Source: Acidimicrobiia bacterium
Lineage (GTDB): Bacteria; Actinomycetota; Acidimicrobiia; Acidimicrobiales; Aldehydirespiratoraceae
DNA length: 64,000 nucleotides
NCBI GenBank assembly: GCA_003231645.1
Contig: QIIW01000108.1
Span: forward strand, 2,443-66,442
Direction: 5' to 3'
Shown here piece by piece: positions 1 through 64,000 of this stretch. The position numbers were made by a program, and so were the translations under genes. The notes beneath the pieces are model-generated. The model did not search any database, was not told where the DNA came from, and worked only from the letters and a program-made list of their open reading frames with translations. Positions within the stretch are counted from its first letter, which is position 1. Every line of letters begins with the position of its first letter.

Positions 1-729
1 GTCGATCATCGCGGGGTCGAGTTCGTCGTCCTCCGGTATGGGGTTGGCGACCAGCAGGCCACCGCGATGGCCGAGCGCCACCGCCCCGCGCAGCATCCGA
101 GCGACCGTAGGCGCGTCGTCCACACAGCAGGTGACCGGCAGGCCACTGTCACGCACGTAGAAGGCGGGAAAACGATCGGTGCGCCAACCGACCACCGGCA
201 CACCCAGGCTCTCCAGCATCTCGAGGGTGCGGGCCAGGTCGAGGAACGATTTCGCTCCCGCCGACACTGTGATCACCGGGTGACGAGCCAACGCCACGAG
301 ATCGTGGCTGATGTCCCCACTCGACTCGGATCCCCGGTGGACTCCGCCTATACCGCCCGTGGTGAACACCTCGATCCCGGCACGCGCCGCGAGGGTCAGA
401 GAAGCCGACACCGTCGTGACTCCCACATCGAGCCTGGTGCCCAGGGCGATCGGTAGGTCACGGGCGGCGATCTTCGCCGTGGCCGACAGAACCCTGTCGA
501 TCGAATCGTCCTCGACCCCGACCACACCCCGCCCGTCGATCACCGCGGTGAGCGCCGGCACGGAACCGTTGCGGCGTATCGCGGCGACACAACGATGCAG
601 ACACTCGTGGTTGGCCGGGGCGGGAAGACCCAAGCTGCTGAAGATGGTCGATTCGAGTGCCACCACCGGGCGACCGTCGGACAGCGCGTCGACGACCTCG
701 TCGGCCATGTGGAGACTTCGTGATGTCAT
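1..729 (-). CDS. psuG: Pseudouridine-5'-phosphate glycosidase (3' end runs off the window; absent from ORF track)
   Basis: Manual minus-strand translation from ATG at 729: MTSRSLHMADEVVDALSDGRPVVALESTIFSSLGLPAP...GVTTVSASL...VFTTGGIGGVHRG...DISHDL...AGAKSFLDLARTLEMLESLGVPVVG, matching PsuG/IndA motifs. Confidence 0.93.
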   Translation of the reverse strand, partial: MTSRSLHMADEVVDALSDGRPVVALESTIFSSLGLPAPANHECLHRCVAAIRRNGSVPALTAVIDGRGVVGVEDDSIDRVLSATAKIAARDLPIALGTRLDVGVTTVSASLTLAARAGIEVFTTGGIGGVHRGSESSGDISHDLVALARHPVITVSAGAKSFLDLARTLEMLESLGVPVVGWRTDRFPAFYVRDSGLPVTCCVDDAPTVARMLRGAVALGHRGGLLVANPIPEDDELDPAMID

Positions 730-830
730 GCCCGGAGGCTACGACTCAGCGACCGACCGACGGAAGGATCGCCGGAAATACCGCGATGACGGATGGCCCC
801 GGCCGCCCGGAAGGGTGTATCAATTCGCCC

Positions 831-2552
831 GTGATCGATGCATTCAAGTCCACTTGGGAAGAACTCACCGCGCCGGGCGCGCCATTCGCATGGTCCATGC
901 AGGAAGTTCGCGGCATGCAGATGCGCGTCTTCGACACCGCCCCGCCTCACATGAGAGTCCTGTGGGAGATGTCGGCCGGCTACGGCGACAAGCCCTATGT
1001 CGTCTTCGAGGACGAGACCTACACCTACAACGAGATGCATGCCCGGGTTCGGTCTCTCGCCCATTACCTCCGCGACGAGCTGGGTGTGGCGGAGGGCGAC
1101 AGGGTGGCCGTTGCCATGCGCAACTATCCCGAGTGGATCACCAGTTACTGGGCGATCACCTCGCTCGGTGCCGCCATCGTCGGCATGAATGCCTGGTGGA
1201 CCGGCCCCGAGATGCGATTCGGTCTCGAAGACTCCCGGCCCAAGGCCCTGATCGCCGATGACGAACGACTCGAGAGGGTCATTCCCGAACTCGACGCCAT
1301 CCGCGAAAAGGGTTCACTGCGGGTCGTGTCCGTTCGATCCGACCGAGAACTGCCCGGTGACGCCGTGCTGTGGGCCGACATCGTGAAGCCCGACGAGGCG
1401 GCCGCCGAACTGCCCGAGGCCAGGATCGAACCAGACGACGACGTCTGCATCTTCTACACGTCGGGCACCACCGGCTTCCCCAAGGGCGCACAGCTCACCC
1501 ACCGCGGCTCGGTCCACAACATTCTGCACGTCGCGTTCGCCAACAGTCTGGCCACCGCGGCCGCCGCCAAGATCGATGCCGCCAACGGGGTGGTGACCGA
1601 GCAGGCCGTCGACACTCCGCCTGCGGTCATGGTGCCCACGCCACTGTTCCACGTCACCGCCTGCAACTGCGTGCTCCACCCGGTGACCGCATCCGGCGCC
1701 AAGATCGTCCTGATGCGCAAGTGGAACCCACAGCGGGCCCTGCAGTTGATCGAGCGCGAGCACGTGACGGGTTTCACCGGCGTGCCCACCATGGCCCGCG
1801 AGATACTCACGCATCCCGATTGGGAGACCACCGACACCTCGACCCTTGCTACCCTGGGAGGTGGCGGTGCCGCCCTCCAGCCCGACCTGGTCGAGAAAAT
1901 CGATCAGGCCAAGGGCGCCGTGAAACCGAGCACTGGATACGGCCTGACCGAGACCCACGGCATCACCACCGCGGTCGGCAGTGTCTTCTTCTCGGCCAAA
2001 CCGACTTCGGCCGGACCGATCCTGCCCACCTTCGAGTCCAAGCTGATCGACGATGAGGGCAACGAGCTTCCCCCGGGGTCGATCGGCCGGCTCTGTGTGA
2101 AAGGTCCGGCCGTGATCAAGGGCTATCTCAACCGGCCCGACGCCACAGCCGAGGCGATCAAGGACGGCTGGTTCGACACCGGCGACATCGTGCACATCGA
2201 CGAGGACGGATTCGTCCACATCGTCGACCGGGCCAAGGACATGGTGCTCCGAGGGGGCGAGAACATCTTCTGCTCCGAGGTCGAGGCCGCGATCTACCAG
2301 CACCCCGATGTCGCCGAGGCCGCGGTGTTCGGGGTCCCCGACGAACGCCTCGGCGAGGAGGTCGCGGTGGCCATCGTGCGGGTCGATGGCAGCAACCTCG
2401 ACGAAACCGAGCTGGCCACCCACCTCGAGCCGCTCCTGGCGAGATTCAAGCATCCCAAGAAGGTGTGGTTCCTCGAGGAGGCACTGCCCCGCAACGCCAA
2501 CGGCAAGTTCGTCAAGCGAGAGCTGCGCGAACGCCTCGCGCCTTCGGAGTGA
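831..2552 (+). CDS. Class I adenylate-forming enzyme (long-chain fatty acyl-CoA ligase-like)
   Basis: YTSGTTGFPKG, GYGLTET, FDTGD and LPRNANGK motifs; start uncertain (GTG 831 or ATG 786). Confidence 0.9.
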   Translation: MIDAFKSTWEELTAPGAPFAWSMQEVRGMQMRVFDTAPPHMRVLWEMSAGYGDKPYVVFEDETYTYNEMHARVRSLAHYLRDELGVAEGDRVAVAMRNYPEWITSYWAITSLGAAIVGMNAWWTGPEMRFGLEDSRPKALIADDERLERVIPELDAIREKGSLRVVSVRSDRELPGDAVLWADIVKPDEAAAELPEARIEPDDDVCIFYTSGTTGFPKGAQLTHRGSVHNILHVAFANSLATAAAAKIDAANGVVTEQAVDTPPAVMVPTPLFHVTACNCVLHPVTASGAKIVLMRKWNPQRALQLIEREHVTGFTGVPTMAREILTHPDWETTDTSTLATLGGGGAALQPDLVEKIDQAKGAVKPSTGYGLTETHGITTAVGSVFFSAKPTSAGPILPTFESKLIDDEGNELPPGSIGRLCVKGPAVIKGYLNRPDATAEAIKDGWFDTGDIVHIDEDGFVHIVDRAKDMVLRGGENIFCSEVEAAIYQHPDVAEAAVFGVPDERLGEEVAVAIVRVDGSNLDETELATHLEPLLARFKHPKKVWFLEEALPRNANGKFVKRELRERLAPSE

Positions 2553-2648
2553 CCACCAGCGTGACGAAAACCACCTGAACGACGCGGCGTCTGCCCACTG
2601 GCGTCCCGGACCGGCAGTGGCTCGTGCGTGCCCCTGTCGGCGCGCGCC

Positions 2649-4397
2649 ATGTCAGAACCTTCGATCATCCGCCGGGGCTTCCGGCTAGTTGCCGGCTACG
2701 TCCGGGCCCACCCGGGCAGCTTTGCGTTGGCGGTGAGCGGTTCGGTCGTCTACGCCGCCGGCACCGTGCTGTCCACTTTGGCGCTCGGATACGCCACCAA
2801 CAAAGCGATCATTCCGGCGTTCGAGGGGGGCAGTCCCAGCCCGTGGTGGGCGGTCGCCGGGCTGATCGCGGTGGCGGTCCTTCGCACCGGCGGGGTCGTC
2901 GTCCGCCGCTACTACGCAGGTCTCACCGCCGCCGCCGCACGGGCTGATCTGCAGCGGGGCATGGCCCGGCGGATCCTCATGATGCCGCTCGACCGGGTGA
3001 AATCGCGACCCCACGGCCAGCTGCTCAGCCACGTCGATGCCGACTCCGAGTCCGCCATCGACGCGATCCATCCTCTTCCGTTCTCGATCGGTGTGATCAG
3101 CATGCTGATCTTCGGCACGATCAGTCTTGCCCTGCTCGATGTGCCCCTCTTGTTGGTGACTCTCGCGCTCCTGCCGTTGATCGGGTTCATGAGTTGGCTC
3201 AACGCCACGGTCATCCAGAATCCGGCCACCATCGAACGCCGGGCCAACAACACCGTCACCGCGTCGGCGGCCGAGATCATCGAGGGGGTGCAGGTGATCA
3301 AGACACTCGGCCGCGAAGAGGCCGAGACCGCTCTGTTCGCGGAGAAGGTCGATGAGCTTCGAGCCGCCCGGGTGAGTCTGGGTACCAGAAAAACCGCGTT
3401 CGCGGCGTCGTTCTCGGCCGTACCGCAGCTCACGACCATCCTGATTCTCGCCGTCGGCGCCGTCCGCGTCGGCGACGGTCGACTTGATGTCGGCGGGCTC
3501 GTTCAGGCCGTCTCCCTCTTCGCCGTCCTGGCGTTCCCGCTACAGGTGATCGGCTTTTTTCTTTTCGATCTGCCTCCGTCGGTCGTGGGGCACGATCGGG
3601 TCAACCTCGTGCTGTCGGAGCCCGACGACCCGCTGCTGCTCACCTCGGGCGGCCGCCATCTGCCCGTCGGGCCGCTGGGCGCACGGTTGCACACCGTCAC
3701 GGTCGGCGACACCAGCCGGGCGAGACTGAGACGCGCCGAACTGGAGATACATCCGGGCGAGATGCTCGCCGTGGTGGGGCCCACTGCCGGTGGAAAGTCG
3801 ACGGTGCTGGAAGTCCTCTCCCGCCTGAGGCCATGCGACGAAGGAAGCGTGTCGATCGCCGGAACCCCGCTCACCGAGATCGATGACCGCTCACTTCGCT
3901 CGCGGCTCACCCTCGCCACCCAGGACGCATCGCTGTTCCACGGAACGGTGCTCGACAACGTCAGATTCTCGCGTTCGATGAGCGAAGACGAGGTTCTCGA
4001 GGCGCTCCGGGTCGCCGGCACCGACGACCTCGAGCACGCGCTCGTCGACGGCTACCGCACGGTCATCGGGGAGCGCGGCGTCACCCTTTCGGGCGGTCAA
4101 CGCCAGCGAGTGGCCCTCGCCCGTGCCCTGGCGGGGCATCCGGGCATGGTGCTGCTCGATGACGCCACATCAGCCGTCGACCCGTTGCTCGAGGAGCAGA
4201 TTGTGGGACGGCTCTCCGAACTCTCGATGACCGTGGTGATGGTTACCCATCGGGTCGCGGCGATGACCGCCGCCGACCGGGTCGCCCTCGTCGCCGAGGG
4301 GCGCGTGGTCGATGTCGCCGGCCACGACTCGCTGCTGCGGAACCCGATCTACAGAGGCCTCGTCGAGGCGTATCTGGCCTCTGAGGTGCTGTCATGA
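2649..4397 (+). CDS. ABC exporter, fused permease/ATPase (heterodimer subunit 1)
   Basis: N-terminal TM domain; GPTAGGKS, LSGGQRQR, degenerate Walker B LLDDAT. Confidence 0.9.
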   Translation: MSEPSIIRRGFRLVAGYVRAHPGSFALAVSGSVVYAAGTVLSTLALGYATNKAIIPAFEGGSPSPWWAVAGLIAVAVLRTGGVVVRRYYAGLTAAAARADLQRGMARRILMMPLDRVKSRPHGQLLSHVDADSESAIDAIHPLPFSIGVISMLIFGTISLALLDVPLLLVTLALLPLIGFMSWLNATVIQNPATIERRANNTVTASAAEIIEGVQVIKTLGREEAETALFAEKVDELRAARVSLGTRKTAFAASFSAVPQLTTILILAVGAVRVGDGRLDVGGLVQAVSLFAVLAFPLQVIGFFLFDLPPSVVGHDRVNLVLSEPDDPLLLTSGGRHLPVGPLGARLHTVTVGDTSRARLRRAELEIHPGEMLAVVGPTAGGKSTVLEVLSRLRPCDEGSVSIAGTPLTEIDDRSLRSRLTLATQDASLFHGTVLDNVRFSRSMSEDEVLEALRVAGTDDLEHALVDGYRTVIGERGVTLSGGQRQRVALARALAGHPGMVLLDDATSAVDPLLEEQIVGRLSELSMTVVMVTHRVAAMTAADRVALVAEGRVVDVAGHDSLLRNPIYRGLVEAYLASEVLS

Positions 4398-6178
4398 CCG
4401 CCGACGGGCCGACCGCACTCGGTATCATCCACCGCGGTTTCGAGATCAGCCCGGGATTCAAACGGGCGACGATTCTCTTCGCCATCGTCGGGGTGTTCGA
4501 AGCCGCCGGCCGCGTGGCCGTACCGGTCCTCTTTCAGCTCATCATCGACCGGGGTCTCCTGGCCCCGGGAGGAATCGAGACCCGGACTCTCACCCGCCTG
4601 CTGGCCACCGCCGTGGCGGTGATTCTCGTGGTCACCATCGCCGCGCTCGCCGCCGAACTCGCTGTGTTGCGGGTGGCCGAGAAGGCATTGTCGCGTCTCA
4701 GGGTCAAGACCCTCAGGCGGGCTATCGACCTGTCGCCGGCTCAACATGCCGACGAGCGGCGCGGCGACCTCGTCTCGCGTGTGACCGGCGATGTCGACAC
4801 CGTGGCGAGGTTCCTCGACTGGGGTGCCTATTCGTGGATCGTCGACTCGTCGGTGGCCGTCGGCGCGGTCGCGGTGATGTACGTCTACTCCTGGCAACTG
4901 GCGGTGGTGGTCACGCTGAGCTTCGCGGCGATGCTGCCGATCCTGAGGTTGATCCAGGGGCGGCAACGACGCGGCTACTCGGTGGTCCGCGACCGCACGG
5001 CCAGGTTGCTCGGTGAGGTGTCGGAGACCATCGGTGGTGCCGCGGTGATACGTGGGCTCGGCCACAGCGAGGCCTCACTACAGGCCCTCGATGGCACCAT
5101 TGATGAGCAGTACCGCGCCCAGGTCGACGTCAACCGTTACTCGGCCGTTCTGTTCACCGTGTCCGACATCTTTGGCACGCTCGCCCTTTCGGCGGTGATA
5201 GTCGTCGTGTCGTTCTGGGGGCCGGGCTGGGGGCTCGACCCCGGCAAGGTCATCGCCTTCCTGTTCCTCGTGCAGTTGGTCATCGGTCCGGTCTCCGAAC
5301 TTACCGAAGTGATCGACCAGACCTCGCTCGCTCTCGCCGGATGGCGCAGATCGTTGGAGCTTCTCGACCGCCCCGACTCGCTCCCCGAACCCGACCCCGA
5401 CCTGATCGAGGTCATGCCCGACGGCGCGCTCACCATCGATGTCGACCGGTTGACGTTCGCCTACACCGACCACCTCGTGCTCGACCGGGTCGACCTGCAC
5501 ATCCCGGCCGGCACCTCTGTCGCGGTCGTGGGGGCCACCGGATCGGGCAAGACCACATTTGTCCGGCTCCTGTGCCGACTGGCCGACCCCGACGAAGGGA
5601 CGGTCAGGCTCGGTGGCGCCGACCTTCGTCGGGTGCCGTCACCGGAGCGCCGCGAGCGGGTGCGCATGGTTCCCCAGGACGGCTTCCTCTTCGCCACCAC
5701 CGTCCACGACAACATTCTGCGAGGACGTGACGGTGCCACCGACTCCGACGTCGACGCCGCCATCGACCGCCTCGGACTGCGTGACTGGATCGACCATCTC
5801 CCGGATGGCCTCACCACAGTCCTCGGGCCCGGCGGCGAGGGCCTGTCCGTCGGTGAGAGACAACTGGTGGCGCTCATCCGGGCCCAACTCGCCGACCCCG
5901 GGCTTCTGGTTCTCGACGAGGCGACCTCGTCACTTGACCCGGTCACCGAGAAAGCCATGTCCGATGCCCTCGATCGCATCAGCCGGGAGCGCACGACCAT
6001 CAGCGTCGCCCACCGACTCTCCACAGCCGAGCGAGCCGACATGATCGTCGTGTTCGATCACGGGCGGATCGTGGAATCGGGCTCGCATCCCGACCTCGTC
6101 GCCCTCGGCGGCCGTTACGCCGGACTGCACCGGGCCTGGCAGCGCGGTACGGGTTCGACCGAGGACCGGACGCTCTGA
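4394..6178 (+). CDS. ABC exporter, fused permease/ATPase (heterodimer subunit 2)
   Basis: GATGSGKT, LSVGERQL, VLDEATS, AHRLST; ATGA overlap with the previous gene. Confidence 0.9.
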   Translation: MTADGPTALGIIHRGFEISPGFKRATILFAIVGVFEAAGRVAVPVLFQLIIDRGLLAPGGIETRTLTRLLATAVAVILVVTIAALAAELAVLRVAEKALSRLRVKTLRRAIDLSPAQHADERRGDLVSRVTGDVDTVARFLDWGAYSWIVDSSVAVGAVAVMYVYSWQLAVVVTLSFAAMLPILRLIQGRQRRGYSVVRDRTARLLGEVSETIGGAAVIRGLGHSEASLQALDGTIDEQYRAQVDVNRYSAVLFTVSDIFGTLALSAVIVVVSFWGPGWGLDPGKVIAFLFLVQLVIGPVSELTEVIDQTSLALAGWRRSLELLDRPDSLPEPDPDLIEVMPDGALTIDVDRLTFAYTDHLVLDRVDLHIPAGTSVAVVGATGSGKTTFVRLLCRLADPDEGTVRLGGADLRRVPSPERRERVRMVPQDGFLFATTVHDNILRGRDGATDSDVDAAIDRLGLRDWIDHLPDGLTTVLGPGGEGLSVGERQLVALIRAQLADPGLLVLDEATSSLDPVTEKAMSDALDRISRERTTISVAHRLSTAERADMIVVFDHGRIVESGSHPDLVALGGRYAGLHRAWQRGTGSTEDRTL

Positions 6179-6182
6179 GCGA

Positions 6183-6944
6183 CTAGCGGTCGACCATGAA
6201 CGGGAAGTCACGACGGGTGGCTGTCACGAAATCCGGGTCGATGTCGGCGATGATCGTCTCCTCCACCCCCGGTTCGGCCGTGATCTCGTCACCCATCGGG
6301 TCGATGATGCGGGTGTCGCCCGAGTAAACCAAGCGGCCGGCCCGTCCCACCCGGTTGACGCCGATCACATAAGCCTGATTCTCGATCGCCCTCGCTCGAA
6401 GCAGCGCTATCCAGTGCCGGCTACGGCTCTCGGGCCAATTGGCGGGAACGATGTAGCAGTCGGTCTCGGCGGCGGCGTCCCAGAACAGGTCGGCGAAGCG
6501 AAGGTCGTAGCAGATGAGTGGGGTTACGTTGACCCCGTCGATCTCGACCGTGGTCACGCCCGAACCCGCCGAGTAGTGCTCGTGCTCACCCGACATCGAG
6601 AACGGGTGGATCTTGTCGTAGGTGTGAGTGGTGCCATCGGGACCGGCCAGCACGAACCGGTTGACCGGCAACCCGCCGTCGGGCATCACCACCGGCACCG
6701 AGCCGGCCACCCACAGGTCGTGTTCGGCGGCCTGCTCGAGCATGAACGTGGTGGTGGGGCCGTCGGACTGCTCGGCGATACGGTCCGACTTCATCGAGAA
6801 CCCGGTCGACCACATCTCGCTGACCACCGTCAGCCGCGCTCCTCGATGGGCGGCATCGGCAATGCGAGGAGCCATTCGCCCGAAGTTGGCCGGCGGGTCC
6901 TCCCAGACGATGTCGTGCTGTATCGCCGCCGCTTTGATCATCAT
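6183..6944 (-). CDS. Carbon-nitrogen hydrolase (omega-amidase/YafV-like)
   Basis: E-K-C triad (SEMW, YDKIH, ICYDLRF) and ARAIENQ; the start overlaps the aminotransferase stop. Confidence 0.88.
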   Translation of the reverse strand: MMIKAAAIQHDIVWEDPPANFGRMAPRIADAAHRGARLTVVSEMWSTGFSMKSDRIAEQSDGPTTTFMLEQAAEHDLWVAGSVPVVMPDGGLPVNRFVLAGPDGTTHTYDKIHPFSMSGEHEHYSAGSGVTTVEIDGVNVTPLICYDLRFADLFWDAAAETDCYIVPANWPESRSRHWIALLRARAIENQAYVIGVNRVGRAGRLVYSGDTRIIDPMGDEITAEPGVEETIIADIDPDFVTATRRDFPFMVDR

Positions 6945-8125
6945 CGATTCCCTTCGGAAACACCGGCCAGCCGTCGCCCGGCCTCGTCGAGCACATCGTC
7001 GCGTTTGCAGAAGGCGAAACGCACGAGATGGCGGCCGGCGTCGGTGTCGTCGTAGAAGACCTGGGTGGGAACGGCCACGACTCCGCAGCGCTCCGGCAGC
7101 GACAGGCAGAAGTCGACACCGTCGACGGCACCGACCGGCCTGATGTCGACGGTCACGAAATAGGTGCCCTGTGGAACCATCACATCGAAACCTGCCGCGG
7201 CCAACCAACGGCAGAGACGGTCCCTCTTGGCTTTCATCGCTGCCGTGTAGCCCTCGAAGAATTCATCGCCAAGGTCGAGCCCGACCGCCACGCCGTATTG
7301 GAACGGCCCACCGTTCACATAGGTGAGGAACTGTTTGGACGTCCGGACCGCGGCGATCAGCTCGGCCGGGCCACACGCCCAACCGATTTTCCACCCGGTG
7401 AACGAGAAGATCTTGCCGGCCGACGAGATGGTGACGGTGCGTTCGACCATTCCGGCGAGCGTGGCGATCGGGACGTGCTCGACGTCGTAGACGAGATGCT
7501 CGTAGACCTCGTCGGCGACCACCAGCACGTCGTGCTCGACGCACAGCTCGGCGATCTGCGACAGCTCGGTCCGGCTGAACACCTTGCCCGTGGGGTTGTG
7601 GGGACTGTTGAGCAACAACATCCGGGTGGCCGGTGTGAACGCCGCGGCCAGTTCGGCCGGGTCGAACGAGTAGCCGGGCGCCCTCAAGGTGACCACCCGG
7701 CGGGTGGCACCGGCCATCGCTATGACCGCGGCGTAGGAGTCGTAGTAGGGCTCGAAGGTGATGACCTCGTCGCCCACCCGGCACAGCGCCAGCAGCGAGG
7801 CCGCGATCGCCTCGGTGGCACCGGCGGTGACCAGCACCTCGGAATCGGGATCGAACGCCTGCCCCCGGAACCTGGCGCGGTGCCGCGCGATGGCCTCCCG
7901 CAGCGGCTGGATCCCCGGCCCGGGTGGGTACTGATTGTGACCGGAACGAATCGCGGCGATCGCCGCCTCCGACACCTCGGCCGGTCCGTCGGTGTCGGGG
8001 AATCCCTGGCCCAGGTTGACCGCTCCCGTCCGGGCCGCCAAGGCGCTCATCTCGGCGAAGATCGTGGTGCCGAACTCGGCCAGATTGGGGTTGAGAAACC
8101 GGTTGGGAGACCCCTCGGATGCCAT
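6941..8125 (-). CDS. PLP-dependent aminotransferase class I (YbdL/DapC-like)
   Basis: NLGQGFPD, NSPHNPTGK, DEVYEH, SAGKIFSFTGWKIGW, RFAFCK. Confidence 0.92.
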   Translation of the reverse strand: MASEGSPNRFLNPNLAEFGTTIFAEMSALAARTGAVNLGQGFPDTDGPAEVSEAAIAAIRSGHNQYPPGPGIQPLREAIARHRARFRGQAFDPDSEVLVTAGATEAIAASLLALCRVGDEVITFEPYYDSYAAVIAMAGATRRVVTLRAPGYSFDPAELAAAFTPATRMLLLNSPHNPTGKVFSRTELSQIAELCVEHDVLVVADEVYEHLVYDVEHVPIATLAGMVERTVTISSAGKIFSFTGWKIGWACGPAELIAAVRTSKQFLTYVNGGPFQYGVAVGLDLGDEFFEGYTAAMKAKRDRLCRWLAAAGFDVMVPQGTYFVTVDIRPVGAVDGVDFCLSLPERCGVVAVPTQVFYDDTDAGRHLVRFAFCKRDDVLDEAGRRLAGVSEGNR

Positions 8126-8162
8126 GGCCGCCGATCCTACGACTCGTCGATCAACGACACCC

Positions 8163-8201
8163 GTTCACACTTCCCTCACGAATCCCTCACCTGATCTCCA
8201 C
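8163..8201 (+). promoter_or_regulatory. Array of four hexamer direct repeats at 11-bp period (putative OmpR/MprA-family binding site)
   Basis: gttcac(8163), cctcac(8174), cctcac(8185), ctccac(8196) upstream of the gene at 8295. Confidence 0.6.
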
Positions 8202-8294
8202 GCTCGTCTCGGAATCCTCTTACCTTCGACCACAATCGTGTTCCCCAGAGAGACGAACAACTCCCCCCCCAGACCCTCTCGAGGAGAAACTCGG

Positions 8295-8945
8295 ATGAAG
8301 AAACCACTGGCAGCCACACTGATTGCGGCCACCACCCTCGGCAGTGTCGCGGCCGGCGCCACCGTGTTCGGCCCCGGCCTCGCCGGCGCCCAGGACTCGA
8401 ACTCCCCGGCCCCGTCCACCGCGCCCGGCCCCGACGCCCAGCGCCGCGACCCGGCCGCCCACATCACCGAGGCGCTTCAGCCGCTGGTCGACAACGGCAC
8501 CCTCACCGACTCGCAGGTCCAAGCGGTTGTCGACGCCCTCCGGGCCGCCCGCCCCGACAAGGGCCGATTCGCGGACCGTGGCCCCCGTCGGCCAAACCTC
8601 GACAATCTGGCTGAGGTGCTCGGCACCGACGCCCAGACCCTCGGCCAGGAGCTCCGCAGCGGCCAGTCGCTGGCCGATATCGCCTCCGCCAATGGTGTCG
8701 ACACCCAGGACGTGGTCGACGCCATCGTCGCCAACATGGAGACCCGCATCCAGGAAGGCGTCGACAACGGTCGACTCGACCAGGCCAAGGCCGACGAGAT
8801 GCTCGCCAACGCCGAAGCCCGCGCCACCGACATCGTCGAGGGCAACGTCAGGCCCGGCGGCCCTCGGGGCCATCGGGGCCCGGGCAACGGTGGACCCGGC
8901 TTCGGCGGACCCGGCGGTCCGGCCGGAAATTCCGGCGGCGCCTGA
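8295..8945 (+). CDS. Secreted helical hypothetical protein with Gly/Pro-rich tail
   Basis: GAGGAG RBS; signal peptide MKKPLAATLIAATTLGSVAAG...AGA; helical segments such as LRSGQSLADIASANGVD. Confidence 0.8.
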   Translation: MKKPLAATLIAATTLGSVAAGATVFGPGLAGAQDSNSPAPSTAPGPDAQRRDPAAHITEALQPLVDNGTLTDSQVQAVVDALRAARPDKGRFADRGPRRPNLDNLAEVLGTDAQTLGQELRSGQSLADIASANGVDTQDVVDAIVANMETRIQEGVDNGRLDQAKADEMLANAEARATDIVEGNVRPGGPRGHRGPGNGGPGFGGPGGPAGNSGGA

Positions 8946-8962
8946 TCAGCCGAGCTGAATCG

Positions 8963-8998
8963 ACCCGGAGGTCGCGGGTTCGGATCCTGCCGCCACCA
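8963..8998 (+). pseudogene. Degenerate 3' half of a tRNA (initiator Met-like), possible att remnant
   Basis: acccggaggtc GCGGG TTCGGAT CCTGC cgccaCCA: 5-bp T-stem, 7-nt TTC loop and CCA end; acceptor strand shortened, no 5' half. Confidence 0.6.
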
Positions 8999-9005
8999 TC
9001 AATGA

Positions 9006-9038
9006 AGAGGCCCGGAGACCCAGCGTTTCCGGGCCTCT
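9006..9038 (+). terminator. GC-rich hairpin (intrinsic terminator-like)
   Basis: agaggcccggagac-ccagc-gtttccgggcctct, 14-bp stem with one G-T pair. Confidence 0.7.
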
Positions 9039-9263
9039 GCCGTTCTCCGGACGTATGGAACCCGCGTGCGTAGGTGGACCAACGGGCGCCACGCCGAGCT
9101 CCCGTTCGATGCCCACGACGAGATCCGGTTCGATCCCGTCGACCCGTCTCCTCACATCGATGGACTGATCGAAGCGGTCGTGCAAGCCCACACGGGAATC
9201 TTCCGGGGCTGAGCGAGCCATCGCTGCCCCCGCCCCGGTGGGATCGGAGCCGACCACCCTGAG

Positions 9264-9287
9264 TACCCAACCCCCCTATGGTTTATT
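9264..9287. promoter_or_regulatory. Putative CsoR-type operator
   Basis: tacccAACCCCCCTATGGTTtatt: C-tract pseudo-palindrome resembling TACC-C-tract-GGTA CsoR sites, about 90 bp upstream of the YHS gene, with -10-like TAGAAT/TATGCT downstream. Confidence 0.45.
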
Positions 9288-9376
9288 TCCGCGTCCAGGG
9301 GCTTAGAATTGCTATGCTCGTGGGGCACGACGCAAACAGCGTGGTGTGAACAGCCCATCGATGCGAAGGAGACGTT

Positions 9377-9523
9377 GTGACCGCAAAAGACCCGGTTTGT
9401 GCAATGGTCATCGAGGAGAGTGATGCCGTCGGCACCAGTGAGTACGACGGCAAGACCTACTACTTCTGTTCGATGGACTGCAAGAGTGAGTTCGACGAGA
9501 ACCCGGGAGACTACGCCGACTGA
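9377..9523 (+). CDS. YHS/TRASH-domain small metal (copper)-binding protein, 48 aa (absent from ORF track)
   Basis: AAGGAG RBS; MTAKDPVCAMVIEESDAVGTSEYDGKTYYFCSMDCKSEFDENPGDYAD has the DPVCxM...YYFCSxxC...F signature. Confidence 0.9.
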   Translation: MTAKDPVCAMVIEESDAVGTSEYDGKTYYFCSMDCKSEFDENPGDYAD

Positions 9524-9540
9524 CGCGAAGGGCATCGACA

Positions 9541-9894
9541 GTGGTAGGGATCGGCGCGGCACTGATCGTGTTCGTGGCCTTGTTGTTGACGGTCGGCGCG
9601 GCGCAGTGGGTATGGGCCGCTACCGGCGAGAATGATTCGACCGTCCCCGAGCGGGTTCCGTTCGCGGGCGGCGCGGAGCCGGAGTTCCATGCCTGGAACA
9701 GATTTCACATCCGTTACTACGCCATGGCCCTTCTGTTCCTTGCCTTCGACATGGAGATGGTGTTCATGTATCCGTGGGCCGTCGTCTTCGTCCGTCAAGG
9801 CCTCCTCGCACTGATCGAGATGCTGATGTTCATTCTCATCCTCGTGGTGGGGATGGTGTACGCCTGGCGCGAGAAAAGCTTCGAGTGGGATTGA
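9541..9894 (+). CDS. nuoA: NuoA-like subunit
   Basis: RFHIRYYAMALLFLAFDMEMVFMYPWA and YAWREKSFEW. Confidence 0.9.
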   Translation: MVGIGAALIVFVALLLTVGAAQWVWAATGENDSTVPERVPFAGGAEPEFHAWNRFHIRYYAMALLFLAFDMEMVFMYPWAVVFVRQGLLALIEMLMFILILVVGMVYAWREKSFEWD

Positions 9895-11165
9895 AAGCCC
9901 GGCTCGTCCATCTGGCGAGGACCGGTGAGGTACCGGTCTTCGCGGTCGTCGGCGGCGGCTACCGATCGGCGATGCATCAGCTGCGGCACGCCGATGGCAT
10001 CCGTATCGTCACCTCACCGCGACACGCGTCGGTGCTGTTGATCGCCGGAACGTTCACCGAAGCCGCGACAGAGACCGTCAACCGGGTTCACGACCAGATG
10101 GCGGGGCCACGGGTGACCGTGGGCTGGGGTCACCGCGAGCCGATGCTGGCCCCGACAAGGGCGAACCCGGCCGGTGACACTTCCGAGATCGCCGCGGTGA
10201 TCCGACGACAGTTCCACGATGTGGTGACGGGAGCGATCCAACCCGAGCCTCCCCTGCTACCCGACGTTGATCCCGTGGAGTGGCGAGGCGTCGGACCGTA
10301 CGGACATGGAGGTACCGGGATGACGGGCGGCACGCCGTACGGCAGGCCGCTGGCGCTCCGGGCACCCGACCGCGACGGTCTCGAGTTGGATCAGGTACCG
10401 GTCACCATCGGACCATGGTTCGCCGGATTCCCGCCGGGCCTCGCTCTGCGGGTCTCGCTCCAGGGAGATGTGGCCCAAGCAGTCGAGGTGGTCACCACCA
10501 GCGTTGTGTCGTCGGGCCCGCCCGGGGTGTTCACCCGGGCGCTCCACGAGCCGACACCGATCCGTGATCTCGAGATGGCTCGCGCCAGGCACCATCTTGA
10601 ATGGATGGCCGACACCCTCCTGATCGCCGGAGCCGACCGACTGTCGCTCAGAGCCGACCGACTGGCCGAGACGATCCAACCAGGTGACGTCGAGCACGTG
10701 ACTCGGCTCACGGCGGCGGCACGGAGGTCGTTGCTGCGTCTGATGACACTTCGGGGGGTCGGAGTGCTTTCGGCCGATATCGACATGGTCGGCCTCGGCC
10801 CGGTGGCCCGTGCCGCCGGGTTCTCCGACGATCGACGCACACCGGAGCCGGCGTATCGCGACATCGGCTTTCAACCGGTGACACATGATGTCGGTGATGC
10901 GTGGGCCCGGTTCGCGCAGCGAGCAGCGGAGGCGGCCCAGGCCGTCGATCTGGCCGCTCGGGCCGGCAGCCATCGCGCCTTCGGGAGCGGCGAGGTCGAG
11001 GCTCCGGACGGTCATCATCAAGCGGGCGAAACCGGACCGGCCGACCGCCTGACATCGATGCTCGACGCGGTGCTCCCCGGTATGGAGTGGGGTGACCTGG
11101 TCACCACCGTCCAATCACTCGACATCGACATGGAGTCCGTCTTCTTCGGGAGACCACCGACATGA
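9885..11165 (+). CDS. Degenerate NuoB-NuoD fusion protein with no cysteines
   Basis: NuoB-like SPRHASVLLIAGT...RVHDQMAGPR; NuoD-like VTIGPW...LRVSLQGD, LRGVGVLS, GPVARAAG..D.R, GDAWARFAQR, VEAPDG, DLVTTVQSLD; no Cys in 426 aa. Confidence 0.8.
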   Translation: MGLKARLVHLARTGEVPVFAVVGGGYRSAMHQLRHADGIRIVTSPRHASVLLIAGTFTEAATETVNRVHDQMAGPRVTVGWGHREPMLAPTRANPAGDTSEIAAVIRRQFHDVVTGAIQPEPPLLPDVDPVEWRGVGPYGHGGTGMTGGTPYGRPLALRAPDRDGLELDQVPVTIGPWFAGFPPGLALRVSLQGDVAQAVEVVTTSVVSSGPPGVFTRALHEPTPIRDLEMARARHHLEWMADTLLIAGADRLSLRADRLAETIQPGDVEHVTRLTAAARRSLLRLMTLRGVGVLSADIDMVGLGPVARAAGFSDDRRTPEPAYRDIGFQPVTHDVGDAWARFAQRAAEAAQAVDLAARAGSHRAFGSGEVEAPDGHHQAGETGPADRLTSMLDAVLPGMEWGDLVTTVQSLDIDMESVFFGRPPT

Positions 11166-12070
11166 CGACCCTCGGTATCGGCATCCAGGTGGCCGCGATG
11201 CTGGTCGGCGGCGCATACGTGCTGGCCGTCGCCGACCGCCTCATCGGCGGTTCGGGCTCGAATGTGCGCTCGGCTTTCTCGTACCCCGTCAAGCGACTGT
11301 CCTTTCTGATGTTGCAACCGGTCACCACCACCGAGCGACCGGATCTTGCCGCGTGGATACTCGCCCCCTCGCTGCTACTGGGGCTGGCGGCGGTGGGCGC
11401 GGTGTCGATCCCCATCGGTGGTCCATCGCCCGGGGGCGACATTCCGGCCGGGCTGGTGCTGTTCGGTGCCGCCATGCTCATCGTGCTGGTTGCCGTGTTC
11501 ATCTTCGGGTGGGCACCGAATTCGGTGCTCCCCATGATCGGCGGGTATCGCTTCGCCGCCATGGTCCTGTCGATCGGTATCCCCTTCTCGCTGGTTGTGC
11601 TCACGACAGCCATCCCGGCCGAGTCGCTGTCCGTGGGAACGATCGTGGAATCGCAGTCGAGCCTGTGGTACCTCCTGGTCCAACCCCTCGGGCTCCCCAT
11701 CTACCTGATCACGGCCGCGGCAATAGCTTTCTGGGGTCCATTCGACCTCCCGGAGGGCACCGATCTCGCCGGAGGGATCGTCGCCGAGGCGTCGGGCGCG
11801 AGGTTGGCGATGTGGCGGTTCGCCCGGGCGGCATTGATGGTGACATTGTCGCTGATGGGTGCGGCGGTGTTTCTCGGCGGTTATCTCGGCCCGGTGCTTC
11901 CCGGCTGGCTCTGGACCGTGATCAAGACCGCGGTGCTGTTGATCCTGTTGGCATTGACCGGGCGGACGATGGCGCGGATACGCGTCCAACGTTTCGTGTG
12001 GTTCGGGTGGGTCGTGCTGCTCCCTCTCGCATTGGTCGACGTGTTCGTCTCGGGGTGGGTGGCGTTGTGA
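11162..12070 (+). CDS. nuoH: Divergent NuoH-like membrane subunit
   Basis: GWAPNSVLPMIGGYRFAA, LVQPLG, PFDLPE, FLGGYLGP, WTVIKT; about 8 TM segments. Confidence 0.85.
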   Translation: MTTLGIGIQVAAMLVGGAYVLAVADRLIGGSGSNVRSAFSYPVKRLSFLMLQPVTTTERPDLAAWILAPSLLLGLAAVGAVSIPIGGPSPGGDIPAGLVLFGAAMLIVLVAVFIFGWAPNSVLPMIGGYRFAAMVLSIGIPFSLVVLTTAIPAESLSVGTIVESQSSLWYLLVQPLGLPIYLITAAAIAFWGPFDLPEGTDLAGGIVAEASGARLAMWRFARAALMVTLSLMGAAVFLGGYLGPVLPGWLWTVIKTAVLLILLALTGRTMARIRVQRFVWFGWVVLLPLALVDVFVSGWVAL

Positions 12071-12633
12071 ACCCCGGTCTGCTGTCGTACTTCCTCGTAT
12101 CGGCCTTCGGCATCGGAGCGGTCGTGTCGGGATGGTTGGTGTTCCGTACCGACTCCATGTTGAGAGCCGCGTACTGGCTCATGGTCTCGTTCGTGGCGGT
12201 CGGCGCCATGTTGGTCGTGCTCGATGCCCAGTTCCTCGGATTGATCCTCATCCTGATGATGTCCGGCGAGATGACGATCATGGCGATCTTCATGATCATG
12301 TTCATGATGAACCCTGCCGGGTTGAACCCGATGACGATGGTTCACCAGCACCGGACATCGATGGTTGCGGGTGTCGGGTCGTTCCTCGTTCTCGCGTGGG
12401 TGGGGGTGGTGGCAGAATTTCCCGATCGCCCCGCTCCTGCCGTCGATCCGACAGCCGCCCTCGGGGAAGAACTGTTGGGACGCTCGATGCTCATCTTCGA
12501 GTCCGCAGGTGTCGCCCTTCTCGCGGTCATGATCGGCGCCATCGCCCTGGCCGCCAAGCGGGGGCGTTTCGGAGACGCCGATGCCGGGTCCGTTGAACCG
12601 GAGATCGATGTCGATACCGGGAGCCGGACATGA
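12067..12633 (+). CDS. nuoJ: NuoJ-like subunit with Met-rich TM3/loop
   Basis: GTG start overlaps the nuoH stop; LDAQFLG, ALGEELL...LIFESAGVALLAVMIGAIALA. Confidence 0.85.
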   Translation: MNPGLLSYFLVSAFGIGAVVSGWLVFRTDSMLRAAYWLMVSFVAVGAMLVVLDAQFLGLILILMMSGEMTIMAIFMIMFMMNPAGLNPMTMVHQHRTSMVAGVGSFLVLAWVGVVAEFPDRPAPAVDPTAALGEELLGRSMLIFESAGVALLAVMIGAIALAAKRGRFGDADAGSVEPEIDVDTGSRT

Positions 12634-12932
12634 TCGATCTTCTCCTCGTCATCGCTGCTGCCGTATTCGGAATAGGGGTGTACGGGGCCCTCAGCCAGCA
12701 GTCGTTCGTGATGATCATGATGGGCCTCGAGCTGATGCTCAACAGCGCAGTGCTCGTCGTGGTCACTTTCTGGTGGGGGACGACGGGCGGGAACCCCTCG
12801 GGGCAACTGCTGGTGATCGTGATCCTCGCGGTGATGGCGGTCGAGGCGGCCATCGGGTTCGCTCTGGTGACGGCTGTCTACCGGTCCAGGAAGGCCGACA
12901 TCACCGAAAAGCTGAGGAGGCTGCGCTTCTGA
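12630..12932 (+). CDS. nuoK: NuoK-like subunit
   Basis: 100 aa, 3 TM; GLELMLN and AVEAAIGFA keep both conserved Glu. Confidence 0.92.
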   Translation: MIDLLLVIAAAVFGIGVYGALSQQSFVMIMMGLELMLNSAVLVVVTFWWGTTGGNPSGQLLVIVILAVMAVEAAIGFALVTAVYRSRKADITEKLRRLRF

Positions 12933-14845
12933 TGGTGTGGCTACCCGTGTTCACACCGCTGATCGGCGGCGTCGTCATCCTGGCTCTCAGGCGCCGACAG
13001 ACCGCGGCCAAGATGGCGTCGGTCGCGGTGATGGCGGCCACGGTGGCGGCGGCAGCGACGGTGTCCGGGGTACAGGCAACAGGTACCTGGACGTGGGGCG
13101 GGGGTCTTGACCTGGCCGTTGCGGTGACAGGATTCGGACGGGTCATGGTGATTCTCGTTCCGGTGATCGCCACCGCGGTGATCGGTTTCGCCGCCGCGAA
13201 CTCCGAGGATGACCGGGCGATCATCAAGCTGTTGGTGGTTCTCACATGGTTCGTTGCCGCCATGGAGCTCCTGGTCATCGCGGCTGACTTCCTCACGCTG
13301 CTAATCGGATGGGAGCTGGTCGGTGCGGCATCGTGGGTCCTGATCGGGCACGAGTGGCGCGATCCCGAGCGTCCCCGATCGGCCCGAGAGGCCTTCGTCA
13401 CCACCCGGTTCGGCGACCTCGGCCTCTACGTGGCGGCCGGGGCCGTCTTCGCCTCCACCGGGAGCCTTCGCTACGCCGATCTGCCGGATGCGTCACCCGG
13501 ATGGCTGGCGATCGTGGCCGCAGGGTTGGTCCTGGCGGCCGCGGCCAAGTCGGCCCAGGTTCCGTTCTCGCCGTGGTTGTTCTCGGCCATGGCCGGGCCG
13601 ACCCCGGTGTCGGCCCTCCTGCACTCGGCAACAATGGTTGCCGCCGGCGCCTACATACTGATCCGGCTTCAGCCGACCCTTTCCATGGTGAGCTGGTTCG
13701 CTCCGGTGGTGGTGGGGATCGGCCTCGTCACAGCCCTCGCCGGCGGCATGGTCGCCCTGGCCCAGCAGGATCTCAAGAAGGCCCTCGCCGGGTCGACATC
13801 GGCCCAGTACGGTTTGATGTTGGTGGCGGTGGGTGCCGGATTCACGGCGGCAGCCGCCGGGCATCTCACGGCTCATGCCCTGTTCAAGTCACTGCTGTTC
13901 CTGGCCGCCGGGGTCGCCCTTCATGCCAGGGGCACACTTGATCTGAGCAGGTTGCGGCTCGGATCTGCCCTCCCGCGAGTGGCGGTGCTCTTCGGCATCG
14001 GCGCGTTGGCCCTGGGCGCGGTTCCGCCGCTCGGAGCGGCGTTCACCAAGGAGGCCGTGCTGGCGGGTGCGTTCCATTCCGGTATCTGGGTGGGTCTGGG
14101 GACCGCAGCCGCCGGCCTGCTCAGCACCCTGTACGCGGGGAGGCTCCACCTGCTGGCCTACGGACCCGGCCCGACCGAGGAGCTTCACTCCCGACCGCGA
14201 CGAGGCGAGGTGGCGGCGCTCGGACTGCTCGCGGCACTGACCCTGCTGCTCGGAATACTGTGGCTCCCCGGCGGAGACGCCGCCCTGGAGCGGATGGCCG
14301 GTGGGGCGATCGTCTCACCGACCCGAGTTGAAACGGTGCTGTCGTGGACACTCGTCGCCCTCGGGCTCGCCGTGGTGGGTGTTGCGTGGCGACGGGGCCG
14401 ACTCGTGACACTCGGACTGCCGCCCCGTACTCGTGAGTTCATCGCCGGGTGGTGGGGCATTCCGACCGGGGCCCGTGTGCTGATCGTCGAACCGGTGTCC
14501 CGCCTCGGGCAATGGCTCTCCATCGCCGACCGCAAGGTGTTGGCGCGGCTCGCCGATGCCGTGGCCGGCTTCGGCCAACTCATGTCGCGCGTCCTCACGC
14601 AGGCGGTGGATCGGTCGATCGACGCCGTCGTGTGGCGCGTGGGGACGGGCACGATCCGTGGAGCCGCAATATCCCGCCTGGCGGATGACCGAGGTGTGGA
14701 CGCGAGCGTGGAAAGTCTGGCCTCGGGAATCGGCATGGCGGGGACACAGAGTCGTCGCACGCAGACCGGAATGTCCTATCACTACTACACGATGATGATG
14801 ATCGGGCTCGTGGCGGCTATTGCCGTCGCGGCTCTTTGGAGGTAA
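12932..14845 (+). CDS. nuoL: NuoL-like antiporter subunit
   Basis: GWELVG, TRFGDLG, AKSAQVPFSPWLFSAMAGPTPVSALLHSATMV, HALFKSLLFL, AFTKE. Confidence 0.92.
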   Translation: MVWLPVFTPLIGGVVILALRRRQTAAKMASVAVMAATVAAAATVSGVQATGTWTWGGGLDLAVAVTGFGRVMVILVPVIATAVIGFAAANSEDDRAIIKLLVVLTWFVAAMELLVIAADFLTLLIGWELVGAASWVLIGHEWRDPERPRSAREAFVTTRFGDLGLYVAAGAVFASTGSLRYADLPDASPGWLAIVAAGLVLAAAAKSAQVPFSPWLFSAMAGPTPVSALLHSATMVAAGAYILIRLQPTLSMVSWFAPVVVGIGLVTALAGGMVALAQQDLKKALAGSTSAQYGLMLVAVGAGFTAAAAGHLTAHALFKSLLFLAAGVALHARGTLDLSRLRLGSALPRVAVLFGIGALALGAVPPLGAAFTKEAVLAGAFHSGIWVGLGTAAAGLLSTLYAGRLHLLAYGPGPTEELHSRPRRGEVAALGLLAALTLLLGILWLPGGDAALERMAGGAIVSPTRVETVLSWTLVALGLAVVGVAWRRGRLVTLGLPPRTREFIAGWWGIPTGARVLIVEPVSRLGQWLSIADRKVLARLADAVAGFGQLMSRVLTQAVDRSIDAVVWRVGTGTIRGAAISRLADDRGVDASVESLASGIGMAGTQSRRTQTGMSYHYYTMMMIGLVAAIAVAALWR

Positions 14846-14850
14846 CGCAG

Positions 14851-16329
14851 ATGTTGACGTTGGCCATTTTCGTGCCGCTTCTGGTGGCGATGATCACGCT
14901 GGCGATCCCGAGACGACATGAACATCTGGCGCGCCCGTTGGCCATCTGGACCAGCTTCATTCCACTCGTCGTGGTGGCGATCTCCTGGAAACGCTTCGAG
15001 TTCGGAACCGGGTTCCAGCTCGTGGAGTCACTGACATGGATTCCGTCGCTCGGGATCTCCTACAAGGTCGGCGTCGACGGGTTGTCGCTCCCACTGGTCG
15101 CCCTCACCGCGGTGCTGTTCACCGCGTCGATGGTGTTCCCCTTCGACGATCGCGGCAAGCCTCGCCCGTACTACGCCACATTCCTGTTCCTGGAAGCGAT
15201 CTCGCTGGGAGTCTTCCTGTCACTCGATCTCATTCTATTCTTCGTGTTCTGGGACCTCAGCCTGGTCGGGATGTATTTCCTGATCGGTGTCTGGGGGCAC
15301 GGCAACGCCCAACGTTCGGCCCTCAAGTTCTTCCTCTACACCCTCCTCGGTTCGTTGGCCCTGTTGCTCGGCATCCTCGGGATCTACCTCTACACGAATC
15401 CCCGGACCTTCGACATGGTCGAGATCATCCGCACCAATCCTGTGCCGGCGGGCGGGTTGGCCGCCACGCTGATCTTCGTCGCCCTTGGCATCGGGTTCGC
15501 GGTCAAGACGCCGCTTGTGCCGTTCCACACCTGGCTCCCGCCGGCCCACGTCGACGCGCCGGCGCCCGCGTCGACGATCCTCGCCGGGGTCCTGCTGAAG
15601 ATGGGAACCTACGGCTTCATCCGGATCTCGTTGCAGATGCTTCCCGAAACGTTCCAGCGTTTCGCCCTTCCCCTCGGGGTGATAGCCGTTGTGAGCATCC
15701 TCTACGGCGCGCTCGTGGCCATGGCCCAGACCAATCTCAAGCGCCTCGTCGCCTATACCAGTGTCAATCACATGGGGTACGTGATCCTCGGGATAGCCGC
15801 GGCCGGGGCACTCGGTGTCGGCAGCGAGGCCTCCCGATCGATCGCCATGACCGGAGCGGTGGTGGAGATGGTCGCACACGGGCTGATCACCGGGGCCTTG
15901 TTCCTGGTCTCGGGATCGATCCTCGCCCGAGGCGAGACCTACGAGCTCGACCAATACGGGGGTCTGGCCAGCCGGGCGCCGCGACTGGCGGGGATCACCA
16001 TGCTGGCCGCGTTCGCCAGCCTCGGGTTACCGGGCTTGGCGGGGTTCGTGGCCGAGTTCCAGATATTCGCCGGAACGTTGGGGGTGTTCCCGTGGCTGGC
16101 TGCCATCGGTTTGCTCGGCATCGTGATCACGGCGGCGCTTTTCCTCCGCATGATCCAGCAGGTCTTCCTCGGGGATCTCCCCGCCCGTTGGGACGGATGG
16201 CCGGATCTGAGGAAAGCCGAGATGTACGCCCTGGTGCCCCTGATGGCACTCGTGGTGGTGATCGGCGTGACGCCCTCGTGGCTGGTCCGGGTCATCAACA
16301 CCTTGTCCCAGGTCGTGGCGCGGGGGTGA
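14851..16329 (+). CDS. nuoM: NuoM-like antiporter subunit
   Basis: GVDGLS, KFFLYT, AVKTPLVPFHTWLPPAHVDAP, LLKMGTYG, GLPGLAGFVAEF; GGAGG RBS. Confidence 0.93.
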   Translation: MLTLAIFVPLLVAMITLAIPRRHEHLARPLAIWTSFIPLVVVAISWKRFEFGTGFQLVESLTWIPSLGISYKVGVDGLSLPLVALTAVLFTASMVFPFDDRGKPRPYYATFLFLEAISLGVFLSLDLILFFVFWDLSLVGMYFLIGVWGHGNAQRSALKFFLYTLLGSLALLLGILGIYLYTNPRTFDMVEIIRTNPVPAGGLAATLIFVALGIGFAVKTPLVPFHTWLPPAHVDAPAPASTILAGVLLKMGTYGFIRISLQMLPETFQRFALPLGVIAVVSILYGALVAMAQTNLKRLVAYTSVNHMGYVILGIAAAGALGVGSEASRSIAMTGAVVEMVAHGLITGALFLVSGSILARGETYELDQYGGLASRAPRLAGITMLAAFASLGLPGLAGFVAEFQIFAGTLGVFPWLAAIGLLGIVITAALFLRMIQQVFLGDLPARWDGWPDLRKAEMYALVPLMALVVVIGVTPSWLVRVINTLSQVVARG

Positions 16330-16362
16330 CATGTCTGCGTCCATGATCCGTGAATTGCTTCC

Positions 16363-17790
16363 ATGACCAGGGAGATGGGCCAAGCCGCGCTCGACATACT
16401 CCCGGCCCTCGTTTTTGCCGGCGGGGCCATTCTGTTGATCTTCTACGTCATGTTCGTGCCCCGGGCATTGCAGGTGTGGTCGGCGCTGGGTGCCACCGTG
16501 GTGCTCGCGGTCGCCGGATTCGCCAGCGGCTGGTATCTGGGCCGGGCCCCCAACATCACCTTCTTCGGGACTTTTGCCGCCGATCGAACGTGGCTCTGGG
16601 GAACGCTCATCATCGTGGTAGTGACCCTGCTCACGGTTGCTCTGTCGGTGGACTGGTTCCGGTCGGACCCGCGCCAGGGCGAGTACTACGTGTTGCTCCT
16701 CCTGTCGGCACTGGGGGCCGTGTTGCTGGCCGGGGCGGTCGACCTGATGGAGCTCATCGTGGCGATGCTGTTGTCGTCGGTGACCGGATACACGCTGACC
16801 GCGTTTCACCGCAGGTCACGGGCGGCAACCGAGGCGGGCATGAAGTACTACCTGCTCGGTGCTCTCGCCAATGGGGCAATGGTGTACGGCGTTGCGCTGC
16901 TGTTCGGGCTGGCCGGTGGCACTTCGTTCGCCGACCTCCGTTCGGGGTTGGTCGACGCCGACTCGACCGCACTGATCGTCGGTTTCGCCATGGTGGCCAT
17001 CGGGGTGGCGTTCAAGCTCGGAGCGGTCCCTGCTCATCAGTGGATGCCCGATGTCGCCCAGGGCGCACCCGCACCGGCATCCGCTTTCCTGCTCGTCGCC
17101 GGCAAGGTAGGGGCGCTGATCGTCTTGATGCGACTCGTGGCCGTACTCCCCGAGTCGGCGGTGGGATGGCGACCGCTGATAGCCGTGATCGCGGCGCTGA
17201 CGATGACACTTGGCAACCTGGCGGCGCTGTGGCAGGACGACGTTCGGCGCATGCTGGGATGGTCGTCGGTGTCACAGACCGGATATGGCCTACTGGCGAT
17301 CGTCGCCTTTGGTCGAAGCGATCTTGCCGTTCCGTCGCTGCTGTTTTTCCTGGCCGCCTACGCAATGGGCAACATGGCGGCGTTCGGCGTCGTCGTCAAG
17401 TTGCGTGGGCTCACCGACCGGGAGTCCTTTCGTGGATTGGGGTCGACTCATCCCTGGCTCATGGGGGCGTTGGTGGTGAGCTTCTTGTCGTTCATCGGGA
17501 TTCCCCCGCTCGGTGGCTTCGCCGCCAAGCTGCTGTTGATGGGCGCCGTCATCGATTCGGGTTACGCCTGGCTCGCCGTTCTGACCGTGATCAATTCGGC
17601 CATCTCGTTGTTCTACTACGCCAGGGTGATGGGACCGGCGTACTTTGATTCGGCCGATGAGCCACGACCACTCATGGGGAGCCTCGCCTCCTGGGCCGTG
17701 GGTGTGGCCGTCGTCGCCGTGGTCGCCATCGGCGTCGCCGCCCAGCCCCTGGCGGCGGCCTGGCAGGCGCTGTCGCCCCTCACCGGCTAG
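16363..17790 (+). CDS. nuoN: NuoN-like antiporter subunit
   Basis: GEYY, EAGMKYYLLG, FKLGAVPAHQWMPDVAQGAP, GIPPLGGFAAK. Confidence 0.92.
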   Translation: MTREMGQAALDILPALVFAGGAILLIFYVMFVPRALQVWSALGATVVLAVAGFASGWYLGRAPNITFFGTFAADRTWLWGTLIIVVVTLLTVALSVDWFRSDPRQGEYYVLLLLSALGAVLLAGAVDLMELIVAMLLSSVTGYTLTAFHRRSRAATEAGMKYYLLGALANGAMVYGVALLFGLAGGTSFADLRSGLVDADSTALIVGFAMVAIGVAFKLGAVPAHQWMPDVAQGAPAPASAFLLVAGKVGALIVLMRLVAVLPESAVGWRPLIAVIAALTMTLGNLAALWQDDVRRMLGWSSVSQTGYGLLAIVAFGRSDLAVPSLLFFLAAYAMGNMAAFGVVVKLRGLTDRESFRGLGSTHPWLMGALVVSFLSFIGIPPLGGFAAKLLLMGAVIDSGYAWLAVLTVINSAISLFYYARVMGPAYFDSADEPRPLMGSLASWAVGVAVVAVVAIGVAAQPLAAAWQALSPLTG

Positions 17791-17833
17791 CGCCCACCGC
17801 CGGTTCGTCCGGACGTGGCACGAATCAGATTCG

Positions 17834-19192
17834 TCAGTCGTCAACGGTCGGGATCGTGAACCCGACCGCGGCACCGCCCATCGGCGACTCACCGGCCGCG
17901 ACCTGGCCGCCGTGGCTCTCGGCAACCTGGCGGACGATCGACAGGCCGAGGCCCGAGCCGGGCAGCATGCGGGTCGACTCGACGCGGTGAAACCGGTCGA
18001 ACACCCTCGAACTCTGGGCGGCCGGAATCCCGGGCCCCGAGTCGTGGACGGTGACCGAGCCACCGTCAACCTCGACCACCACCTCCGATCCGGCCGGACT
18101 GAACTTCGCGGCGTTGTCGATCAGATTGCGAATGGCCCGCGACAACGCCTCGGGGCGGCCCTCGACGACCGCCGAACGCACGACCTGGAGTTCGATGGGA
18201 CGGCCGGTGCGTCGCCGGGTCCGTTCGACGACGGGCGCCGCCAGTTCGTCCAGCCGGACCGGCTGACCGGCCTCGTCGTCGCGCAGATCGGAGGCCAGAT
18301 CGACCAACTCGGTGACGAGGTCGGTGAGTTCACCCAATTCGGCGTCGAGATCCGACACGACGGCCCGATGTTGCTCGGGGGTGAGGTCACGGCCACCACC
18401 CAGTACGTCGACGTTGGTCCGAAGGCTGGTGAGAGGGGTACGGAGTTCATGGCTGGCATCCATGACCAGTCGGCGTTGCTGCAGCCGCGACTCGGACAAC
18501 GCCTCCAGCATCCCGTTGAAACTGGCGGCCAGCCGACCCACTTCGTCACCACCCGCCTGATCGACGGGGTGGGCGAGATCGCCGGTGGCGGCGACCCGTT
18601 CGGCCGCTTCGGTGAGCTGAGTGATCGGCCTGACCGTGCGGCGGGCTATGAACCACGCGGCGAGTGCGGCCGCCGCCGTCGCCAGCAGGCCGATGAGGAG
18701 GATGCGGGCCCGCATGGCCGATAGAACCGACTCGGTCTCCCCCAGTGGCCTGCCCAGCTCGACGAAGTTACCTCCCGGTGCCGACACGATGACGGTACGG
18801 ATGGATCCTGCCGATCCTCGGTCGGTGCCGAGTACCGGTCCGGCGACTGCCTCGAGCAGGACGGCTGGATCGGGCTCGGTGCCGAAACCCGGCCCCAGAG
18901 CCAGGACCACGTTGCCTTCGGCATCGATGATCCGGGCCAGCACGTCGAACCCCACGATCGACCCGAACGGGTCGTTGCGTCGGATGTGGTTCCCCGGCTG
19001 GAATCGGCCGGGCCCGGGTCGGGCGAACCCCCGCGGCTGGCGCGACACCTGTTCGGCACGCGTCATCAGGTTGCGGTCGATCTGGCCGAACAGTTCATCC
19101 CGGGTCGACCGATAGACCGAGAGCCCAACGATGGCCACCACGACCGCCACCACCACGGCCACCGCGAGCGTGACCCTGGCGCGCAGGCTCAC
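17834..19192 (-). CDS. HAMP-domain sensor histidine kinase (MprB-like)
   Basis: 2 TM, HAMP, DASHELRTPLTS H-box, NLIDNAAKF, DSGPG, GSGLGLSIV. Confidence 0.93.
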   Translation of the reverse strand: MSLRARVTLAVAVVVAVVVAIVGLSVYRSTRDELFGQIDRNLMTRAEQVSRQPRGFARPGPGRFQPGNHIRRNDPFGSIVGFDVLARIIDAEGNVVLALGPGFGTEPDPAVLLEAVAGPVLGTDRGSAGSIRTVIVSAPGGNFVELGRPLGETESVLSAMRARILLIGLLATAAAALAAWFIARRTVRPITQLTEAAERVAATGDLAHPVDQAGGDEVGRLAASFNGMLEALSESRLQQRRLVMDASHELRTPLTSLRTNVDVLGGGRDLTPEQHRAVVSDLDAELGELTDLVTELVDLASDLRDDEAGQPVRLDELAAPVVERTRRRTGRPIELQVVRSAVVEGRPEALSRAIRNLIDNAAKFSPAGSEVVVEVDGGSVTVHDSGPGIPAAQSSRVFDRFHRVESTRMLPGSGLGLSIVRQVAESHGGQVAAGESPMGGAAVGFTIPTVDD

Positions 19193-19869
19193 GTTCCGTC
19201 GTCCCTGACCACATAGCCGACGCCACGCACCGTGTGGAGAAGCCGAGGGAGGCCTCCCATCTCGATCTTCCTGCGCAGATAACCCACGTAGACATCGAGT
19301 GCCTTCGAGTCGCATTGGAGCTCGCCGTCCCAGACCCGGTCGTAGATGACCTCGCGGCTCAGCACCACACCGGAGTTGATCATCAGTACCTCGAGCAACT
19401 CGAATTCGGTGCGGGAAAGATCGAGCAGGCGCGAACCACGGGTGACACGACGACCGGCCGGGTCGAGAACCAGATCGGCCACCACCAACTTGTCGGCATC
19501 GTCGTCGGCCGAGGGACGCAGACGAGCCCGGATTCGGGCCAACAACTCCTCAAGAGCGAAGGGCTTCACCAGATAGTCGTCGGCCCCGGCGTCGAGTCCG
19601 GCCACCCGATCGGGTACCTCATGGCGGGCGGTGAGCATGAGAACCGGTGTGTCGTCCCCCGACTGCCGCACCTTCCGGCACACGGTCAAACCGTCGACGT
19701 TGGGCATCGACACGTCGAGGATCAGCATGTCGGCGCGACGCGACGCATGCAGTTCAAGGGCCCGGGCCCCATCGTTGGCCGTGATCACCTCATAGCCCTC
19801 GAGTCCGAGGGCGCGCTCCAGGGAATCTCTCACCCGGCGGTCGTCCTCGGCGATCAGGATCGTTGACAA
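19189..19869 (-). CDS. OmpR-family response regulator (MprA-like)
   Basis: TTG start with GGAGG RBS; AEDD, LDVSMP, GADDYLVKPF, DVYVGYLRRK, HTVRGVGY. Confidence 0.93.
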   Translation of the reverse strand: MSTILIAEDDRRVRDSLERALGLEGYEVITANDGARALELHASRRADMLILDVSMPNVDGLTVCRKVRQSGDDTPVLMLTARHEVPDRVAGLDAGADDYLVKPFALEELLARIRARLRPSADDDADKLVVADLVLDPAGRRVTRGSRLLDLSRTEFELLEVLMINSGVVLSREVIYDRVWDGELQCDSKALDVYVGYLRRKIEMGGLPRLLHTVRGVGYVVRDDGT

Positions 19870-19942
19870 GGGGCTCCTCCGTCCGGGTCGGGGCGCGCCA
19901 CGCGGACGCACGCACGATAGCCCCCGATCATGGAAGGCCCGG

Positions 19943-19959
19943 GTGAGGGAATGGTGAGA
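19943..19959 (-). promoter_or_regulatory. Tandem hexamer site TCTCAC-N5-CCTCAC upstream of the response regulator (putative autoregulatory box)
   Basis: + strand gtgagg(19943) and gtgaga(19954), 11 bp apart; same hexamer as the 8163-8201 array. Confidence 0.55.
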
Positions 19960-19994
19960 GTCGGCCGGGGAACCGCCTCAGATATGGTCATCGG

Positions 19995-20819
19995 GTGCGC
20001 ATCCTGGTGACGAACGACGACGGAATCGACTCGGTGGGGCTCCACGTCCTTGCCCGGGCCCTGAAGCCGATCGGTGATGTGGTCATCGGTGCCCCCGACC
20101 GGGAGTATTCGGGGTTCGGCGCGGCGGTGGGATCATTCTCCGAGATGAAGCCCGAGATGCGAAGAGTCACCGTCCCCGGGATCGACGAGGCGTGGGCCGT
20201 CAACGGCCCACCGGCGCTGTGTGCCATGTTCGCCCGGCTCGGGCTGTTCGGCGATGTCGATCTGCTGATTTCGGGGATCAATCCGGGGGCCAACGTCGGC
20301 CGTAGCATCTACCACTCCGGCACGGTCGGCGCCGCTCTCACCGCCCGCAATGGCGGTATCAACGCGATTGCCGTGAGCCAGTCGGTCGAGGATTGGGGCG
20401 TCGAGGGCCAGGGCTGGGATGCCATGCTCGAAGCCCAGGATTGGCAGAGCGCGGCCGACGTAGCCGCGGTCATGACCGCCCGTCTGGCCGCCGACCTTCC
20501 CGACGACCCGGTGCTGCTCAACATCAATGTCCCCAACAGTCCGATCTCCGAGATGTCGGGTTGGCGCCGGACGGGCGTCGGGGTGCTCCCGCCCCGCACC
20601 GTGACCAAGGCCGAGCTCGAAGCCAAGCCGGGCCACGAAGGAACCTTTGTCGTCAAGATGTCGTGGGGCGATGCCGTCGAGGTTCCGGCCGAGTCCGATG
20701 CCGGCGCGGTGATGGCCGGCTACGTCTCGGTCAGCTGGCTCGGTCGCATCGACGACACGTCGATCGAGACCACTCAGTCGGCGGCCGCCGAAGCAGCTCT
20801 CGATTCCCTGCTCGGCTGA
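19995..20819 (+). CDS. surE: 5'/3'-nucleotidase SurE
   Basis: MRILVTNDDG, SGINPGANVG, HSGTVGAA, NINVP. Confidence 0.93.
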   Translation: MRILVTNDDGIDSVGLHVLARALKPIGDVVIGAPDREYSGFGAAVGSFSEMKPEMRRVTVPGIDEAWAVNGPPALCAMFARLGLFGDVDLLISGINPGANVGRSIYHSGTVGAALTARNGGINAIAVSQSVEDWGVEGQGWDAMLEAQDWQSAADVAAVMTARLAADLPDDPVLLNINVPNSPISEMSGWRRTGVGVLPPRTVTKAELEAKPGHEGTFVVKMSWGDAVEVPAESDAGAVMAGYVSVSWLGRIDDTSIETTQSAAAEAALDSLLG

Positions 20820-20823
20820 CCTG

Positions 20824-22731
20824 ATGCTCACCGCCTCGGGTCTGTCCAAGTCATATGGACCGCGTCGGCTCTTCCGTGATGTGACACTCGAGCTCTCGGC
20901 CGGTCGCCGCATCGCTCTGGTGGGCAGCAACGGAACCGGCAAGACCACACTCATCGAGATTCTCGTTGGTATCGGGGAACCCGACGAGGGTCGCGTCACC
21001 AAGCCCCGCGACATGCTGCTCGGTTACCTGCCCCAGAACCTGGTCGACACTGCCGACGGAACCGTGCTCGAGGAAGTGATCGCCGGCGCAGGCGAACTGG
21101 CCGAACTCGAGAAACGCCTCCATCATCTCGAAGCGAGAATGCAGGACCCCGCCGCCGATCAGGAGGATGTCCTGGTCGAATACGGCGAGGTGCAGGGACA
21201 TTTCACGGCCATGGGCGGCTATGCGCTCGAGGCCGACGCCCGCAAGGTTCTCGCCGGACTCGGATTCGTCGAAACCGACGCCGACCGCCCGGTCAGGGAG
21301 ATGTCGGGCGGTTGGCGCATGCGAGTGGCGCTGGCCCGACTGCTGCTCGCCAAGCCCGACGTGCTGATTCTCGACGAACCGACCAACCATCTCGATATCG
21401 ATTCGGTCGCCTGGCTCGAACAGCAACTCGCCAACTGGCCGGCTGCGCTGCTGTTCGTGAGCCACGACCGCGACTTCATCGACGCCGTCGCCGACCGCGT
21501 CGTCGAACTGGCCGAGGGGACGGCCCTGGAGTACGTGGGCGGGTTCGCCGAATTCGTGGTGGCCCGCGAAGATCGACTCCATCGCATCGAGGCCGCGGCC
21601 ACCCGCCAGGCCCGCGAGGTGGCCAGGGTCGAGCAGTTCATCGACCGGTTCCGTTACAAGGCCACCAAGGCCCGCCAGGTCCAGAGCCGTGTCAAGACCC
21701 TCCAGAAGCTGGAGATGATCAAGGCCCCCGATCGTCGACAGCTCGTGGCGAAGTTCGCGTTTCCCGAACCACCGCGTTCGTCGCGCGTCGTCGCAGAGTT
21801 CCACGACGCCACGGTCGGATACGGCGACATGGCGGTCGTGTCGCACGTGTCGTTGGCGGTCGAACGCGGCCAGACCGTCGCCCTTGTCGGGCCCAACGGT
21901 GCGGGCAAGACCACGCTCCTGAAGCTCATTCTCGGTCATCTCCAACCCACCGCGGGCCGGGCCGGGCTCGGTGCCAATGTGAGCATCGCCACGTTCCATC
22001 AGCACCAGGCCGACGAACTCGACGGCGACAAGACGGTGATCGAGGCATTCTCCGGCGGGATCGTCCCCGGCAAACGCAACCTGCGCACGGTTCTCGGGTC
22101 GTTCGGTTTCCCGGGCGACGCCGCCGATCGCCACGTCCGCGACCTCTCCGGGGGCGAACGAACCCGGCTCGCGCTCGCCCACACCATGATCGAACCGGTC
22201 AACCTTCTCGTGCTCGACGAACCCACCAACCACCTCGATCTGCCGAGCTGCGACGTGCTCGAGGACGCTCTCACCGCCTACCCGGGCACCGTGCTGCTCG
22301 TCACCCACGACCGCCACCTGATCCGCAATGTTGCCGACGCCATCATCGACGTCCGCGACGGTCGAGCCACCTGGCACCCCGGTGTACCCGACGCCGTTCT
22401 CACCCCGGCCGATCCCGGCCGTATCGGATCGAGACAACGCGAGTCCAACCGGGCCGCCGACCCCCGGGCCGAACGCCGCCGGGACTCCGCCCGGTCGCGA
22501 CAGGCCACCAACGACCTCCGCAGACGGGTGAAAAAACTCGAACGCGACAGCGACATCGCCGAGGCGAAAGCCGCCGAGTTGGCCGCCCGGTTGGCCGACC
22601 CCGAGGTTTACGAGCGCCCCGAAGAGGTCCACCGGCTGGCCACCGCCCATGACCAGGCGGTAAAGCTCGCCGAGTCGCTGCTGACCGAGTGGCACGAGAC
22701 CGCAGAGGAACTCGAGTCTCTCGGCGGCTGA
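20824..22731 (+). CDS. ABC-F family ATPase
   Basis: Two NBDs (GSNGTGKT/SGGWRMR/LDEPTNHLD and GPNGAGKT/LSGGE/LDEPTNHLD), no TM, C-terminal coiled coil. Confidence 0.94.
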   Translation: MLTASGLSKSYGPRRLFRDVTLELSAGRRIALVGSNGTGKTTLIEILVGIGEPDEGRVTKPRDMLLGYLPQNLVDTADGTVLEEVIAGAGELAELEKRLHHLEARMQDPAADQEDVLVEYGEVQGHFTAMGGYALEADARKVLAGLGFVETDADRPVREMSGGWRMRVALARLLLAKPDVLILDEPTNHLDIDSVAWLEQQLANWPAALLFVSHDRDFIDAVADRVVELAEGTALEYVGGFAEFVVAREDRLHRIEAAATRQAREVARVEQFIDRFRYKATKARQVQSRVKTLQKLEMIKAPDRRQLVAKFAFPEPPRSSRVVAEFHDATVGYGDMAVVSHVSLAVERGQTVALVGPNGAGKTTLLKLILGHLQPTAGRAGLGANVSIATFHQHQADELDGDKTVIEAFSGGIVPGKRNLRTVLGSFGFPGDAADRHVRDLSGGERTRLALAHTMIEPVNLLVLDEPTNHLDLPSCDVLEDALTAYPGTVLLVTHDRHLIRNVADAIIDVRDGRATWHPGVPDAVLTPADPGRIGSRQRESNRAADPRAERRRDSARSRQATNDLRRRVKKLERDSDIAEAKAAELAARLADPEVYERPEEVHRLATAHDQAVKLAESLLTEWHETAEELESLGG

Positions 22732-22775
22732 GCCCGCCGTCGCCCGACGCCGGAATCGGTCGTAATCTCCGACCC

Positions 22776-24734
22776 ATGCCACCGATCTGGACGCCCTCCC
22801 CGCAACAAGTCGCCGACGCCAACCTGACCCGCTTCGCGGCTGCGGTCGGGGCCGAGGGTTTCGAAGGTGTCCAAGCGTGGGCGCTTGCCCATCCCGGCGA
22901 GTTCTGGGCTGCGATCTGGGACCACCTCGGCGTGATCGGCGAACGTGGCGACACCCTGCTCGAATCCGCCGATGATCTGCCCGCCAACCGGTTCCTGCCC
23001 GACTCGCGGCTCAACGTCGCCGAGAACCTGCTGGCCGGAGCCGGCGCGTCCGATGGCGCCATCGCCATGATCTTTCGCGGCGAGGCCGCCGATACCCGAC
23101 CCGGAATCTCGACCCGTGACATCACATGGGGTGAACTCCGCGGCACGGTCACACGTCTGCAGGCGGCAATGCTGCGGGCCGGAGTCGGAAGGGGCGACCG
23201 GGTCGCGGCGTGGCTCCCCAACGTCCCCGAGACCTACATGGTGATGCTTGCTGCCGCCTCCATCGGCGCCGTCTTCTCGTCCACCTCGCCCGACTTCGGC
23301 GCCGACGGGGTCGTCGATCGCTTCGGTCAGATCTCGCCGAAGATCCTCTTCGGCTGCGACGGGTACACCTACGGGGGCCGCACCCACGACCGTCTGGGGC
23401 CCTTGGCCGAGGTGGCAGCGAGGCTGCCTTCCCTGGAGCAGGTGGTGGTGGTGCCCTTCATGGGCGATGGCTCCGCGGGCGACGTCGATGGGGCCGTCAC
23501 GATCGACGACTTCACGGCCGGTGCCGATGACCGCCATCCCGATTTCACGAAACTTCCCTTCGACCACCCCTGGTACATCCTCTACTCGTCGGGCACCACC
23601 GGCAAGCCGAAGTGCATCGTCCATCGAGCCGGGGGCGTGCTGCTCAAGCACCTCACCGAACACCAGCTCCACTGCGACGTGAGACCCGGTGACCACGTCT
23701 TCTACTTCACGACCGCCGGCTGGATGATGTGGAACTGGCTGGCATCCGGTCTCGCCTCCGGAGCCACCCTCGTTCTCTACGACGGCTCACCGTTCCATCC
23801 CGATGGCAACCGACTCTTCGACCTGGCCGACGAAACCGGTATCACCCTGTTCGGCACTTCGGCCAAGTTCATCGAGTCGATCGCCAAGGCCGGGCTCCGT
23901 CCTGTCGACACCCACGATCTCGCCACCATCCGCACCATCACCTCCACCGGCTCCACCCTCGTTGCCGAGGGCTTTCACACCGTCCACGAATCGATCAAGG
24001 CCGACGTGCACCTCGCCTCGATCTCCGGTGGCACCGACCTCTGCGGGTGCCTTGTCGCCGGTGACCCCACGTCACCGGTCTGGGCCGGCGAGATCCAGCG
24101 GCCTGCCCTGGGCATGGCCATCGACGTCGTCGGCCCCGACGGCCGGTCGCTGCCCCCCGGCGAACGAGGCGAACTCGTCTGCCGGTCTCCGTTTCCGTCG
24201 ATGCCGCTCCGCTTCGTCGACGATCCGGGCGACGAACGATTCCACCGCTCCTACTTCGAGCGGTTCGCCGGCATGTGGCACCAAGGCGACTTCGCCGAGT
24301 GGACCGAACACGGTGGCATCGTCATCCACGGCCGCTCCGACGCCACCCTCAACCCCGGTGGCGTGAGGATCGGAACGGCCGAGATCTACCGCCAGGTCGA
24401 CAAGGTCCCCGAGGTTCTCGAAGCGGTCGTGATCGGCCAGGAGTGGGGCGACGACACCAGAGTCGTGTTGTTCGTGGTGCTGCGTGACGGCGAGGAACTC
24501 ACCGACGAACTGGTGACCCGCATCAAGCGCACCGTACGAGAGGGGGCGACGCCGCGCCACGTCCCCGCGGTCGTCGCCGCAGTACCCGAGATTCCCCGCA
24601 CCCGCAGTGGCAAGATCGTCGAGTTGGCTGTGCGCGACATGGTCCACCACCGCACGATCGACAACACCGAGGCGCTCGCCAACCCCGAGGCCCTCGGCCA
24701 CTACATCGACCATCCGGCCCTCTCCGCGGGCTGA
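22776..24734 (+). CDS. Acetoacetate--CoA ligase
   Basis: ILYSSGTTGKPKCIVH, GWMMWNWL, SISGGTD, GRSDATLNPGGVRIGTAEIY, PRTRSGKIVE. Confidence 0.93.
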   Translation: MPPIWTPSPQQVADANLTRFAAAVGAEGFEGVQAWALAHPGEFWAAIWDHLGVIGERGDTLLESADDLPANRFLPDSRLNVAENLLAGAGASDGAIAMIFRGEAADTRPGISTRDITWGELRGTVTRLQAAMLRAGVGRGDRVAAWLPNVPETYMVMLAAASIGAVFSSTSPDFGADGVVDRFGQISPKILFGCDGYTYGGRTHDRLGPLAEVAARLPSLEQVVVVPFMGDGSAGDVDGAVTIDDFTAGADDRHPDFTKLPFDHPWYILYSSGTTGKPKCIVHRAGGVLLKHLTEHQLHCDVRPGDHVFYFTTAGWMMWNWLASGLASGATLVLYDGSPFHPDGNRLFDLADETGITLFGTSAKFIESIAKAGLRPVDTHDLATIRTITSTGSTLVAEGFHTVHESIKADVHLASISGGTDLCGCLVAGDPTSPVWAGEIQRPALGMAIDVVGPDGRSLPPGERGELVCRSPFPSMPLRFVDDPGDERFHRSYFERFAGMWHQGDFAEWTEHGGIVIHGRSDATLNPGGVRIGTAEIYRQVDKVPEVLEAVVIGQEWGDDTRVVLFVVLRDGEELTDELVTRIKRTVREGATPRHVPAVVAAVPEIPRTRSGKIVELAVRDMVHHRTIDNTEALANPEALGHYIDHPALSAG

Positions 24735-24827
24735 GACGCCGAACCCGCTCCTCCTTCACCGCAATTGGATCGGCTCGACCACCCCCGACGCTCCACATCG
24801 AGCCGGGCATCGGGCTAGCTTCTGGCC

Positions 24828-25712
24828 ATGTCGTCAGTCAAAGCCAACGGAATCACCATCGAGTACGAGATCCGTGGTGATGGGCCGCCGGTCCTCTTGG
24901 TCATGGGACTCGGCGGGCAACTCACCGACTGGCCCGAGCAGTTCGTCGACGCCTTCGTCGATCGCGGGTTCAAGACGATCGTGTTCGACAATCGCGACAT
25001 CGGGCTGAGCTCCGAAACGGCGTGGGAGCCCCCGGGCCAGGCCGCGCTCATGCGCGCCTACCTGCGTCACAAGCCACTCAGAGACGTCCGGTACACCATC
25101 GACGACATGGCGGCTGATGCCGCCGGGCTGCTGCGGGCACTCGACATCGACTCGGCCCATGTCGCCGGTGTCTCAATGGGCGCCATGATCGCGCAGGCGC
25201 TCGCCATCAACCATTCCATCTCGGTGAAGTCGCTCTGTTCGATCATGTCCAACACCGGTGATCGCAAGAACGGCCTGATGAAGAAGTCGCTCATGTGGAA
25301 GGCCCGCAAGTTCGTGAAGCCGACGGACGAGATCACCGTCGAACAGGGCATCGAGATGTTCCGACTCATCTCCGGGTCGACCTTCGATGCCGTCGAGACC
25401 CGCAGGATCCTGACCAAGGGGCTCGAACGCAGCCACCGGCCCGAGGGTACCGCCCGGCAGACCGCGGCGATCGCCGGTAGTCCAGACCGCACATCGGGCC
25501 TGCGACACGTCAAGGTCCCGACCCTCGTCATGCACGGCCTCCAGGACCCGCTTGTTCTCCCGACCGGTGCCATGGCCACCAGCCGCGCCGTACCGGGTTC
25601 GAGGCTACTGATGTTCCCCGACATGGGTCACGACCTCCCCTCGACCCGCACCGACGAGATGGTCGACGCGATCGTGTCCAACTTCGCCCGAGCCCGGGCC
25701 ACGGTCGGCTGA
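24828..25712 (+). CDS. Alpha/beta fold hydrolase
   Basis: LVMGLG, FDNRDIGLS, GVSMG nucleophile elbow, MGHDLP. Confidence 0.9.
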   Translation: MSSVKANGITIEYEIRGDGPPVLLVMGLGGQLTDWPEQFVDAFVDRGFKTIVFDNRDIGLSSETAWEPPGQAALMRAYLRHKPLRDVRYTIDDMAADAAGLLRALDIDSAHVAGVSMGAMIAQALAINHSISVKSLCSIMSNTGDRKNGLMKKSLMWKARKFVKPTDEITVEQGIEMFRLISGSTFDAVETRRILTKGLERSHRPEGTARQTAAIAGSPDRTSGLRHVKVPTLVMHGLQDPLVLPTGAMATSRAVPGSRLLMFPDMGHDLPSTRTDEMVDAIVSNFARARATVG

Positions 25713-25735
25713 GCGCCGCATCGACGGCGGATCCC

Positions 25736-26803
25736 TTGAGCGTCCACCCGGCCATCGTCACCGAGCCCGCCGCCATCACTCCCGAGTGGATGACCTCGGT
25801 GCTCCGCTGCGCCGGCCATGAGGTCACGGTCTGCGCCCTGGCCGGCGAACCGGTGGGCACCGGACAGATGGCTCACAACGAGCGCTACCGGATCACCTAC
25901 ACGGGCGACGCTCTCGGGGCTCCCGATTCGGTGGTGATGAAGTTTCCCTCACCCAATGACCAGAGCAGGGCCGCCGGCGCCCAGGGCGGCTACCGCAGCG
26001 AGGTCAGGTTCTACACTGAACTCCGGTCGGGCCTGTCGATCTCGACCCCCGAGTGTCTCTACGGATCGGTGTCGGAGGATTCCACCGTCTTCACACTGGT
26101 CCTCGAGGATCTGGCGCCGGCCCACCAAGGTGACCAGCTCGCCGGGGTTGACGACGATCAGGTGATCCTTGCCGCCGCCAACCTCGCAGGGCTCCACGCC
26201 CCCCGCTGGGACGACCCGGGCCTCGACGACATCGACTGGCTCGAGTCGAGCGGAGCCGGTGCCATCAGCTTCGTCGGGCTGTTCACTCCGGTGTTCATCG
26301 AGCGATACCGCCACCGGCTCTCCGAGCAGGCTCGTATGGTCTTCGAGACCTTCGGGGCCAATGTCACCCGCTGGGTGGAGGCCGAATCGCCGGTGCACAC
26401 CCTCGTTCACGGCGACTACCGGCTCGACAACCTCATGTTCGCCACGTCCGAGGGAGGAGCGCCGGTGACCGTGGTCGACTGGCAGACCCTGGGCCACGGG
26501 GCCGGAGGACGGGACCTCGCCTACCTACTCGGCAACTCGACCGAACCCCGCCACCGCCGTCGCCACGAATCAGAGGCGATCGGTGCCTATCTCACGGCGA
26601 TGCGGCAACTCGGAGTCGACCTTTCGACCAATGAGGCGATGCGGCAATACCGCCACGGCATGTTCCAGGGGCCGCTGATCACCATGCTCGGTTCGATCGC
26701 CGTCGGCCGGACCGATCGCGGCGACGACATGTTCATGGCAATGGCCGAGCGCTCAGCCGCTCAGATCATCGACCACGACGCCCTCGACCTGATAAGCGGC
26801 TGA
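25736..26803 (+). CDS. Aminoglycoside/choline kinase-like phosphotransferase (EcKinase-like)
   Basis: VGTGQM, EVRFY, LVLEDL, HGDYRLDN, VDWQ. Confidence 0.88.
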   Translation: MSVHPAIVTEPAAITPEWMTSVLRCAGHEVTVCALAGEPVGTGQMAHNERYRITYTGDALGAPDSVVMKFPSPNDQSRAAGAQGGYRSEVRFYTELRSGLSISTPECLYGSVSEDSTVFTLVLEDLAPAHQGDQLAGVDDDQVILAAANLAGLHAPRWDDPGLDDIDWLESSGAGAISFVGLFTPVFIERYRHRLSEQARMVFETFGANVTRWVEAESPVHTLVHGDYRLDNLMFATSEGGAPVTVVDWQTLGHGAGGRDLAYLLGNSTEPRHRRRHESEAIGAYLTAMRQLGVDLSTNEAMRQYRHGMFQGPLITMLGSIAVGRTDRGDDMFMAMAERSAAQIIDHDALDLISG

Positions 26804-27697
26804 ACGACGCTCGACGGCGATCGAGGTGACAGTTCGCCGACCCGCCGCCACACCGTCGACCGCAAAAACGACCAACCCGGCCCAGATGATCACATAGCCG
26901 ACAATCTGCCCGCCCGACCAGCTCTCGTCGTAGAGAAACACCCCGAGCAGAAACTGCAGGGTGGGGGCGATGTACTGGAGTATCCCGATGACCGAGAGAT
27001 CGATCTGGCGAGCAGCCGACACGAACAGCAACAGTGGCACCGCCGTGAAGACACCTGCTCCGAGCATCAGGATGTCACGTGTGGGCACGGTGACGCCGAT
27101 CGCGCCGTGGCCTCCACCGGCCCTGACGGCGATCGCCACCAGGGCCAGTGGCAACAGGACCGCCATCTCGAGGGTGAGCCCGTCGAGGGGACCGGCCGGG
27201 GAGGTCTTGCGTATGAGCCCGTAGACGCCGAAGGTGCCGGCGAGCACGAGCGACACCCATGGCAGGGTGCCCACGTCGACGGTGAGCACGCCGACACCCA
27301 CCGTCGCCATGCCGACCGCCACCCACTGGACCGGTCGTAGCCTCTCACCGAGGACCATCACCCCCAAGACGACATTCACGAGTGGGTTGATGAAATAGCC
27401 GAGGCTGGCCTCGAGGATCCGCTGGTTGTACACGGCCCACACGTAGACCAGCCAATTGACGCCGAGAAGCAGTCCCGTGAGGACGGCCAGGCTCATGGCT
27501 CTGTGGTCGCCGGCAACCGCCACGGTTCGATGCCCCGATCGCATCACCAGATGAACCAGCAGCAGCACCGTGAATGTCGCGGCAATCCGGAAGGTGATCA
27601 CGTCGAATGCCGCCACGTCGTCGAGTTGCTTCCAATAGAGGGGTCCGAGTCCCCAGATCAGATACGCGGTCAGCGCGGTGACCATCCCCTTCGACAT
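26753..27697 (-). CDS. rarD: EamA family transporter RarD
   Basis: AYLIWGLGPLYWK, EASLGYFINPL, GILQYIAPTLQFLLGV. Confidence 0.92.
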   Translation of the reverse strand: MSKGMVTALTAYLIWGLGPLYWKQLDDVAAFDVITFRIAATFTVLLLVHLVMRSGHRTVAVAGDHRAMSLAVLTGLLLGVNWLVYVWAVYNQRILEASLGYFINPLVNVVLGVMVLGERLRPVQWVAVGMATVGVGVLTVDVGTLPWVSLVLAGTFGVYGLIRKTSPAGPLDGLTLEMAVLLPLALVAIAVRAGGGHGAIGVTVPTRDILMLGAGVFTAVPLLLFVSAARQIDLSVIGILQYIAPTLQFLLGVFLYDESWSGGQIVGYVIIWAGLVVFAVDGVAAGRRTVTSIAVERRSAAYQVEGVVVDDLSG

Positions 27698-27777
27698 CGC
27701 GCGACCCTAGCCATGCCCCATCGAATCGGCGCACGGATATTCGACCAGCGAGTCCCGAACCCGGCACACTGATCCCC

Positions 27778-28023
27778 ATGGCTGAGATCACAACCGCACC
27801 GGTCACCGAGCAGGTCACCAACCCGGTCACCGACGACGGCGACCATGACCGTTTCTCCCACTACGTCCGCAAGGCCGACGCAACCCGTGCCGCCATCGAA
27901 GGCACCCCCGTCATCGCATTGTGCGGCAAGGTGTGGGTCCCCACCCGCGACCCGTCGAAGTACCCCGTTTGCAAGACCTGCGCCGAGATCCGAAAGCAAC
28001 TCATCAACCGCACCAACAACTGA
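27778..28023 (+). CDS. DUF3039 domain protein
   Basis: GDHDRFSHYV...GTPVIALCGKVWVPTRDPSKYPVCKTC. Confidence 0.92.
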   Translation: MAEITTAPVTEQVTNPVTDDGDHDRFSHYVRKADATRAAIEGTPVIALCGKVWVPTRDPSKYPVCKTCAEIRKQLINRTNN

Positions 28024-28052
28024 TCGACGAAAGCATCCACCAAGGAGTCACC

Positions 28053-28970
28053 ATGCGGATAAGCATCAACGGCAGCACCAGCCTTCTCAACGCCGACGTC
28101 GACGAGGCCATCGCCCACGCTGCCCAGGCCGCGGCCGACGGCCTCAGCGGCTGGTGGCTCGCGCAAACCGGCCTGGTCGATGCCCTTACCGTGCTGGCCG
28201 TGGCGGCGCCCGTTGCTCCCGACCTGGAGCTCGGCACCGCCGTCGTCGCGACCTTCCCGATCCACCCGACCGCCCTCGCCGCCAAAGCCCTCACCACCCA
28301 GGCCATCACCGGCGGCCGGCTCACCCTCGGAATCGGTGTCAACCACGCTCCGATCGTCGAGGAAGTCTGGGGACAGAGTTTCGACAAGCCGATCCGCCAC
28401 GTCATTGACTACCTCACCGGCCTCCAGGGCTTGCTCGACGAGGGCAAGGTCAACTATTCGGGTGAAGCCTTCACCACCCGCTTCGAGGGCACGCGGCCCA
28501 CTGACAATCCGCCGCGTGTCCTGCTCGCGGCGATGGGCACCCAGATGCTTCGCGTCGCCGGCAAGCGCACCGATGGCACCCTCCTGTGGATGACCGGCCC
28601 CAAGACCATCGCCGGCCACATCTCCCCCGTCATCCGCCGGGCCGCCGACGAGGCGGGCCGTCCCGAGCCTCGGGTCATCTGTTCGCTGCCGATTTCCGTC
28701 ACCGACGACGAGGCGGGCATGCGTCGGTTCGTCGACTCGGTGTTCTCCCGCTACGGCGAACTGCCCAGCTACCGCGCCATGCTCGACCGCGAGGGGGTCG
28801 CCGGCCCCGGCGACGCCATGGTCTGCGGCAACGAAGACTCGGTCCGAGAGCAACTGGCGGCAATCGCCACGGCCGGCGCCACAGAATTCTCCGCCGCGGA
28901 GATCGGCGCCAATCCCGACGACTACGCCCGCACCCGCGCCCTCCTCGCCGACGTCAACGACGAGAGCTGA
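28053..28970 (+). CDS. LLM class (probably F420-dependent) oxidoreductase
   Basis: AAGGAG RBS; ELGTAVV, GGRLTLGIG, LLAAMG, YGELPSYRAMLDREG. Confidence 0.88.
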   Translation: MRISINGSTSLLNADVDEAIAHAAQAAADGLSGWWLAQTGLVDALTVLAVAAPVAPDLELGTAVVATFPIHPTALAAKALTTQAITGGRLTLGIGVNHAPIVEEVWGQSFDKPIRHVIDYLTGLQGLLDEGKVNYSGEAFTTRFEGTRPTDNPPRVLLAAMGTQMLRVAGKRTDGTLLWMTGPKTIAGHISPVIRRAADEAGRPEPRVICSLPISVTDDEAGMRRFVDSVFSRYGELPSYRAMLDREGVAGPGDAMVCGNEDSVREQLAAIATAGATEFSAAEIGANPDDYARTRALLADVNDES

Positions 28971-29033
28971 CTATCCATTATCCTGTGGAGCGCGGGATCC
29001 TCGGAGCCGGCACCACACCCACAAGGAGCATTC

Positions 29034-29111
29034 GTGAAGGTCGCGGTCATCTACAAAACTCGCACCGGCAACGCCGCACGCGCCACCGAGGGTGCCGGCG
29101 TAGCAGGCTGA
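29034..29111 (+). pseudogene. Truncated flavodoxin N-terminus (25 aa remnant)
   Basis: AAGGAG RBS, then MKVAVIYKTRTGNAARATE followed by an early stop; resembles the flavodoxin IYxSxTGNTxxxAE loop. Confidence 0.55.
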
Positions 29112-29119
29112 GGTCCACC

Positions 29120-29488
29120 GTGAGAGTCCACCTGCAAGGAATCGCACTGTTGGCAACCGTGATGCTGCTGCTGCTCGGTGTGGCACGATGGGCCGCCCCG
29201 GTGCTCCAGGAAGCGCTCGGCCCCGAGGGTGCCATCCAGTCCACCAGTTCGCCCGACCCCCCGATCGGATCGCCCGACGCCATCGCCGATCTGCCTCTCA
29301 CCCCCGACGAGGTGGTCCAACTTCAAACGATCCTCGAGTCGATCAACTACGACGTCGGCGACATCGACGGCATAATCGGACCCAACACCAGAGCCGAGAT
29401 CAAGCAGGTCGAGCTCGATCTGAGAATGCCGGCAGGCACCTCCAACAGAAAGTTGCTGGAACGCCTGATCGTGCTCACCACCAACTGA
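29120..29488 (+). CDS. Small membrane-anchored protein with peptidoglycan-binding domain
   Basis: N-terminal TM; EVVQLQTILESINYDVGDIDGIIGPNTRAEIK resembles PG_binding_1. Confidence 0.75.
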   Translation: MRVHLQGIALLATVMLLLLGVARWAAPVLQEALGPEGAIQSTSSPDPPIGSPDAIADLPLTPDEVVQLQTILESINYDVGDIDGIIGPNTRAEIKQVELDLRMPAGTSNRKLLERLIVLTTN

Positions 29489-29617
29489 GCGGCCGAGGTC
29501 GCTGCGTGACGACATGTCGGCCGCCGGTGGCATCCGGTCGATGACCGGCGGATGCGCGACACTGTCGGGGCATTGGGAATTCCGAGGTGTCAGACGCCGT
29601 TTCAGTCATCCGGAGGG

Positions 29618-30448
29618 ATGATGACGCAAGCGACACTCGAGCAGCCGAACTCGGCGCGTGCCACGAGTCGTGGCCGATCCGGCCTGCTCGCGGGCCGCGA
29701 AATGGCCCTGATTGCTTTCGGCCTCATCGCCTACCGAACGGTTCGATTCTGGGTCAAGGATCAGGTCTCGGAGGCGTTCAGCAACGCCCACCGGGTGATG
29801 GGCTGGGAGAGAGCCATAGGCATCTTCACCGAGGTCGACCTTCAATCGACGGTGCTCGGCAACCGCACGATCATCATGGCCCTCAATCGCTACTACTTCA
29901 TCGCCCACTTCCTGGGGGCGGCTCTGCTGCTGACGTGGCTCTTCATCCGCCATCGCGACATCTACGGACGGATTCGCCGAGTGCTGTTCGCGGTCACGAC
30001 CGGCGCGCCGGCCCTCCACGTCGTGTTCCCGCTCGCTCCCCCCAGATGGTTCCCCGAGTTCGGGTTCGTTGACACCCTCCAGACGTACGGGCCGAAGATC
30101 TACGACAGCGAGACCTTCACTTCGGCCGCCAACCAGATCGCCGCCATGCCGTCCCTTCATGTCGCGTGGGCGATCATCGCGGCATGGGCGATCGTCACCG
30201 CCCTCCACAGCAGGTGGCGGTGGGTGGCGGTGGCCCACCCGATCATGATGATCCTCGCGGTTATCGTCACCGCCAACCATTGGTGGCTCGATGTCGCGGT
30301 TGCTCTCCTTCTCGTGGTCACTGCGTCGCTGGCCGACCGTCCGCTGCAGCGATTCCTCGAAGCACGCACCATTCGCCGTGACGCTTCACTTGCCGAACCG
30401 GCCGGCCACATCCGACTGGTGGGGTCGCGTACCCCGAGCACGGATTGA
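29618..30448 (+). CDS. PAP2 family / Aur1-like membrane phosphotransferase
   Basis: FPLAPPRW, NQIAAMPSLHVAW, TANHWWLD. Confidence 0.88.
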   Translation: MMTQATLEQPNSARATSRGRSGLLAGREMALIAFGLIAYRTVRFWVKDQVSEAFSNAHRVMGWERAIGIFTEVDLQSTVLGNRTIIMALNRYYFIAHFLGAALLLTWLFIRHRDIYGRIRRVLFAVTTGAPALHVVFPLAPPRWFPEFGFVDTLQTYGPKIYDSETFTSAANQIAAMPSLHVAWAIIAAWAIVTALHSRWRWVAVAHPIMMILAVIVTANHWWLDVAVALLLVVTASLADRPLQRFLEARTIRRDASLAEPAGHIRLVGSRTPSTD

Positions 30449-30449
30449 C

Positions 30450-31121
30450 GTGGCGTCGGTCGAGAAACTCCCCGAGCCCGACGGGTCCCTCGCCTACGAG
30501 CCCGACCATCCGGTCGATTTCGCCATGTGTCCAATGTGGGTGAAAACGATCACCCGCCGAAAGGGCATCCACTGGTGGGGCACCAACACCCCGACCGGTC
30601 CGGCGATCACCGCGTTTCGCGCCGCCGGCGGTTCGGTCAGGGCCGACTCGTGGGGACCCGGCACCGACTGGGCACTGACCCGTCTCCCGTCGCTCCTCGG
30701 GCAGGACGACGACCCATCCGACTTCCGGCCACTGTCCCCCGAGGTCGAGGCCATCGCGGCGCGTTTCCCGAACCCCAGGGTCGGGGCCACCGGCCGTTGG
30801 TACGAAGCGTTGGCCACTCTGGCCATCGGCCAGCGGGTGGTCCGCGCCGATGCCCAGCGGTCCCGGACCCAACTGGCCCGTCGTTTCGGCACCGTGATCC
30901 CCGGCGGTGACCCCGACGCGGTACCGCTCGGAGATCTGCACCTACCGCGGATGGTCACCTACGCACTGTCGGGCCGGGAAGGAGACGACAACCGAATGCT
31001 CGAATTGTTGGAGCCGTACCGGGGGCACCGCATGCGCGTGATCAGGATGGTGAAGCCGGCCGGCGTCGGTCCGGCCCGCCGCCGACCTCAGCCCAGCCGT
31101 CACGACATCAGCCGGATCTGA
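30450..31121 (+). CDS. AlkA-like DNA-3-methyladenine glycosylase homolog with apparent internal deletion (possible pseudogene)
   Basis: WGPG, LLGQDDDP, EALATLAIGQRV...A...RRFG joined directly to GDPDAVPLGDLHLP...MLELLEPYRGHR; no HhH (LPGVGxWT) motif. Confidence 0.7.
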   Translation: MASVEKLPEPDGSLAYEPDHPVDFAMCPMWVKTITRRKGIHWWGTNTPTGPAITAFRAAGGSVRADSWGPGTDWALTRLPSLLGQDDDPSDFRPLSPEVEAIAARFPNPRVGATGRWYEALATLAIGQRVVRADAQRSRTQLARRFGTVIPGGDPDAVPLGDLHLPRMVTYALSGREGDDNRMLELLEPYRGHRMRVIRMVKPAGVGPARRRPQPSRHDISRI

Positions 31122-31181
31122 TCGCGGTGACGCTCGACGGCCGAGGGCACCGCCGGCGCTGCTGGGTTGTATTGTCCGGCC

Positions 31182-31763
31182 ATGAGCGACACATCACATT
31201 TCGGACCACTGGCCCAACTGGCGGGAGAATGGGAAGGCAGCAGCGGCACCGACGTCTCCCATCACCATGCCGACGACAAGGCCGGCGACACCAGCTACCG
31301 CGAGCACATCACGTTCAAACCGTTCGGACCGGTCGACAACGGATCACAGCGCCTCTACGGCCTCGACTACAAGATGGCGGCATGGCGCCTGGGCGAGGAC
31401 GACCCGTTCCACACCGAGATCGGCTACTGGCTCTGGGACAGCGAACTCGAGCACGTCATACGTGGATTCGTGATCCCCCGCGGGTCGGTCATACTCGCCG
31501 GCGGCGAAGTGGCCCCTGATGCCACGTCGTTCACGCTGAGGGCCGAGGCCGACAGCGACGAGTACGGCATCTGTTCCAACACCTATCTGATCGAGAACGC
31601 CCGTTGCACATCCTACGTGTACAACGTCTCGGTCGACGGCGACACGCTCACCTACGACCAGGATTCGGTCCTGTCGATGAACGAGTACGACGAGCCCTAT
31701 CACCACACCGATGCCAACACCCTGCAGCGGGTCACCACCTTCGAGATCCCGCCGCCGGCCTGA
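31182..31763 (+). CDS. Nitrobindin/FABP-like heme-binding beta-barrel protein
   Basis: GPLAQLAGEWEG, NGSQRLYGLDY, FHTEIGYWLWD, HHTDANTL. Confidence 0.85.
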   Translation: MSDTSHFGPLAQLAGEWEGSSGTDVSHHHADDKAGDTSYREHITFKPFGPVDNGSQRLYGLDYKMAAWRLGEDDPFHTEIGYWLWDSELEHVIRGFVIPRGSVILAGGEVAPDATSFTLRAEADSDEYGICSNTYLIENARCTSYVYNVSVDGDTLTYDQDSVLSMNEYDEPYHHTDANTLQRVTTFEIPPPA

Positions 31764-31832
31764 GCACCGATATCGGGGGCATCGGCGAGCTGTTTGACGG
31801 TCGTTGTGTAGCGCCCGACCGGCGCACGGGCC

Positions 31833-32942
31833 ATGATGCCTGGGATGACTGACACACGAGCACATCCATCCCTTCCGCCCTCGTTGCTGTCGCCCGATTT
31901 CACCTCGGCGCGGGTTGCGTTCATGGGTACGGCGATCGCGTCGGGTGGGGCGATCGAACACATCCGCCATCCGCTCACCGGGCCCGTCGGCGAGACCCTC
32001 GGCATCGACATCGCCGAGTTCGGCCCGGCCGACGCCGACTCGATGCTGATGATCGTGTCGGGAACCCACGGAGTGGAGGGTTACTGCGGATCCGCCCTCC
32101 AGACCCATTGGCTCGACGGCCAACTCGCCACACGACCGCCCGGTGTCAGAATGGTGTTCGTCCACGCGCTGAACCCTCACGGTTTCGCGTGGGTACGCCG
32201 GGTCAACGAGGACAACGTCGACCTCAACCGCAATTTCATCGACTGGTCGCAGCCGGCCCCGGTCAATCCCGGGTACGACGAGATCGCCGACCTCTTGGTA
32301 CCCGAGTCCTGGTCGACCGAGGAACAGGAACGCACCACCAATGCCCTTCTGGAGCGTGCCGCCACCGACGGCATGGACAGGCTGCAGGCCGACGTGAGCG
32401 GCGGCCAGTACAACCACCCCACCGGCGTCTTCTACGGCGGGAGCGGGCCGACATGGTCCCACGACCGGCTCCGTGAGATCTGCGCGGCCCGGGTCGGATC
32501 AGCCTCGAGGGTCGGGATCATCGACCTCCACACCGGACTCGGGGAGTGGGGACACGGAGAACTGATCGGCCACCATCCATCGAACCATCCGGCCCACCAG
32601 CGGGCGGTTGAGTGGTGGGGTGACGTCATGTCGATGGTCGACGGGGCCAGCGTGTCGGCCAGCCTGGACGGCGACTGGTTGGTGCGGGCCGAACAGTGGC
32701 TGGGTGACGTCGAGGTCACCGCCGCGGCCCTCGAGTACGGCACGGTCGACATGGTGAGCGTGTTGCAGTCGCTTCGAGCCGACGCCTGGCTCCACACTCA
32801 CGGCGACCTCACCGGCGAGGAGGCCACGGCCATCCGGGCCCAGGTCAGGGCAGCGTTCGCCGACGACAACCCGGCGTGGCTGGTGCCCGTGTGGTCGCGC
32901 TTCGTCGAAGTCGTGAACAATGCCTTCGTCGCCCTGTCGTGA
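31833..32942 (+). CDS. M14-like zinc metallopeptidase (DUF2817)
   Basis: SGTHGVEG, RRVNEDNVDLNRNF, DLHTGLG, LEYGT. Confidence 0.87.
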   Translation: MMPGMTDTRAHPSLPPSLLSPDFTSARVAFMGTAIASGGAIEHIRHPLTGPVGETLGIDIAEFGPADADSMLMIVSGTHGVEGYCGSALQTHWLDGQLATRPPGVRMVFVHALNPHGFAWVRRVNEDNVDLNRNFIDWSQPAPVNPGYDEIADLLVPESWSTEEQERTTNALLERAATDGMDRLQADVSGGQYNHPTGVFYGGSGPTWSHDRLREICAARVGSASRVGIIDLHTGLGEWGHGELIGHHPSNHPAHQRAVEWWGDVMSMVDGASVSASLDGDWLVRAEQWLGDVEVTAAALEYGTVDMVSVLQSLRADAWLHTHGDLTGEEATAIRAQVRAAFADDNPAWLVPVWSRFVEVVNNAFVALS

Positions 32943-33006
32943 CCACGAATCACCTGGATCACCGACTCGGCACCACCGCACCGATCGCAGCCGAGGTAGC
33001 CCACCG

Positions 33007-33723
33007 ATGAGCAACCGACCGGGTAGGAAGATCTCCCGCCAGAACGCACGCCACCCTGAGCACCGCAAGTCCGGCCGCCCATCCGTGGATCGGCGGGCTC
33101 TGATCGGGATCGGCGCGATGGCCGCGGTGATCGTGGTCATCGGCATCGTGGTGGCCCTCGCCGGCAAGGATTCGGGTCAGCAGGCCATCACCCAGACCAG
33201 CAACTCGGTCCAAATACACGGTGAGCCGCTCCCCACCTTCACCGGCCCCGGCACCGGTACCGATCCGGCCATCGGCATGACCGCACCCGGGTTCACGACC
33301 ACCGACTTCGATGGTGTCAGCCATGAGATCGCCGGTCACGGTGGACCGACCGACACGGCCAAGATCGTCGGCATCTTTGCCCACTGGTGCCCGCACTGCC
33401 AAAAAGAGGTTCCGATCGTGTCGAAGTGGCTCAAGGAGAATCAACTCCCGGATCGGGTCGAGGTGGTACCGGTCTCGAGCCTGGTGGATTCGAGCCGGGG
33501 CAACTACCCACCGTCGAGTTGGTTCCGGTCGGTCGACTGGCCCGGGCCGGTACTCAAGGACTCCGCCTCCAACCAGATCGCCGAAGCCTTCGGTCTGTCA
33601 AGCGTCCCCTACTGGGTGGTGCTGAGTCCTGACAACAAAGTCCTCGATCGGCAGTCGGGCGAGATCGGTGCCACCGGATTCGCCGATCTCGTCAAGATGG
33701 CGGCCGCCAGTCTCACCGGCTGA
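33007..33723 (+). CDS. Membrane-anchored TlpA/thioredoxin-like disulfide oxidoreductase
   Basis: N-terminal TM, AHWCPHC, cis-Pro loop SVPYW. Confidence 0.85.
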   Translation: MSNRPGRKISRQNARHPEHRKSGRPSVDRRALIGIGAMAAVIVVIGIVVALAGKDSGQQAITQTSNSVQIHGEPLPTFTGPGTGTDPAIGMTAPGFTTTDFDGVSHEIAGHGGPTDTAKIVGIFAHWCPHCQKEVPIVSKWLKENQLPDRVEVVPVSSLVDSSRGNYPPSSWFRSVDWPGPVLKDSASNQIAEAFGLSSVPYWVVLSPDNKVLDRQSGEIGATGFADLVKMAAASLTG

Positions 33724-33747
33724 CTGGTTCCCGTGCGACACTGAGGC

Positions 33748-35172
33748 ATGGGCAAAACCGACGCCGGTCCGACTCCACCGGCCCGCAGGATCTTCTGTAA
33801 CCGCACGCTCAATCTGCGGGGCGTGAAGGCCATCGGCTACGACATGGACTACACACTCATCCACTACTACGTCGACGAGTGGGAGCGGGCGGCGTTCGAA
33901 CACGCCAGGTCGTACCTCAGCGACCTGGACTGGCCGGTCGACGAACTCGTATTCGACCCTCATGCCTTCACTCTCGGACTCACCTTCGATCTCGATCTGG
34001 GCAATCTCGTCAAGGCCACCCGGTTCGGCTACGTGATGAGGGCCCGCCACGGCGCCCGGATGCTCGACTTCGACCAGCAACGGCGAACCTACTTCGGCAC
34101 CGTCATCGACCTGTCCGAAGACCGGTTCGAGTTCATGAACACGCTGTTCGAACTGAGCCGCGCCGCTTTGTGGACCCAGCTCGTCGACCTCCACGACCAA
34201 GCCTCCTTACCGGGTATCAGCTCCTACGCACGGCTCTACCGTGCGATCGACGAAGCACTTTCGGCGGCCCACATCGAGGGTGCCCTGAAGACCGCCATCA
34301 TCGCCGACCCCGAGCGCTTCGTGGCTCTCGACCCGGCTGTCGCCGAGACCCTGCGCGACCAGCGCCTGGCCGGCAAGGAATTGCTGCTCATCACCAACTC
34401 GGAATGGTCGTACACCCAGCAGATGATGTCGTGGAGTTTCGACCGTTTCATGCCGAGTGGTGAGACCTGGCGTGACCTGTTCGACATCGTGATCGTGGCC
34501 GCGGCGAAACCACGATTCTTCTCGGAGAAGGGCCCGATCTATCGGATCGTCGACACCGACCGCGGATTGCTCGAGCCACACTGGGGTCGGCTGGTACCGG
34601 GCGAGATCTACCACGGTGGCAACGCCTCGATGGTCGAGGACTCGCTCGGCCATGATCCGGCCCAGCATCTCTACGTCGGTGACCACCTCTTCGGCGACGT
34701 CCACGTCACCAAGGACCTCCTTCGATGGCGGACCTGCCTGATCACCCGGGAGCTCGAGGCCGAGATCGAGGCCGCCACCGAGTTCGCCGACTCCGAGCGT
34801 CGCCTCGAGTCGATGATGGCCGAGAAGATCCGGCTCGAGCATCGTCACTCCCGGCTCCGCCTCGGCCGCAGGGTCCGGGTGGTCGAGGGGACACCACACG
34901 ATCGTATCGACGCCGACATCGACGCGACCGCCCGGGCGATCGAGGCCATCGATGCGCGTATCGCGCCGATCGCCAAGGCCGCCACCGAACAGGGAAACCC
35001 CACGTGGGGTCCGCTCATGCGAGCCGGCGTCGACAAGAGCCTGTTCGCCCGCCAAGTCGAGAAGTACGCCGACGTCTACACGAGCCGGGTCTCCAATTTC
35101 GCCGCGGAGACCCCCTACGCGTACCTGCGGGCCGCCCGAGGCTCGCTACCCCACGACAGTATCGGCGACTGA
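33748..35172 (+). CDS. HAD-IG family 5'-nucleotidase (cN-II-like)
   Basis: IFCNRTLNL, GYDMDYTL, LITNS, KPRFF, YVGDHLFGDV, YADVYTSRVSN. Confidence 0.92.
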   Translation: MGKTDAGPTPPARRIFCNRTLNLRGVKAIGYDMDYTLIHYYVDEWERAAFEHARSYLSDLDWPVDELVFDPHAFTLGLTFDLDLGNLVKATRFGYVMRARHGARMLDFDQQRRTYFGTVIDLSEDRFEFMNTLFELSRAALWTQLVDLHDQASLPGISSYARLYRAIDEALSAAHIEGALKTAIIADPERFVALDPAVAETLRDQRLAGKELLLITNSEWSYTQQMMSWSFDRFMPSGETWRDLFDIVIVAAAKPRFFSEKGPIYRIVDTDRGLLEPHWGRLVPGEIYHGGNASMVEDSLGHDPAQHLYVGDHLFGDVHVTKDLLRWRTCLITRELEAEIEAATEFADSERRLESMMAEKIRLEHRHSRLRLGRRVRVVEGTPHDRIDADIDATARAIEAIDARIAPIAKAATEQGNPTWGPLMRAGVDKSLFARQVEKYADVYTSRVSNFAAETPYAYLRAARGSLPHDSIGD

Positions 35173-35253
35173 GCCATCGTGGGGTCGCGGTTCTCGGAGT
35201 GCAATACGCCACCAATGAGAGCAATCGGGACGAACGGGCGTTTCACTGATGCG

Positions 35254-37506
35254 ATGCTCGTCAGGTTGTCTCGTTGGTGTTTCAAGAACCGCTGGCTGAC
35301 CATCGGCGCATGGGTCATAGCCCTCGTCGTGATGATCGGTTCGGGAAAGGCCGTCGGATCGGCGTTCAGCGGCGGCCACGTGCCGCCCGGGTCGGAATCG
35401 TCACGAGGCTTCGAAGTGCTCGACCGGTATTTCGGTGGTCTCGGCGCCGGACCCACCGGAACGATCGTTTTCAAGGCCGATCAGGGCGTCGACGACCCCG
35501 CGGTCGTGGTCGCCATGACGACGATGTTCGACAAGGTGTCCCAGATCCACGGGGTCACGGTCTCGGGCCCCTACAGGGGGCGGGGCGGCGGAATCTCGGC
35601 CGATGGAACGATCGCCTATGCCACCGTCGACCTCGGATCCTCACTCGACCGAAGTGAGTCCGAACCGATCGGCGCCGAGATCGCGACGCTGCGCCCCCAT
35701 CTCCAGGGGTTGCAGGTCGAGATCGGTGGCGATGCATTCGCTTCGGTCTCCCCACCGAATTCCGAGCTGATCGGTTTGTCGTTCGCGGTGATTGTCCTCA
35801 TCGTCTCCACCGGTTCGGTGCTGGCGATGGGCTTGCCGATCGCGCTGGCGTTGGCCGGTGTGGGAACCGGAACCGGCATGATCCTGCTCCTGTCCAACGT
35901 GACGTCGATCCCTGACTTCGCCACCACGCTTGCCGCCATGATCGGGCTCGGCGTTGGCATCGACTACGCGCTCTTCATGGTCACCCGCTACCGCGAGAAC
36001 CTCCACTTGGGCATGTCACCCATCGAGGCGACCGCGGCCTCCGTCAACACCGCCGGCCGGGCCGTTCTGTTCGCCGGCGGAACCGTCGTGATCTCGTTGT
36101 TGGGTCTCCTACTGATGGGGCTCCCGTTCATTGCCGGTCTCGGGATCGCCGCGGCCACGACCGTGCTGCTCACGGTCATCGCGTCGATGACGCTTCTGCC
36201 TGCGCTCCTCGGCCTGGCTCAGGGCCGGATCGAGGTGACCCGCTACCGCGGCCTGATCGCCGCCGCCTTGGTTGCGATCACCCTGGTCGGTGTCGGGCTC
36301 GGAGCGAAGGTTCTGATGATCGGCGTGCCGATCGCGTTGGTAGTCCTGCTGGCTGGATTCTTCGTCGCTCCACTCCGCCGCGTGGTTCCGGCCCGCAAGG
36401 TGAAGCCGCTTCGCGAGACCGTGTCCTACAGATGGAGTCGCCTGATCCAGTCGAGGCCGTGGACTGCTGCCCTCGGCGGCGCCGCGGTGCTGCTGATTTT
36501 CGCGATTCCGGTTCTCGGCATCCGTCTCGGGTTCTCCGACGAGGGCAACTTCGCCCCCAATACCACCACCCGCAAGGCCTACGACCTCACCGCCCAAGGA
36601 TTCGGCCCCGGTTTCAACGGCCCGCTTCTGCTCACGGTCGAGATCGGGTCACCATCCGACGTCGCCGCGGTTCCCGGTCTCGCCCGGGCTATCGCCGCCG
36701 GCCCCGATGTTGCGGTGGTCTCACCACCGATGCCCAACGACCCGACCGCTCCCAGAGCGTTCATCATCCGGGTGGTGCCCAAGTCGTCGCCGCAGTCCCA
36801 GGCGACCCGGGACCTCATCAACCGTCTGCGTGACGATGTCGTTCCGGCGGCAACCGTCGGCACCGGCCTGGTGGTCTCGGTGTCGGGTCAGACCGCCGCG
36901 AGCATCGACTTCTCGAACTTTCTCGGAGGCCGCATGTCGGTCTTCTTCGGGGCCGTACTGCTCTTGTCGTTCATCCTGCTGATGGCGGTGTTCCGCTCGC
37001 TGCTCGTGCCGCTGAAGGCGGTCATCATGAACCTGCTGTCGATCGGTGCTGCCTACGGGGTGATAGTCGCGGTCTTCCAATGGGGCTGGTTGTCGAACCT
37101 CACCAAGGTGCAACCGGCCCCGATCGAACCGTTCATCCCAATGATGATGTTCGCCATCGTGTTCGGATTGTCGATGGACTACGAGGTCTTCCTCCTGTCG
37201 AGGGTCCGCGAGGAATTCGACAGGTCGGGCGACCCGGTCACTTCGGTGGCCGATGGCCTGGCGGCAACGGCCCGTGTCATCACCGCCGCGGCCGCCATCA
37301 TGGTCGTCGTGTTCGGGAGCTTCATGTTCGAGGACAATCGTATCGTCGAGCTGTTCGGGGTCGGGCTGGCCACGGCCATCGCCGTCGACGCCACGCTGGT
37401 GAGGATGCTGTTGGTGCCCGCCACCATGGAACTGCTCGGGGCACGAAACTGGTGGATCCCAAAATGGCTCGACCGCATCATCCCCAAACTCAACGTAGAG
37501 AACTGA
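35254..37506 (+). CDS. MMPL family transporter
   Basis: GVGIDYALF..RYRE, GFGPGFNGPL, FGLSMDYEVFLLSR, DATLVRMLLVPA. Confidence 0.94.
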   Translation: MLVRLSRWCFKNRWLTIGAWVIALVVMIGSGKAVGSAFSGGHVPPGSESSRGFEVLDRYFGGLGAGPTGTIVFKADQGVDDPAVVVAMTTMFDKVSQIHGVTVSGPYRGRGGGISADGTIAYATVDLGSSLDRSESEPIGAEIATLRPHLQGLQVEIGGDAFASVSPPNSELIGLSFAVIVLIVSTGSVLAMGLPIALALAGVGTGTGMILLLSNVTSIPDFATTLAAMIGLGVGIDYALFMVTRYRENLHLGMSPIEATAASVNTAGRAVLFAGGTVVISLLGLLLMGLPFIAGLGIAAATTVLLTVIASMTLLPALLGLAQGRIEVTRYRGLIAAALVAITLVGVGLGAKVLMIGVPIALVVLLAGFFVAPLRRVVPARKVKPLRETVSYRWSRLIQSRPWTAALGGAAVLLIFAIPVLGIRLGFSDEGNFAPNTTTRKAYDLTAQGFGPGFNGPLLLTVEIGSPSDVAAVPGLARAIAAGPDVAVVSPPMPNDPTAPRAFIIRVVPKSSPQSQATRDLINRLRDDVVPAATVGTGLVVSVSGQTAASIDFSNFLGGRMSVFFGAVLLLSFILLMAVFRSLLVPLKAVIMNLLSIGAAYGVIVAVFQWGWLSNLTKVQPAPIEPFIPMMMFAIVFGLSMDYEVFLLSRVREEFDRSGDPVTSVADGLAATARVITAAAAIMVVVFGSFMFEDNRIVELFGVGLATAIAVDATLVRMLLVPATMELLGARNWWIPKWLDRIIPKLNVEN

Positions 37507-37515
37507 ACCGGCTGT

Positions 37516-37890
37516 TCAGTCTTGGTCGCGGCCTCTCAGCCGATCGATTTCGCGTCGTTCCCGTTTGGTGGGCCGACCCGCCCCGCGGTCCCGTCGAGCG
37601 AACACGACCGTGTCGGCGAGCGTCCTGGCAACCGGCGGCGGAGACCGATCCTCGATACAATCGGCGGCTCTCGCCGCCGAGACCCGGCGCTCGATCGTCA
37701 GTACCACCACATAGACGAGTTGGCGGTCGCGACGGTTGGCAATCACCACATCGCCAGGTTCGATCCTGGTGGCCGGCTTGGCGACCAGGTCGTTGACCAG
37801 CACCCGGCCATTGCCGCATGCCTCGTTGGCCTTGGTACGAGTCTTGAAGGCCCTCACGGCCCACAGCCACTTGTCGACACGCACCGGCAT
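37516..37890 (-). CDS. hslR: S4 RNA-binding domain protein (Hsp15-like)
   Basis: RVDKWLWAVRAFKTR...GRPTKRERR. Confidence 0.88.
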   Translation of the reverse strand: MPVRVDKWLWAVRAFKTRTKANEACGNGRVLVNDLVAKPATRIEPGDVVIANRRDRQLVYVVVLTIERRVSAARAADCIEDRSPPPVARTLADTVVFARRDRGAGRPTKRERREIDRLRGRDQD

Positions 37891-37952
37891 GCAAGAGTGT
37901 TGCGCACCAGCCCCTGGTTTGCCCCATCAGCAGCCGAGTACCCGCCGGTTGC

Positions 37953-39299
37953 TCAACCGTCGAGCATTTGCCGCGAGGTCTCGATCCACAGCTGGGTGCC
38001 GAGGGCGAGTGACTCGATGTCGACCCGTTCGTTGTGACCGTGGAAACGCTCGGAGAACAACTCGAAGGTGACTGACGGCGAGAACAGCCCGGCACCGTAG
38101 GCGACGGCGCCGGCCAACCGGAAGAACCTGGCATCGGTGCCTCCGACGATCAGCGACGGCTGCAGTCGCGCCCCGGGATGGGCCTTGGTCATGATCGCCT
38201 CCAGCACATCCCACATCGGTGTCCCGATCGGCGAACTGGTGGAGGGACTGTCGTGGATCGGTTCGACCTCGATCGCGTCATACAGATCGCCGAGGGCATT
38301 GCGAAGGTGGACGTCGACGTCGTCGTTGGTTTCGCCCGGCAGGGTACGGATGTCGACTTCGAGCAGCACCGAATCGGGGACCACGTTGGTCTTCACCCCG
38401 CCGGAGGCGACGTTGGGGCTGAACGTCGTGTGGGAGCAGGCGTGGAGATGACGGGCCTTGCCCCGGTTGGGCAACCGGGCGAGGGCGTCGTCGATGCGAC
38501 CGGGGTCGAGCAGCATCTGCTTGACATCGGCGTCGTAGGGCAGGTTGCCGACCTGGACCTTCCACAAGTCGTGGATCTGCGGTGTGGGGCGGTATTCGGC
38601 CAGCCGCCGCACCACCTCGGCCGCCTTTATCAAAGCGTTGTCGACCTCGTATGGCATCGAGCCGTGACCGGGCGTGCCCTTGACCCGCAGCCGCTGCCAG
38701 GCCACACCCTTCTCGGCGACGTTGAGGGTGAGCGCGGTGCCGTCCGCGGTGGCGGTGGGGATACCACCGAATTCGGTGAGCACGTAGTCGCACTTCACGA
38801 CGTCGGGATGGTTGGCGATCATCCATTCGGCGCCGTAGACGCCGCCGGCCTCCTCGTCGGCCACTCCGAAGAAAATCAGGTTGCCCTTCGGCTTGAAGCC
38901 CGAATCAGCGAGATGACGGAACGCCACCGCCATCTCGGCCGTCTGGCACAGCATGTCGATGGCACCTCGACCCCACACCTCGCCGTCGATCAACTCACCA
39001 CCGAAGGGATCACGATCCCAGCCATCGCGCGACACCGGCACGACATCTGTGTGCCCCATGAGACACAGCGAAGGGGCATCCGGATCGGACCCTTCGATAC
39101 GCGCCACCACCGACCGCCGACCCGGCGCCGATTCGTAGTGTTCCGAGTCGAGCCCGGCGCCCTCGAGGAAAGATTCGAGCAGGTCGGAGTTTCGGACCTC
39201 CTCGCCCGACTCGATGGTGCCGTAGTTCACACACTCGTTGCGGATCATCGCCTGGAGAAGCTCAGTGGTGGCGGCGGTGAGAGTCGGGTCGGTTTCCAT
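37953..39299 (-). CDS. M20/M25/M40 family metallo-hydrolase
   Basis: GHTDVVP, WGRGAIDM, ADEEAGG, GHGSMP, GGTDARF, HGHNER. Confidence 0.92.
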   Translation of the reverse strand: METDPTLTAATTELLQAMIRNECVNYGTIESGEEVRNSDLLESFLEGAGLDSEHYESAPGRRSVVARIEGSDPDAPSLCLMGHTDVVPVSRDGWDRDPFGGELIDGEVWGRGAIDMLCQTAEMAVAFRHLADSGFKPKGNLIFFGVADEEAGGVYGAEWMIANHPDVVKCDYVLTEFGGIPTATADGTALTLNVAEKGVAWQRLRVKGTPGHGSMPYEVDNALIKAAEVVRRLAEYRPTPQIHDLWKVQVGNLPYDADVKQMLLDPGRIDDALARLPNRGKARHLHACSHTTFSPNVASGGVKTNVVPDSVLLEVDIRTLPGETNDDVDVHLRNALGDLYDAIEVEPIHDSPSTSSPIGTPMWDVLEAIMTKAHPGARLQPSLIVGGTDARFFRLAGAVAYGAGLFSPSVTFELFSERFHGHNERVDIESLALGTQLWIETSRQMLDG

Positions 39300-39413
39300 G
39301 ATCGTTCCTCTCGACAGACTTGGTTGCCGGATCGACACTAGGTTCTCGGCAGCGTCATCTTGCAACAGCCGCTGCCGCGTCAACACACTCGGCGGCACCG
39401 GGAAGGGGAACGA

Positions 39414-40955
39414 ATGCAGGTCGAGCTCACAATTGCCGATCACCTTCGCCGAGCCTCACAGGTCTACGGCGATCGGGTCGGGATCATCGACGAACCCGAC
39501 CAGGGCGCGCCGCCCCTCGGTGGTGCCGAAGGAATCACCTACCGGCGCTTCGAGGAACTCTCGACGGCCCTGGCCGCCGGCCTCGACGATCTCGGGCTGC
39601 CGATCGGCGCACGCGTCGCGATGGTGTCCCACAACTCGGCCCGCCTGCTGGTTCATCTGTTCGGCACCAGTGCATTCGGCCGGATCGGAGTGCCGATCAA
39701 CTTCCGACTCGGTCTCGATGAGGTGCAGTTCATCGTCGATCACAGCGGAGCCGATGTGCTGATCATCGACCCCGAGCTCGAAGCCACCCTCGGCGACACC
39801 AAGGTCGCACATCGCTTCATCGCCGGCGATGAATCCGACTCGTTGTTCAGGTTCGGCGTCGAGCCGCAACCTTGGCAGGCCGACGAGAACGCCACGGCCA
39901 CCATCAACTACACGAGCGGTACCACCGCCCGACCCAAAGGTGTCGAGCTGACCCACCGCAACCTCTGGATCAACGCCATCACGTTCGCTTGGCCGGCCGG
40001 GGTCAACGACCGCGATGTCTACCTCCACACCCTGCCGATGTTCCACTGCAACGGCTGGGGCATGCCCTACGCCATGAGTTCGGTGGGGGCCAAGCAGATA
40101 GTTCTCCGCAAGGTCGACGGGCACGAGATCCTGAAGCGCATAGATGAACACGATGTGACCATGCTGTGTGGCGCGCCCGCGGTGGTCGCAGCCGTGCTCG
40201 ACGCCGCCGCCGACTGGCCCGGCGAGATACCCGGACGCGACCGCGTGCGGATGTGCGTGGCCGGCGCTCCGCCACCGACCCGCACGATCGAACGCATGGA
40301 GACCGAACTCGGCTGGGAGTTCATCCAGCTCTACGGTCTCACCGAGACCGCACCGATTCTCACGCTGAACCGCAGCCGGGCCGAGTGGGATGACCTCACC
40401 CCGGCCGACCGGGCGGTGAAGCTGGGCCGGGCCGGCGTGCCGGTTCTGGGGGTGAGCATGGACATAACGCCCGACGGCGAACTGCTCGCCCGGGGCAATG
40501 TCGTGCTCAAGAGCTACTGGAACCAACCCGACGAGACCGCCAGGGCGCTCGAGAACGGATGGTTCCACACCGGCGACGGCGGCACGGTCGACGATGAGAA
40601 CTACTTCAGCATCTCCGATCGCAAGAAGGATGTGATCATCACCGGTGGCGAGAACGTCTCGTCGATCGAGGTGGAGAACTGCCTCTTCGATCATCCCGCC
40701 GTCGCCGAGGTCGCGGTGATCGGTGTACCCGACGAGAAGTGGGGGGAGATGGTGAAGGCCCTCGTGGTGTTGGCTCCGGGAAGCGCGGCGTCCGAGCGGG
40801 ATCTCATCGATCACTGCCGCGAGCGCATGGCCCACTTCAAGTGTCCGAAGTCGGTTGACCTCGTCGACGAACTGGCCCGCACCGCCACCGGCAAGCTCCA
40901 GAAATTCAAACTACGCGAACGCTACTGGGTGGGTCGAGACAAGCAGATCAACTGA
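39414..40955 (+). CDS. AMP-binding acyl-CoA synthetase
   Basis: NYTSGTTARPKG, TLPMFHCNGWG, YGLTET, FHTGD, TATGKLQK. Confidence 0.92.
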   Translation: MQVELTIADHLRRASQVYGDRVGIIDEPDQGAPPLGGAEGITYRRFEELSTALAAGLDDLGLPIGARVAMVSHNSARLLVHLFGTSAFGRIGVPINFRLGLDEVQFIVDHSGADVLIIDPELEATLGDTKVAHRFIAGDESDSLFRFGVEPQPWQADENATATINYTSGTTARPKGVELTHRNLWINAITFAWPAGVNDRDVYLHTLPMFHCNGWGMPYAMSSVGAKQIVLRKVDGHEILKRIDEHDVTMLCGAPAVVAAVLDAAADWPGEIPGRDRVRMCVAGAPPPTRTIERMETELGWEFIQLYGLTETAPILTLNRSRAEWDDLTPADRAVKLGRAGVPVLGVSMDITPDGELLARGNVVLKSYWNQPDETARALENGWFHTGDGGTVDDENYFSISDRKKDVIITGGENVSSIEVENCLFDHPAVAEVAVIGVPDEKWGEMVKALVVLAPGSAASERDLIDHCRERMAHFKCPKSVDLVDELARTATGKLQKFKLRERYWVGRDKQIN

Positions 40956-40965
40956 AATCTGCGTC

Positions 40966-43068
40966 TCAGCGGGCGTCGGCTTGGTGATCCGACGCCAGCG
41001 GGACCCGCCAGATGATGGTCGACCCCTCACCGCGGACCGATCGAATCTCGACGCGACCGCCGAGACCCTCGGCCCGAGCCTCGATGTTGTCGAGCCCGAG
41101 ACCCGATCGACGGCGCGAGAGGAAGCCGGCGCCATCGTCGGTGACCCGGAGGCACAACTCCGAACCCGCTACGGCCTCGATGTCGACCTCCACCGTGCCG
41201 GCGCCGGAATGTCTCACCGCGTTCGACATCAGTTCGTTGATGACAGGCAACAACTCGTCGGCCATGTGGGTGGGCACCGAGACCAGGTCGCCCGTGAGGT
41301 TGAGACTGACCGATGGGCCGTCATCGCTGCGGAAGCTGTGGACCAATGTCTGAACGTCGGTCTGGAGTTCGGCCTCTGACGACGAGAGACGAAAGATCGT
41401 CTCTCGGATGACATCGATGGTCTCGTCGAGGCTCATGACGGTCTCGGCTGCTCTCTCGTCAAGCCCCTCGGAGCCTCGCGCCGCCTGCAGACGCATTCCG
41501 ATCGCCAGCAGGCGCTGGATGACCAGATCATGCAGATCACGGCCGATCCGCTCGCGGTCCTCGACCACGAAGAGTTCACGACGGTCCTGACGCGAACGAG
41601 CCAACTGCAGACCGAGCGCCGCCTCGTTGGCGAGGGCCTCGATCATGGCGTAGCCGTCGGGGTCGGCATCCACATCGAGGTTCGGACCACCCACCACCAT
41701 CACCCGCTCGACTTCACCCCGGACGAGCAGCGGGACCTCGAGGTGACGGATTCCATCCGACGATTCGGGCGTTGGTTCACCGACGCCGACGATCTTGACG
41801 GTGAGGTCCGGGAACAGCGATTCGACGGCTCGGCAGACCTTGTCGTCGACTTCGGTGGCCGCCGGTTCGGACAACAGGTGCATGCGGACATCGCCGAGAG
41901 CCGACAAGAACCTGACTCGACGGTCGCGTTCCGCCTCGGCCGCCACCCGCTCACGGATGTCAATGGCATGGGCCAGGCGGTAGGGGAGCCCGGTCTCCGA
42001 TTCGATATTGGTGGCATGCACCGCGCACCAGACCGGGTTGCCCTCACCGTCGAGGTAGCGCTTCTCGACCGAAAAGAAACCCTCCCGTGCCTGCTTGGCG
42101 TGCTCGGCCGAGCTGACACGGTCGTCGGGGTAGGTGATCTCGTTGACCGTGCTGCCGACCAGTTCGCTCTCAGACCGTCCCAGCATCTCGCACATGGCGT
42201 TGTTCACCTCGGCCACGCGGCGCAGGCCGGGATCCGACAGGTCGGTGATCATCATTGCCACCGGTGCCCGGTCGAACGCGGCCCGGAACGCGGTCTCACT
42301 CGACCGGAGGGCCTTCTCGGAGTCGAGTCGGGCCGAAATGTCACGCGATATGGCAATGAAGAAGCCACCGGTGAGGCGGGTCGGAGATTCGACGTAGTGG
42401 ATCAGGATCTCGACCGGCCGCCTGCCGTCGTTGATGCAGCACAACTCGAAGGTGTCGGTGTAGCTGTCGAGCCCACCGCTCCTGAGTCTGGCCACGACCC
42501 CGTTGAACCGTTCCGGATCGAGCCCCTCCACCAGGTCGAACGGGGTCATGTCGAGCAGCTCTGCGGCGGTGAAGCCGGTCTGGTTGCGTGCGCCGTTGTT
42601 GACGTAGGTGATCCTCGACCCTGCCTCGTCGAAGACGAACACGCCGTCCTCGACCGAATCGAGCGCCAAGCGGGCCATCATCGTCTCGAGATCAGATTGG
42701 ATCCGATCGGTGACGTCGCGCACCGCCGCCATCACCGTCATCTCGTCGCCTGAACCGACCGGGCTCAGGCTCACCTCGGCCGGGAACAACGAGCCGTCGA
42801 GACGTCGGCCCATCACCTGGGCTTGGCGCGATGACATCGATCTACGGCTCGGATTCGACCCATAGCCTCCGCGACGGTCGGCGTGGCCGCGGCGCGGCGC
42901 TTCGGGAATCAGGGCGTCGACCGACGTGCCGATCAGTCCCATCGGAGCGAACCCGAACAGGCGGTGAGCCAATTCGTTGGCGTAGCCGATCTCACCATCG
43001 AGTCCGACGAGAAGAATGGCATCAGGGGCCGCGTCGAGCAGATCGAACGTGTGCTCCTCGAGCTTCAT
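40966..43068 (-). CDS. Soluble multi-PAS sensor histidine kinase (HisKA_3, DevS/NarX-type transmitter)
   Basis: Three PAS/PAC repeats, GAF-like segment, ERIGRDLHDLVIQRL H-box, ELMSNAVRH, DDGAG, GLGLDNI; no TM. Confidence 0.9.
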   Translation of the reverse strand: MKLEEHTFDLLDAAPDAILLVGLDGEIGYANELAHRLFGFAPMGLIGTSVDALIPEAPRRGHADRRGGYGSNPSRRSMSSRQAQVMGRRLDGSLFPAEVSLSPVGSGDEMTVMAAVRDVTDRIQSDLETMMARLALDSVEDGVFVFDEAGSRITYVNNGARNQTGFTAAELLDMTPFDLVEGLDPERFNGVVARLRSGGLDSYTDTFELCCINDGRRPVEILIHYVESPTRLTGGFFIAISRDISARLDSEKALRSSETAFRAAFDRAPVAMMITDLSDPGLRRVAEVNNAMCEMLGRSESELVGSTVNEITYPDDRVSSAEHAKQAREGFFSVEKRYLDGEGNPVWCAVHATNIESETGLPYRLAHAIDIRERVAAEAERDRRVRFLSALGDVRMHLLSEPAATEVDDKVCRAVESLFPDLTVKIVGVGEPTPESSDGIRHLEVPLLVRGEVERVMVVGGPNLDVDADPDGYAMIEALANEAALGLQLARSRQDRRELFVVEDRERIGRDLHDLVIQRLLAIGMRLQAARGSEGLDERAAETVMSLDETIDVIRETIFRLSSSEAELQTDVQTLVHSFRSDDGPSVSLNLTGDLVSVPTHMADELLPVINELMSNAVRHSGAGTVEVDIEAVAGSELCLRVTDDGAGFLSRRRSGLGLDNIEARAEGLGGRVEIRSVRGEGSTIIWRVPLASDHQADAR

Positions 43069-43158
43069 CGGAGCAGTGTTGCACGCCCGGCGACCGATGC
43101 ACACGTCGATGGTGTGCACAGCTCGGGCGCCCGACCGGGGCCGTGGACCTCTGTGGGT

Positions 43159-43848
43159 CTACTGCTCCTCGCGAAGACGTCGCCGTTCGTCGATGCGGGC
43201 TGCGGTGGCTGCCGCTTCGGTGCGGCGAGACATTCCGAGCTTCGACAGCAGGTTCGACACGTAGTTCTTCACCGTCTTCTCGGCCAGATACATATCGTCG
43301 GCGATCTGACGGTTGGAGTAGCCCTCGCCGATCAGCTCAAAGATCCGGTATTCCTGAGGGGTGAGAGTGGCAACCCTGCCCTCCTCGGTCTGACGGAACC
43401 TCTGCAGCCCCAGCCTCACATCGGTCTTGCCGAGAAGCTGAACTCCGTCGGCGACCTTGCGGATCGACTCGATCAGCTCGTTGCTGCGGATCTGCTTGAG
43501 CACGTAACCGGCCGCGCCCGCCATCGCGGCATCTACGAGCGCGTGATCATCGGCAAACGAGGTGAGTATCAGGCAGGCAATCTCGGGATGCTGCGACCGG
43601 ATCTCGCGACAGACCTCGATGCCGTTTCCGTTGCCATCGCCCAAGCGAACGTCGAGCACTGCCACGTCGGGGCTGTGGCGCTCGATCGCGGCAAGAGCCT
43701 CCTTGGATGTGCCGGCCTCGGCGATCACCTCCATGTCGGGCTCGGCGTTGACGAGATCGCCCACTCCGCGCCGAACGATCTCGTGGTCGTCGAGAAGAAA
43801 CACCTGAATTGTGCGGCCAATCCCCGTGTCGGCGGCCTCTTCACTCAT
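43159..43848 (-). CDS. devR: NarL/LuxR-family response regulator, DevR(DosR)-like
   Basis: FLLDDHEIVRRG, LDVRLGDGNG, LAEKTVKNYVSNLLSKLGM.RRTEAA. Confidence 0.8.
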   Translation of the reverse strand: MSEEAADTGIGRTIQVFLLDDHEIVRRGVGDLVNAEPDMEVIAEAGTSKEALAAIERHSPDVAVLDVRLGDGNGNGIEVCREIRSQHPEIACLILTSFADDHALVDAAMAGAAGYVLKQIRSNELIESIRKVADGVQLLGKTDVRLGLQRFRQTEEGRVATLTPQEYRIFELIGEGYSNRQIADDMYLAEKTVKNYVSNLLSKLGMSRRTEAAATAARIDERRRLREEQ

Positions 43849-43901
43849 TCGCTGACCTCACTGGTTCGACTACAAAGTCGGCCAATTCGCCGGGGGTGGA
43901 C

Positions 43902-43919
43902 AAGGGCCATAGGTCACAC
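43902..43919. promoter_or_regulatory. Putative DevR/DosR box
   Basis: aaGGGCCatagGTCACac resembles GGGAC-N4-GTCCC, about 55 bp upstream of the devR-like start. Confidence 0.5.
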
Positions 43920-43931
43920 TCTCGCCCCGCT

Positions 43932-44588
43932 TCACCCGTCATCCGACCGAATTCGGCGATCGAGTCGGTCGCTTCCGGCGTCCATCCCCGGCATCTGGAC
44001 CTCGACCGCGCCACGAAGTCGGGCCGCCAGATCAATCACGATCTCCTCGACTTCCGGCCAGTTCCGAGCCCGCAGACCGTCGAAGTCACGGTTGTAGGGC
44101 TGTTCGAAAACGATCACCTGATTGCCGGCGGCCCGCAGTGAGTCGATGTTGTGGGGAGCGTCGTCGATGTAGCAGTCGGCCTCGACCTCGGGCTTGGCTC
44201 CCAGGAAGCAGATGTCGCGGTAGGGAATCCGGTGACGGTCGAGCCAACTGACCGTGTCGGAGATCGCCGCGGCGTGGCCCCAGTTGACGTAGAGACGGTG
44301 GGTGACCACGCGTATCCAGATGCCCGCGTCGGACAGGCGCCACAGCGCCTCAGCCGCGCCCTCGATCATCGGTAGGTCCCGAAGCATGCGTCGTTGGTTG
44401 ACCGCAATCTCGTGGAGTTTGTCGAAGTCGCGCTGGTCGATTCCCCATTCGGCGAAGTCCCACGATCTCTCGATCGGCAGAGTCTCGGGGTCACGGCTCA
44501 ACACGTCGGCAACCACATCACGGAACCCGAGTGTGTAGTCGGCCACCACACCATCCAGGTCGACGCCGAAAACGAATGGTCTGGACAC
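43932..44588 (-). CDS. NT5C-type 5'(3')-deoxyribonucleotidase (HAD)
   Basis: GVDLDGVVADY, VVTHR, K..VEADCYIDDAPHN, FEQPYN. Confidence 0.87.
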   Translation of the reverse strand: MSRPFVFGVDLDGVVADYTLGFRDVVADVLSRDPETLPIERSWDFAEWGIDQRDFDKLHEIAVNQRRMLRDLPMIEGAAEALWRLSDAGIWIRVVTHRLYVNWGHAAAISDTVSWLDRHRIPYRDICFLGAKPEVEADCYIDDAPHNIDSLRAAGNQVIVFEQPYNRDFDGLRARNWPEVEEIVIDLAARLRGAVEVQMPGMDAGSDRLDRRIRSDDG

Positions 44589-44613
44589 GCCGTGAGCCTG
44601 CCACACTGCACGG

Positions 44614-45180
44614 ATGAAACGAGGACGCTTGAGACTCGGGATAGATCTCGACGGTGTGGTAGCCGACTTCAACGGCGGCTGGATCACCCGCTACAACCGC
44701 GACTTCGGAGCCGATCTGAGCGTCGACCAGATCATCGAATGGGATGCCCCGACTCATCTCACCCACTTCTCCGCAATGAGCGAGTTCTGGGCCTGGGCCC
44801 GTACCTGCGGCGAAGGTCGAAGTCTGTTTCGCCCGCTCGACACCTACCCCGGAGCGGTGGATTCACTGAATGCCCTGAGACAAGGCGGGCATCGAATCGT
44901 GATCCTCACCACCAAGCCTGATTTCGCGGTTCACGACACCTACGCCTGGTTGTCACAGCACGAGATTCCCACCGAGGAGGTCCACATCCTCGACGACAAG
45001 ACCACTGTCGAGTGCGATGTCTACCTCGACGATGCCGACCACAACCTCGAGGCCCTCAGCCGGGTGAGAAGCAGCGCGACGGTCTGTCGCTTCATCCGAC
45101 CCTGGAATTCACCGGCCGACCGACTGGTCGACATCACCGGCTGGCCCGATTTCGTGGAGTTGGTCGGCTCGACCCGGTAG
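44614..45180 (+). CDS. NT5C-type 5'(3')-deoxyribonucleotidase (HAD), paralog
   Basis: GIDLDGVVADF, ILTTK, K..VECDVYLDDADHN, RPWN. Confidence 0.87.
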   Translation: MKRGRLRLGIDLDGVVADFNGGWITRYNRDFGADLSVDQIIEWDAPTHLTHFSAMSEFWAWARTCGEGRSLFRPLDTYPGAVDSLNALRQGGHRIVILTTKPDFAVHDTYAWLSQHEIPTEEVHILDDKTTVECDVYLDDADHNLEALSRVRSSATVCRFIRPWNSPADRLVDITGWPDFVELVGSTR

Positions 45181-45285
45181 GTCGCGTGAACCGGTCGTGG
45201 ATCACATATTTGGAGCGCGGTTGGACTTGAACGGGTCCACCCGCACTAGGTTGTCCGGTCTACCTACGTTGAACTGGAGGGTTCC

Positions 45286-46431
45286 ATGAGGACAACGAAA
45301 CTTCTTGCAGTGCTACTGGCGCTGTCGTTCGTGGCCGCGGCTTGCGGCAGCAACAGCGGCAGCAACACGGCCTCACCGACCACGGCCGCACCGACCACGG
45401 CTGCACCGACCACGGCCGCACCGACCACCACGGCCGCCAAGTCGGAGCATCCCGACTGGCCCAAGAAGCTCGTGTTCGGCTTCGTCCCAAGCCAGGAGCA
45501 GGACACGCTGCAGGACGACATTCAGCCGTTCATCAAAGTGTTGTCCGCCGGCCTCGGTATCGACGTCAAAGGCATCGTCACCACCGACTACACCGGCTTG
45601 GTCACCGCTATGGGCACCGGCAAGGCCGACCTCGGCGCATTCGGTCCGTTCGGCTACACCCTCGGCGTCGACCAGTTCGGCAACATGCAGGCGCTGATCC
45701 AGTCGATCCGTTTCGGTTCTGCCACCTACCACGGCCAATGGATGACCAACAACCCGAGCGCCGTCTGCAACGGGACGCCGGTGCCTGCCACCGCCCTGGA
45801 GAACACCCCTGACGGCATCGTTCAGGTCCCGGCCCTCAAAGCCGTGGCCCTCGAGGTCGGCGTCTACTTCGGCGACAACGGCAAGGCCCTGGGCGAAACC
45901 GTCGACGCCGGTCCGGTCTCCCCCGGCTCCAGTTGCATCGGCGATGTCAGCAAGGTGAAGGGCATGACCGTGGCGTTCACCAGCGAGAGCTCGACCTCCG
46001 GCTACCTGTTCCCGGCGCTCGAGCTCACTCAGCTGGGCATCGACCCCGCCACCGACATCACCCCGATATTCACCGGTAGCCACGACGCTTCGGTCACCGC
46101 CGTCTACAACGGTGACGCCGAAATCGGTCTCTCGTTCGACGACGCGCGCCGAACCATCCGCAAGGAAAAGCCCGATGTCGGAGCCAAGGACATCGTGTTC
46201 TCCATCACACCCGAGATCCCCAATGACGTCGTTGCCGTCCGCACCGACCTTCCGCAGGATCTCAAGGACGCCATCTACAACACGGTGGCCGACTACCTCA
46301 AGACCGACCAGGGCAAGAAGATCTTCGACAGCATCTACGGGTGGACCTCGGTTCGTCGGGCCAACGAGTCCGACTTCGACATCGTCCGCAAGGCCGCCCA
46401 GGCCCTCGGAATCAGCCAGCCCCCCGGGTGA
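45286..46431 (+). CDS. phnD: PhnD-like phosphate/phosphite/phosphonate ABC substrate-binding lipoprotein
   Basis: Lipobox AAAC, FGFVPS, TDY..LV.AM, SSTSGYLFP, GSHDAS, IPND. Confidence 0.88.
   Translation: MRTTKLLAVLLALSFVAAACGSNSGSNTASPTTAAPTTAAPTTAAPTTTAAKSEHPDWPKKLVFGFVPSQEQDTLQDDIQPFIKVLSAGLGIDVKGIVTTDYTGLVTAMGTGKADLGAFGPFGYTLGVDQFGNMQALIQSIRFGSATYHGQWMTNNPSAVCNGTPVPATALENTPDGIVQVPALKAVALEVGVYFGDNGKALGETVDAGPVSPGSSCIGDVSKVKGMTVAFTSESSTSGYLFPALELTQLGIDPATDITPIFTGSHDASVTAVYNGDAEIGLSFDDARRTIRKEKPDVGAKDIVFSITPEIPNDVVAVRTDLPQDLKDAIYNTVADYLKTDQGKKIFDSIYGWTSVRRANESDFDIVRKAAQALGISQPPG
45376..45428 (+). repeat. 15-bp tandem repeat (ccgaccacggcYgca x3 plus partial) encoding a PTTAA linker
   Basis: Directly visible within phnD. 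Confidence 0.9.
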
Positions 46432-46487
46432 TCATCTGAGCCGATCCCGACCGACCGACCACCTCACGATCCCCCACAGGTTTCGCA

Positions 46488-47264
46488 ATGATCCGATTCG
46501 AGAACGTCTCCGTCACCTACCGTGGCGGCGTCAAGGCACTGCGAAACCTCGATCTCACGATTGAGGACGGGGAGTTCGTGGTGGTGGTCGGTTTGTCGGG
46601 AGCAGGCAAGTCGACCCTGCTGAGAGTCCTCAACGGGCTGGTCCCGGCCACCGAAGGTTCGATCCTCGTCGATGGAACCGAGGTGGTCGGGGCATCGGCC
46701 CGCACCCTGCGGGAGGTGCGATCCCACATAGGGATGATCTTCCAGACCTTCAACCTGGTCGAACGCACCACCGTCGTCAACAACGTCCTGATGGGGCGCC
46801 TGTCGACCGTGACGGCGTGGCGATCGACGTTCGGCTTGTGGCCGGCATCGGCCCGTGCCGCGGCCATGGAGGCCCTCGAGCGCGTCGGGATCGTCGACAA
46901 GGCCTACGTCAGAGCCTCAAATCTCTCAGGCGGTCAGCAGCAGCGGGTGGGTATCGCCAGAGCGCTGGCCCAGAATCCGACGTTGATGCTGGCCGATGAG
47001 CCGGTTGCGGCGCTCGATCCCGTCACCAGCCGCCAGGTGATGGGTGACCTCCAGCGCATCAACCAAGAGCTGGGAATCACCACCCTGATCAATCTCCACT
47101 ATCTCGATCTGGCCCAGGAATACGGTCGTCGGCTGGTCGGTCTCAACGGTGGTGAACTCGTGTACGACGGCCAGATCGAAGACGCCACCCCCGAGACCTT
47201 CTCCTCGATATACGGCCGTGAGATCTCCTCGACCGACGTGCTGGTCGACCACGACCAGTCGTGA
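46488..47264 (+). CDS. phnC: Phosphonate ABC transporter ATP-binding protein
   Basis: GLSGAGKSTLLR, NVLMGRL, LSGGQQQRVGIARAL, ADEPVAALDP, INLH. Confidence 0.92.
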   Translation: MIRFENVSVTYRGGVKALRNLDLTIEDGEFVVVVGLSGAGKSTLLRVLNGLVPATEGSILVDGTEVVGASARTLREVRSHIGMIFQTFNLVERTTVVNNVLMGRLSTVTAWRSTFGLWPASARAAAMEALERVGIVDKAYVRASNLSGGQQQRVGIARALAQNPTLMLADEPVAALDPVTSRQVMGDLQRINQELGITTLINLHYLDLAQEYGRRLVGLNGGELVYDGQIEDATPETFSSIYGREISSTDVLVDHDQS

Positions 47265-48064
47265 CCGCGCCGTCCTCCCCCCCCACGACCTGGCCGACCA
47301 AGCCCCGCCCACGGGTCTCGATTCTCATCGGCGCGATCCTCGCCATCGCGTTCACCGTCTACTCCGCTCGCCAGGTCGACATGAGGTTCTCGACGTTCGC
47401 CGACGTGTGGACCAACCCGCTGTGGGAGAAGTTCTGGCCGATTCCCTGGGAATGGGTGTTCGACCGCCGCAACGTCATCAATCCGCTGATCGAAACCTTC
47501 CAGATCGCCATCATCTCCACCGTCATCGGCTGCAGCATCGCTCTACCGGTGTCGTTCGCGATGTCGCGTCTCACCACCCCCAACTCGGTGACCTACTACT
47601 CGAGCCGCGTGGTCATGAACATCGTGCGGGCGATTCCCGACCTCTTCTGGGCCAAGCTCCTCGTCACCGCGGTCGGCGTCGGCGCCTTCGCCGGCTCGTG
47701 GGCGCTCTCGATCTTCTCACTCGCCGTGATGGTCAAGCTGTTCAGCGAGGACATCGACGGCGCCGACCCCCGTCCGCTCGAGGCGGCCAAGGCCGCCGGC
47801 GGTCGCCACATTCCTTCGGTGGCCACCGGCGTATTCCCCACGGTATTTCCGGCCTACGTTTCCTACTCGCTCTACGTTTTCGAACTCAACATCAGGGCAT
47901 CGCTGGTCTTGGGTCTGGTCGGCGCGGGCGGCGTCGGACGGGTGATCGAAGCCCAACGCCAGTTCTTCCGTTTCGGACGCATCCTCGGCATCCTCGTCAT
48001 CATCTTCGTGGTCGTGGTCGTGCTTGAACAGGTCAGCGTGGCCGTCCGCAAGAGGTTGGTCTGA
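47261..48064 (+). CDS. phnE: Phosphonate ABC transporter permease
   Basis: RAIPDL, KLFSEDID, FELNIRASLVLGLVGAGGVG. Confidence 0.9.
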   Translation: MTAPSSPPTTWPTKPRPRVSILIGAILAIAFTVYSARQVDMRFSTFADVWTNPLWEKFWPIPWEWVFDRRNVINPLIETFQIAIISTVIGCSIALPVSFAMSRLTTPNSVTYYSSRVVMNIVRAIPDLFWAKLLVTAVGVGAFAGSWALSIFSLAVMVKLFSEDIDGADPRPLEAAKAAGGRHIPSVATGVFPTVFPAYVSYSLYVFELNIRASLVLGLVGAGGVGRVIEAQRQFFRFGRILGILVIIFVVVVVLEQVSVAVRKRLV

Positions 48065-48065
48065 C

Positions 48066-48947
48066 ATGGCAGTGTCCCAACCGACACCCGTCGAGACCAG
48101 GCCCGGGCGACCTCTCGGCCCACGGATCTGGAGATGGGTGATCGCGGTCGTGATCCTGGTGGCGGCTGCTTGGTCGGTCACCGGCCTCAATGTCAGCGTC
48201 GATCGCCTGCTGAACGCCTCGGGCGACGCCTGGAACGTCATCAAACGCATGTGGCCACCGGCTTTCTCGATCGAGATCAAGCGAGGTGTGATCGGCAAAG
48301 TCCTCCAGTCGATCTACATCGCCTGGGTCGGCACGGTGATCGGAGCGATCCTGTCCCTGCCCCTGTCGTTCCTCGCCGCCGGCAACGTCTCACCTCGCCT
48401 GATTCGACTTCCGATCCGGCAGGTGTTCAACGCCATTCGTTCCGTGCCCGAGTTGATCGTGGCCGTGATCCTCATCGCGGTCACCGGCCTCGGACCGTGG
48501 GCCGGTGCCCTCGCCATCGGACTGCATTCGATCGGCACCCTCGGGAAGTTGTCGAGCGAAGCGATCGAGAACATCGACGCCGGGCCGATCGAGGCGGTGG
48601 ATGCCGCGGGCGGCAGATGGATTTCCGCCATGCGATGGGCGGTACTCCCCCAAGTGCTGCCGGTGGTGGTGTCCTACTGGTTGTTCCGCTTTGAGATCAA
48701 CGTGAGAGCATCGGCGGTACTCGGGCTGATCGGGGCCGGGGGCATCGGCTCGGAACTGGTCTCTCAGCTCAACTTCCGGAACTTCCCCGAGGTTGGTGCG
48801 GTTCTCTTCGTCACGATCGTCGCCGTGATCACCATTGACCTGCTCTCGTCGGCTCTGCGCCGCGCCATCATCCAGGGTGGCGCCGGCCCGGACCAGTCGA
48901 GGTCGGGTGAGGCACTCGAGGATCTCACCGGAATGTCGCTCGCCTGA
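48066..48947 (+). CDS. phnE: Phosphonate ABC transporter permease (second)
   Basis: RSVPEL, GKLSSEAIE, FEINVRASAVLGLIGAGGIG. Confidence 0.9.
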   Translation: MAVSQPTPVETRPGRPLGPRIWRWVIAVVILVAAAWSVTGLNVSVDRLLNASGDAWNVIKRMWPPAFSIEIKRGVIGKVLQSIYIAWVGTVIGAILSLPLSFLAAGNVSPRLIRLPIRQVFNAIRSVPELIVAVILIAVTGLGPWAGALAIGLHSIGTLGKLSSEAIENIDAGPIEAVDAAGGRWISAMRWAVLPQVLPVVVSYWLFRFEINVRASAVLGLIGAGGIGSELVSQLNFRNFPEVGAVLFVTIVAVITIDLLSSALRRAIIQGGAGPDQSRSGEALEDLTGMSLA

Positions 48948-48975
48948 CCCGACGGGAGATCTCCGGTCCGGCCGG

Positions 48976-50022
48976 TCAACTCTGGGGTGGTGGCCCGGGA
49001 ATCACGTGGCCGATACCCTCCACCCACCTCGAGTTGGGCGGGGGCGGCCGCGAATCGTCGGGATCGAGCACCCATCCGTGCCCGTCCACCCAATTGGGGG
49101 CCGGCCGCTTCACCGGAGCCGGCTCCCCCGTCCATGCCGGGAGGTCGACAGAATCCGGGGCACTGGCGCGAGTGGGGAGAACCGGTCGTGGAGGAGGAAG
49201 CGGTGCCGCCACCGCCGGGGCGCGCTCGGAGCGATCGGGCCAGGCGAAGGCGGCAACAAGCAGGCCTCCGCCCACCATGGCCAGGATGATCGATGGGGTC
49301 AGGGTCGACCTCAACAGGGCGGTGAGAAGTGCCGCGATTACCTTGGCCTGAGCCGGGGCGAAACGGCGAAGGAGTCCCGGAATCGCCAGTCCGATGGTCA
49401 GATATACCGCGGTGGTGCCGATCGCCCAACCGGCCGCCCGCTTCAACACCGACGGTCGATCACTGGTGGCCAACAGAGCGATGAGTACGCCCACCAGGGA
49501 GATTGCCGCCAGAATCGGCACCACCTTGGTGAGGAAGTCGCGAACCGGCCGGGCATTGGGGATCTGATCGGTGGGTAACGTGACCACGAGGGGCTCGGCC
49601 GCAGGAAGCCTCTCATCGAGGCCGGGAACCGCCGATACGAGTTGCTCTCTCACCATTGCTGCCACCGGGCTGAGATCGAGGGTGCGGGGGGCGTCGCCCT
49701 CGCCGAGGAACGCCCGGTGAGTCGCGCTGAACGCCTGGATGACCAGATTCTCGACCCTGGGGTCGGCGAGTATCCGCTGCGCCACCGCCGCCACTTCGGG
49801 CCGGCTGATCGACACCCCGTCAGGCAATGCGGCCGTCAGCGCGGTGCCGATGTTGTCGGCGAGTTGGGAGCGAACCTCCTCGTTGTCGAGCAGTTCTTGG
49901 GCAATCGTGGCGGAACGACTGCTGTCGAAGACCGTCCTCAAGGCGATGAAACCCGACCATGCGAACGAACCGATGAGGAGGGCGGGCCCCAGGAAGAGAC
50001 CGGCGATTACGCGTCGGAACAT
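48976..50022 (-). CDS. Hypothetical membrane protein with Pro-rich C-terminal tail
   Basis: N-terminal TM, extracytoplasmic helical region, 3 TM, tail with repeated WVDG/WVEG motif. Confidence 0.75.
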   Translation of the reverse strand: MFRRVIAGLFLGPALLIGSFAWSGFIALRTVFDSSRSATIAQELLDNEEVRSQLADNIGTALTAALPDGVSISRPEVAAVAQRILADPRVENLVIQAFSATHRAFLGEGDAPRTLDLSPVAAMVREQLVSAVPGLDERLPAAEPLVVTLPTDQIPNARPVRDFLTKVVPILAAISLVGVLIALLATSDRPSVLKRAAGWAIGTTAVYLTIGLAIPGLLRRFAPAQAKVIAALLTALLRSTLTPSIILAMVGGGLLVAAFAWPDRSERAPAVAAPLPPPRPVLPTRASAPDSVDLPAWTGEPAPVKRPAPNWVDGHGWVLDPDDSRPPPPNSRWVEGIGHVIPGPPPQS

Positions 50023-50357
50023 GGGGGGTCATGTTGGCACGCCGCGGCCGACGCGCCGCATCGGGAGGCCCGCGCCGCATCGGCCAGGACCAGCAAATCG
50101 AGACCTTCGATGTCGTCGAGCACCCATCCGATCTCACGCGGCAACCGCCCGAACGGCACGCGACCGTCCTCGGAGGCCCCGACGTCGGCGACCTCGATCC
50201 CGACCAGGTCGGCGAACTCGTGCCTGGCCATGCCCAGATGACCCCGAGCGACCAGAGCGACAGCCCCGGCCACCGGATGGGCGGCGCCGGCCCGTTCGAG
50301 CCGCAGGGCCAGGCGCTCACACATGGCCGTGGCATCGCCACGCCGGCCGGAGCTCAT
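50007..50357 (-). CDS. Small XRE-like helix-turn-helix protein
   Basis: ARGHLGMARHEFADLVGIEVADVGASEDG resembles an XRE HTH; ATGA-coupled to the upstream gene. Confidence 0.55.
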   Translation of the reverse strand: MSSGRRGDATAMCERLALRLERAGAAHPVAGAVALVARGHLGMARHEFADLVGIEVADVGASEDGRVPFGRLPREIGWVLDDIEGLDLLVLADAARASRCGASAAACQHDPPCSDA

Positions 50358-51046
50358 GCCGCGAACCATCCGAACTGTCGAAGCGGCTCGAATCGGTCGT
50401 CGGATTCGATCAGTGCGACCACCTTGGCCTTCTGTCTGACGAAAATCTGCCTGACGTTGCCGGGCTCCACACCGAACATCCGTGCCACGGTGACTGCCGG
50501 GGAAGGGTCCCCGAGCGCCTTCTGGACGCCGTATTGCCAGCAGATCTGCTGGCTGCGCTCACACCCCACCGAGCGAATGGCCCGATCGAGCAGCCGAGCC
50601 CGTGGGTCGACCTGTATCAGATCGACGATGTCGTCGCCGGTCAGGTCGGCGTCCCGCGCCAGGAGGCCGCTCACCTCACCGTCGGCACCCGCGGCATCGC
50701 CGACCGGCAAGCCATGGTCGTATGCCTCCTCGAAGGAGACCGGACGGTGCCCGATCCCGGCGGCCACTCGACTCCGGATCGCCGCCCGGGCCCACTTCCA
50801 GGGCCTCGCACCATCAGCCCGCCAGCCGGAGGCCCGACTGTAGATCACCTCACACGCGTCGATCACCAGGCCGTCGATCTCGTCGTCATCGCGCAGGATG
50901 TCGAGCCGGCCCATCCCGCGCACCATATCGCGTACGATCCAAGTGATCTTCGGTCCGAATCGTTCGTGGAAGGTGAACAGGAACGCCGCATCGCCGCCCG
51001 CCATGCCCTCCATGCATCTGCAGAGTTCATCATCGTCGGTATCCAT
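50354..51046 (-). CDS. Divergent sigma-70/ECF-like protein
   Basis: Region 2-like MAGGDAAFLFTFHERFGPKI...DGLVIDACEVIY...PWKWARAAIR; region 4-like VARMFGVEPGNVRQIFVRQKAKV. Confidence 0.6.
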   Translation of the reverse strand: MDTDDDELCRCMEGMAGGDAAFLFTFHERFGPKITWIVRDMVRGMGRLDILRDDDEIDGLVIDACEVIYSRASGWRADGARPWKWARAAIRSRVAAGIGHRPVSFEEAYDHGLPVGDAAGADGEVSGLLARDADLTGDDIVDLIQVDPRARLLDRAIRSVGCERSQQICWQYGVQKALGDPSPAVTVARMFGVEPGNVRQIFVRQKAKVVALIESDDRFEPLRQFGWFAA

Positions 51047-51097
51047 CTCGTCCTCACTGTCGGGGAAGCCCGTGACACCGTTCGGGTCACGGTCGAG

Positions 51098-51119
51098 ATG
51101 ATGACGACGGGGTCTGACA
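51098..51119 (-). promoter_or_regulatory. RecA-NDp/PafBC-like promoter motif
   Basis: Minus strand TGTCAG-accccgtcgt-CATCAT (TGTCRG-N10 then a -10 with CA for TA), about 50 bp upstream of the sigma-like gene. Confidence 0.5.
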
Positions 51120-51153
51120 TTCTCACGCGACGGCCATCAGACGAGGCTCGGGA

Positions 51154-51528
51154 TCACCGGCCGAAGAGCGACCTCAGAAGGCTCTTGCGAGGCGGTTTCT
51201 CGGCATCAGCCAGGGCTTGGTAGAGACCCGCCGCCGGCACCGCGCCGCTGAAACGCGAGCGGAACTCACCCTGGTGGAACGTGATGATCGTGGGCATCGA
51301 CTTGATACCGAAGCGTTGGACCAGCTCCGTCTCACGATCGACGTCGACCTTGGCGATCAGCACATCGTCGGGCGATTCCCTGGCCACCCGCTCGAGGTCG
51401 GGAGCCATCGACCGGCACGGTCCGCACCACGTCGCCCAGAAATCGACCAGCGCTATGCGGTGCGACGCGATCGCTTCATCGAAGGTGGCGGTCGTGAGCG
51501 AGACCGAGTCGTGCTTGTGTTTGCCCAT
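51154..51528 (-). CDS. trxA: Thioredoxin
   Basis: VDFWATWCGPCR, KVDVD, SMPT. Confidence 0.92.
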   Translation of the reverse strand: MGKHKHDSVSLTTATFDEAIASHRIALVDFWATWCGPCRSMAPDLERVARESPDDVLIAKVDVDRETELVQRFGIKSMPTIITFHQGEFRSRFSGAVPAAGLYQALADAEKPPRKSLLRSLFGR

Positions 51529-51597
51529 CGTCACCGCAACCCCCGAGCCGGCCCCGCAATTCCGTTGATCGTCGCCGGGTCGACGCCATGAACGTTT

Positions 51598-52068
51598 TCA
51601 GCCCTCGAGTTCGGTCTTGATCGCTTCGAGCGTCCGTTCCATTCCCACCTGAATCGTGTCGGGGCGATTGAGCACCCTTTCGTAGAGAAACCCTTGGAAT
51701 CCCTTTCCCGGGGGGTAGCTCACGGACTCGGTCACCCTGGTGGCTCCGTCACCCACCGGCTCCATCTCGTATCGCCAGGTCGTGAACTCCTCGGCGATGA
51801 ACTCGAACACCCGACCCGGCTCGGACGCCGTGACCACCGATGTCGTGGTCCAGCGCTTGGCGGTGATCGGTCCGAACCTGACGACATTGTCGCCGCTGAA
51901 CCTGGCACCGACCTCGGGGCCGTCGGACCCGTCGACCCATCGACACGCCACACACTCGGGGCTCCTGTCACCGATCCTGGTGATGTCGGTGACAGCCGCG
52001 AACACCTCGCCGGGTGACGCTTTGATGGTGGCCGTCGCCGCTCGTTCGATCCTGTCGTTCTTGCTCAT
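51598..52068 (-). CDS. SRPBCC family protein
   Basis: VFAAVTDITRIGDRSPEC, VGARFSGDN, PGRVFEF, WRYEMEP. Confidence 0.9.
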   Translation of the reverse strand: MSKNDRIERAATATIKASPGEVFAAVTDITRIGDRSPECVACRWVDGSDGPEVGARFSGDNVVRFGPITAKRWTTTSVVTASEPGRVFEFIAEEFTTWRYEMEPVGDGATRVTESVSYPPGKGFQGFLYERVLNRPDTIQVGMERTLEAIKTELEG

Positions 52069-52145
52069 CGCTGACTCCGTTCCGATCCGGCGGTGAGTCT
52101 GACACTCCTCGACCGACAAAAGTGCGCCGGGACGAATAGCGTCGG

Positions 52146-53138
52146 GTGGTGACCCCGCCCCTGCACTCTCCCGCCGTAGTCGAGTTCACACGGGCCGAGA
52201 GAATCGAGAGCGCTCACATCGTCGACATCGTCGTCACCGATCGCGGAGGTTCGTTCGAATCGTGGGGTGATCCCGACCGGCTCGTGATCCCCCGATCAGC
52301 CATCAAGTCCTTGCAGGCGCTGCCCCTGATCAGCACCGGCGCGGCCGACGCCTTCGACGTGAGCGACAACGAACTGGCGTTGGCCTGCGCCAGCCACAGC
52401 GCCGAGGCCGACCACGTGTCCATGGTGGCAGCCTGGCTGGAGAGAATCGGACGTTCCGAGTCCGATCTCGAATGCGGAAGCGATCGCCCGATCGACGCGT
52501 CGGCCGCGGCCGACGCCCTTCTCTCCGGCGGACCCACCGCCCCGATCTTCAACTGCTGCTCGGGAAAGCACACGGGCTTTCTCACCGTGGCACAGCACCT
52601 CGGCCATCGCAGTACCGGCTACATCGAACGCCGTCACCCTGTGCAGCAACTCGTCGAACACGCCCTGTCGACGATGACCGGCATCGACCTGCACGACCAC
52701 ACCAGCGGGATCGACGGATGCGGTATCCCGGTTTTCGCCATCCCCCTCCGGCTGCTCGCCCTGGCCATGGCCCGCCTCGTCGATCCGGTCGACCTTCCCG
52801 ACGATACGGCGGCAGCCTGTCGCCGACTGGTCGACGTGTTGCCGTCACGCAGCCACCTGGTGTCGGGTTCCGGACGCGCCGAGGAACGGCTGGCCGCGGC
52901 GGTCGACACGCCGTTGATAGCCAAGAGTGGGGCCGAGGGCGTGTTGATGGCCGCCCTCCCCGAACGAGGCCTGGGCGTGGCACTCAAGGCACGCGACGGC
53001 GCGTCGAGGGCCGCCAAGCAGGCCATCTGGGGGGTGCTCGACCGCCTCGGTGCCCTCTCGGAACCGCCGGTCGATCAACCGCTCGTGAACAAGGCCGGCC
53101 GCCAGGTCGGAGTAGGCCGAACGGTGCTTCCACGATGA
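52146..53138 (+). CDS. L-asparaginase II (Rhizobium AnsA type)
   Basis: PRSAIKSLQA, ACASHS, CSGKH, DGCGIP, KSGAEG. Confidence 0.9.
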   Translation: MVTPPLHSPAVVEFTRAERIESAHIVDIVVTDRGGSFESWGDPDRLVIPRSAIKSLQALPLISTGAADAFDVSDNELALACASHSAEADHVSMVAAWLERIGRSESDLECGSDRPIDASAAADALLSGGPTAPIFNCCSGKHTGFLTVAQHLGHRSTGYIERRHPVQQLVEHALSTMTGIDLHDHTSGIDGCGIPVFAIPLRLLALAMARLVDPVDLPDDTAAACRRLVDVLPSRSHLVSGSGRAEERLAAAVDTPLIAKSGAEGVLMAALPERGLGVALKARDGASRAAKQAIWGVLDRLGALSEPPVDQPLVNKAGRQVGVGRTVLPR

Positions 53139-53719
53139 CCGACCTGTTGCTGGTTCGCCACGGCGAAACCGAGTGGAGCAGCAGCGGCCGCCACACCGGA
53201 CGTACCGATGTCCCCCTCACCGCGGTGGGGCGACATCAGGCCGACCAGATCGCAGCCAAGCTCCGCGGTCGGAAGATCGCGGCCGTGTGGTCGAGTCCAC
53301 TGCAGCGGGCACTCGAAACCTGCCGACGGGCGCTGCCGGGCCGCGAGCCCACCGTCAACGATGACCTCGTCGAGTGGGACTACGGCGACTACGAGGGCAT
53401 CACCACGGCCGAGGTTCGCCGCAACATCGTCGGTTGGACGGTCTGGACCCACCCGATCACGGGGGGTGAGTCGATCGGGCAGGTCGGCGAACGAGCCGAT
53501 TCGGTGATATCGCGGGCGCTCGAGGTCGACGGCAATGTCAGCCTGTTCGCGCACGGCCAGTTCCTTCGCATCCTTGCCGCCCGCTGGATCGGACTGTCAG
53601 CCGATGCGGGACGCTTGTTGGCTCTCGACACGGCCACCGTGTCGACCCTCGGGTTCGAGCGCGAAACCCGCGTGATCCGCTACTGGAACGAGAGCTGCCA
53701 CCTCCGCGTCGTCAGGTGA
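53135..53719 (+). CDS. Histidine phosphatase family protein
   Basis: LVRHGETEWS..GRHTGRTD, EWDYGDYEG, FAHG. Confidence 0.92.
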   Translation: MTDLLLVRHGETEWSSSGRHTGRTDVPLTAVGRHQADQIAAKLRGRKIAAVWSSPLQRALETCRRALPGREPTVNDDLVEWDYGDYEGITTAEVRRNIVGWTVWTHPITGGESIGQVGERADSVISRALEVDGNVSLFAHGQFLRILAARWIGLSADAGRLLALDTATVSTLGFERETRVIRYWNESCHLRVVR

Positions 53720-53782
53720 CACGACGATCCGGTATCGACTCGGCGACCGGCTGAGCGGCCTTCGTTCTCATCGGGTCGACTT

Positions 53783-53804
53783 GGCGTATCACCGGTGATA
53801 CGCC
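53783..53804. promoter_or_regulatory. Perfect 22-bp palindrome (putative TA autoregulatory operator)
   Basis: ggcgtatcaccggtgatacgcc, ending 7 bp before the antitoxin ATG. Confidence 0.75.
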
Positions 53805-53811
53805 TCCTGAC

Positions 53812-54034
53812 ATGGTCGAAGTCAGCATCCGTGATCTACCCAACCACGGCGGCGAGGTGATCAACCGCGTGCAGGCCGGCGAGCATCTCGGGGTCACCCG
53901 ATCGGGTACCCCGTAGCGGAACTCCGACCGATTTCCCGTAGCGGCCCCAGCCCCTCCACACGACCAACCCCGGAGTCTTCGCCGGTATGTCCGGCCTCGA
54001 ACTCGTGCCGATCATCCACCCCGATGCCTGCTGA
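53812..54034 (+). pseudogene. Decayed Phd/YefM antitoxin plus VapC (PIN) toxin remnant
   Basis: MVEVSIRDLPNHGGEVINRVQAGEHLGVTRSGTP, frameshift to VAELRP, then PLHTTNPGVFAGMSGLELVPIIHPD resembling a PIN C-terminus. Confidence 0.8.
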
Positions 54035-54111
54035 GCGGCTGCGTCACGGAAGGTCGGTGCGGCCGCCGCGCCGGCCGTAGGGTTCGGGCGGCGGGCAAGC
54101 GGTTACGATCG

Positions 54112-55344
54112 TTGATCGTGCACATTCATCTCGACGCGATCGGCGGGATTGCCGGCGACATGTTCGTCGCCGCGATGATCGATGCCCGGCCCGAGCACGA
54201 GCATGACGTCGCTGCCGCCCTGAGCCGACTTCCGGGTCTGGCGGGGGTCACCGCCGATCTCGCCGAGATCAACGACGGAATCCTGACCGGCCGCCGCTTC
54301 GTCGTGGAACGCGACCACCGGCACGACCCCGGCGATCCCGACGCTCACCCTTCCCACGACCACGCTTCGCACGACCACACGACGTTCAGCGACATCCGGC
54401 AGATGCTGTCGTCCTCGATGCTGGCGGAACCGGTGCGTGATCACGCCATCGCCATCTTCGCCTTGCTGGCCGAAGCGGAGGGAACGGTACACGGTCGCCG
54501 CCCCGAGGATGTGACCTTCCACGAGGTCGGCGCCTGGGACTCGATCGTCGACATCGTGAGCGCGGCCGTTCTCATCGACCTGTGCGGCGACGCCACCTGG
54601 TCGGTTTCTCCGCTCCCGCTGGGATCGGGCCGGATCGACACCGCCCACGGAGTCCTGCCGATTCCGGCGCCGGCCACCACGCTGCTTCTCGAAGGATTCC
54701 CCGTGATCGATGACGGAGTCGGCGGAGAGCGGGTCACGCCAACCGGCGCCGCGATCGTGCGACACCTCGATCCGGCGCATGCGCCACCGTCGACCCCGAT
54801 GGCCATCACCCACTCCGGGCATGGCTTCGGCACGATGAACCTGCCCGGGATGTCGAACGTGCTTCGCGTACTCGTCTTCGAACCGGCCGGTCAGAGCGAT
54901 CGCAACCTGGTCGCGGTGATCCGATTCGAAGTCGATGATCAGAACCCCGAGGATCTCGCGGTCGGACTCGAGCACCTTCGCGATCGGGATGATGTTCTCG
55001 ATGTCACCCAAGCACCGGTCCTTGGGAAGAAGGGCCGGATGGCCAGCCATGTTCAGGTGCTGGCCGAACCAGGGTCCCTCGATCCGGTGATCGAGGCGTG
55101 TTTTGGCGAGACCACGACCATCGGCGTCCGCTTCGCCCATGAGAGTCGGGTCGTTCTCGAACGGCGGGTCGATCGCCGAGATGCCCTCGGCGTATCCGTT
55201 GGTGTGAAGACGGTGCTCCGGCCCGGCGGGCCGGACGTCAAGGCCGAGATGGACGACATCGCCGAGGCGGGGGACCGTGAGGCCCGGGACCGCCGTCGCG
55301 GTCGGGCCGAGTCCGCCGACCCACCACGCCACCGACATGGCTGA
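54112..55344 (+). CDS. larC: Nickel pincer cofactor nickel-insertion protein LarC
   Basis: GIAGDMFVAA, His-rich linker, FHEVGAWDSIVDI, HGVLPIPAPAT, TPTGAA, FEVDDQNPE, GKKGR, ETTTIGVR. Confidence 0.93.
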   Translation: MIVHIHLDAIGGIAGDMFVAAMIDARPEHEHDVAAALSRLPGLAGVTADLAEINDGILTGRRFVVERDHRHDPGDPDAHPSHDHASHDHTTFSDIRQMLSSSMLAEPVRDHAIAIFALLAEAEGTVHGRRPEDVTFHEVGAWDSIVDIVSAAVLIDLCGDATWSVSPLPLGSGRIDTAHGVLPIPAPATTLLLEGFPVIDDGVGGERVTPTGAAIVRHLDPAHAPPSTPMAITHSGHGFGTMNLPGMSNVLRVLVFEPAGQSDRNLVAVIRFEVDDQNPEDLAVGLEHLRDRDDVLDVTQAPVLGKKGRMASHVQVLAEPGSLDPVIEACFGETTTIGVRFAHESRVVLERRVDRRDALGVSVGVKTVLRPGGPDVKAEMDDIAEAGDREARDRRRGRAESADPPRHRHG

Positions 55345-56149
55345 GCCGCAGGCCCTGTTCGACGAACTGGCCGGCGTGCTCACCGGCCTCGGCCCGACCG
55401 CGGTCGCAGTCAGTGGGGGCGTCGACAGTGTGACGCTGGCGGTGGCCGCCCACCGCCTCGCCTCACGATCCACCGAGATGTTCCACGCCGTGTCTCCGGC
55501 CGTTCCCGAGGTCGCGACGGACCGTGTTCGTGCCGTGGCACGAACCGAGGGCTGGAAACTCCGGATCATCGATGCCGACGAGTTCAGTGATGCCGACTAC
55601 ATGTCGAATCCGGTCGATCGTTGCTTCTACTGCAAACATGACCTCTACAGAACGATCGCCGATCACACGTCGTCGCTCATCGTCTCGGGCACCAACCTCG
55701 ATGATCTGGCCGACTATCGGCCCGGTCTCGCCGCCGCCGAGAAGGCGGGCGTGCGGCATCCCTTCGTCGAGGCCGGCATCGACAAGCCCGGCATCAGGAA
55801 TCTCGCCGCTCATCTCGGTCTCGGCGACCTGGCCGAACTCCCCGCTGCTCCGTGCCTGTCCAGTCGGGTCGAAACCGGCCTGCCCATCCGAGCCGACTGG
55901 CTGGGCGTGATCGAGACCGTCGAGCGTGGCATCACCGGCGAATTGGAACCCGGTACGGTGCGTTGTCGGGCCCGTGCCGGCCACATCGCCATAGAACTCG
56001 ATCCGGATTCCATACGACAAATGTCGAAGCGAACGCGGAAGCGGCTCCTTTCATCGGTGGCCGGCGCGTGGTCGGCGATCGGCGTTGACCTCCCGGTCAC
56101 CATCGAGCCATACACGATGGGAAGCGCGTTCCTGCGGGTCACGTCGTGA
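55337..56149 (+). CDS. larE: ATP-dependent sulfur transferase LarE
   Basis: SGGVDS PP-loop, NPVDRCFYCK, GTNLDDLADYRPG, PAAPCLSSR. Confidence 0.9.
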   Translation: MAEPQALFDELAGVLTGLGPTAVAVSGGVDSVTLAVAAHRLASRSTEMFHAVSPAVPEVATDRVRAVARTEGWKLRIIDADEFSDADYMSNPVDRCFYCKHDLYRTIADHTSSLIVSGTNLDDLADYRPGLAAAEKAGVRHPFVEAGIDKPGIRNLAAHLGLGDLAELPAAPCLSSRVETGLPIRADWLGVIETVERGITGELEPGTVRCRARAGHIAIELDPDSIRQMSKRTRKRLLSSVAGAWSAIGVDLPVTIEPYTMGSAFLRVTS

Positions 56150-56802
56150 CCGACGATGTCCATCTCGATCTGAGTCGCCAGGATCGTATCGGTGTCCGCG
56201 AAGCCTTATTGGCCGGACCCAAGTCGGTCGACCAGCTCGTCACGGTGCTGGATCAGGCCGACGCCGCCGGCCAAGCGATGTTGATCACACGGCTCGAACC
56301 ACCCCAACTCGCTTCCCTGCCGGGGTCGCTTCGCTCGCGGATCGACTACGACGCGTCGTCGCGAACCGGCTTCTTCGGTGATGTCGGTGAGCCGGAGGGC
56401 GAGCCGGAGGTCGCGGTGGTGTGCGCCGGAACCGCCGACCGGCCGGTAGCAGCGGAAGCAGAACGCACACTTGCCTTCTCGTGCGTCCCGTGCCTGTCGG
56501 TGAACGACATCGGTGTGGCCGGGCTCTGGCGCCTGATGGAACGAATCGAGGATCTCCGGCCCATGAAAGCCGTGATGGTGGTGGCGGGCATGGACGGCGC
56601 CCTTCCCACCGTCGTCGCCGGCCTGCTTCCCGGAGTGATCATCGCCGTGCCCACCTCGATCGGGTACGGAGTCGCGGCCGCCGGCCACACCGCCCTCAAC
56701 AGCGCGCTGGCGAGTTGCGCACCGGGTCTCGTCGTCGTCAACATCGACAACGGTTACGGCGCGGCGGTGGCAGCCCAACGGGTGCTTTCCGCCGGGAGAT
56801 GA
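56146..56802 (+). CDS. larB: Nickel pincer cofactor biosynthesis protein LarB
   Basis: AGTAD.PVA.EA, DIGVAGLWRL, AGMDGALP, AVPTSIGYG, VVNIDNGYGAA. Confidence 0.93.
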   Translation: MTDDVHLDLSRQDRIGVREALLAGPKSVDQLVTVLDQADAAGQAMLITRLEPPQLASLPGSLRSRIDYDASSRTGFFGDVGEPEGEPEVAVVCAGTADRPVAAEAERTLAFSCVPCLSVNDIGVAGLWRLMERIEDLRPMKAVMVVAGMDGALPTVVAGLLPGVIIAVPTSIGYGVAAAGHTALNSALASCAPGLVVVNIDNGYGAAVAAQRVLSAGR

Positions 56803-56827
56803 GGCCCGCCGGCCGGCCAGCTTCGTA

Positions 56828-57877
56828 TCAGTCGATGCGGTAGAACTCAGCGGCGTTGTCGGCGAACAGCTTCTGGCGGTCCGTCAAGGTGTAGTCACTC
56901 ACGATCTCGAAGTACGAGTGGTAGAGCATCTCGTAGCTGACCGACACCTTGTCCATCGGGAAGTTCGAGGCGAACATGCACCGCTCGACACCGAACGTCT
57001 CGATGCCGTAGCGGATGTGGGACCCGATGTCGTCGACCACCTGCTCGACCGAGTCCGGGCCTCCGGTCCGGTGGTAGCCGAACCCGAGGGTACACATCAG
57101 CAGGCCGCTCAACTTGAGGTGGACCTGGGGATGTTCGGCCAGGCGAGCCAGATCCTCGTACCAGTCGCGACGGATGGCGTCGCGCCGGCGAGGTGTCTCC
57201 CCGAGCCCACCGAATGGTCCGCCGAGCGCGATCGGAGTGCCCATGTGGTCGAGCACGACACGGGTGTCGGGAACCCGCTCGACCAGACGGGACAGGTCGC
57301 GCAGTTGATTGGAGTAGACCCACGCGTCGAAGCTGAGATCATGCTCGGCGAGCTTGCGGTAACCGGCCTCGAACTCCGGCGATGTGAGCGTGGCCTCGGA
57401 TTTCGCCCAGTTGTGGATCTTGTTGCTGGGATGGGCCGCAACCATGTCGCGTACGCCCGTGAAACGGTTGCTGGCGGCGGCGTGGGCGTCGAGTACGGCG
57501 TCGAGGTGCGCAGTGTCGCTCAACGACGCGTGGGCGACCAATGCCAGCGGCGGGTCATCGAGCGCGTCGACCCACCTGGTCTCCCCGACCGGACCCAGAG
57601 GACCCTTCTCCTCCCAACCGGCTTCGATGTGGACGTAGCCGTCAACGTCGTACCGGCCGGTGTCGCGGTGGAACGTCTCGGGCATGTGGGGATTGAGCAC
57701 GTAGCGGGAATCGCCCACGAATTCGACCAGTGCGTGAGGCATGAACAGCCGCACCGACCGGTCGAGTACGTTGGGCCACCGGCCCAGCAGTTTCACCATC
57801 GGACTCGCGGACCGAGGTGTGGTGAGCGGGTCCCAGATGTGGACGTGGGGGTCGATTATGCGCACCGGTTGACTCAT
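56828..57877 (-). CDS. Amidohydrolase_2 family protein (lactonase-like)
   Basis: IDPHVHIWD, VLDHMG, KLSG, FGVERCMFASNFPMD. Confidence 0.88.
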   Translation of the reverse strand: MSQPVRIIDPHVHIWDPLTTPRSASPMVKLLGRWPNVLDRSVRLFMPHALVEFVGDSRYVLNPHMPETFHRDTGRYDVDGYVHIEAGWEEKGPLGPVGETRWVDALDDPPLALVAHASLSDTAHLDAVLDAHAAASNRFTGVRDMVAAHPSNKIHNWAKSEATLTSPEFEAGYRKLAEHDLSFDAWVYSNQLRDLSRLVERVPDTRVVLDHMGTPIALGGPFGGLGETPRRRDAIRRDWYEDLARLAEHPQVHLKLSGLLMCTLGFGYHRTGGPDSVEQVVDDIGSHIRYGIETFGVERCMFASNFPMDKVSVSYEMLYHSYFEIVSDYTLTDRQKLFADNAAEFYRID

Positions 57878-57969
57878 GGTCCGACACTAGACCCGGTCCG
57901 TGCCGGGATCATTTCGGGTGGCGCGGCCGGCCGGGCCCGGAGATCGCACCGAGGCCATACTGTCGGGCC

Positions 57970-59097
57970 ATGCGTGAGATCCATTCCCTGGCCGAGTTCG
58001 ATGCCCGGATCGCCGGGCACGGCAACCTCGACGGAACCGTCATCCAAGGCATCGATCTGCGGGACCGCACCGACTCGATCATCTCCGTGACCTGCGCCGG
58101 AACGACCTTTCTCGGCGCGGCCATGACCGACGCGGCGCTGCGCCACGTACACGAGGCCGGCGCGATCGTGTTTCCCCGCTTCCGTGACCTGCCGTTCGAC
58201 CCGTACCGTCCGTGCCTCTACCGCCGGCGCGAACTGCTCCAAGGGTGGATTCCCGGAGACGTCACCGGCCGACACACCTTCGAGCAGGCACTCGACACTC
58301 GCATCTACCGCTGGGCCGCGCAATATCCGAGAGGCTCACATCTGCCCGTGGTCCACGCTCTGGCCCGACGTCTCCACGACCACGCCATCGACGACGCACT
58401 ACGCGACCACCTCGACACCCAACCGCGGGTGGTGGCGATCATGGGCGGCCACGGCCTCACCCGAGCCGAGGCGTCCTACCGGACCGTCGCCGAACTCGGC
58501 TGGTCACTGGCCCGCGGCGGCTACCACGTCGCCACCGGCGGGGGTCCCGGCGCCATGGAGGCCGCCAACCTGGGGGCGTGGCTGTCGCCCCGACCCGAGA
58601 CCGCGATCGACGAGGCCGTCGGGAGGTTGTCCGTCGCCGTCGATTTCGCCGATACCGACCCCTACCTGAGCGCCGGGCTGGAGGTTTGCGACGCCTTCGA
58701 CGATGGCGGCGAGAGCCTGGCCGTGCCCACCTGGTTCTACGGCCACGAACCCACCAACCAGTTCGCCACCCTCGTAGCAAAGTACTTCGCCAACTCGATC
58801 CGTGAGGACGGCCTGTTGGCGATCGCCAACCACGGTGTCGTGTTCGCCCCCGGGTCGGCCGGCACCGTGCAGGAGATCTTCCAGGACGCCACCCAGAACC
58901 ACTATGGCGTGTTCGGGGTCGTGAGCCCGATGGTCCTGCTCGGGCGCCGATACTGGGGGGACACCCTCCCGGCCGAGTGCCTGCTGCGCGACCTCGCCGT
59001 CGGACGCGACTACTCCGACATGATCACCACGGTCGACACCGCGGATGAGGCTGTACGTTGGATCGCGGACCATCCGCCGAAACCGGTGGACCTGTGA
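57970..59097 (+). CDS. LOG-like Rossmann-fold nucleotide-binding protein
   Basis: IMGGH, TGGGPGAMEAANLGA, PTWFYGHEP, KYFANSIREDGL, PGSAGTVQEIFQD. Confidence 0.87.
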   Translation: MREIHSLAEFDARIAGHGNLDGTVIQGIDLRDRTDSIISVTCAGTTFLGAAMTDAALRHVHEAGAIVFPRFRDLPFDPYRPCLYRRRELLQGWIPGDVTGRHTFEQALDTRIYRWAAQYPRGSHLPVVHALARRLHDHAIDDALRDHLDTQPRVVAIMGGHGLTRAEASYRTVAELGWSLARGGYHVATGGGPGAMEAANLGAWLSPRPETAIDEAVGRLSVAVDFADTDPYLSAGLEVCDAFDDGGESLAVPTWFYGHEPTNQFATLVAKYFANSIREDGLLAIANHGVVFAPGSAGTVQEIFQDATQNHYGVFGVVSPMVLLGRRYWGDTLPAECLLRDLAVGRDYSDMITTVDTADEAVRWIADHPPKPVDL

Positions 59098-59115
59098 CCC
59101 GAACAAAGGCCCGAC

Positions 59116-59625
59116 ATGCCCGACCCACAGCCTCCCGGACTTCTCGCCCTCAGGTTCCGTGAGCCGCTCATGGCCCAGGAATGTGTCCTGGCCATGGGTC
59201 GCCTCGCCAAGAATCATGTGATCGAGATCGACGACATCGCCGTGGTCAGCCACAAGGGCAGCCACACCCACATCCAGCAGACCCGTGACCTCAACACCGG
59301 GCAGGGCGCGAGCGCCGGTGGCTGGATCGGCGCTCTGGTCGGTATCGTCGGCGGCCCCCCGGGGATGATCGCCGGTGGTGCGCTCGGAGCCACCGTCGGT
59401 GCACTCTGGGCCAAGCTTCACGACGTCGGTATCGACGACCACCACATGAAGGAGATGGGCAGCCGCCTTCAGAGCGGTGAGTCGGTCGTGTTCATCTTGA
59501 TGAAGAGCCACGATGTGAGTGGGCTGGCGAAGGAACTCCGTCGATTCGACGCCGAAATCTTCGAATCGACCCTCACCGACACGGCCGACGAGATGATCCG
59601 CGAGAGTCTCACGGTCCAGATCTGA
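59116..59625 (+). CDS. DUF1269 glycine-zipper protein
   Basis: IEIDDIAVV, GASAGGWIGALVG...GALGA, DVGIDD, LQSGES. Confidence 0.8.
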   Translation: MPDPQPPGLLALRFREPLMAQECVLAMGRLAKNHVIEIDDIAVVSHKGSHTHIQQTRDLNTGQGASAGGWIGALVGIVGGPPGMIAGGALGATVGALWAKLHDVGIDDHHMKEMGSRLQSGESVVFILMKSHDVSGLAKELRRFDAEIFESTLTDTADEMIRESLTVQI

Positions 59626-59629
59626 GCGA

Positions 59630-61717
59630 TCAGGACCGGGGGGCGATGATGCACGGCCCGCCGTTGCAGGTGTCGATCACCACACCGTCTGGTTGCAGAA
59701 ACGCCGCTATCTGGTCGTAGGCCGCAGCGGCGCGTCTGACGTCTTCGTGGGGATCCTCGCCCACACTCGGCGGGGTGTTGGTGGTCGGCGCGATCGCCGC
59801 CCCACTGTCGAACATCACCGTGGCCGAGCCGCGGAACGGGTAGCTGTCGATTCGCGGGATGTTCCAGAAGGGCTCGACATCGAGCGTTCGGCCCTTGGCA
59901 TAGGCCGGCCAGTGGACCGATGCTCCCATGGAGCGGGCCATCACGTTGGCCGCGACATTGGTCACCTGGTGGTCTCCGAGCGCCAGTTGGAGCAGACCGA
60001 CCTTCTCGTTGACGCCCGGGAGCGGATTGGTGAAGTAGTTGACGTAGCCGTTGCCCTCACCGCGATCCCAGAGCATCTGGGCGGCGAGAAGCAGGATGGC
60101 CTGATCGAGCTTGTTGGGGTAGGCCGGATCGAGGACCAGCTGGAAGGTGTTGAAGTCGACGCTGCGATTGAGCAGTGTGCTGTAGTTCACACCGGGCACT
60201 CCGAACACGCCACGATCCCAGTCGAAGGACACGGCGGTGGTCACCGGCCCCATGATCCCGCCTTGTGAGATGCCGTAGTAGTAGAGCTGGTCGGTGTTGA
60301 GCAGCGGCCGGTCGTCGGCCGATCTGAAGGCCGGGTCGGCCACGAATCCCTCGGGATTCTTCATCAGCCGTCCCAGGAACAAGGTGTTGAGGTGACCCTG
60401 CAACAGCCGGTCGGCGAGCGTGTAGAAGCGGCTGAAATCGCTGAGCGCGGCGATGGCGTTGCCCGTATCGGGGTCGGCCATGCCGATCAGTCGGGTTCCA
60501 CAGATCACGTATCCGAAGTTGTCGGCGATCAGGGACGGACCGGCCGAGGTGACCTGGTCGATGTCGCCGAGCAGACCGTGCCCGTAGACCACGCCCGCAC
60601 CGGGTTTGTCGGGGGTGGTGGTGTCGCTGATCTGACAGCGATAGGAAGCGGTGAAGGTGCCGTTCTGGGTCGGGAGTTCGGCGCCGTCGATGAGATTGAG
60701 TCCCTGGCCGGGTGAGCCGTCGCCGGTCAGGTAGAGCGGCACTTCGTAGGTGCCTTCGATCACCCTGCGTTTGCGGTCGTCTTCACGCGTCACGGTGTCG
60801 ACCGTGAATTTCGGTGCGGCGTCGCCGAGCTGGGCGAAGGCGTCGTCGCGCATGGCGAGCAACGGGCCGGTGAGATTCTCGGTGGATATGACCGTGAAAT
60901 CCCAGGCAATCACGAGATCGTCGCGTGCCACGCCGGCTGCTTCGAGGTCGGAGAACACCTGCTCCATGGCCGGACGGCGGGCCTCGACCTCGGGCACGTT
61001 GCTCTTGAGCCGGTCGCGGTAGGCCCGGAACGCGTCGGTCGGTTCGATCGCATTGCCGTCCTTGTCCACGAGGTTGCGGATGCCAATCACGATGCGATCA
61101 CCGTTCGTGTAGTTCTTGGCCGGTCGAATGAACAGGCCGGGGTCCTCCCCCGGGGGTGCATTGGAGTCGATCTCGGCCCAATGGGGCCAACGTTCTCCGG
61201 TGGTGGCGTCGATCACCACGGTCACCGAGTCGGGCTCGAGCGACGCCGCGATGTTGGTGACCGGGGGCAGGTTCGACGCCACCGGGTCGAGCCCGGGAAT
61301 CAGTACCAGCCCGGCAGCGCCCGGACTGAAGCCGTCGTTGAGGTTGAAGTGGGCGGTGTCGACGTTCACCCCGTCGGAGTTGGCCGGCATGGAAGCGGTC
61401 GAGATGTTGACCCGCCGCCCCGTAGGTGTGGACGAGTCCGCGACCGTCATGTAGTCCGACGGGAACGGCAGCATGCAGCCATCACCGATGAACTCGCAGC
61501 GACCAGGGTTGTCGATGCTGAGCTCGATGGTGCCCGCGAACTCCGCTGTGGTCGTGGGCGGCGGCGAGGTGGTGGTGGTGGTGGTGGTCGGCGCCACCGT
61601 CGTGGTGGCCGCCGTCGTCGCCGGCACCGTCGTGGTCGGCGTGGCGCTCGATCCTCCGCTCGAACACGCCGTCACAAACAAGGCGAACGCCGCCACCACA
61701 ACCGAGATCCTTCGCAT
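59630..61717 (-). CDS. Large lipoprotein with alpha/beta-hydrolase-like domain
   Basis: Lipobox VTAC, Thr-rich linker, CMLPFPSD, DGFSP, YGHGLLG, YYGISQGGI nucleophile elbow, DPHE. Confidence 0.8.
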   Translation of the reverse strand: MRRISVVVAAFALFVTACSSGGSSATPTTTVPATTAATTTVAPTTTTTTTSPPPTTTAEFAGTIELSIDNPGRCEFIGDGCMLPFPSDYMTVADSSTPTGRRVNISTASMPANSDGVNVDTAHFNLNDGFSPGAAGLVLIPGLDPVASNLPPVTNIAASLEPDSVTVVIDATTGERWPHWAEIDSNAPPGEDPGLFIRPAKNYTNGDRIVIGIRNLVDKDGNAIEPTDAFRAYRDRLKSNVPEVEARRPAMEQVFSDLEAAGVARDDLVIAWDFTVISTENLTGPLLAMRDDAFAQLGDAAPKFTVDTVTREDDRKRRVIEGTYEVPLYLTGDGSPGQGLNLIDGAELPTQNGTFTASYRCQISDTTTPDKPGAGVVYGHGLLGDIDQVTSAGPSLIADNFGYVICGTRLIGMADPDTGNAIAALSDFSRFYTLADRLLQGHLNTLFLGRLMKNPEGFVADPAFRSADDRPLLNTDQLYYYGISQGGIMGPVTTAVSFDWDRGVFGVPGVNYSTLLNRSVDFNTFQLVLDPAYPNKLDQAILLLAAQMLWDRGEGNGYVNYFTNPLPGVNEKVGLLQLALGDHQVTNVAANVMARSMGASVHWPAYAKGRTLDVEPFWNIPRIDSYPFRGSATVMFDSGAAIAPTTNTPPSVGEDPHEDVRRAAAAYDQIAAFLQPDGVVIDTCNGGPCIIAPRS

Positions 61718-61954
61718 GGAACCCCCTCCATCGAACACGCGTACCGACAGGCCTATCGCTGATACGCACATCGACGCCAATCGGACGTCGGTCCCGCGGA
61801 GTCAGTGTCACGGAACTCGTCGACTTTGTGTCCACCGCAACGCCCCCACGCGTCCGGACCGGTGACCCGAACGAGGTCGTGAGGTATCTCCGATGTACCG
61901 ATGCGCCCGGCGCCAGTGGGAGGACAAGACGTGGTTTCGCTATTCTCTGCCCCC

Positions 61955-63526
61955 ATGGCATCCGACGGCGAACTCGTGCTGCGATACGTCGGGGGTGATC
62001 GCAACGCCCTCGGCGAGATCTACGAGCGCTATGCCGACCGGGTCCACGACCTGTGCCTGGCGATGCTGCACTCCCCCGACGATGCGGCCGACGCGTTCCA
62101 GGACACGTTTCTCGTCGCGGCCCGCCGTCTCAGCGGACTTCGCAGACCCGAGCGACTACGACCATGGCTCTATTCGGTGGCCCGCAACCAGTGCCGGGCT
62201 CGGCTCCGGGCGAGGAAACGAACCCGGCCCGAGGAGGATGCCGGCATCGACGTCGGGGTCGAGGTCGACATGACCGCCCGGGTGGCGAGCGCCGAGATCG
62301 TCCGGCTGGTGTCCGACGCACAGGCGGGACTCAACGATCGTGATCGGGAGGTCCTCGACCTTCACATGCGCCACGGCCTCGAGGGCGAGGACCTGGCCGA
62401 GGTTCTCGGTGTGTCGGTGCAGAGCGCCTACAAGCTCGTGCAGCGGGTGAGGAGCCGGGTCGAGAAGTCGATCGGATCACTACTGGTGGCCCGCCACGGT
62501 CGTAGGGACTGCCCCACCCTCGACCAGGTTCTTGCCGGATGGGATGGCAGATTCAGCCCGCTGATGCGCAAGCGGGTGTCCCGCCACATCGGCGACTGCG
62601 ATGTCTGCACCCGACGACGCAAGGCGCTCCTCGATCCGAGTGGCCTGGCGAGTGCCTCGCCGTTCACCCCCGCGCCCGAGGCGGTCCGCGGTGCCGTGCT
62701 CGGTTCGCTCATGGCGGGCACCGCCATAGCCCCCGCCCATGAGCCGGATTGGCGCGGCGACGGGTTCCCCTCGACCGGTGGACGAAGCGGCCGACGCCTG
62801 TCGCGCCTGGCCTTCGCGGGTGTGATCGGCGTGCTGATCCTGCTCGGCGGCGTGATCGGCAGCGTGGGGGCAAGTTTCATTGGCGGCCACGGCACGGCTG
62901 CACCCCCGACTGTCACCACCGCCATACCCGCACCGACCACCACGACAACCCCCACCACCACAGCCGCACCGACCACCACGACAACCACCGCCGCACCCGT
63001 GACGACCGCCGCCGCACCGACCACCACGACAACCACGACCCCCGACACCACAGCCGCACCGACCACCACGACCGGCGCACCCATCGCGGTCACCACGACC
63101 GCCGCACCGACCACCACGACAACCACGACCCCCGACACCACGGCACCCGTATTCGCCAATTCCCCCTCCACCGATGCCGGCACGATCTGGGAGGACTACC
63201 CCAAGGCCCAGTGCGGGTTCGGCATCACGGCCTCGTCCACGCCGCTTGTCACGGCCGACCTCACGGCCGACGTGAGCGACAACATCGGTATCTCCGCGGT
63301 ACAGGCCTCGTGGACGATCAACCGGATTCTCACGACCACCATCTTTTCCTACAGCAGTCCTGACGGCTTGTGGCACGGCGTGTTCGGCCCGTTCCCCAGC
63401 GGCACGGTCACCTCTCCCAACGGTGAGGTGGTGGTGATCACGGTCACCGCGTCAGACGCCGCCGGGAACTCGGCCCAACAGCAAGTGGCCGCAGGACGAG
63501 GAATCTTGCTCCTGCCGTGTCCGTAG
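61955..63526 (+). CDS. ECF sigma factor fused to Zn-finger, TM helix, Thr/Pro linker and extracellular beta-rich domain
   Basis: DAADAFQDTF, LRPWLYSVARN, region 4 LAEVLGVS, HIGDCDVC (HxxxCxxC), TM LAFAGVIGVLILLGGVIG, ITVTASDAAGN. Confidence 0.88.
   Translation: MASDGELVLRYVGGDRNALGEIYERYADRVHDLCLAMLHSPDDAADAFQDTFLVAARRLSGLRRPERLRPWLYSVARNQCRARLRARKRTRPEEDAGIDVGVEVDMTARVASAEIVRLVSDAQAGLNDRDREVLDLHMRHGLEGEDLAEVLGVSVQSAYKLVQRVRSRVEKSIGSLLVARHGRRDCPTLDQVLAGWDGRFSPLMRKRVSRHIGDCDVCTRRRKALLDPSGLASASPFTPAPEAVRGAVLGSLMAGTAIAPAHEPDWRGDGFPSTGGRSGRRLSRLAFAGVIGVLILLGGVIGSVGASFIGGHGTAAPPTVTTAIPAPTTTTTPTTTAAPTTTTTTAAPVTTAAAPTTTTTTTPDTTAAPTTTTGAPIAVTTTAAPTTTTTTTPDTTAPVFANSPSTDAGTIWEDYPKAQCGFGITASSTPLVTADLTADVSDNIGISAVQASWTINRILTTTIFSYSSPDGLWHGVFGPFPSGTVTSPNGEVVVITVTASDAAGNSAQQQVAAGRGILLLPCP
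62929..63146 (+). repeat. Imperfect Thr/Pro-coding repeats, including an about 43-bp exact duplication 90 bp apart
   Basis: ccgccgcaccgaccaccacgacaaccacgacccccgacaccac at about 63009 and 63099. Confidence 0.85.
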
Positions 63527-63578
63527 ACCCACCCGCCCGACCCGACGGGACCCAGGCCGGGCCTGAGACCGCCCCGAT

Positions 63579-63607
63579 TTGACACTCCGCCCGGGCAGGC
63601 TCACACT
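63579..63607 (+). promoter_or_regulatory. Putative housekeeping-sigma promoter
   Basis: TTGACA-N17-CACACT upstream of the gene at 63674. Confidence 0.5.
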
Positions 63608-63673
63608 CGGCATCACCGGCTGTTCTTTCCGGCTGATCAATGCGGGATCGGGGCCGGACCGGAGGAGGTCCGT

Positions 63674-64000
63674 ATGTCCAGGAATCGGTTTCTGTTGGTG
63701 GTCGGGGTACTGGGGGCCGCGGCGTTGAGCCTTGGCGGTTGCAGCAGCAGTTCCGCCAAGACCCCCAGCGTTTCAACCACATCCTCGTCGACCACACCCT
63801 CGGTCTCTGCGGCTTCCAACGGAACTACGTCGAAGAACACGAGCGGTACGCTCGCCGCCAACCCCTCGAGCACTGCGGGCACGTCAACCTCGACCACCAT
63901 GGCCGACGGTGCCGTAGCCCACGCCGGCGTCATCCCGTCAACCTCGACCACAACCAGCCCATCGACCGCCGCACCCGCACCCGCTGCGACTTACGTAATA
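63674..64000 (+). CDS. Lipoprotein with Ser/Thr-rich linker (partial, runs off the window)
   Basis: GGAGGAGG RBS; MSRNRFLLVVGVLGAAALSLGGC lipobox, then S/T-rich sequence with no stop. Confidence 0.8.
   Translation, partial: MSRNRFLLVVGVLGAAALSLGGCSSSSAKTPSVSTTSSSTTPSVSAASNGTTSKNTSGTLAANPSSTAGTSTSTTMADGAVAHAGVIPSTSTTTSPSTAAPAPAATYVI

Follow-up and report, generated by a model that had tools for sequence, protein, structure and literature searches.

The operon lies in a 64,000-nt stretch of DNA (the window) from an Acidimicrobiia bacterium (GCA_003231645.1, contig QIIW01000108.1, positions 2,443 to 66,442, forward strand). It consists of nine genes on the plus strand in the order YHS-nuoA-[NuoB/NuoD fusion]-H-J-K-L-M-N (Table 1), with successive gaps, from YHS through N, of +17, -10, -4, -4, -4, -1, +5 and +33 nt. 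Domains were assigned with Pfam and NCBIfam profiles. The YHS protein matches PF04945 at 51.8 bits (cut-off 30.3), the membrane arm is complete (A, H, J, K, L, M and N), and the top NCBIfam models of the three Proton_antipo_M proteins are NuoL, NuoM and NuoN, not Mrp. No nuoC, nuoE, nuoF, nuoG or nuoI gene is present inside the operon, and NuoC and NuoI are also missing from the locus maps of relatives. Coordinates and profiles thus confirm the gene order, the near-adjacent or overlapping arrangement and the missing subunits described in an earlier note on this DNA, which had also raised the possibility of a separate set of nuo genes in the host; two such clusters are present, one of 14 subunits and a second one. 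The eight Nuo-like proteins of the window copy contain no Cys in 2737 residues.

Table 1. Operon genes and upstream elements in the window
Feature	Position	Strand	Properties and basis
Degenerate tRNA-Met(CAT) 3' half, then hairpin	8962..8998	+	Comparison with host tRNAs
Degenerate 19-bp C/G-tract palindrome	9226..9244	+	Copy of an element 5' of YHS in relatives
Weak CsoR-type box TAC-N9-CTA	9261..9281	+	10.3 bits; the operator proposed in the earlier note
YHS/TRASH protein	9377..9523	+	48 aa, GTG start; PF04945
NuoA homolog	9541..9894	+	Oxidored_q4 (Pfam); 104 family vs 20 canonical sequences compared
NuoB/NuoD fusion	9885..11165	+	Oxidored_q6 (weak) and Complex1_49kDa; AlphaFold, VIA-align, hhalign, column counts
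NuoH homolog	11162..12070	+	NADHdh; 97 family vs 20 canonical
NuoJ homolog	12067..12633	+	Oxidored_q3; 188 aa; 90 family vs 18 canonical
NuoK homolog	12630..12932	+	Oxidored_q2; 87 family vs 17 canonical
NuoL homolog	12932..14845	+	637 aa; Proton_antipo_M; 83 family sequences
NuoM homolog	14851..16329	+	Proton_antipo_M; TIGR01972 504 bits (cut-off 263.8)
NuoN homolog	16363..17790	+	Proton_antipo_M; TIGR01770 326.6 bits (slightly below the 332.6 cut-off)

Among the host tRNAs, tRNA-Met(CAT) is the top match to the degenerate fragment upstream of the operon, with 33 of 39 columns identical and a score of 50 (maximum of 36 for 300 random 47-mers); ARAGORN made no tRNA call within the 64-kb window, and the fragment is possibly an old integration scar. 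The 19-bp palindrome scores 9.4 bits and ranks 20th of the 23 host sites above 9 bits; it is strong in 12 of the 15 training relatives and also stands directly 5' of csoR-copA in two loci (L052 and L078), and its matrix does not single out copper genes in the host. The TAC-N9 matrix was trained on csoR-adjacent sites from other genomes, and its top ranks in the host genome are four P1B-ATPase promoters. The CsoR-like operator of the earlier note is correctly shaped, but in the window copy it is a weak candidate, ranking 40th of 44 host loci at its score, and two of 20 canonical nuoA upstream regions reach 11-12 bits. Strong boxes precede 17 of the 32 Actinomycetota YHS loci and none of the 20 canonical nuoA genes, 15 of these 17 loci (all except L056 and L061) having also contributed to the training set. 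A sigma-70 and terminator scan of 8900-9560 returned no sites, and Rfam gave matches at chance level only on 8800-9600.

The B/D protein joins a NuoB-fold to a NuoD-fold through a Gly-rich linker; in its AlphaFold model (pLDDT 86) the linker, residues 129-157, falls below 50. In VIA-align, residues 1-120 match NuoB/PSST (Z 11-12) and residues 160-421 match NuoD (Z 24.0, rmsd 2.7 Å, 258 aligned), with the FHL, MBS and MBH large subunits matching as well (Z 21-24). The four NuoB Cys that ligate cluster N2 are gone in the family, whereas the canonical NuoB of the host retains the CC pair and the other two. The NuoD motif GPxHPSTHG is aligned with GPWFAGFPPG in the fusion, with loss of the quinone-loop His, and the RMDY stretch is unconserved. 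The 221 family B/D proteins have a mean of 2.0 Cys and less than 10% Cys in every column, so that no conserved Cys is left as an Fe-S ligand or in NiFe Cys pairs. The Cys-free soluble subunit described earlier is therefore real for the window copy but not a family trait (59 of 221 B/D proteins are Cys-free). Cys avoidance across the whole complex was likewise dropped as a family trait, the Cys-free state being particular to the window copy.

A Met was counted as new and near-invariant when present in at least 90% of the family and at most 15% of canonical sequences. Three were found in NuoA, three in NuoK and 12 in NuoJ (18 together), against none in NuoH, NuoL and NuoN and one in NuoM. Met content in A, K and J is 6.1, 8.0 and 8.4% compared with 2.3, 3.9 and 2.4% in the canonical subunits, and it is not raised in H, L, M and N; the Met-richness noticed earlier in NuoJ (16 Met in 188 aa in the window) is thus genuine and extends to NuoA and NuoK. 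NuoA retains D70 and E72 (canonical D79 and E81), features new M71, M73, M76 and H56, and lacks the K..YECG loop. NuoK retains E34 and E72 (canonical E36 and E72) and features new M28, M30 and M69, with the cytoplasmic RRN changed to SQQ. In TM3 of NuoJ the canonical VYAGAI is replaced by MMSGEM, the 12 new conserved Met are accompanied by E68 and H93, and on an ideal helix an arc of 120 degrees takes in M65, E68, M69, M72, M76 and M80. In the excerpt of a study of the E. coli enzyme (10.64898/2026.01.27.702182), NuoJ residues V58, Y59, A62 and the gate residue I63 line the D79-E36 water wire; their equivalents are M, M, E and M in 98-100% of 90 family sequences, that is, the published E-channel positions are taken by three new Met and one new Glu. 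NuoH has lost the acidic residues of the Q-chamber and E-channel and its TM1 loop motif. With the N2 Cys, the NuoD quinone motif and the NuoH acidic residues all lost, the earlier judgement that this is not a normal NADH:quinone oxidoreductase holds. The charged axis of NuoL is complete (E128, D162, K206, H231, H315, K319 and K373; conservation 92-100% in 83 sequences), and NuoM retains K219, H233, K250, H307, H343 and E402, with the TM5 Glu changed to Asp135. NuoN retains K218, K248 and K389; its TM5 Glu is Leu136 and His305 is Gln, which may break N-K coupling.

In 77 of the 78 GTDB loci with nuoA the operon opens with YHS, the lone exception sitting at a contig end, and residues C8, M10, C31 and C35 of the YHS protein are invariant in 45 of 45 aligned sequences. 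This protein is likely a soluble Cu(I) carrier. The metal-binding module varies with clade over three NuoM clades, being a YHS gene, a fused HMBD or a His/Met linker; the HMBD (PF19335) occurs in 120 of 120 relatives of the Thioclava protein among the matches listed.

The operon is a conserved and mobile family, monophyletic and kept under purifying selection. None of the nine genes is disrupted, dN/dS is 0.02-0.26 in nine pairs, the NuoM tree places the family in one clade (support 0.995), and the gene order is identical in every locus among those listed. Plasmid records with the operon number 32, and at least 29 of the 401 Actinomycetota genomes sampled carry it, counted as loci with family-type A/B-D/H/J matches (of 30 loci inspected, L118 was left out as canonical). 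A tally of 213 of 401 was discarded as a measure of prevalence because most of its matches were canonical NuoD. The family reaches at least four phyla and is widespread over Streptomyces species; many carriers are marine isolates, and in two loci (L014 and L019) the operon adjoins a canonical nuo cluster. Current annotations call the family proteins 'NADH dehydrogenase' or 'hydrogenase'.

Of 65 de-duplicated loci, 42 have a copper marker within 10 kb; the figure is zero of 40 for control stretches and 3.8% for host windows. In this comparison detection is favoured at family loci by marker queries drawn from them, and related loci are not independent. The copper-gene association that the earlier note wished to see examined therefore holds family-wide. 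Markers are also found on seven of nine plasmids carrying the operon, and neighbouring genes include ones for cupredoxins, multicopper oxidases, cytochrome c and oxidases. No copper marker was found within 10 kb of the other 23 of the 65 loci, and copper neighbours are likewise absent at the window locus and, among relatives with 5 kb or more of flank, at the five closest to it. The flanks of 22 mostly marker-free loci, read by eye as translations, hold mixed genes, one of them NhaA-like. P1B-ATPase matches occur on seven host contigs, so that an extra copper exporter is not obviously needed. In S. lividans 66, according to the excerpt of PMC3698927, 400 µM Cu(II) induced 11 island genes, but these do not include SLI1027-1034, which probably belong to this family. 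The Marinobacter atlanticus cluster of Eddie et al. is co-expressed with copper genes, with no copper challenge described in the excerpt (PMC8233155).

We propose, at what we regard as even chances, that a complex I membrane arm stripped of its electron-transfer parts uses the proton gradient to export copper(I). Judged from sequence, and in our estimate as evenly balanced, it may be a multi-proton Cu(I)/H+ antiporter, borne on plasmids and islands in at least four phyla, whose E-channel has become a Met relay fed by a YHS/HMBD chaperone for ATP-independent export over the cytoplasmic membrane. Cytoplasmic Cu(I) would be captured by YHS (in other clades by the fused HMBD or His/Met linker), with the cofactor-free B/D cap and its Gly/Met linker as a putative dock and scaffold above NuoH/A. 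Cu(I) would enter via a cytoplasmic Met/His patch (J M76-M91 and H93; K M28 and M30), pass a mid-membrane Met/Glu site at the former E-channel (J M64, M65, E68 and M69, between A D70 and K E34) and exit through an outer Met set (A M71, M73 and M76; J M141), a path traced on the general topology of complex I and not on a structural model of the family's own assembly. Protons moving inward via L/M/N, the pump running in reverse, would drive transport by way of the E34/E72 switch and the gate in TM3 of J, and in Actinomycetota CsoR would derepress the operon at copper excess. The computed export cost, with gradients assumed, is 46-83 kJ/mol or 3-5 protons, which would explain the retention of three antiporter-like subunits.

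The operon may instead be linked to copper without exporting it, a doubtful but serious reading in which the Met path imports copper or supplies outer cuproproteins, or an ion pump is gated by copper through its binding or its redox chemistry. The Met relay, the YHS/HMBD modules and the copper neighbours are compatible with either direction of transport, and the cupredoxin, multicopper oxidase, cytochrome c and oxidase genes near family loci are in line with this reading. Copper uptake, however, would be downhill and should not need three antiporter-like subunits, and CsoR-type operators are associated with expression at copper excess, as the operator type shared with csoR-copA suggests here. 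A copper-gated pump comes close to the proposal in PMC8233155, with its M. atlanticus co-expression data, but no redox cofactor ligands are left. It is improbable, in our estimate, that the complex serves salt, pH or stress homeostasis, as a Na+(K+)/H+ antiporter or a proton module, with the copper genes nearby as island hitch-hikers. Mrp is a redox-free precedent, marine isolates are frequent among the carriers, and excerpts of three reports place nuoA-hypothetical-HJKLMN in marine and not in terrestrial relatives (PMC3314556, PMC6676996, PMC6002675). Yet nothing homologous to the Mrp/MBH Na+ module is encoded in the operon, substitutions in A, J and K go to Met, a soft-metal ligand, YHS leads in 77 of 78 loci, the family is widespread across Streptomyces species, and in the excerpt on Kocuria flava S43 copD and czcD copies increased alongside the nuo genes.

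A redox enzyme, either a Cu(II) reductase (PMC3698927) or an arm borrowing NuoC/I/E/F/G from other nuo clusters of the host, appears very improbable. The B and D folds are retained and borrowing would have sources, in the host's own clusters and next to the operon in L014 and L019, but the N2 ligands, the NuoD His motif, the NuoH acidic chain and the NuoA loop motif are all lost. The printed reductase claim rests on an E. coli NDH-2 paper, and NDH-2 is an unrelated flavoprotein; a terrestrial K. flava relative, listed in the excerpt with zero nuo genes, suggests a stand-alone function. A decaying complex I duplicate, for which the earlier note expected dN/dS near 1, is refuted: the B/D fusion does diverge fastest (0.13-0.26), but the nine genes are intact, dN/dS is at most 0.26, gene order is constant in the loci listed, and NuoM forms a single clade.

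If the proton-driven exporter is correct, it would be a new class of bacterial copper exporter, present on the plasmids and in the Actinomycetota genomes counted above, and the nuoAHJKLMN 'marine adaptation genes' would be reinterpreted. Should the direction be wrong, purifying selection on a complex I without cofactors would still call for explanation. The statement of the earlier note that no such system is known was too strong, in that clusters of this gene order are already in print, two with a copper link. These 'partial NDH-1' clusters (Salinispora partial 2, Streptomyces SM17/SM18, Kocuria flava S43, S. lividans SLI1027-1034 and Marinobacter atlanticus nuoADHJKL, the last said in the excerpt to lack nuoM/N) are, on gene order and genus spread, probably the same family. 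Excerpts of these reports give the order nuoA-hypothetical-H-J-K-L-M-N (PMC6676996), a patchy spread over Actinobacteria and Proteobacteria (PMC3314556), a location in a metal island or copper cluster (PMC3698927, PMC8233155), and roles in marine or salt adaptation (PMC3314556, PMC6676996, PMC6002675), Cu(II) reduction (PMC3698927) or a copper-redox pump (PMC8233155); the B/D fusion, lost ligands, Met lining, YHS/HMBD and CsoR boxes go unmentioned there. 'Copper' is absent from the passages of PMC4453560, PMC8165549 and PMC4758237. Our literature search found no biochemical test or mechanistic description of the family, and copper export by a complex I family member is not known to have been described before.

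Like complex I (NDH-1) and its 11-subunit forms, the family has A, H, J, K, L, M and N in canonical order, the NuoB and NuoD folds, the NuoL axis, the M/N lysines and the equivalents of A D79/E81 and K E36/E72. It differs in lacking C, I, E, F and G, in a fused B/D without Fe-S and quinone residues, in the lost NuoH chain, in a J TM3 with Tyr replaced by Met and a new Glu, in the 18 new Met and in its YHS/HMBD module. For studies of complex I coupling the family amounts to a natural experiment: the antiporter axis has been kept, a putative metal site takes the place of the quinone end of the E-channel, and both reversibility and the part played by the J TM3 gate become open to direct test. CusA, Ctr1 and CopA have a Met-lined Cu(I)/Ag(I) path and chaperone-like metal-binding domains, and CusA is pmf-driven; the proposed path resembles theirs in its Met-lined route and chaperone-like domains, but the folds are unrelated, CusCBA crosses the outer membrane and CopA is ATP-powered. 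Ehr and the group 4 hydrogenase-like complexes (Ech, Hyf, MBH and MBS) are complex I-like with altered catalytic subunits, as reflected in the fold matches, and keep Fe-S clusters in their B- and I-like subunits, whereas the family has no Fe-S in its B-like subunit, no I-like subunit and no NiFe Cys pairs. The best analogy for the working mode may be the Mrp Na+/H+ antiporter, described in excerpts (PMC8165549, PMC10212512) as a redox-free assembly of antiporter-like and J/K-like subunits that moves a cation against protons; in contrast to Mrp, the family has NuoA, NuoH, a B/D cap and three Nuo-type antiporter subunits for which Nuo models outscore Mrp, and is without MrpE/F/G.

Gene calling in the window placed nine ORFs on the + strand with overlapping or near-adjacent ends, and Pfam and NCBIfam identified their products as YHS, NuoA, a weak match to NuoB plus NuoD (the B/D fusion), NuoH, J, K, L, M and N, which confirms the position and order described in an earlier note. 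The soluble Nuo-like subunit had been described as free of Cys, and all eight Nuo-like proteins proved to be so. The GC content of the operon is that of the remaining window. The host genome (96% complete) carries two further nuo clusters on contig C1, including the full 14-subunit operon for which the earlier note had proposed a search; the host thus has three complex I-like operons, and that of the window is an extra one. P1B-ATPase matches lie on seven host contigs and there are two csoR genes, and tblastn for copper markers found none in window positions 1-30000.

Features of the window, the host and related loci
Feature	Location	Remark
YHS-nuoA-B/D-nuoHJKLMN operon	window 9377-17790, + strand	
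Probably exported, Gly/Pro-tailed protein	window 8295-8945	upstream of operon; no clear Pfam family
Degenerate tRNA-Met 3' half and hairpin	window 8962-9035	~380 bp upstream of YHS; possible trace of an ancient insertion
Histidine kinase/response regulator two-component pair	window 17834-19911	convergent, downstream of operon
14-subunit nuo cluster (L005)	host G000, C1 36.5-52.4 kb	side by side with the next
nuo cluster without E/F/G (L006)	host G000, C1 56-67 kb	
Whole operon flanked by IS elements	L121 8293-17555	Thioclava plasmid; resembles a composite transposon, no other cargo
Whole operon flanked by IS elements	L123 9421-17697	Rhodococcus plasmid; same arrangement
NuoJ with 35 His	L004 16790-17692	Roseivivax; His mainly in long C-terminal tail
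MsrB-like gene (methionine sulfoxide reductase, by eye)	L018 12587-12988	directly after nuoN

The operon belongs to a family and is not a one-off. The homolog searches suggested earlier found 820 relatives of the window B/D protein among 8000 candidates; a B/D profile matched 367 clusters with E-values no higher than 1e-30, and NuoJ as query led to 32 plasmid records of Proteobacteria and Actinomycetota. GTDB yielded 137 confirmed stretches, with 80 retrieved; Actinomycetota, Chloroflexota, Gemmatimonadota and single others are represented. Among 401 Actinomycetota genomes sampled, 29 or more have the family, a lower bound that includes G318, a genome flagged unpublished. The order [YHS]-A-B/D-H-J-K-L-M-N is kept in each locus listed, to the contig limits. 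Of the antiporter-subunit phylogenies proposed in the earlier note, the one for NuoM places 51 family members among 70 sequences in a single clade (FastTree support 0.995) against a comparison set of actinobacterial canonical NuoM only. Three groups are seen. The window falls into one with a Gly-rich GGxGM linker, mostly YHS-headed, whose support is only 0.65. The other two are clades with support of 1.0: the Actinomycetes clade has linkers rich in His or in His/Met, and in the Rubrobacteria/Rhodobacterales clade HMBD (PF19335) repeats are fused in between the B and D parts. Three HMBD-clade loci (L136, L139 and L141) have an acidic Asp/Glu-rich linker in place of HMBD and keep the MSMxEM motif. 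Among close relatives, the operon is divergent from a canonical nuo cluster in L014 and L019 and directly preceded by rpoBC-like genes in L021 and L022.

The redox end of complex I is lost. In the predicted B/D model (pLDDT 86), residues 1-120 adopt a NuoB fold and residues 160-421 a NuoD fold; the linker between them (129-157), the best-conserved stretch of the protein, has low prediction confidence and perhaps becomes ordered only within the complex. Cys does not exceed 10% in any alignment column of 221 B/D sequences, and GPWFAGFPPG aligns with the GPxHPSTHG loop of NuoD. In NuoH the YE motif is without its conserved Glu (E. coli E157, assigned by motif), and the TM1 loop motif and most acids of the TM5-6 loop are gone; NuoA lacks K..YECG. 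Judged from sequence, neither N2 nor quinone binding nor a link from Q to the E-channel can exist in the known form, and the earlier view that this is not a normal NADH:quinone oxidoreductase holds, with the N2 Cys, the NuoD loop motif and the NuoH acids all gone.

The charged axis of NuoL is complete, and NuoM and NuoN keep their lysines, with positions assigned by E. coli numbering; the TM5 Glu has become Asp in NuoM and is missing from NuoN. NuoA D70/E72 and NuoK E34/E72 are 94-100% conserved, and the cytoplasmic Arg pair of NuoK is missing. The Met-rich character noted for NuoJ was found to extend to NuoA and NuoK: A/J/K share 18 near-invariant Met that are rare in canonical counterparts, whereas H/L/M/N have one, so the change is no compositional drift. 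If complex I topology is as we assume, these Met would reach from the cytoplasmic J loop via the TM3 gate site to where A TM2 and J TM5 end on the outer side. Among the NuoJ sequences listed, 11 have His-rich C-terminal tails. Aligned to Thermus and Paracoccus NuoJ, VYAGAI has become MMSGEM; a 2026 preprint (10.64898/2026.01.27.702182) places V58, Y59 and A62 of NuoJ in the D79-E36 water wire, with I63 as gate, and a review describes a TM3 pi-bulge gate (PMC10212512).

Copper markers, labelled by Pfam or record annotation and then searched by tblastn, lie within 10 kb of 45 of the 70 loci whose flank measures 5 kb or more, or 42/65 after de-duplication (Actinomycetota 12/23, Chloroflexota 9/13, Gemmatimonadota 9/11, HMBD-clade genomes 10/10, other handles 2/7, other 0/1). 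They were found at 0/20 canonical nuo stretches, which have little flank, at 0/20 arbitrary 20-kb stretches, and in 3.8% of host-genome windows. Seven of nine operon-bearing plasmids carry them, the remaining two holding the operon between IS elements; in a tenth, from Martelella, cueR is followed by nuoA and a truncated B/D alone. The expected copper-gene neighbourhood is thus a property of the family (42/65 against 0/40 control stretches) but not of the window, nor of its five nearest relatives with sufficient flank. The CsoR-like operator fared alike: csoR is divergent from YHS with a putative operator between them in L029, L031, L033 and L066, and lies immediately upstream in L082, whereas the window's own operator-like sites are weak. 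In 12 of 15 close relatives YHS is preceded by a 19-bp palindrome, which in L052 and L078 also stands ahead of csoR-copA. An 11-bp-spaced direct repeat lies ahead of YHS in nine of 24 Chloroflexota loci (L040, L042, L043, L044, L047, L050, L055, L063 and L083) and is absent from 40 control loci; with OmpR-type two-component genes and multicopper oxidases close to several of these loci, it suggests a different regulator there.

We propose that the simplest reading of the operon is a proton-driven Cu(I) exporter, to which we give an even chance, since the kept proton axis, the destroyed redox end and the Met/Glu site replacing the E-channel point to it, as do three different soft-metal modules and control shared with copA. 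Computed with assumed gradients, Cu(I) export would cost 3-5 protons. The missing copper neighbours of the window and its closest relatives, and the weak sites of the window, count against export. A copper role other than export is rather unlikely; in Marinobacter, nuoADHJKL lies within a copper cluster, is co-expressed with that cluster and is proposed as a copper-redox-driven ion pump (Eddie et al., PMC8233155).

Salt or pH antiport seems improbable; Penn and Jensen (PMC3314556) list a "second partial NDH-1 operon" among marine adaptation genes, a view repeated with the order nuoA-hypothetical-HJKLMN (PMC6676996, PMC6002675). A redox enzyme is a poor prospect given the lost N2 Cys and quinone motifs; in print, an eight-gene "duplicate NADH-ubiquinone reductase" of a metal island is termed a Cu(II) reductase, the 11 copper-induced island genes omitting it and including the adjacent SLI1026 (Cruz-Morales et al., PMC3698927). 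Judged by gene order and genus spread, the printed clusters probably belong to the family; a literature search covering few subscription papers turned up no biochemical study of it, nor any text that mentions its Met lining. Decay of the operon has a negligible probability, with pairwise dN/dS at 0.02-0.26 over all nine genes in 9 pairs rather than near 1. Other metals or unforeseen roles take the probability that is left. In the proposed exporter, protons would drive Cu(I) export in a working mode like that of Mrp, although the complex is not itself Mrp, and by the defining features of complex I it stands outside complex I as well.
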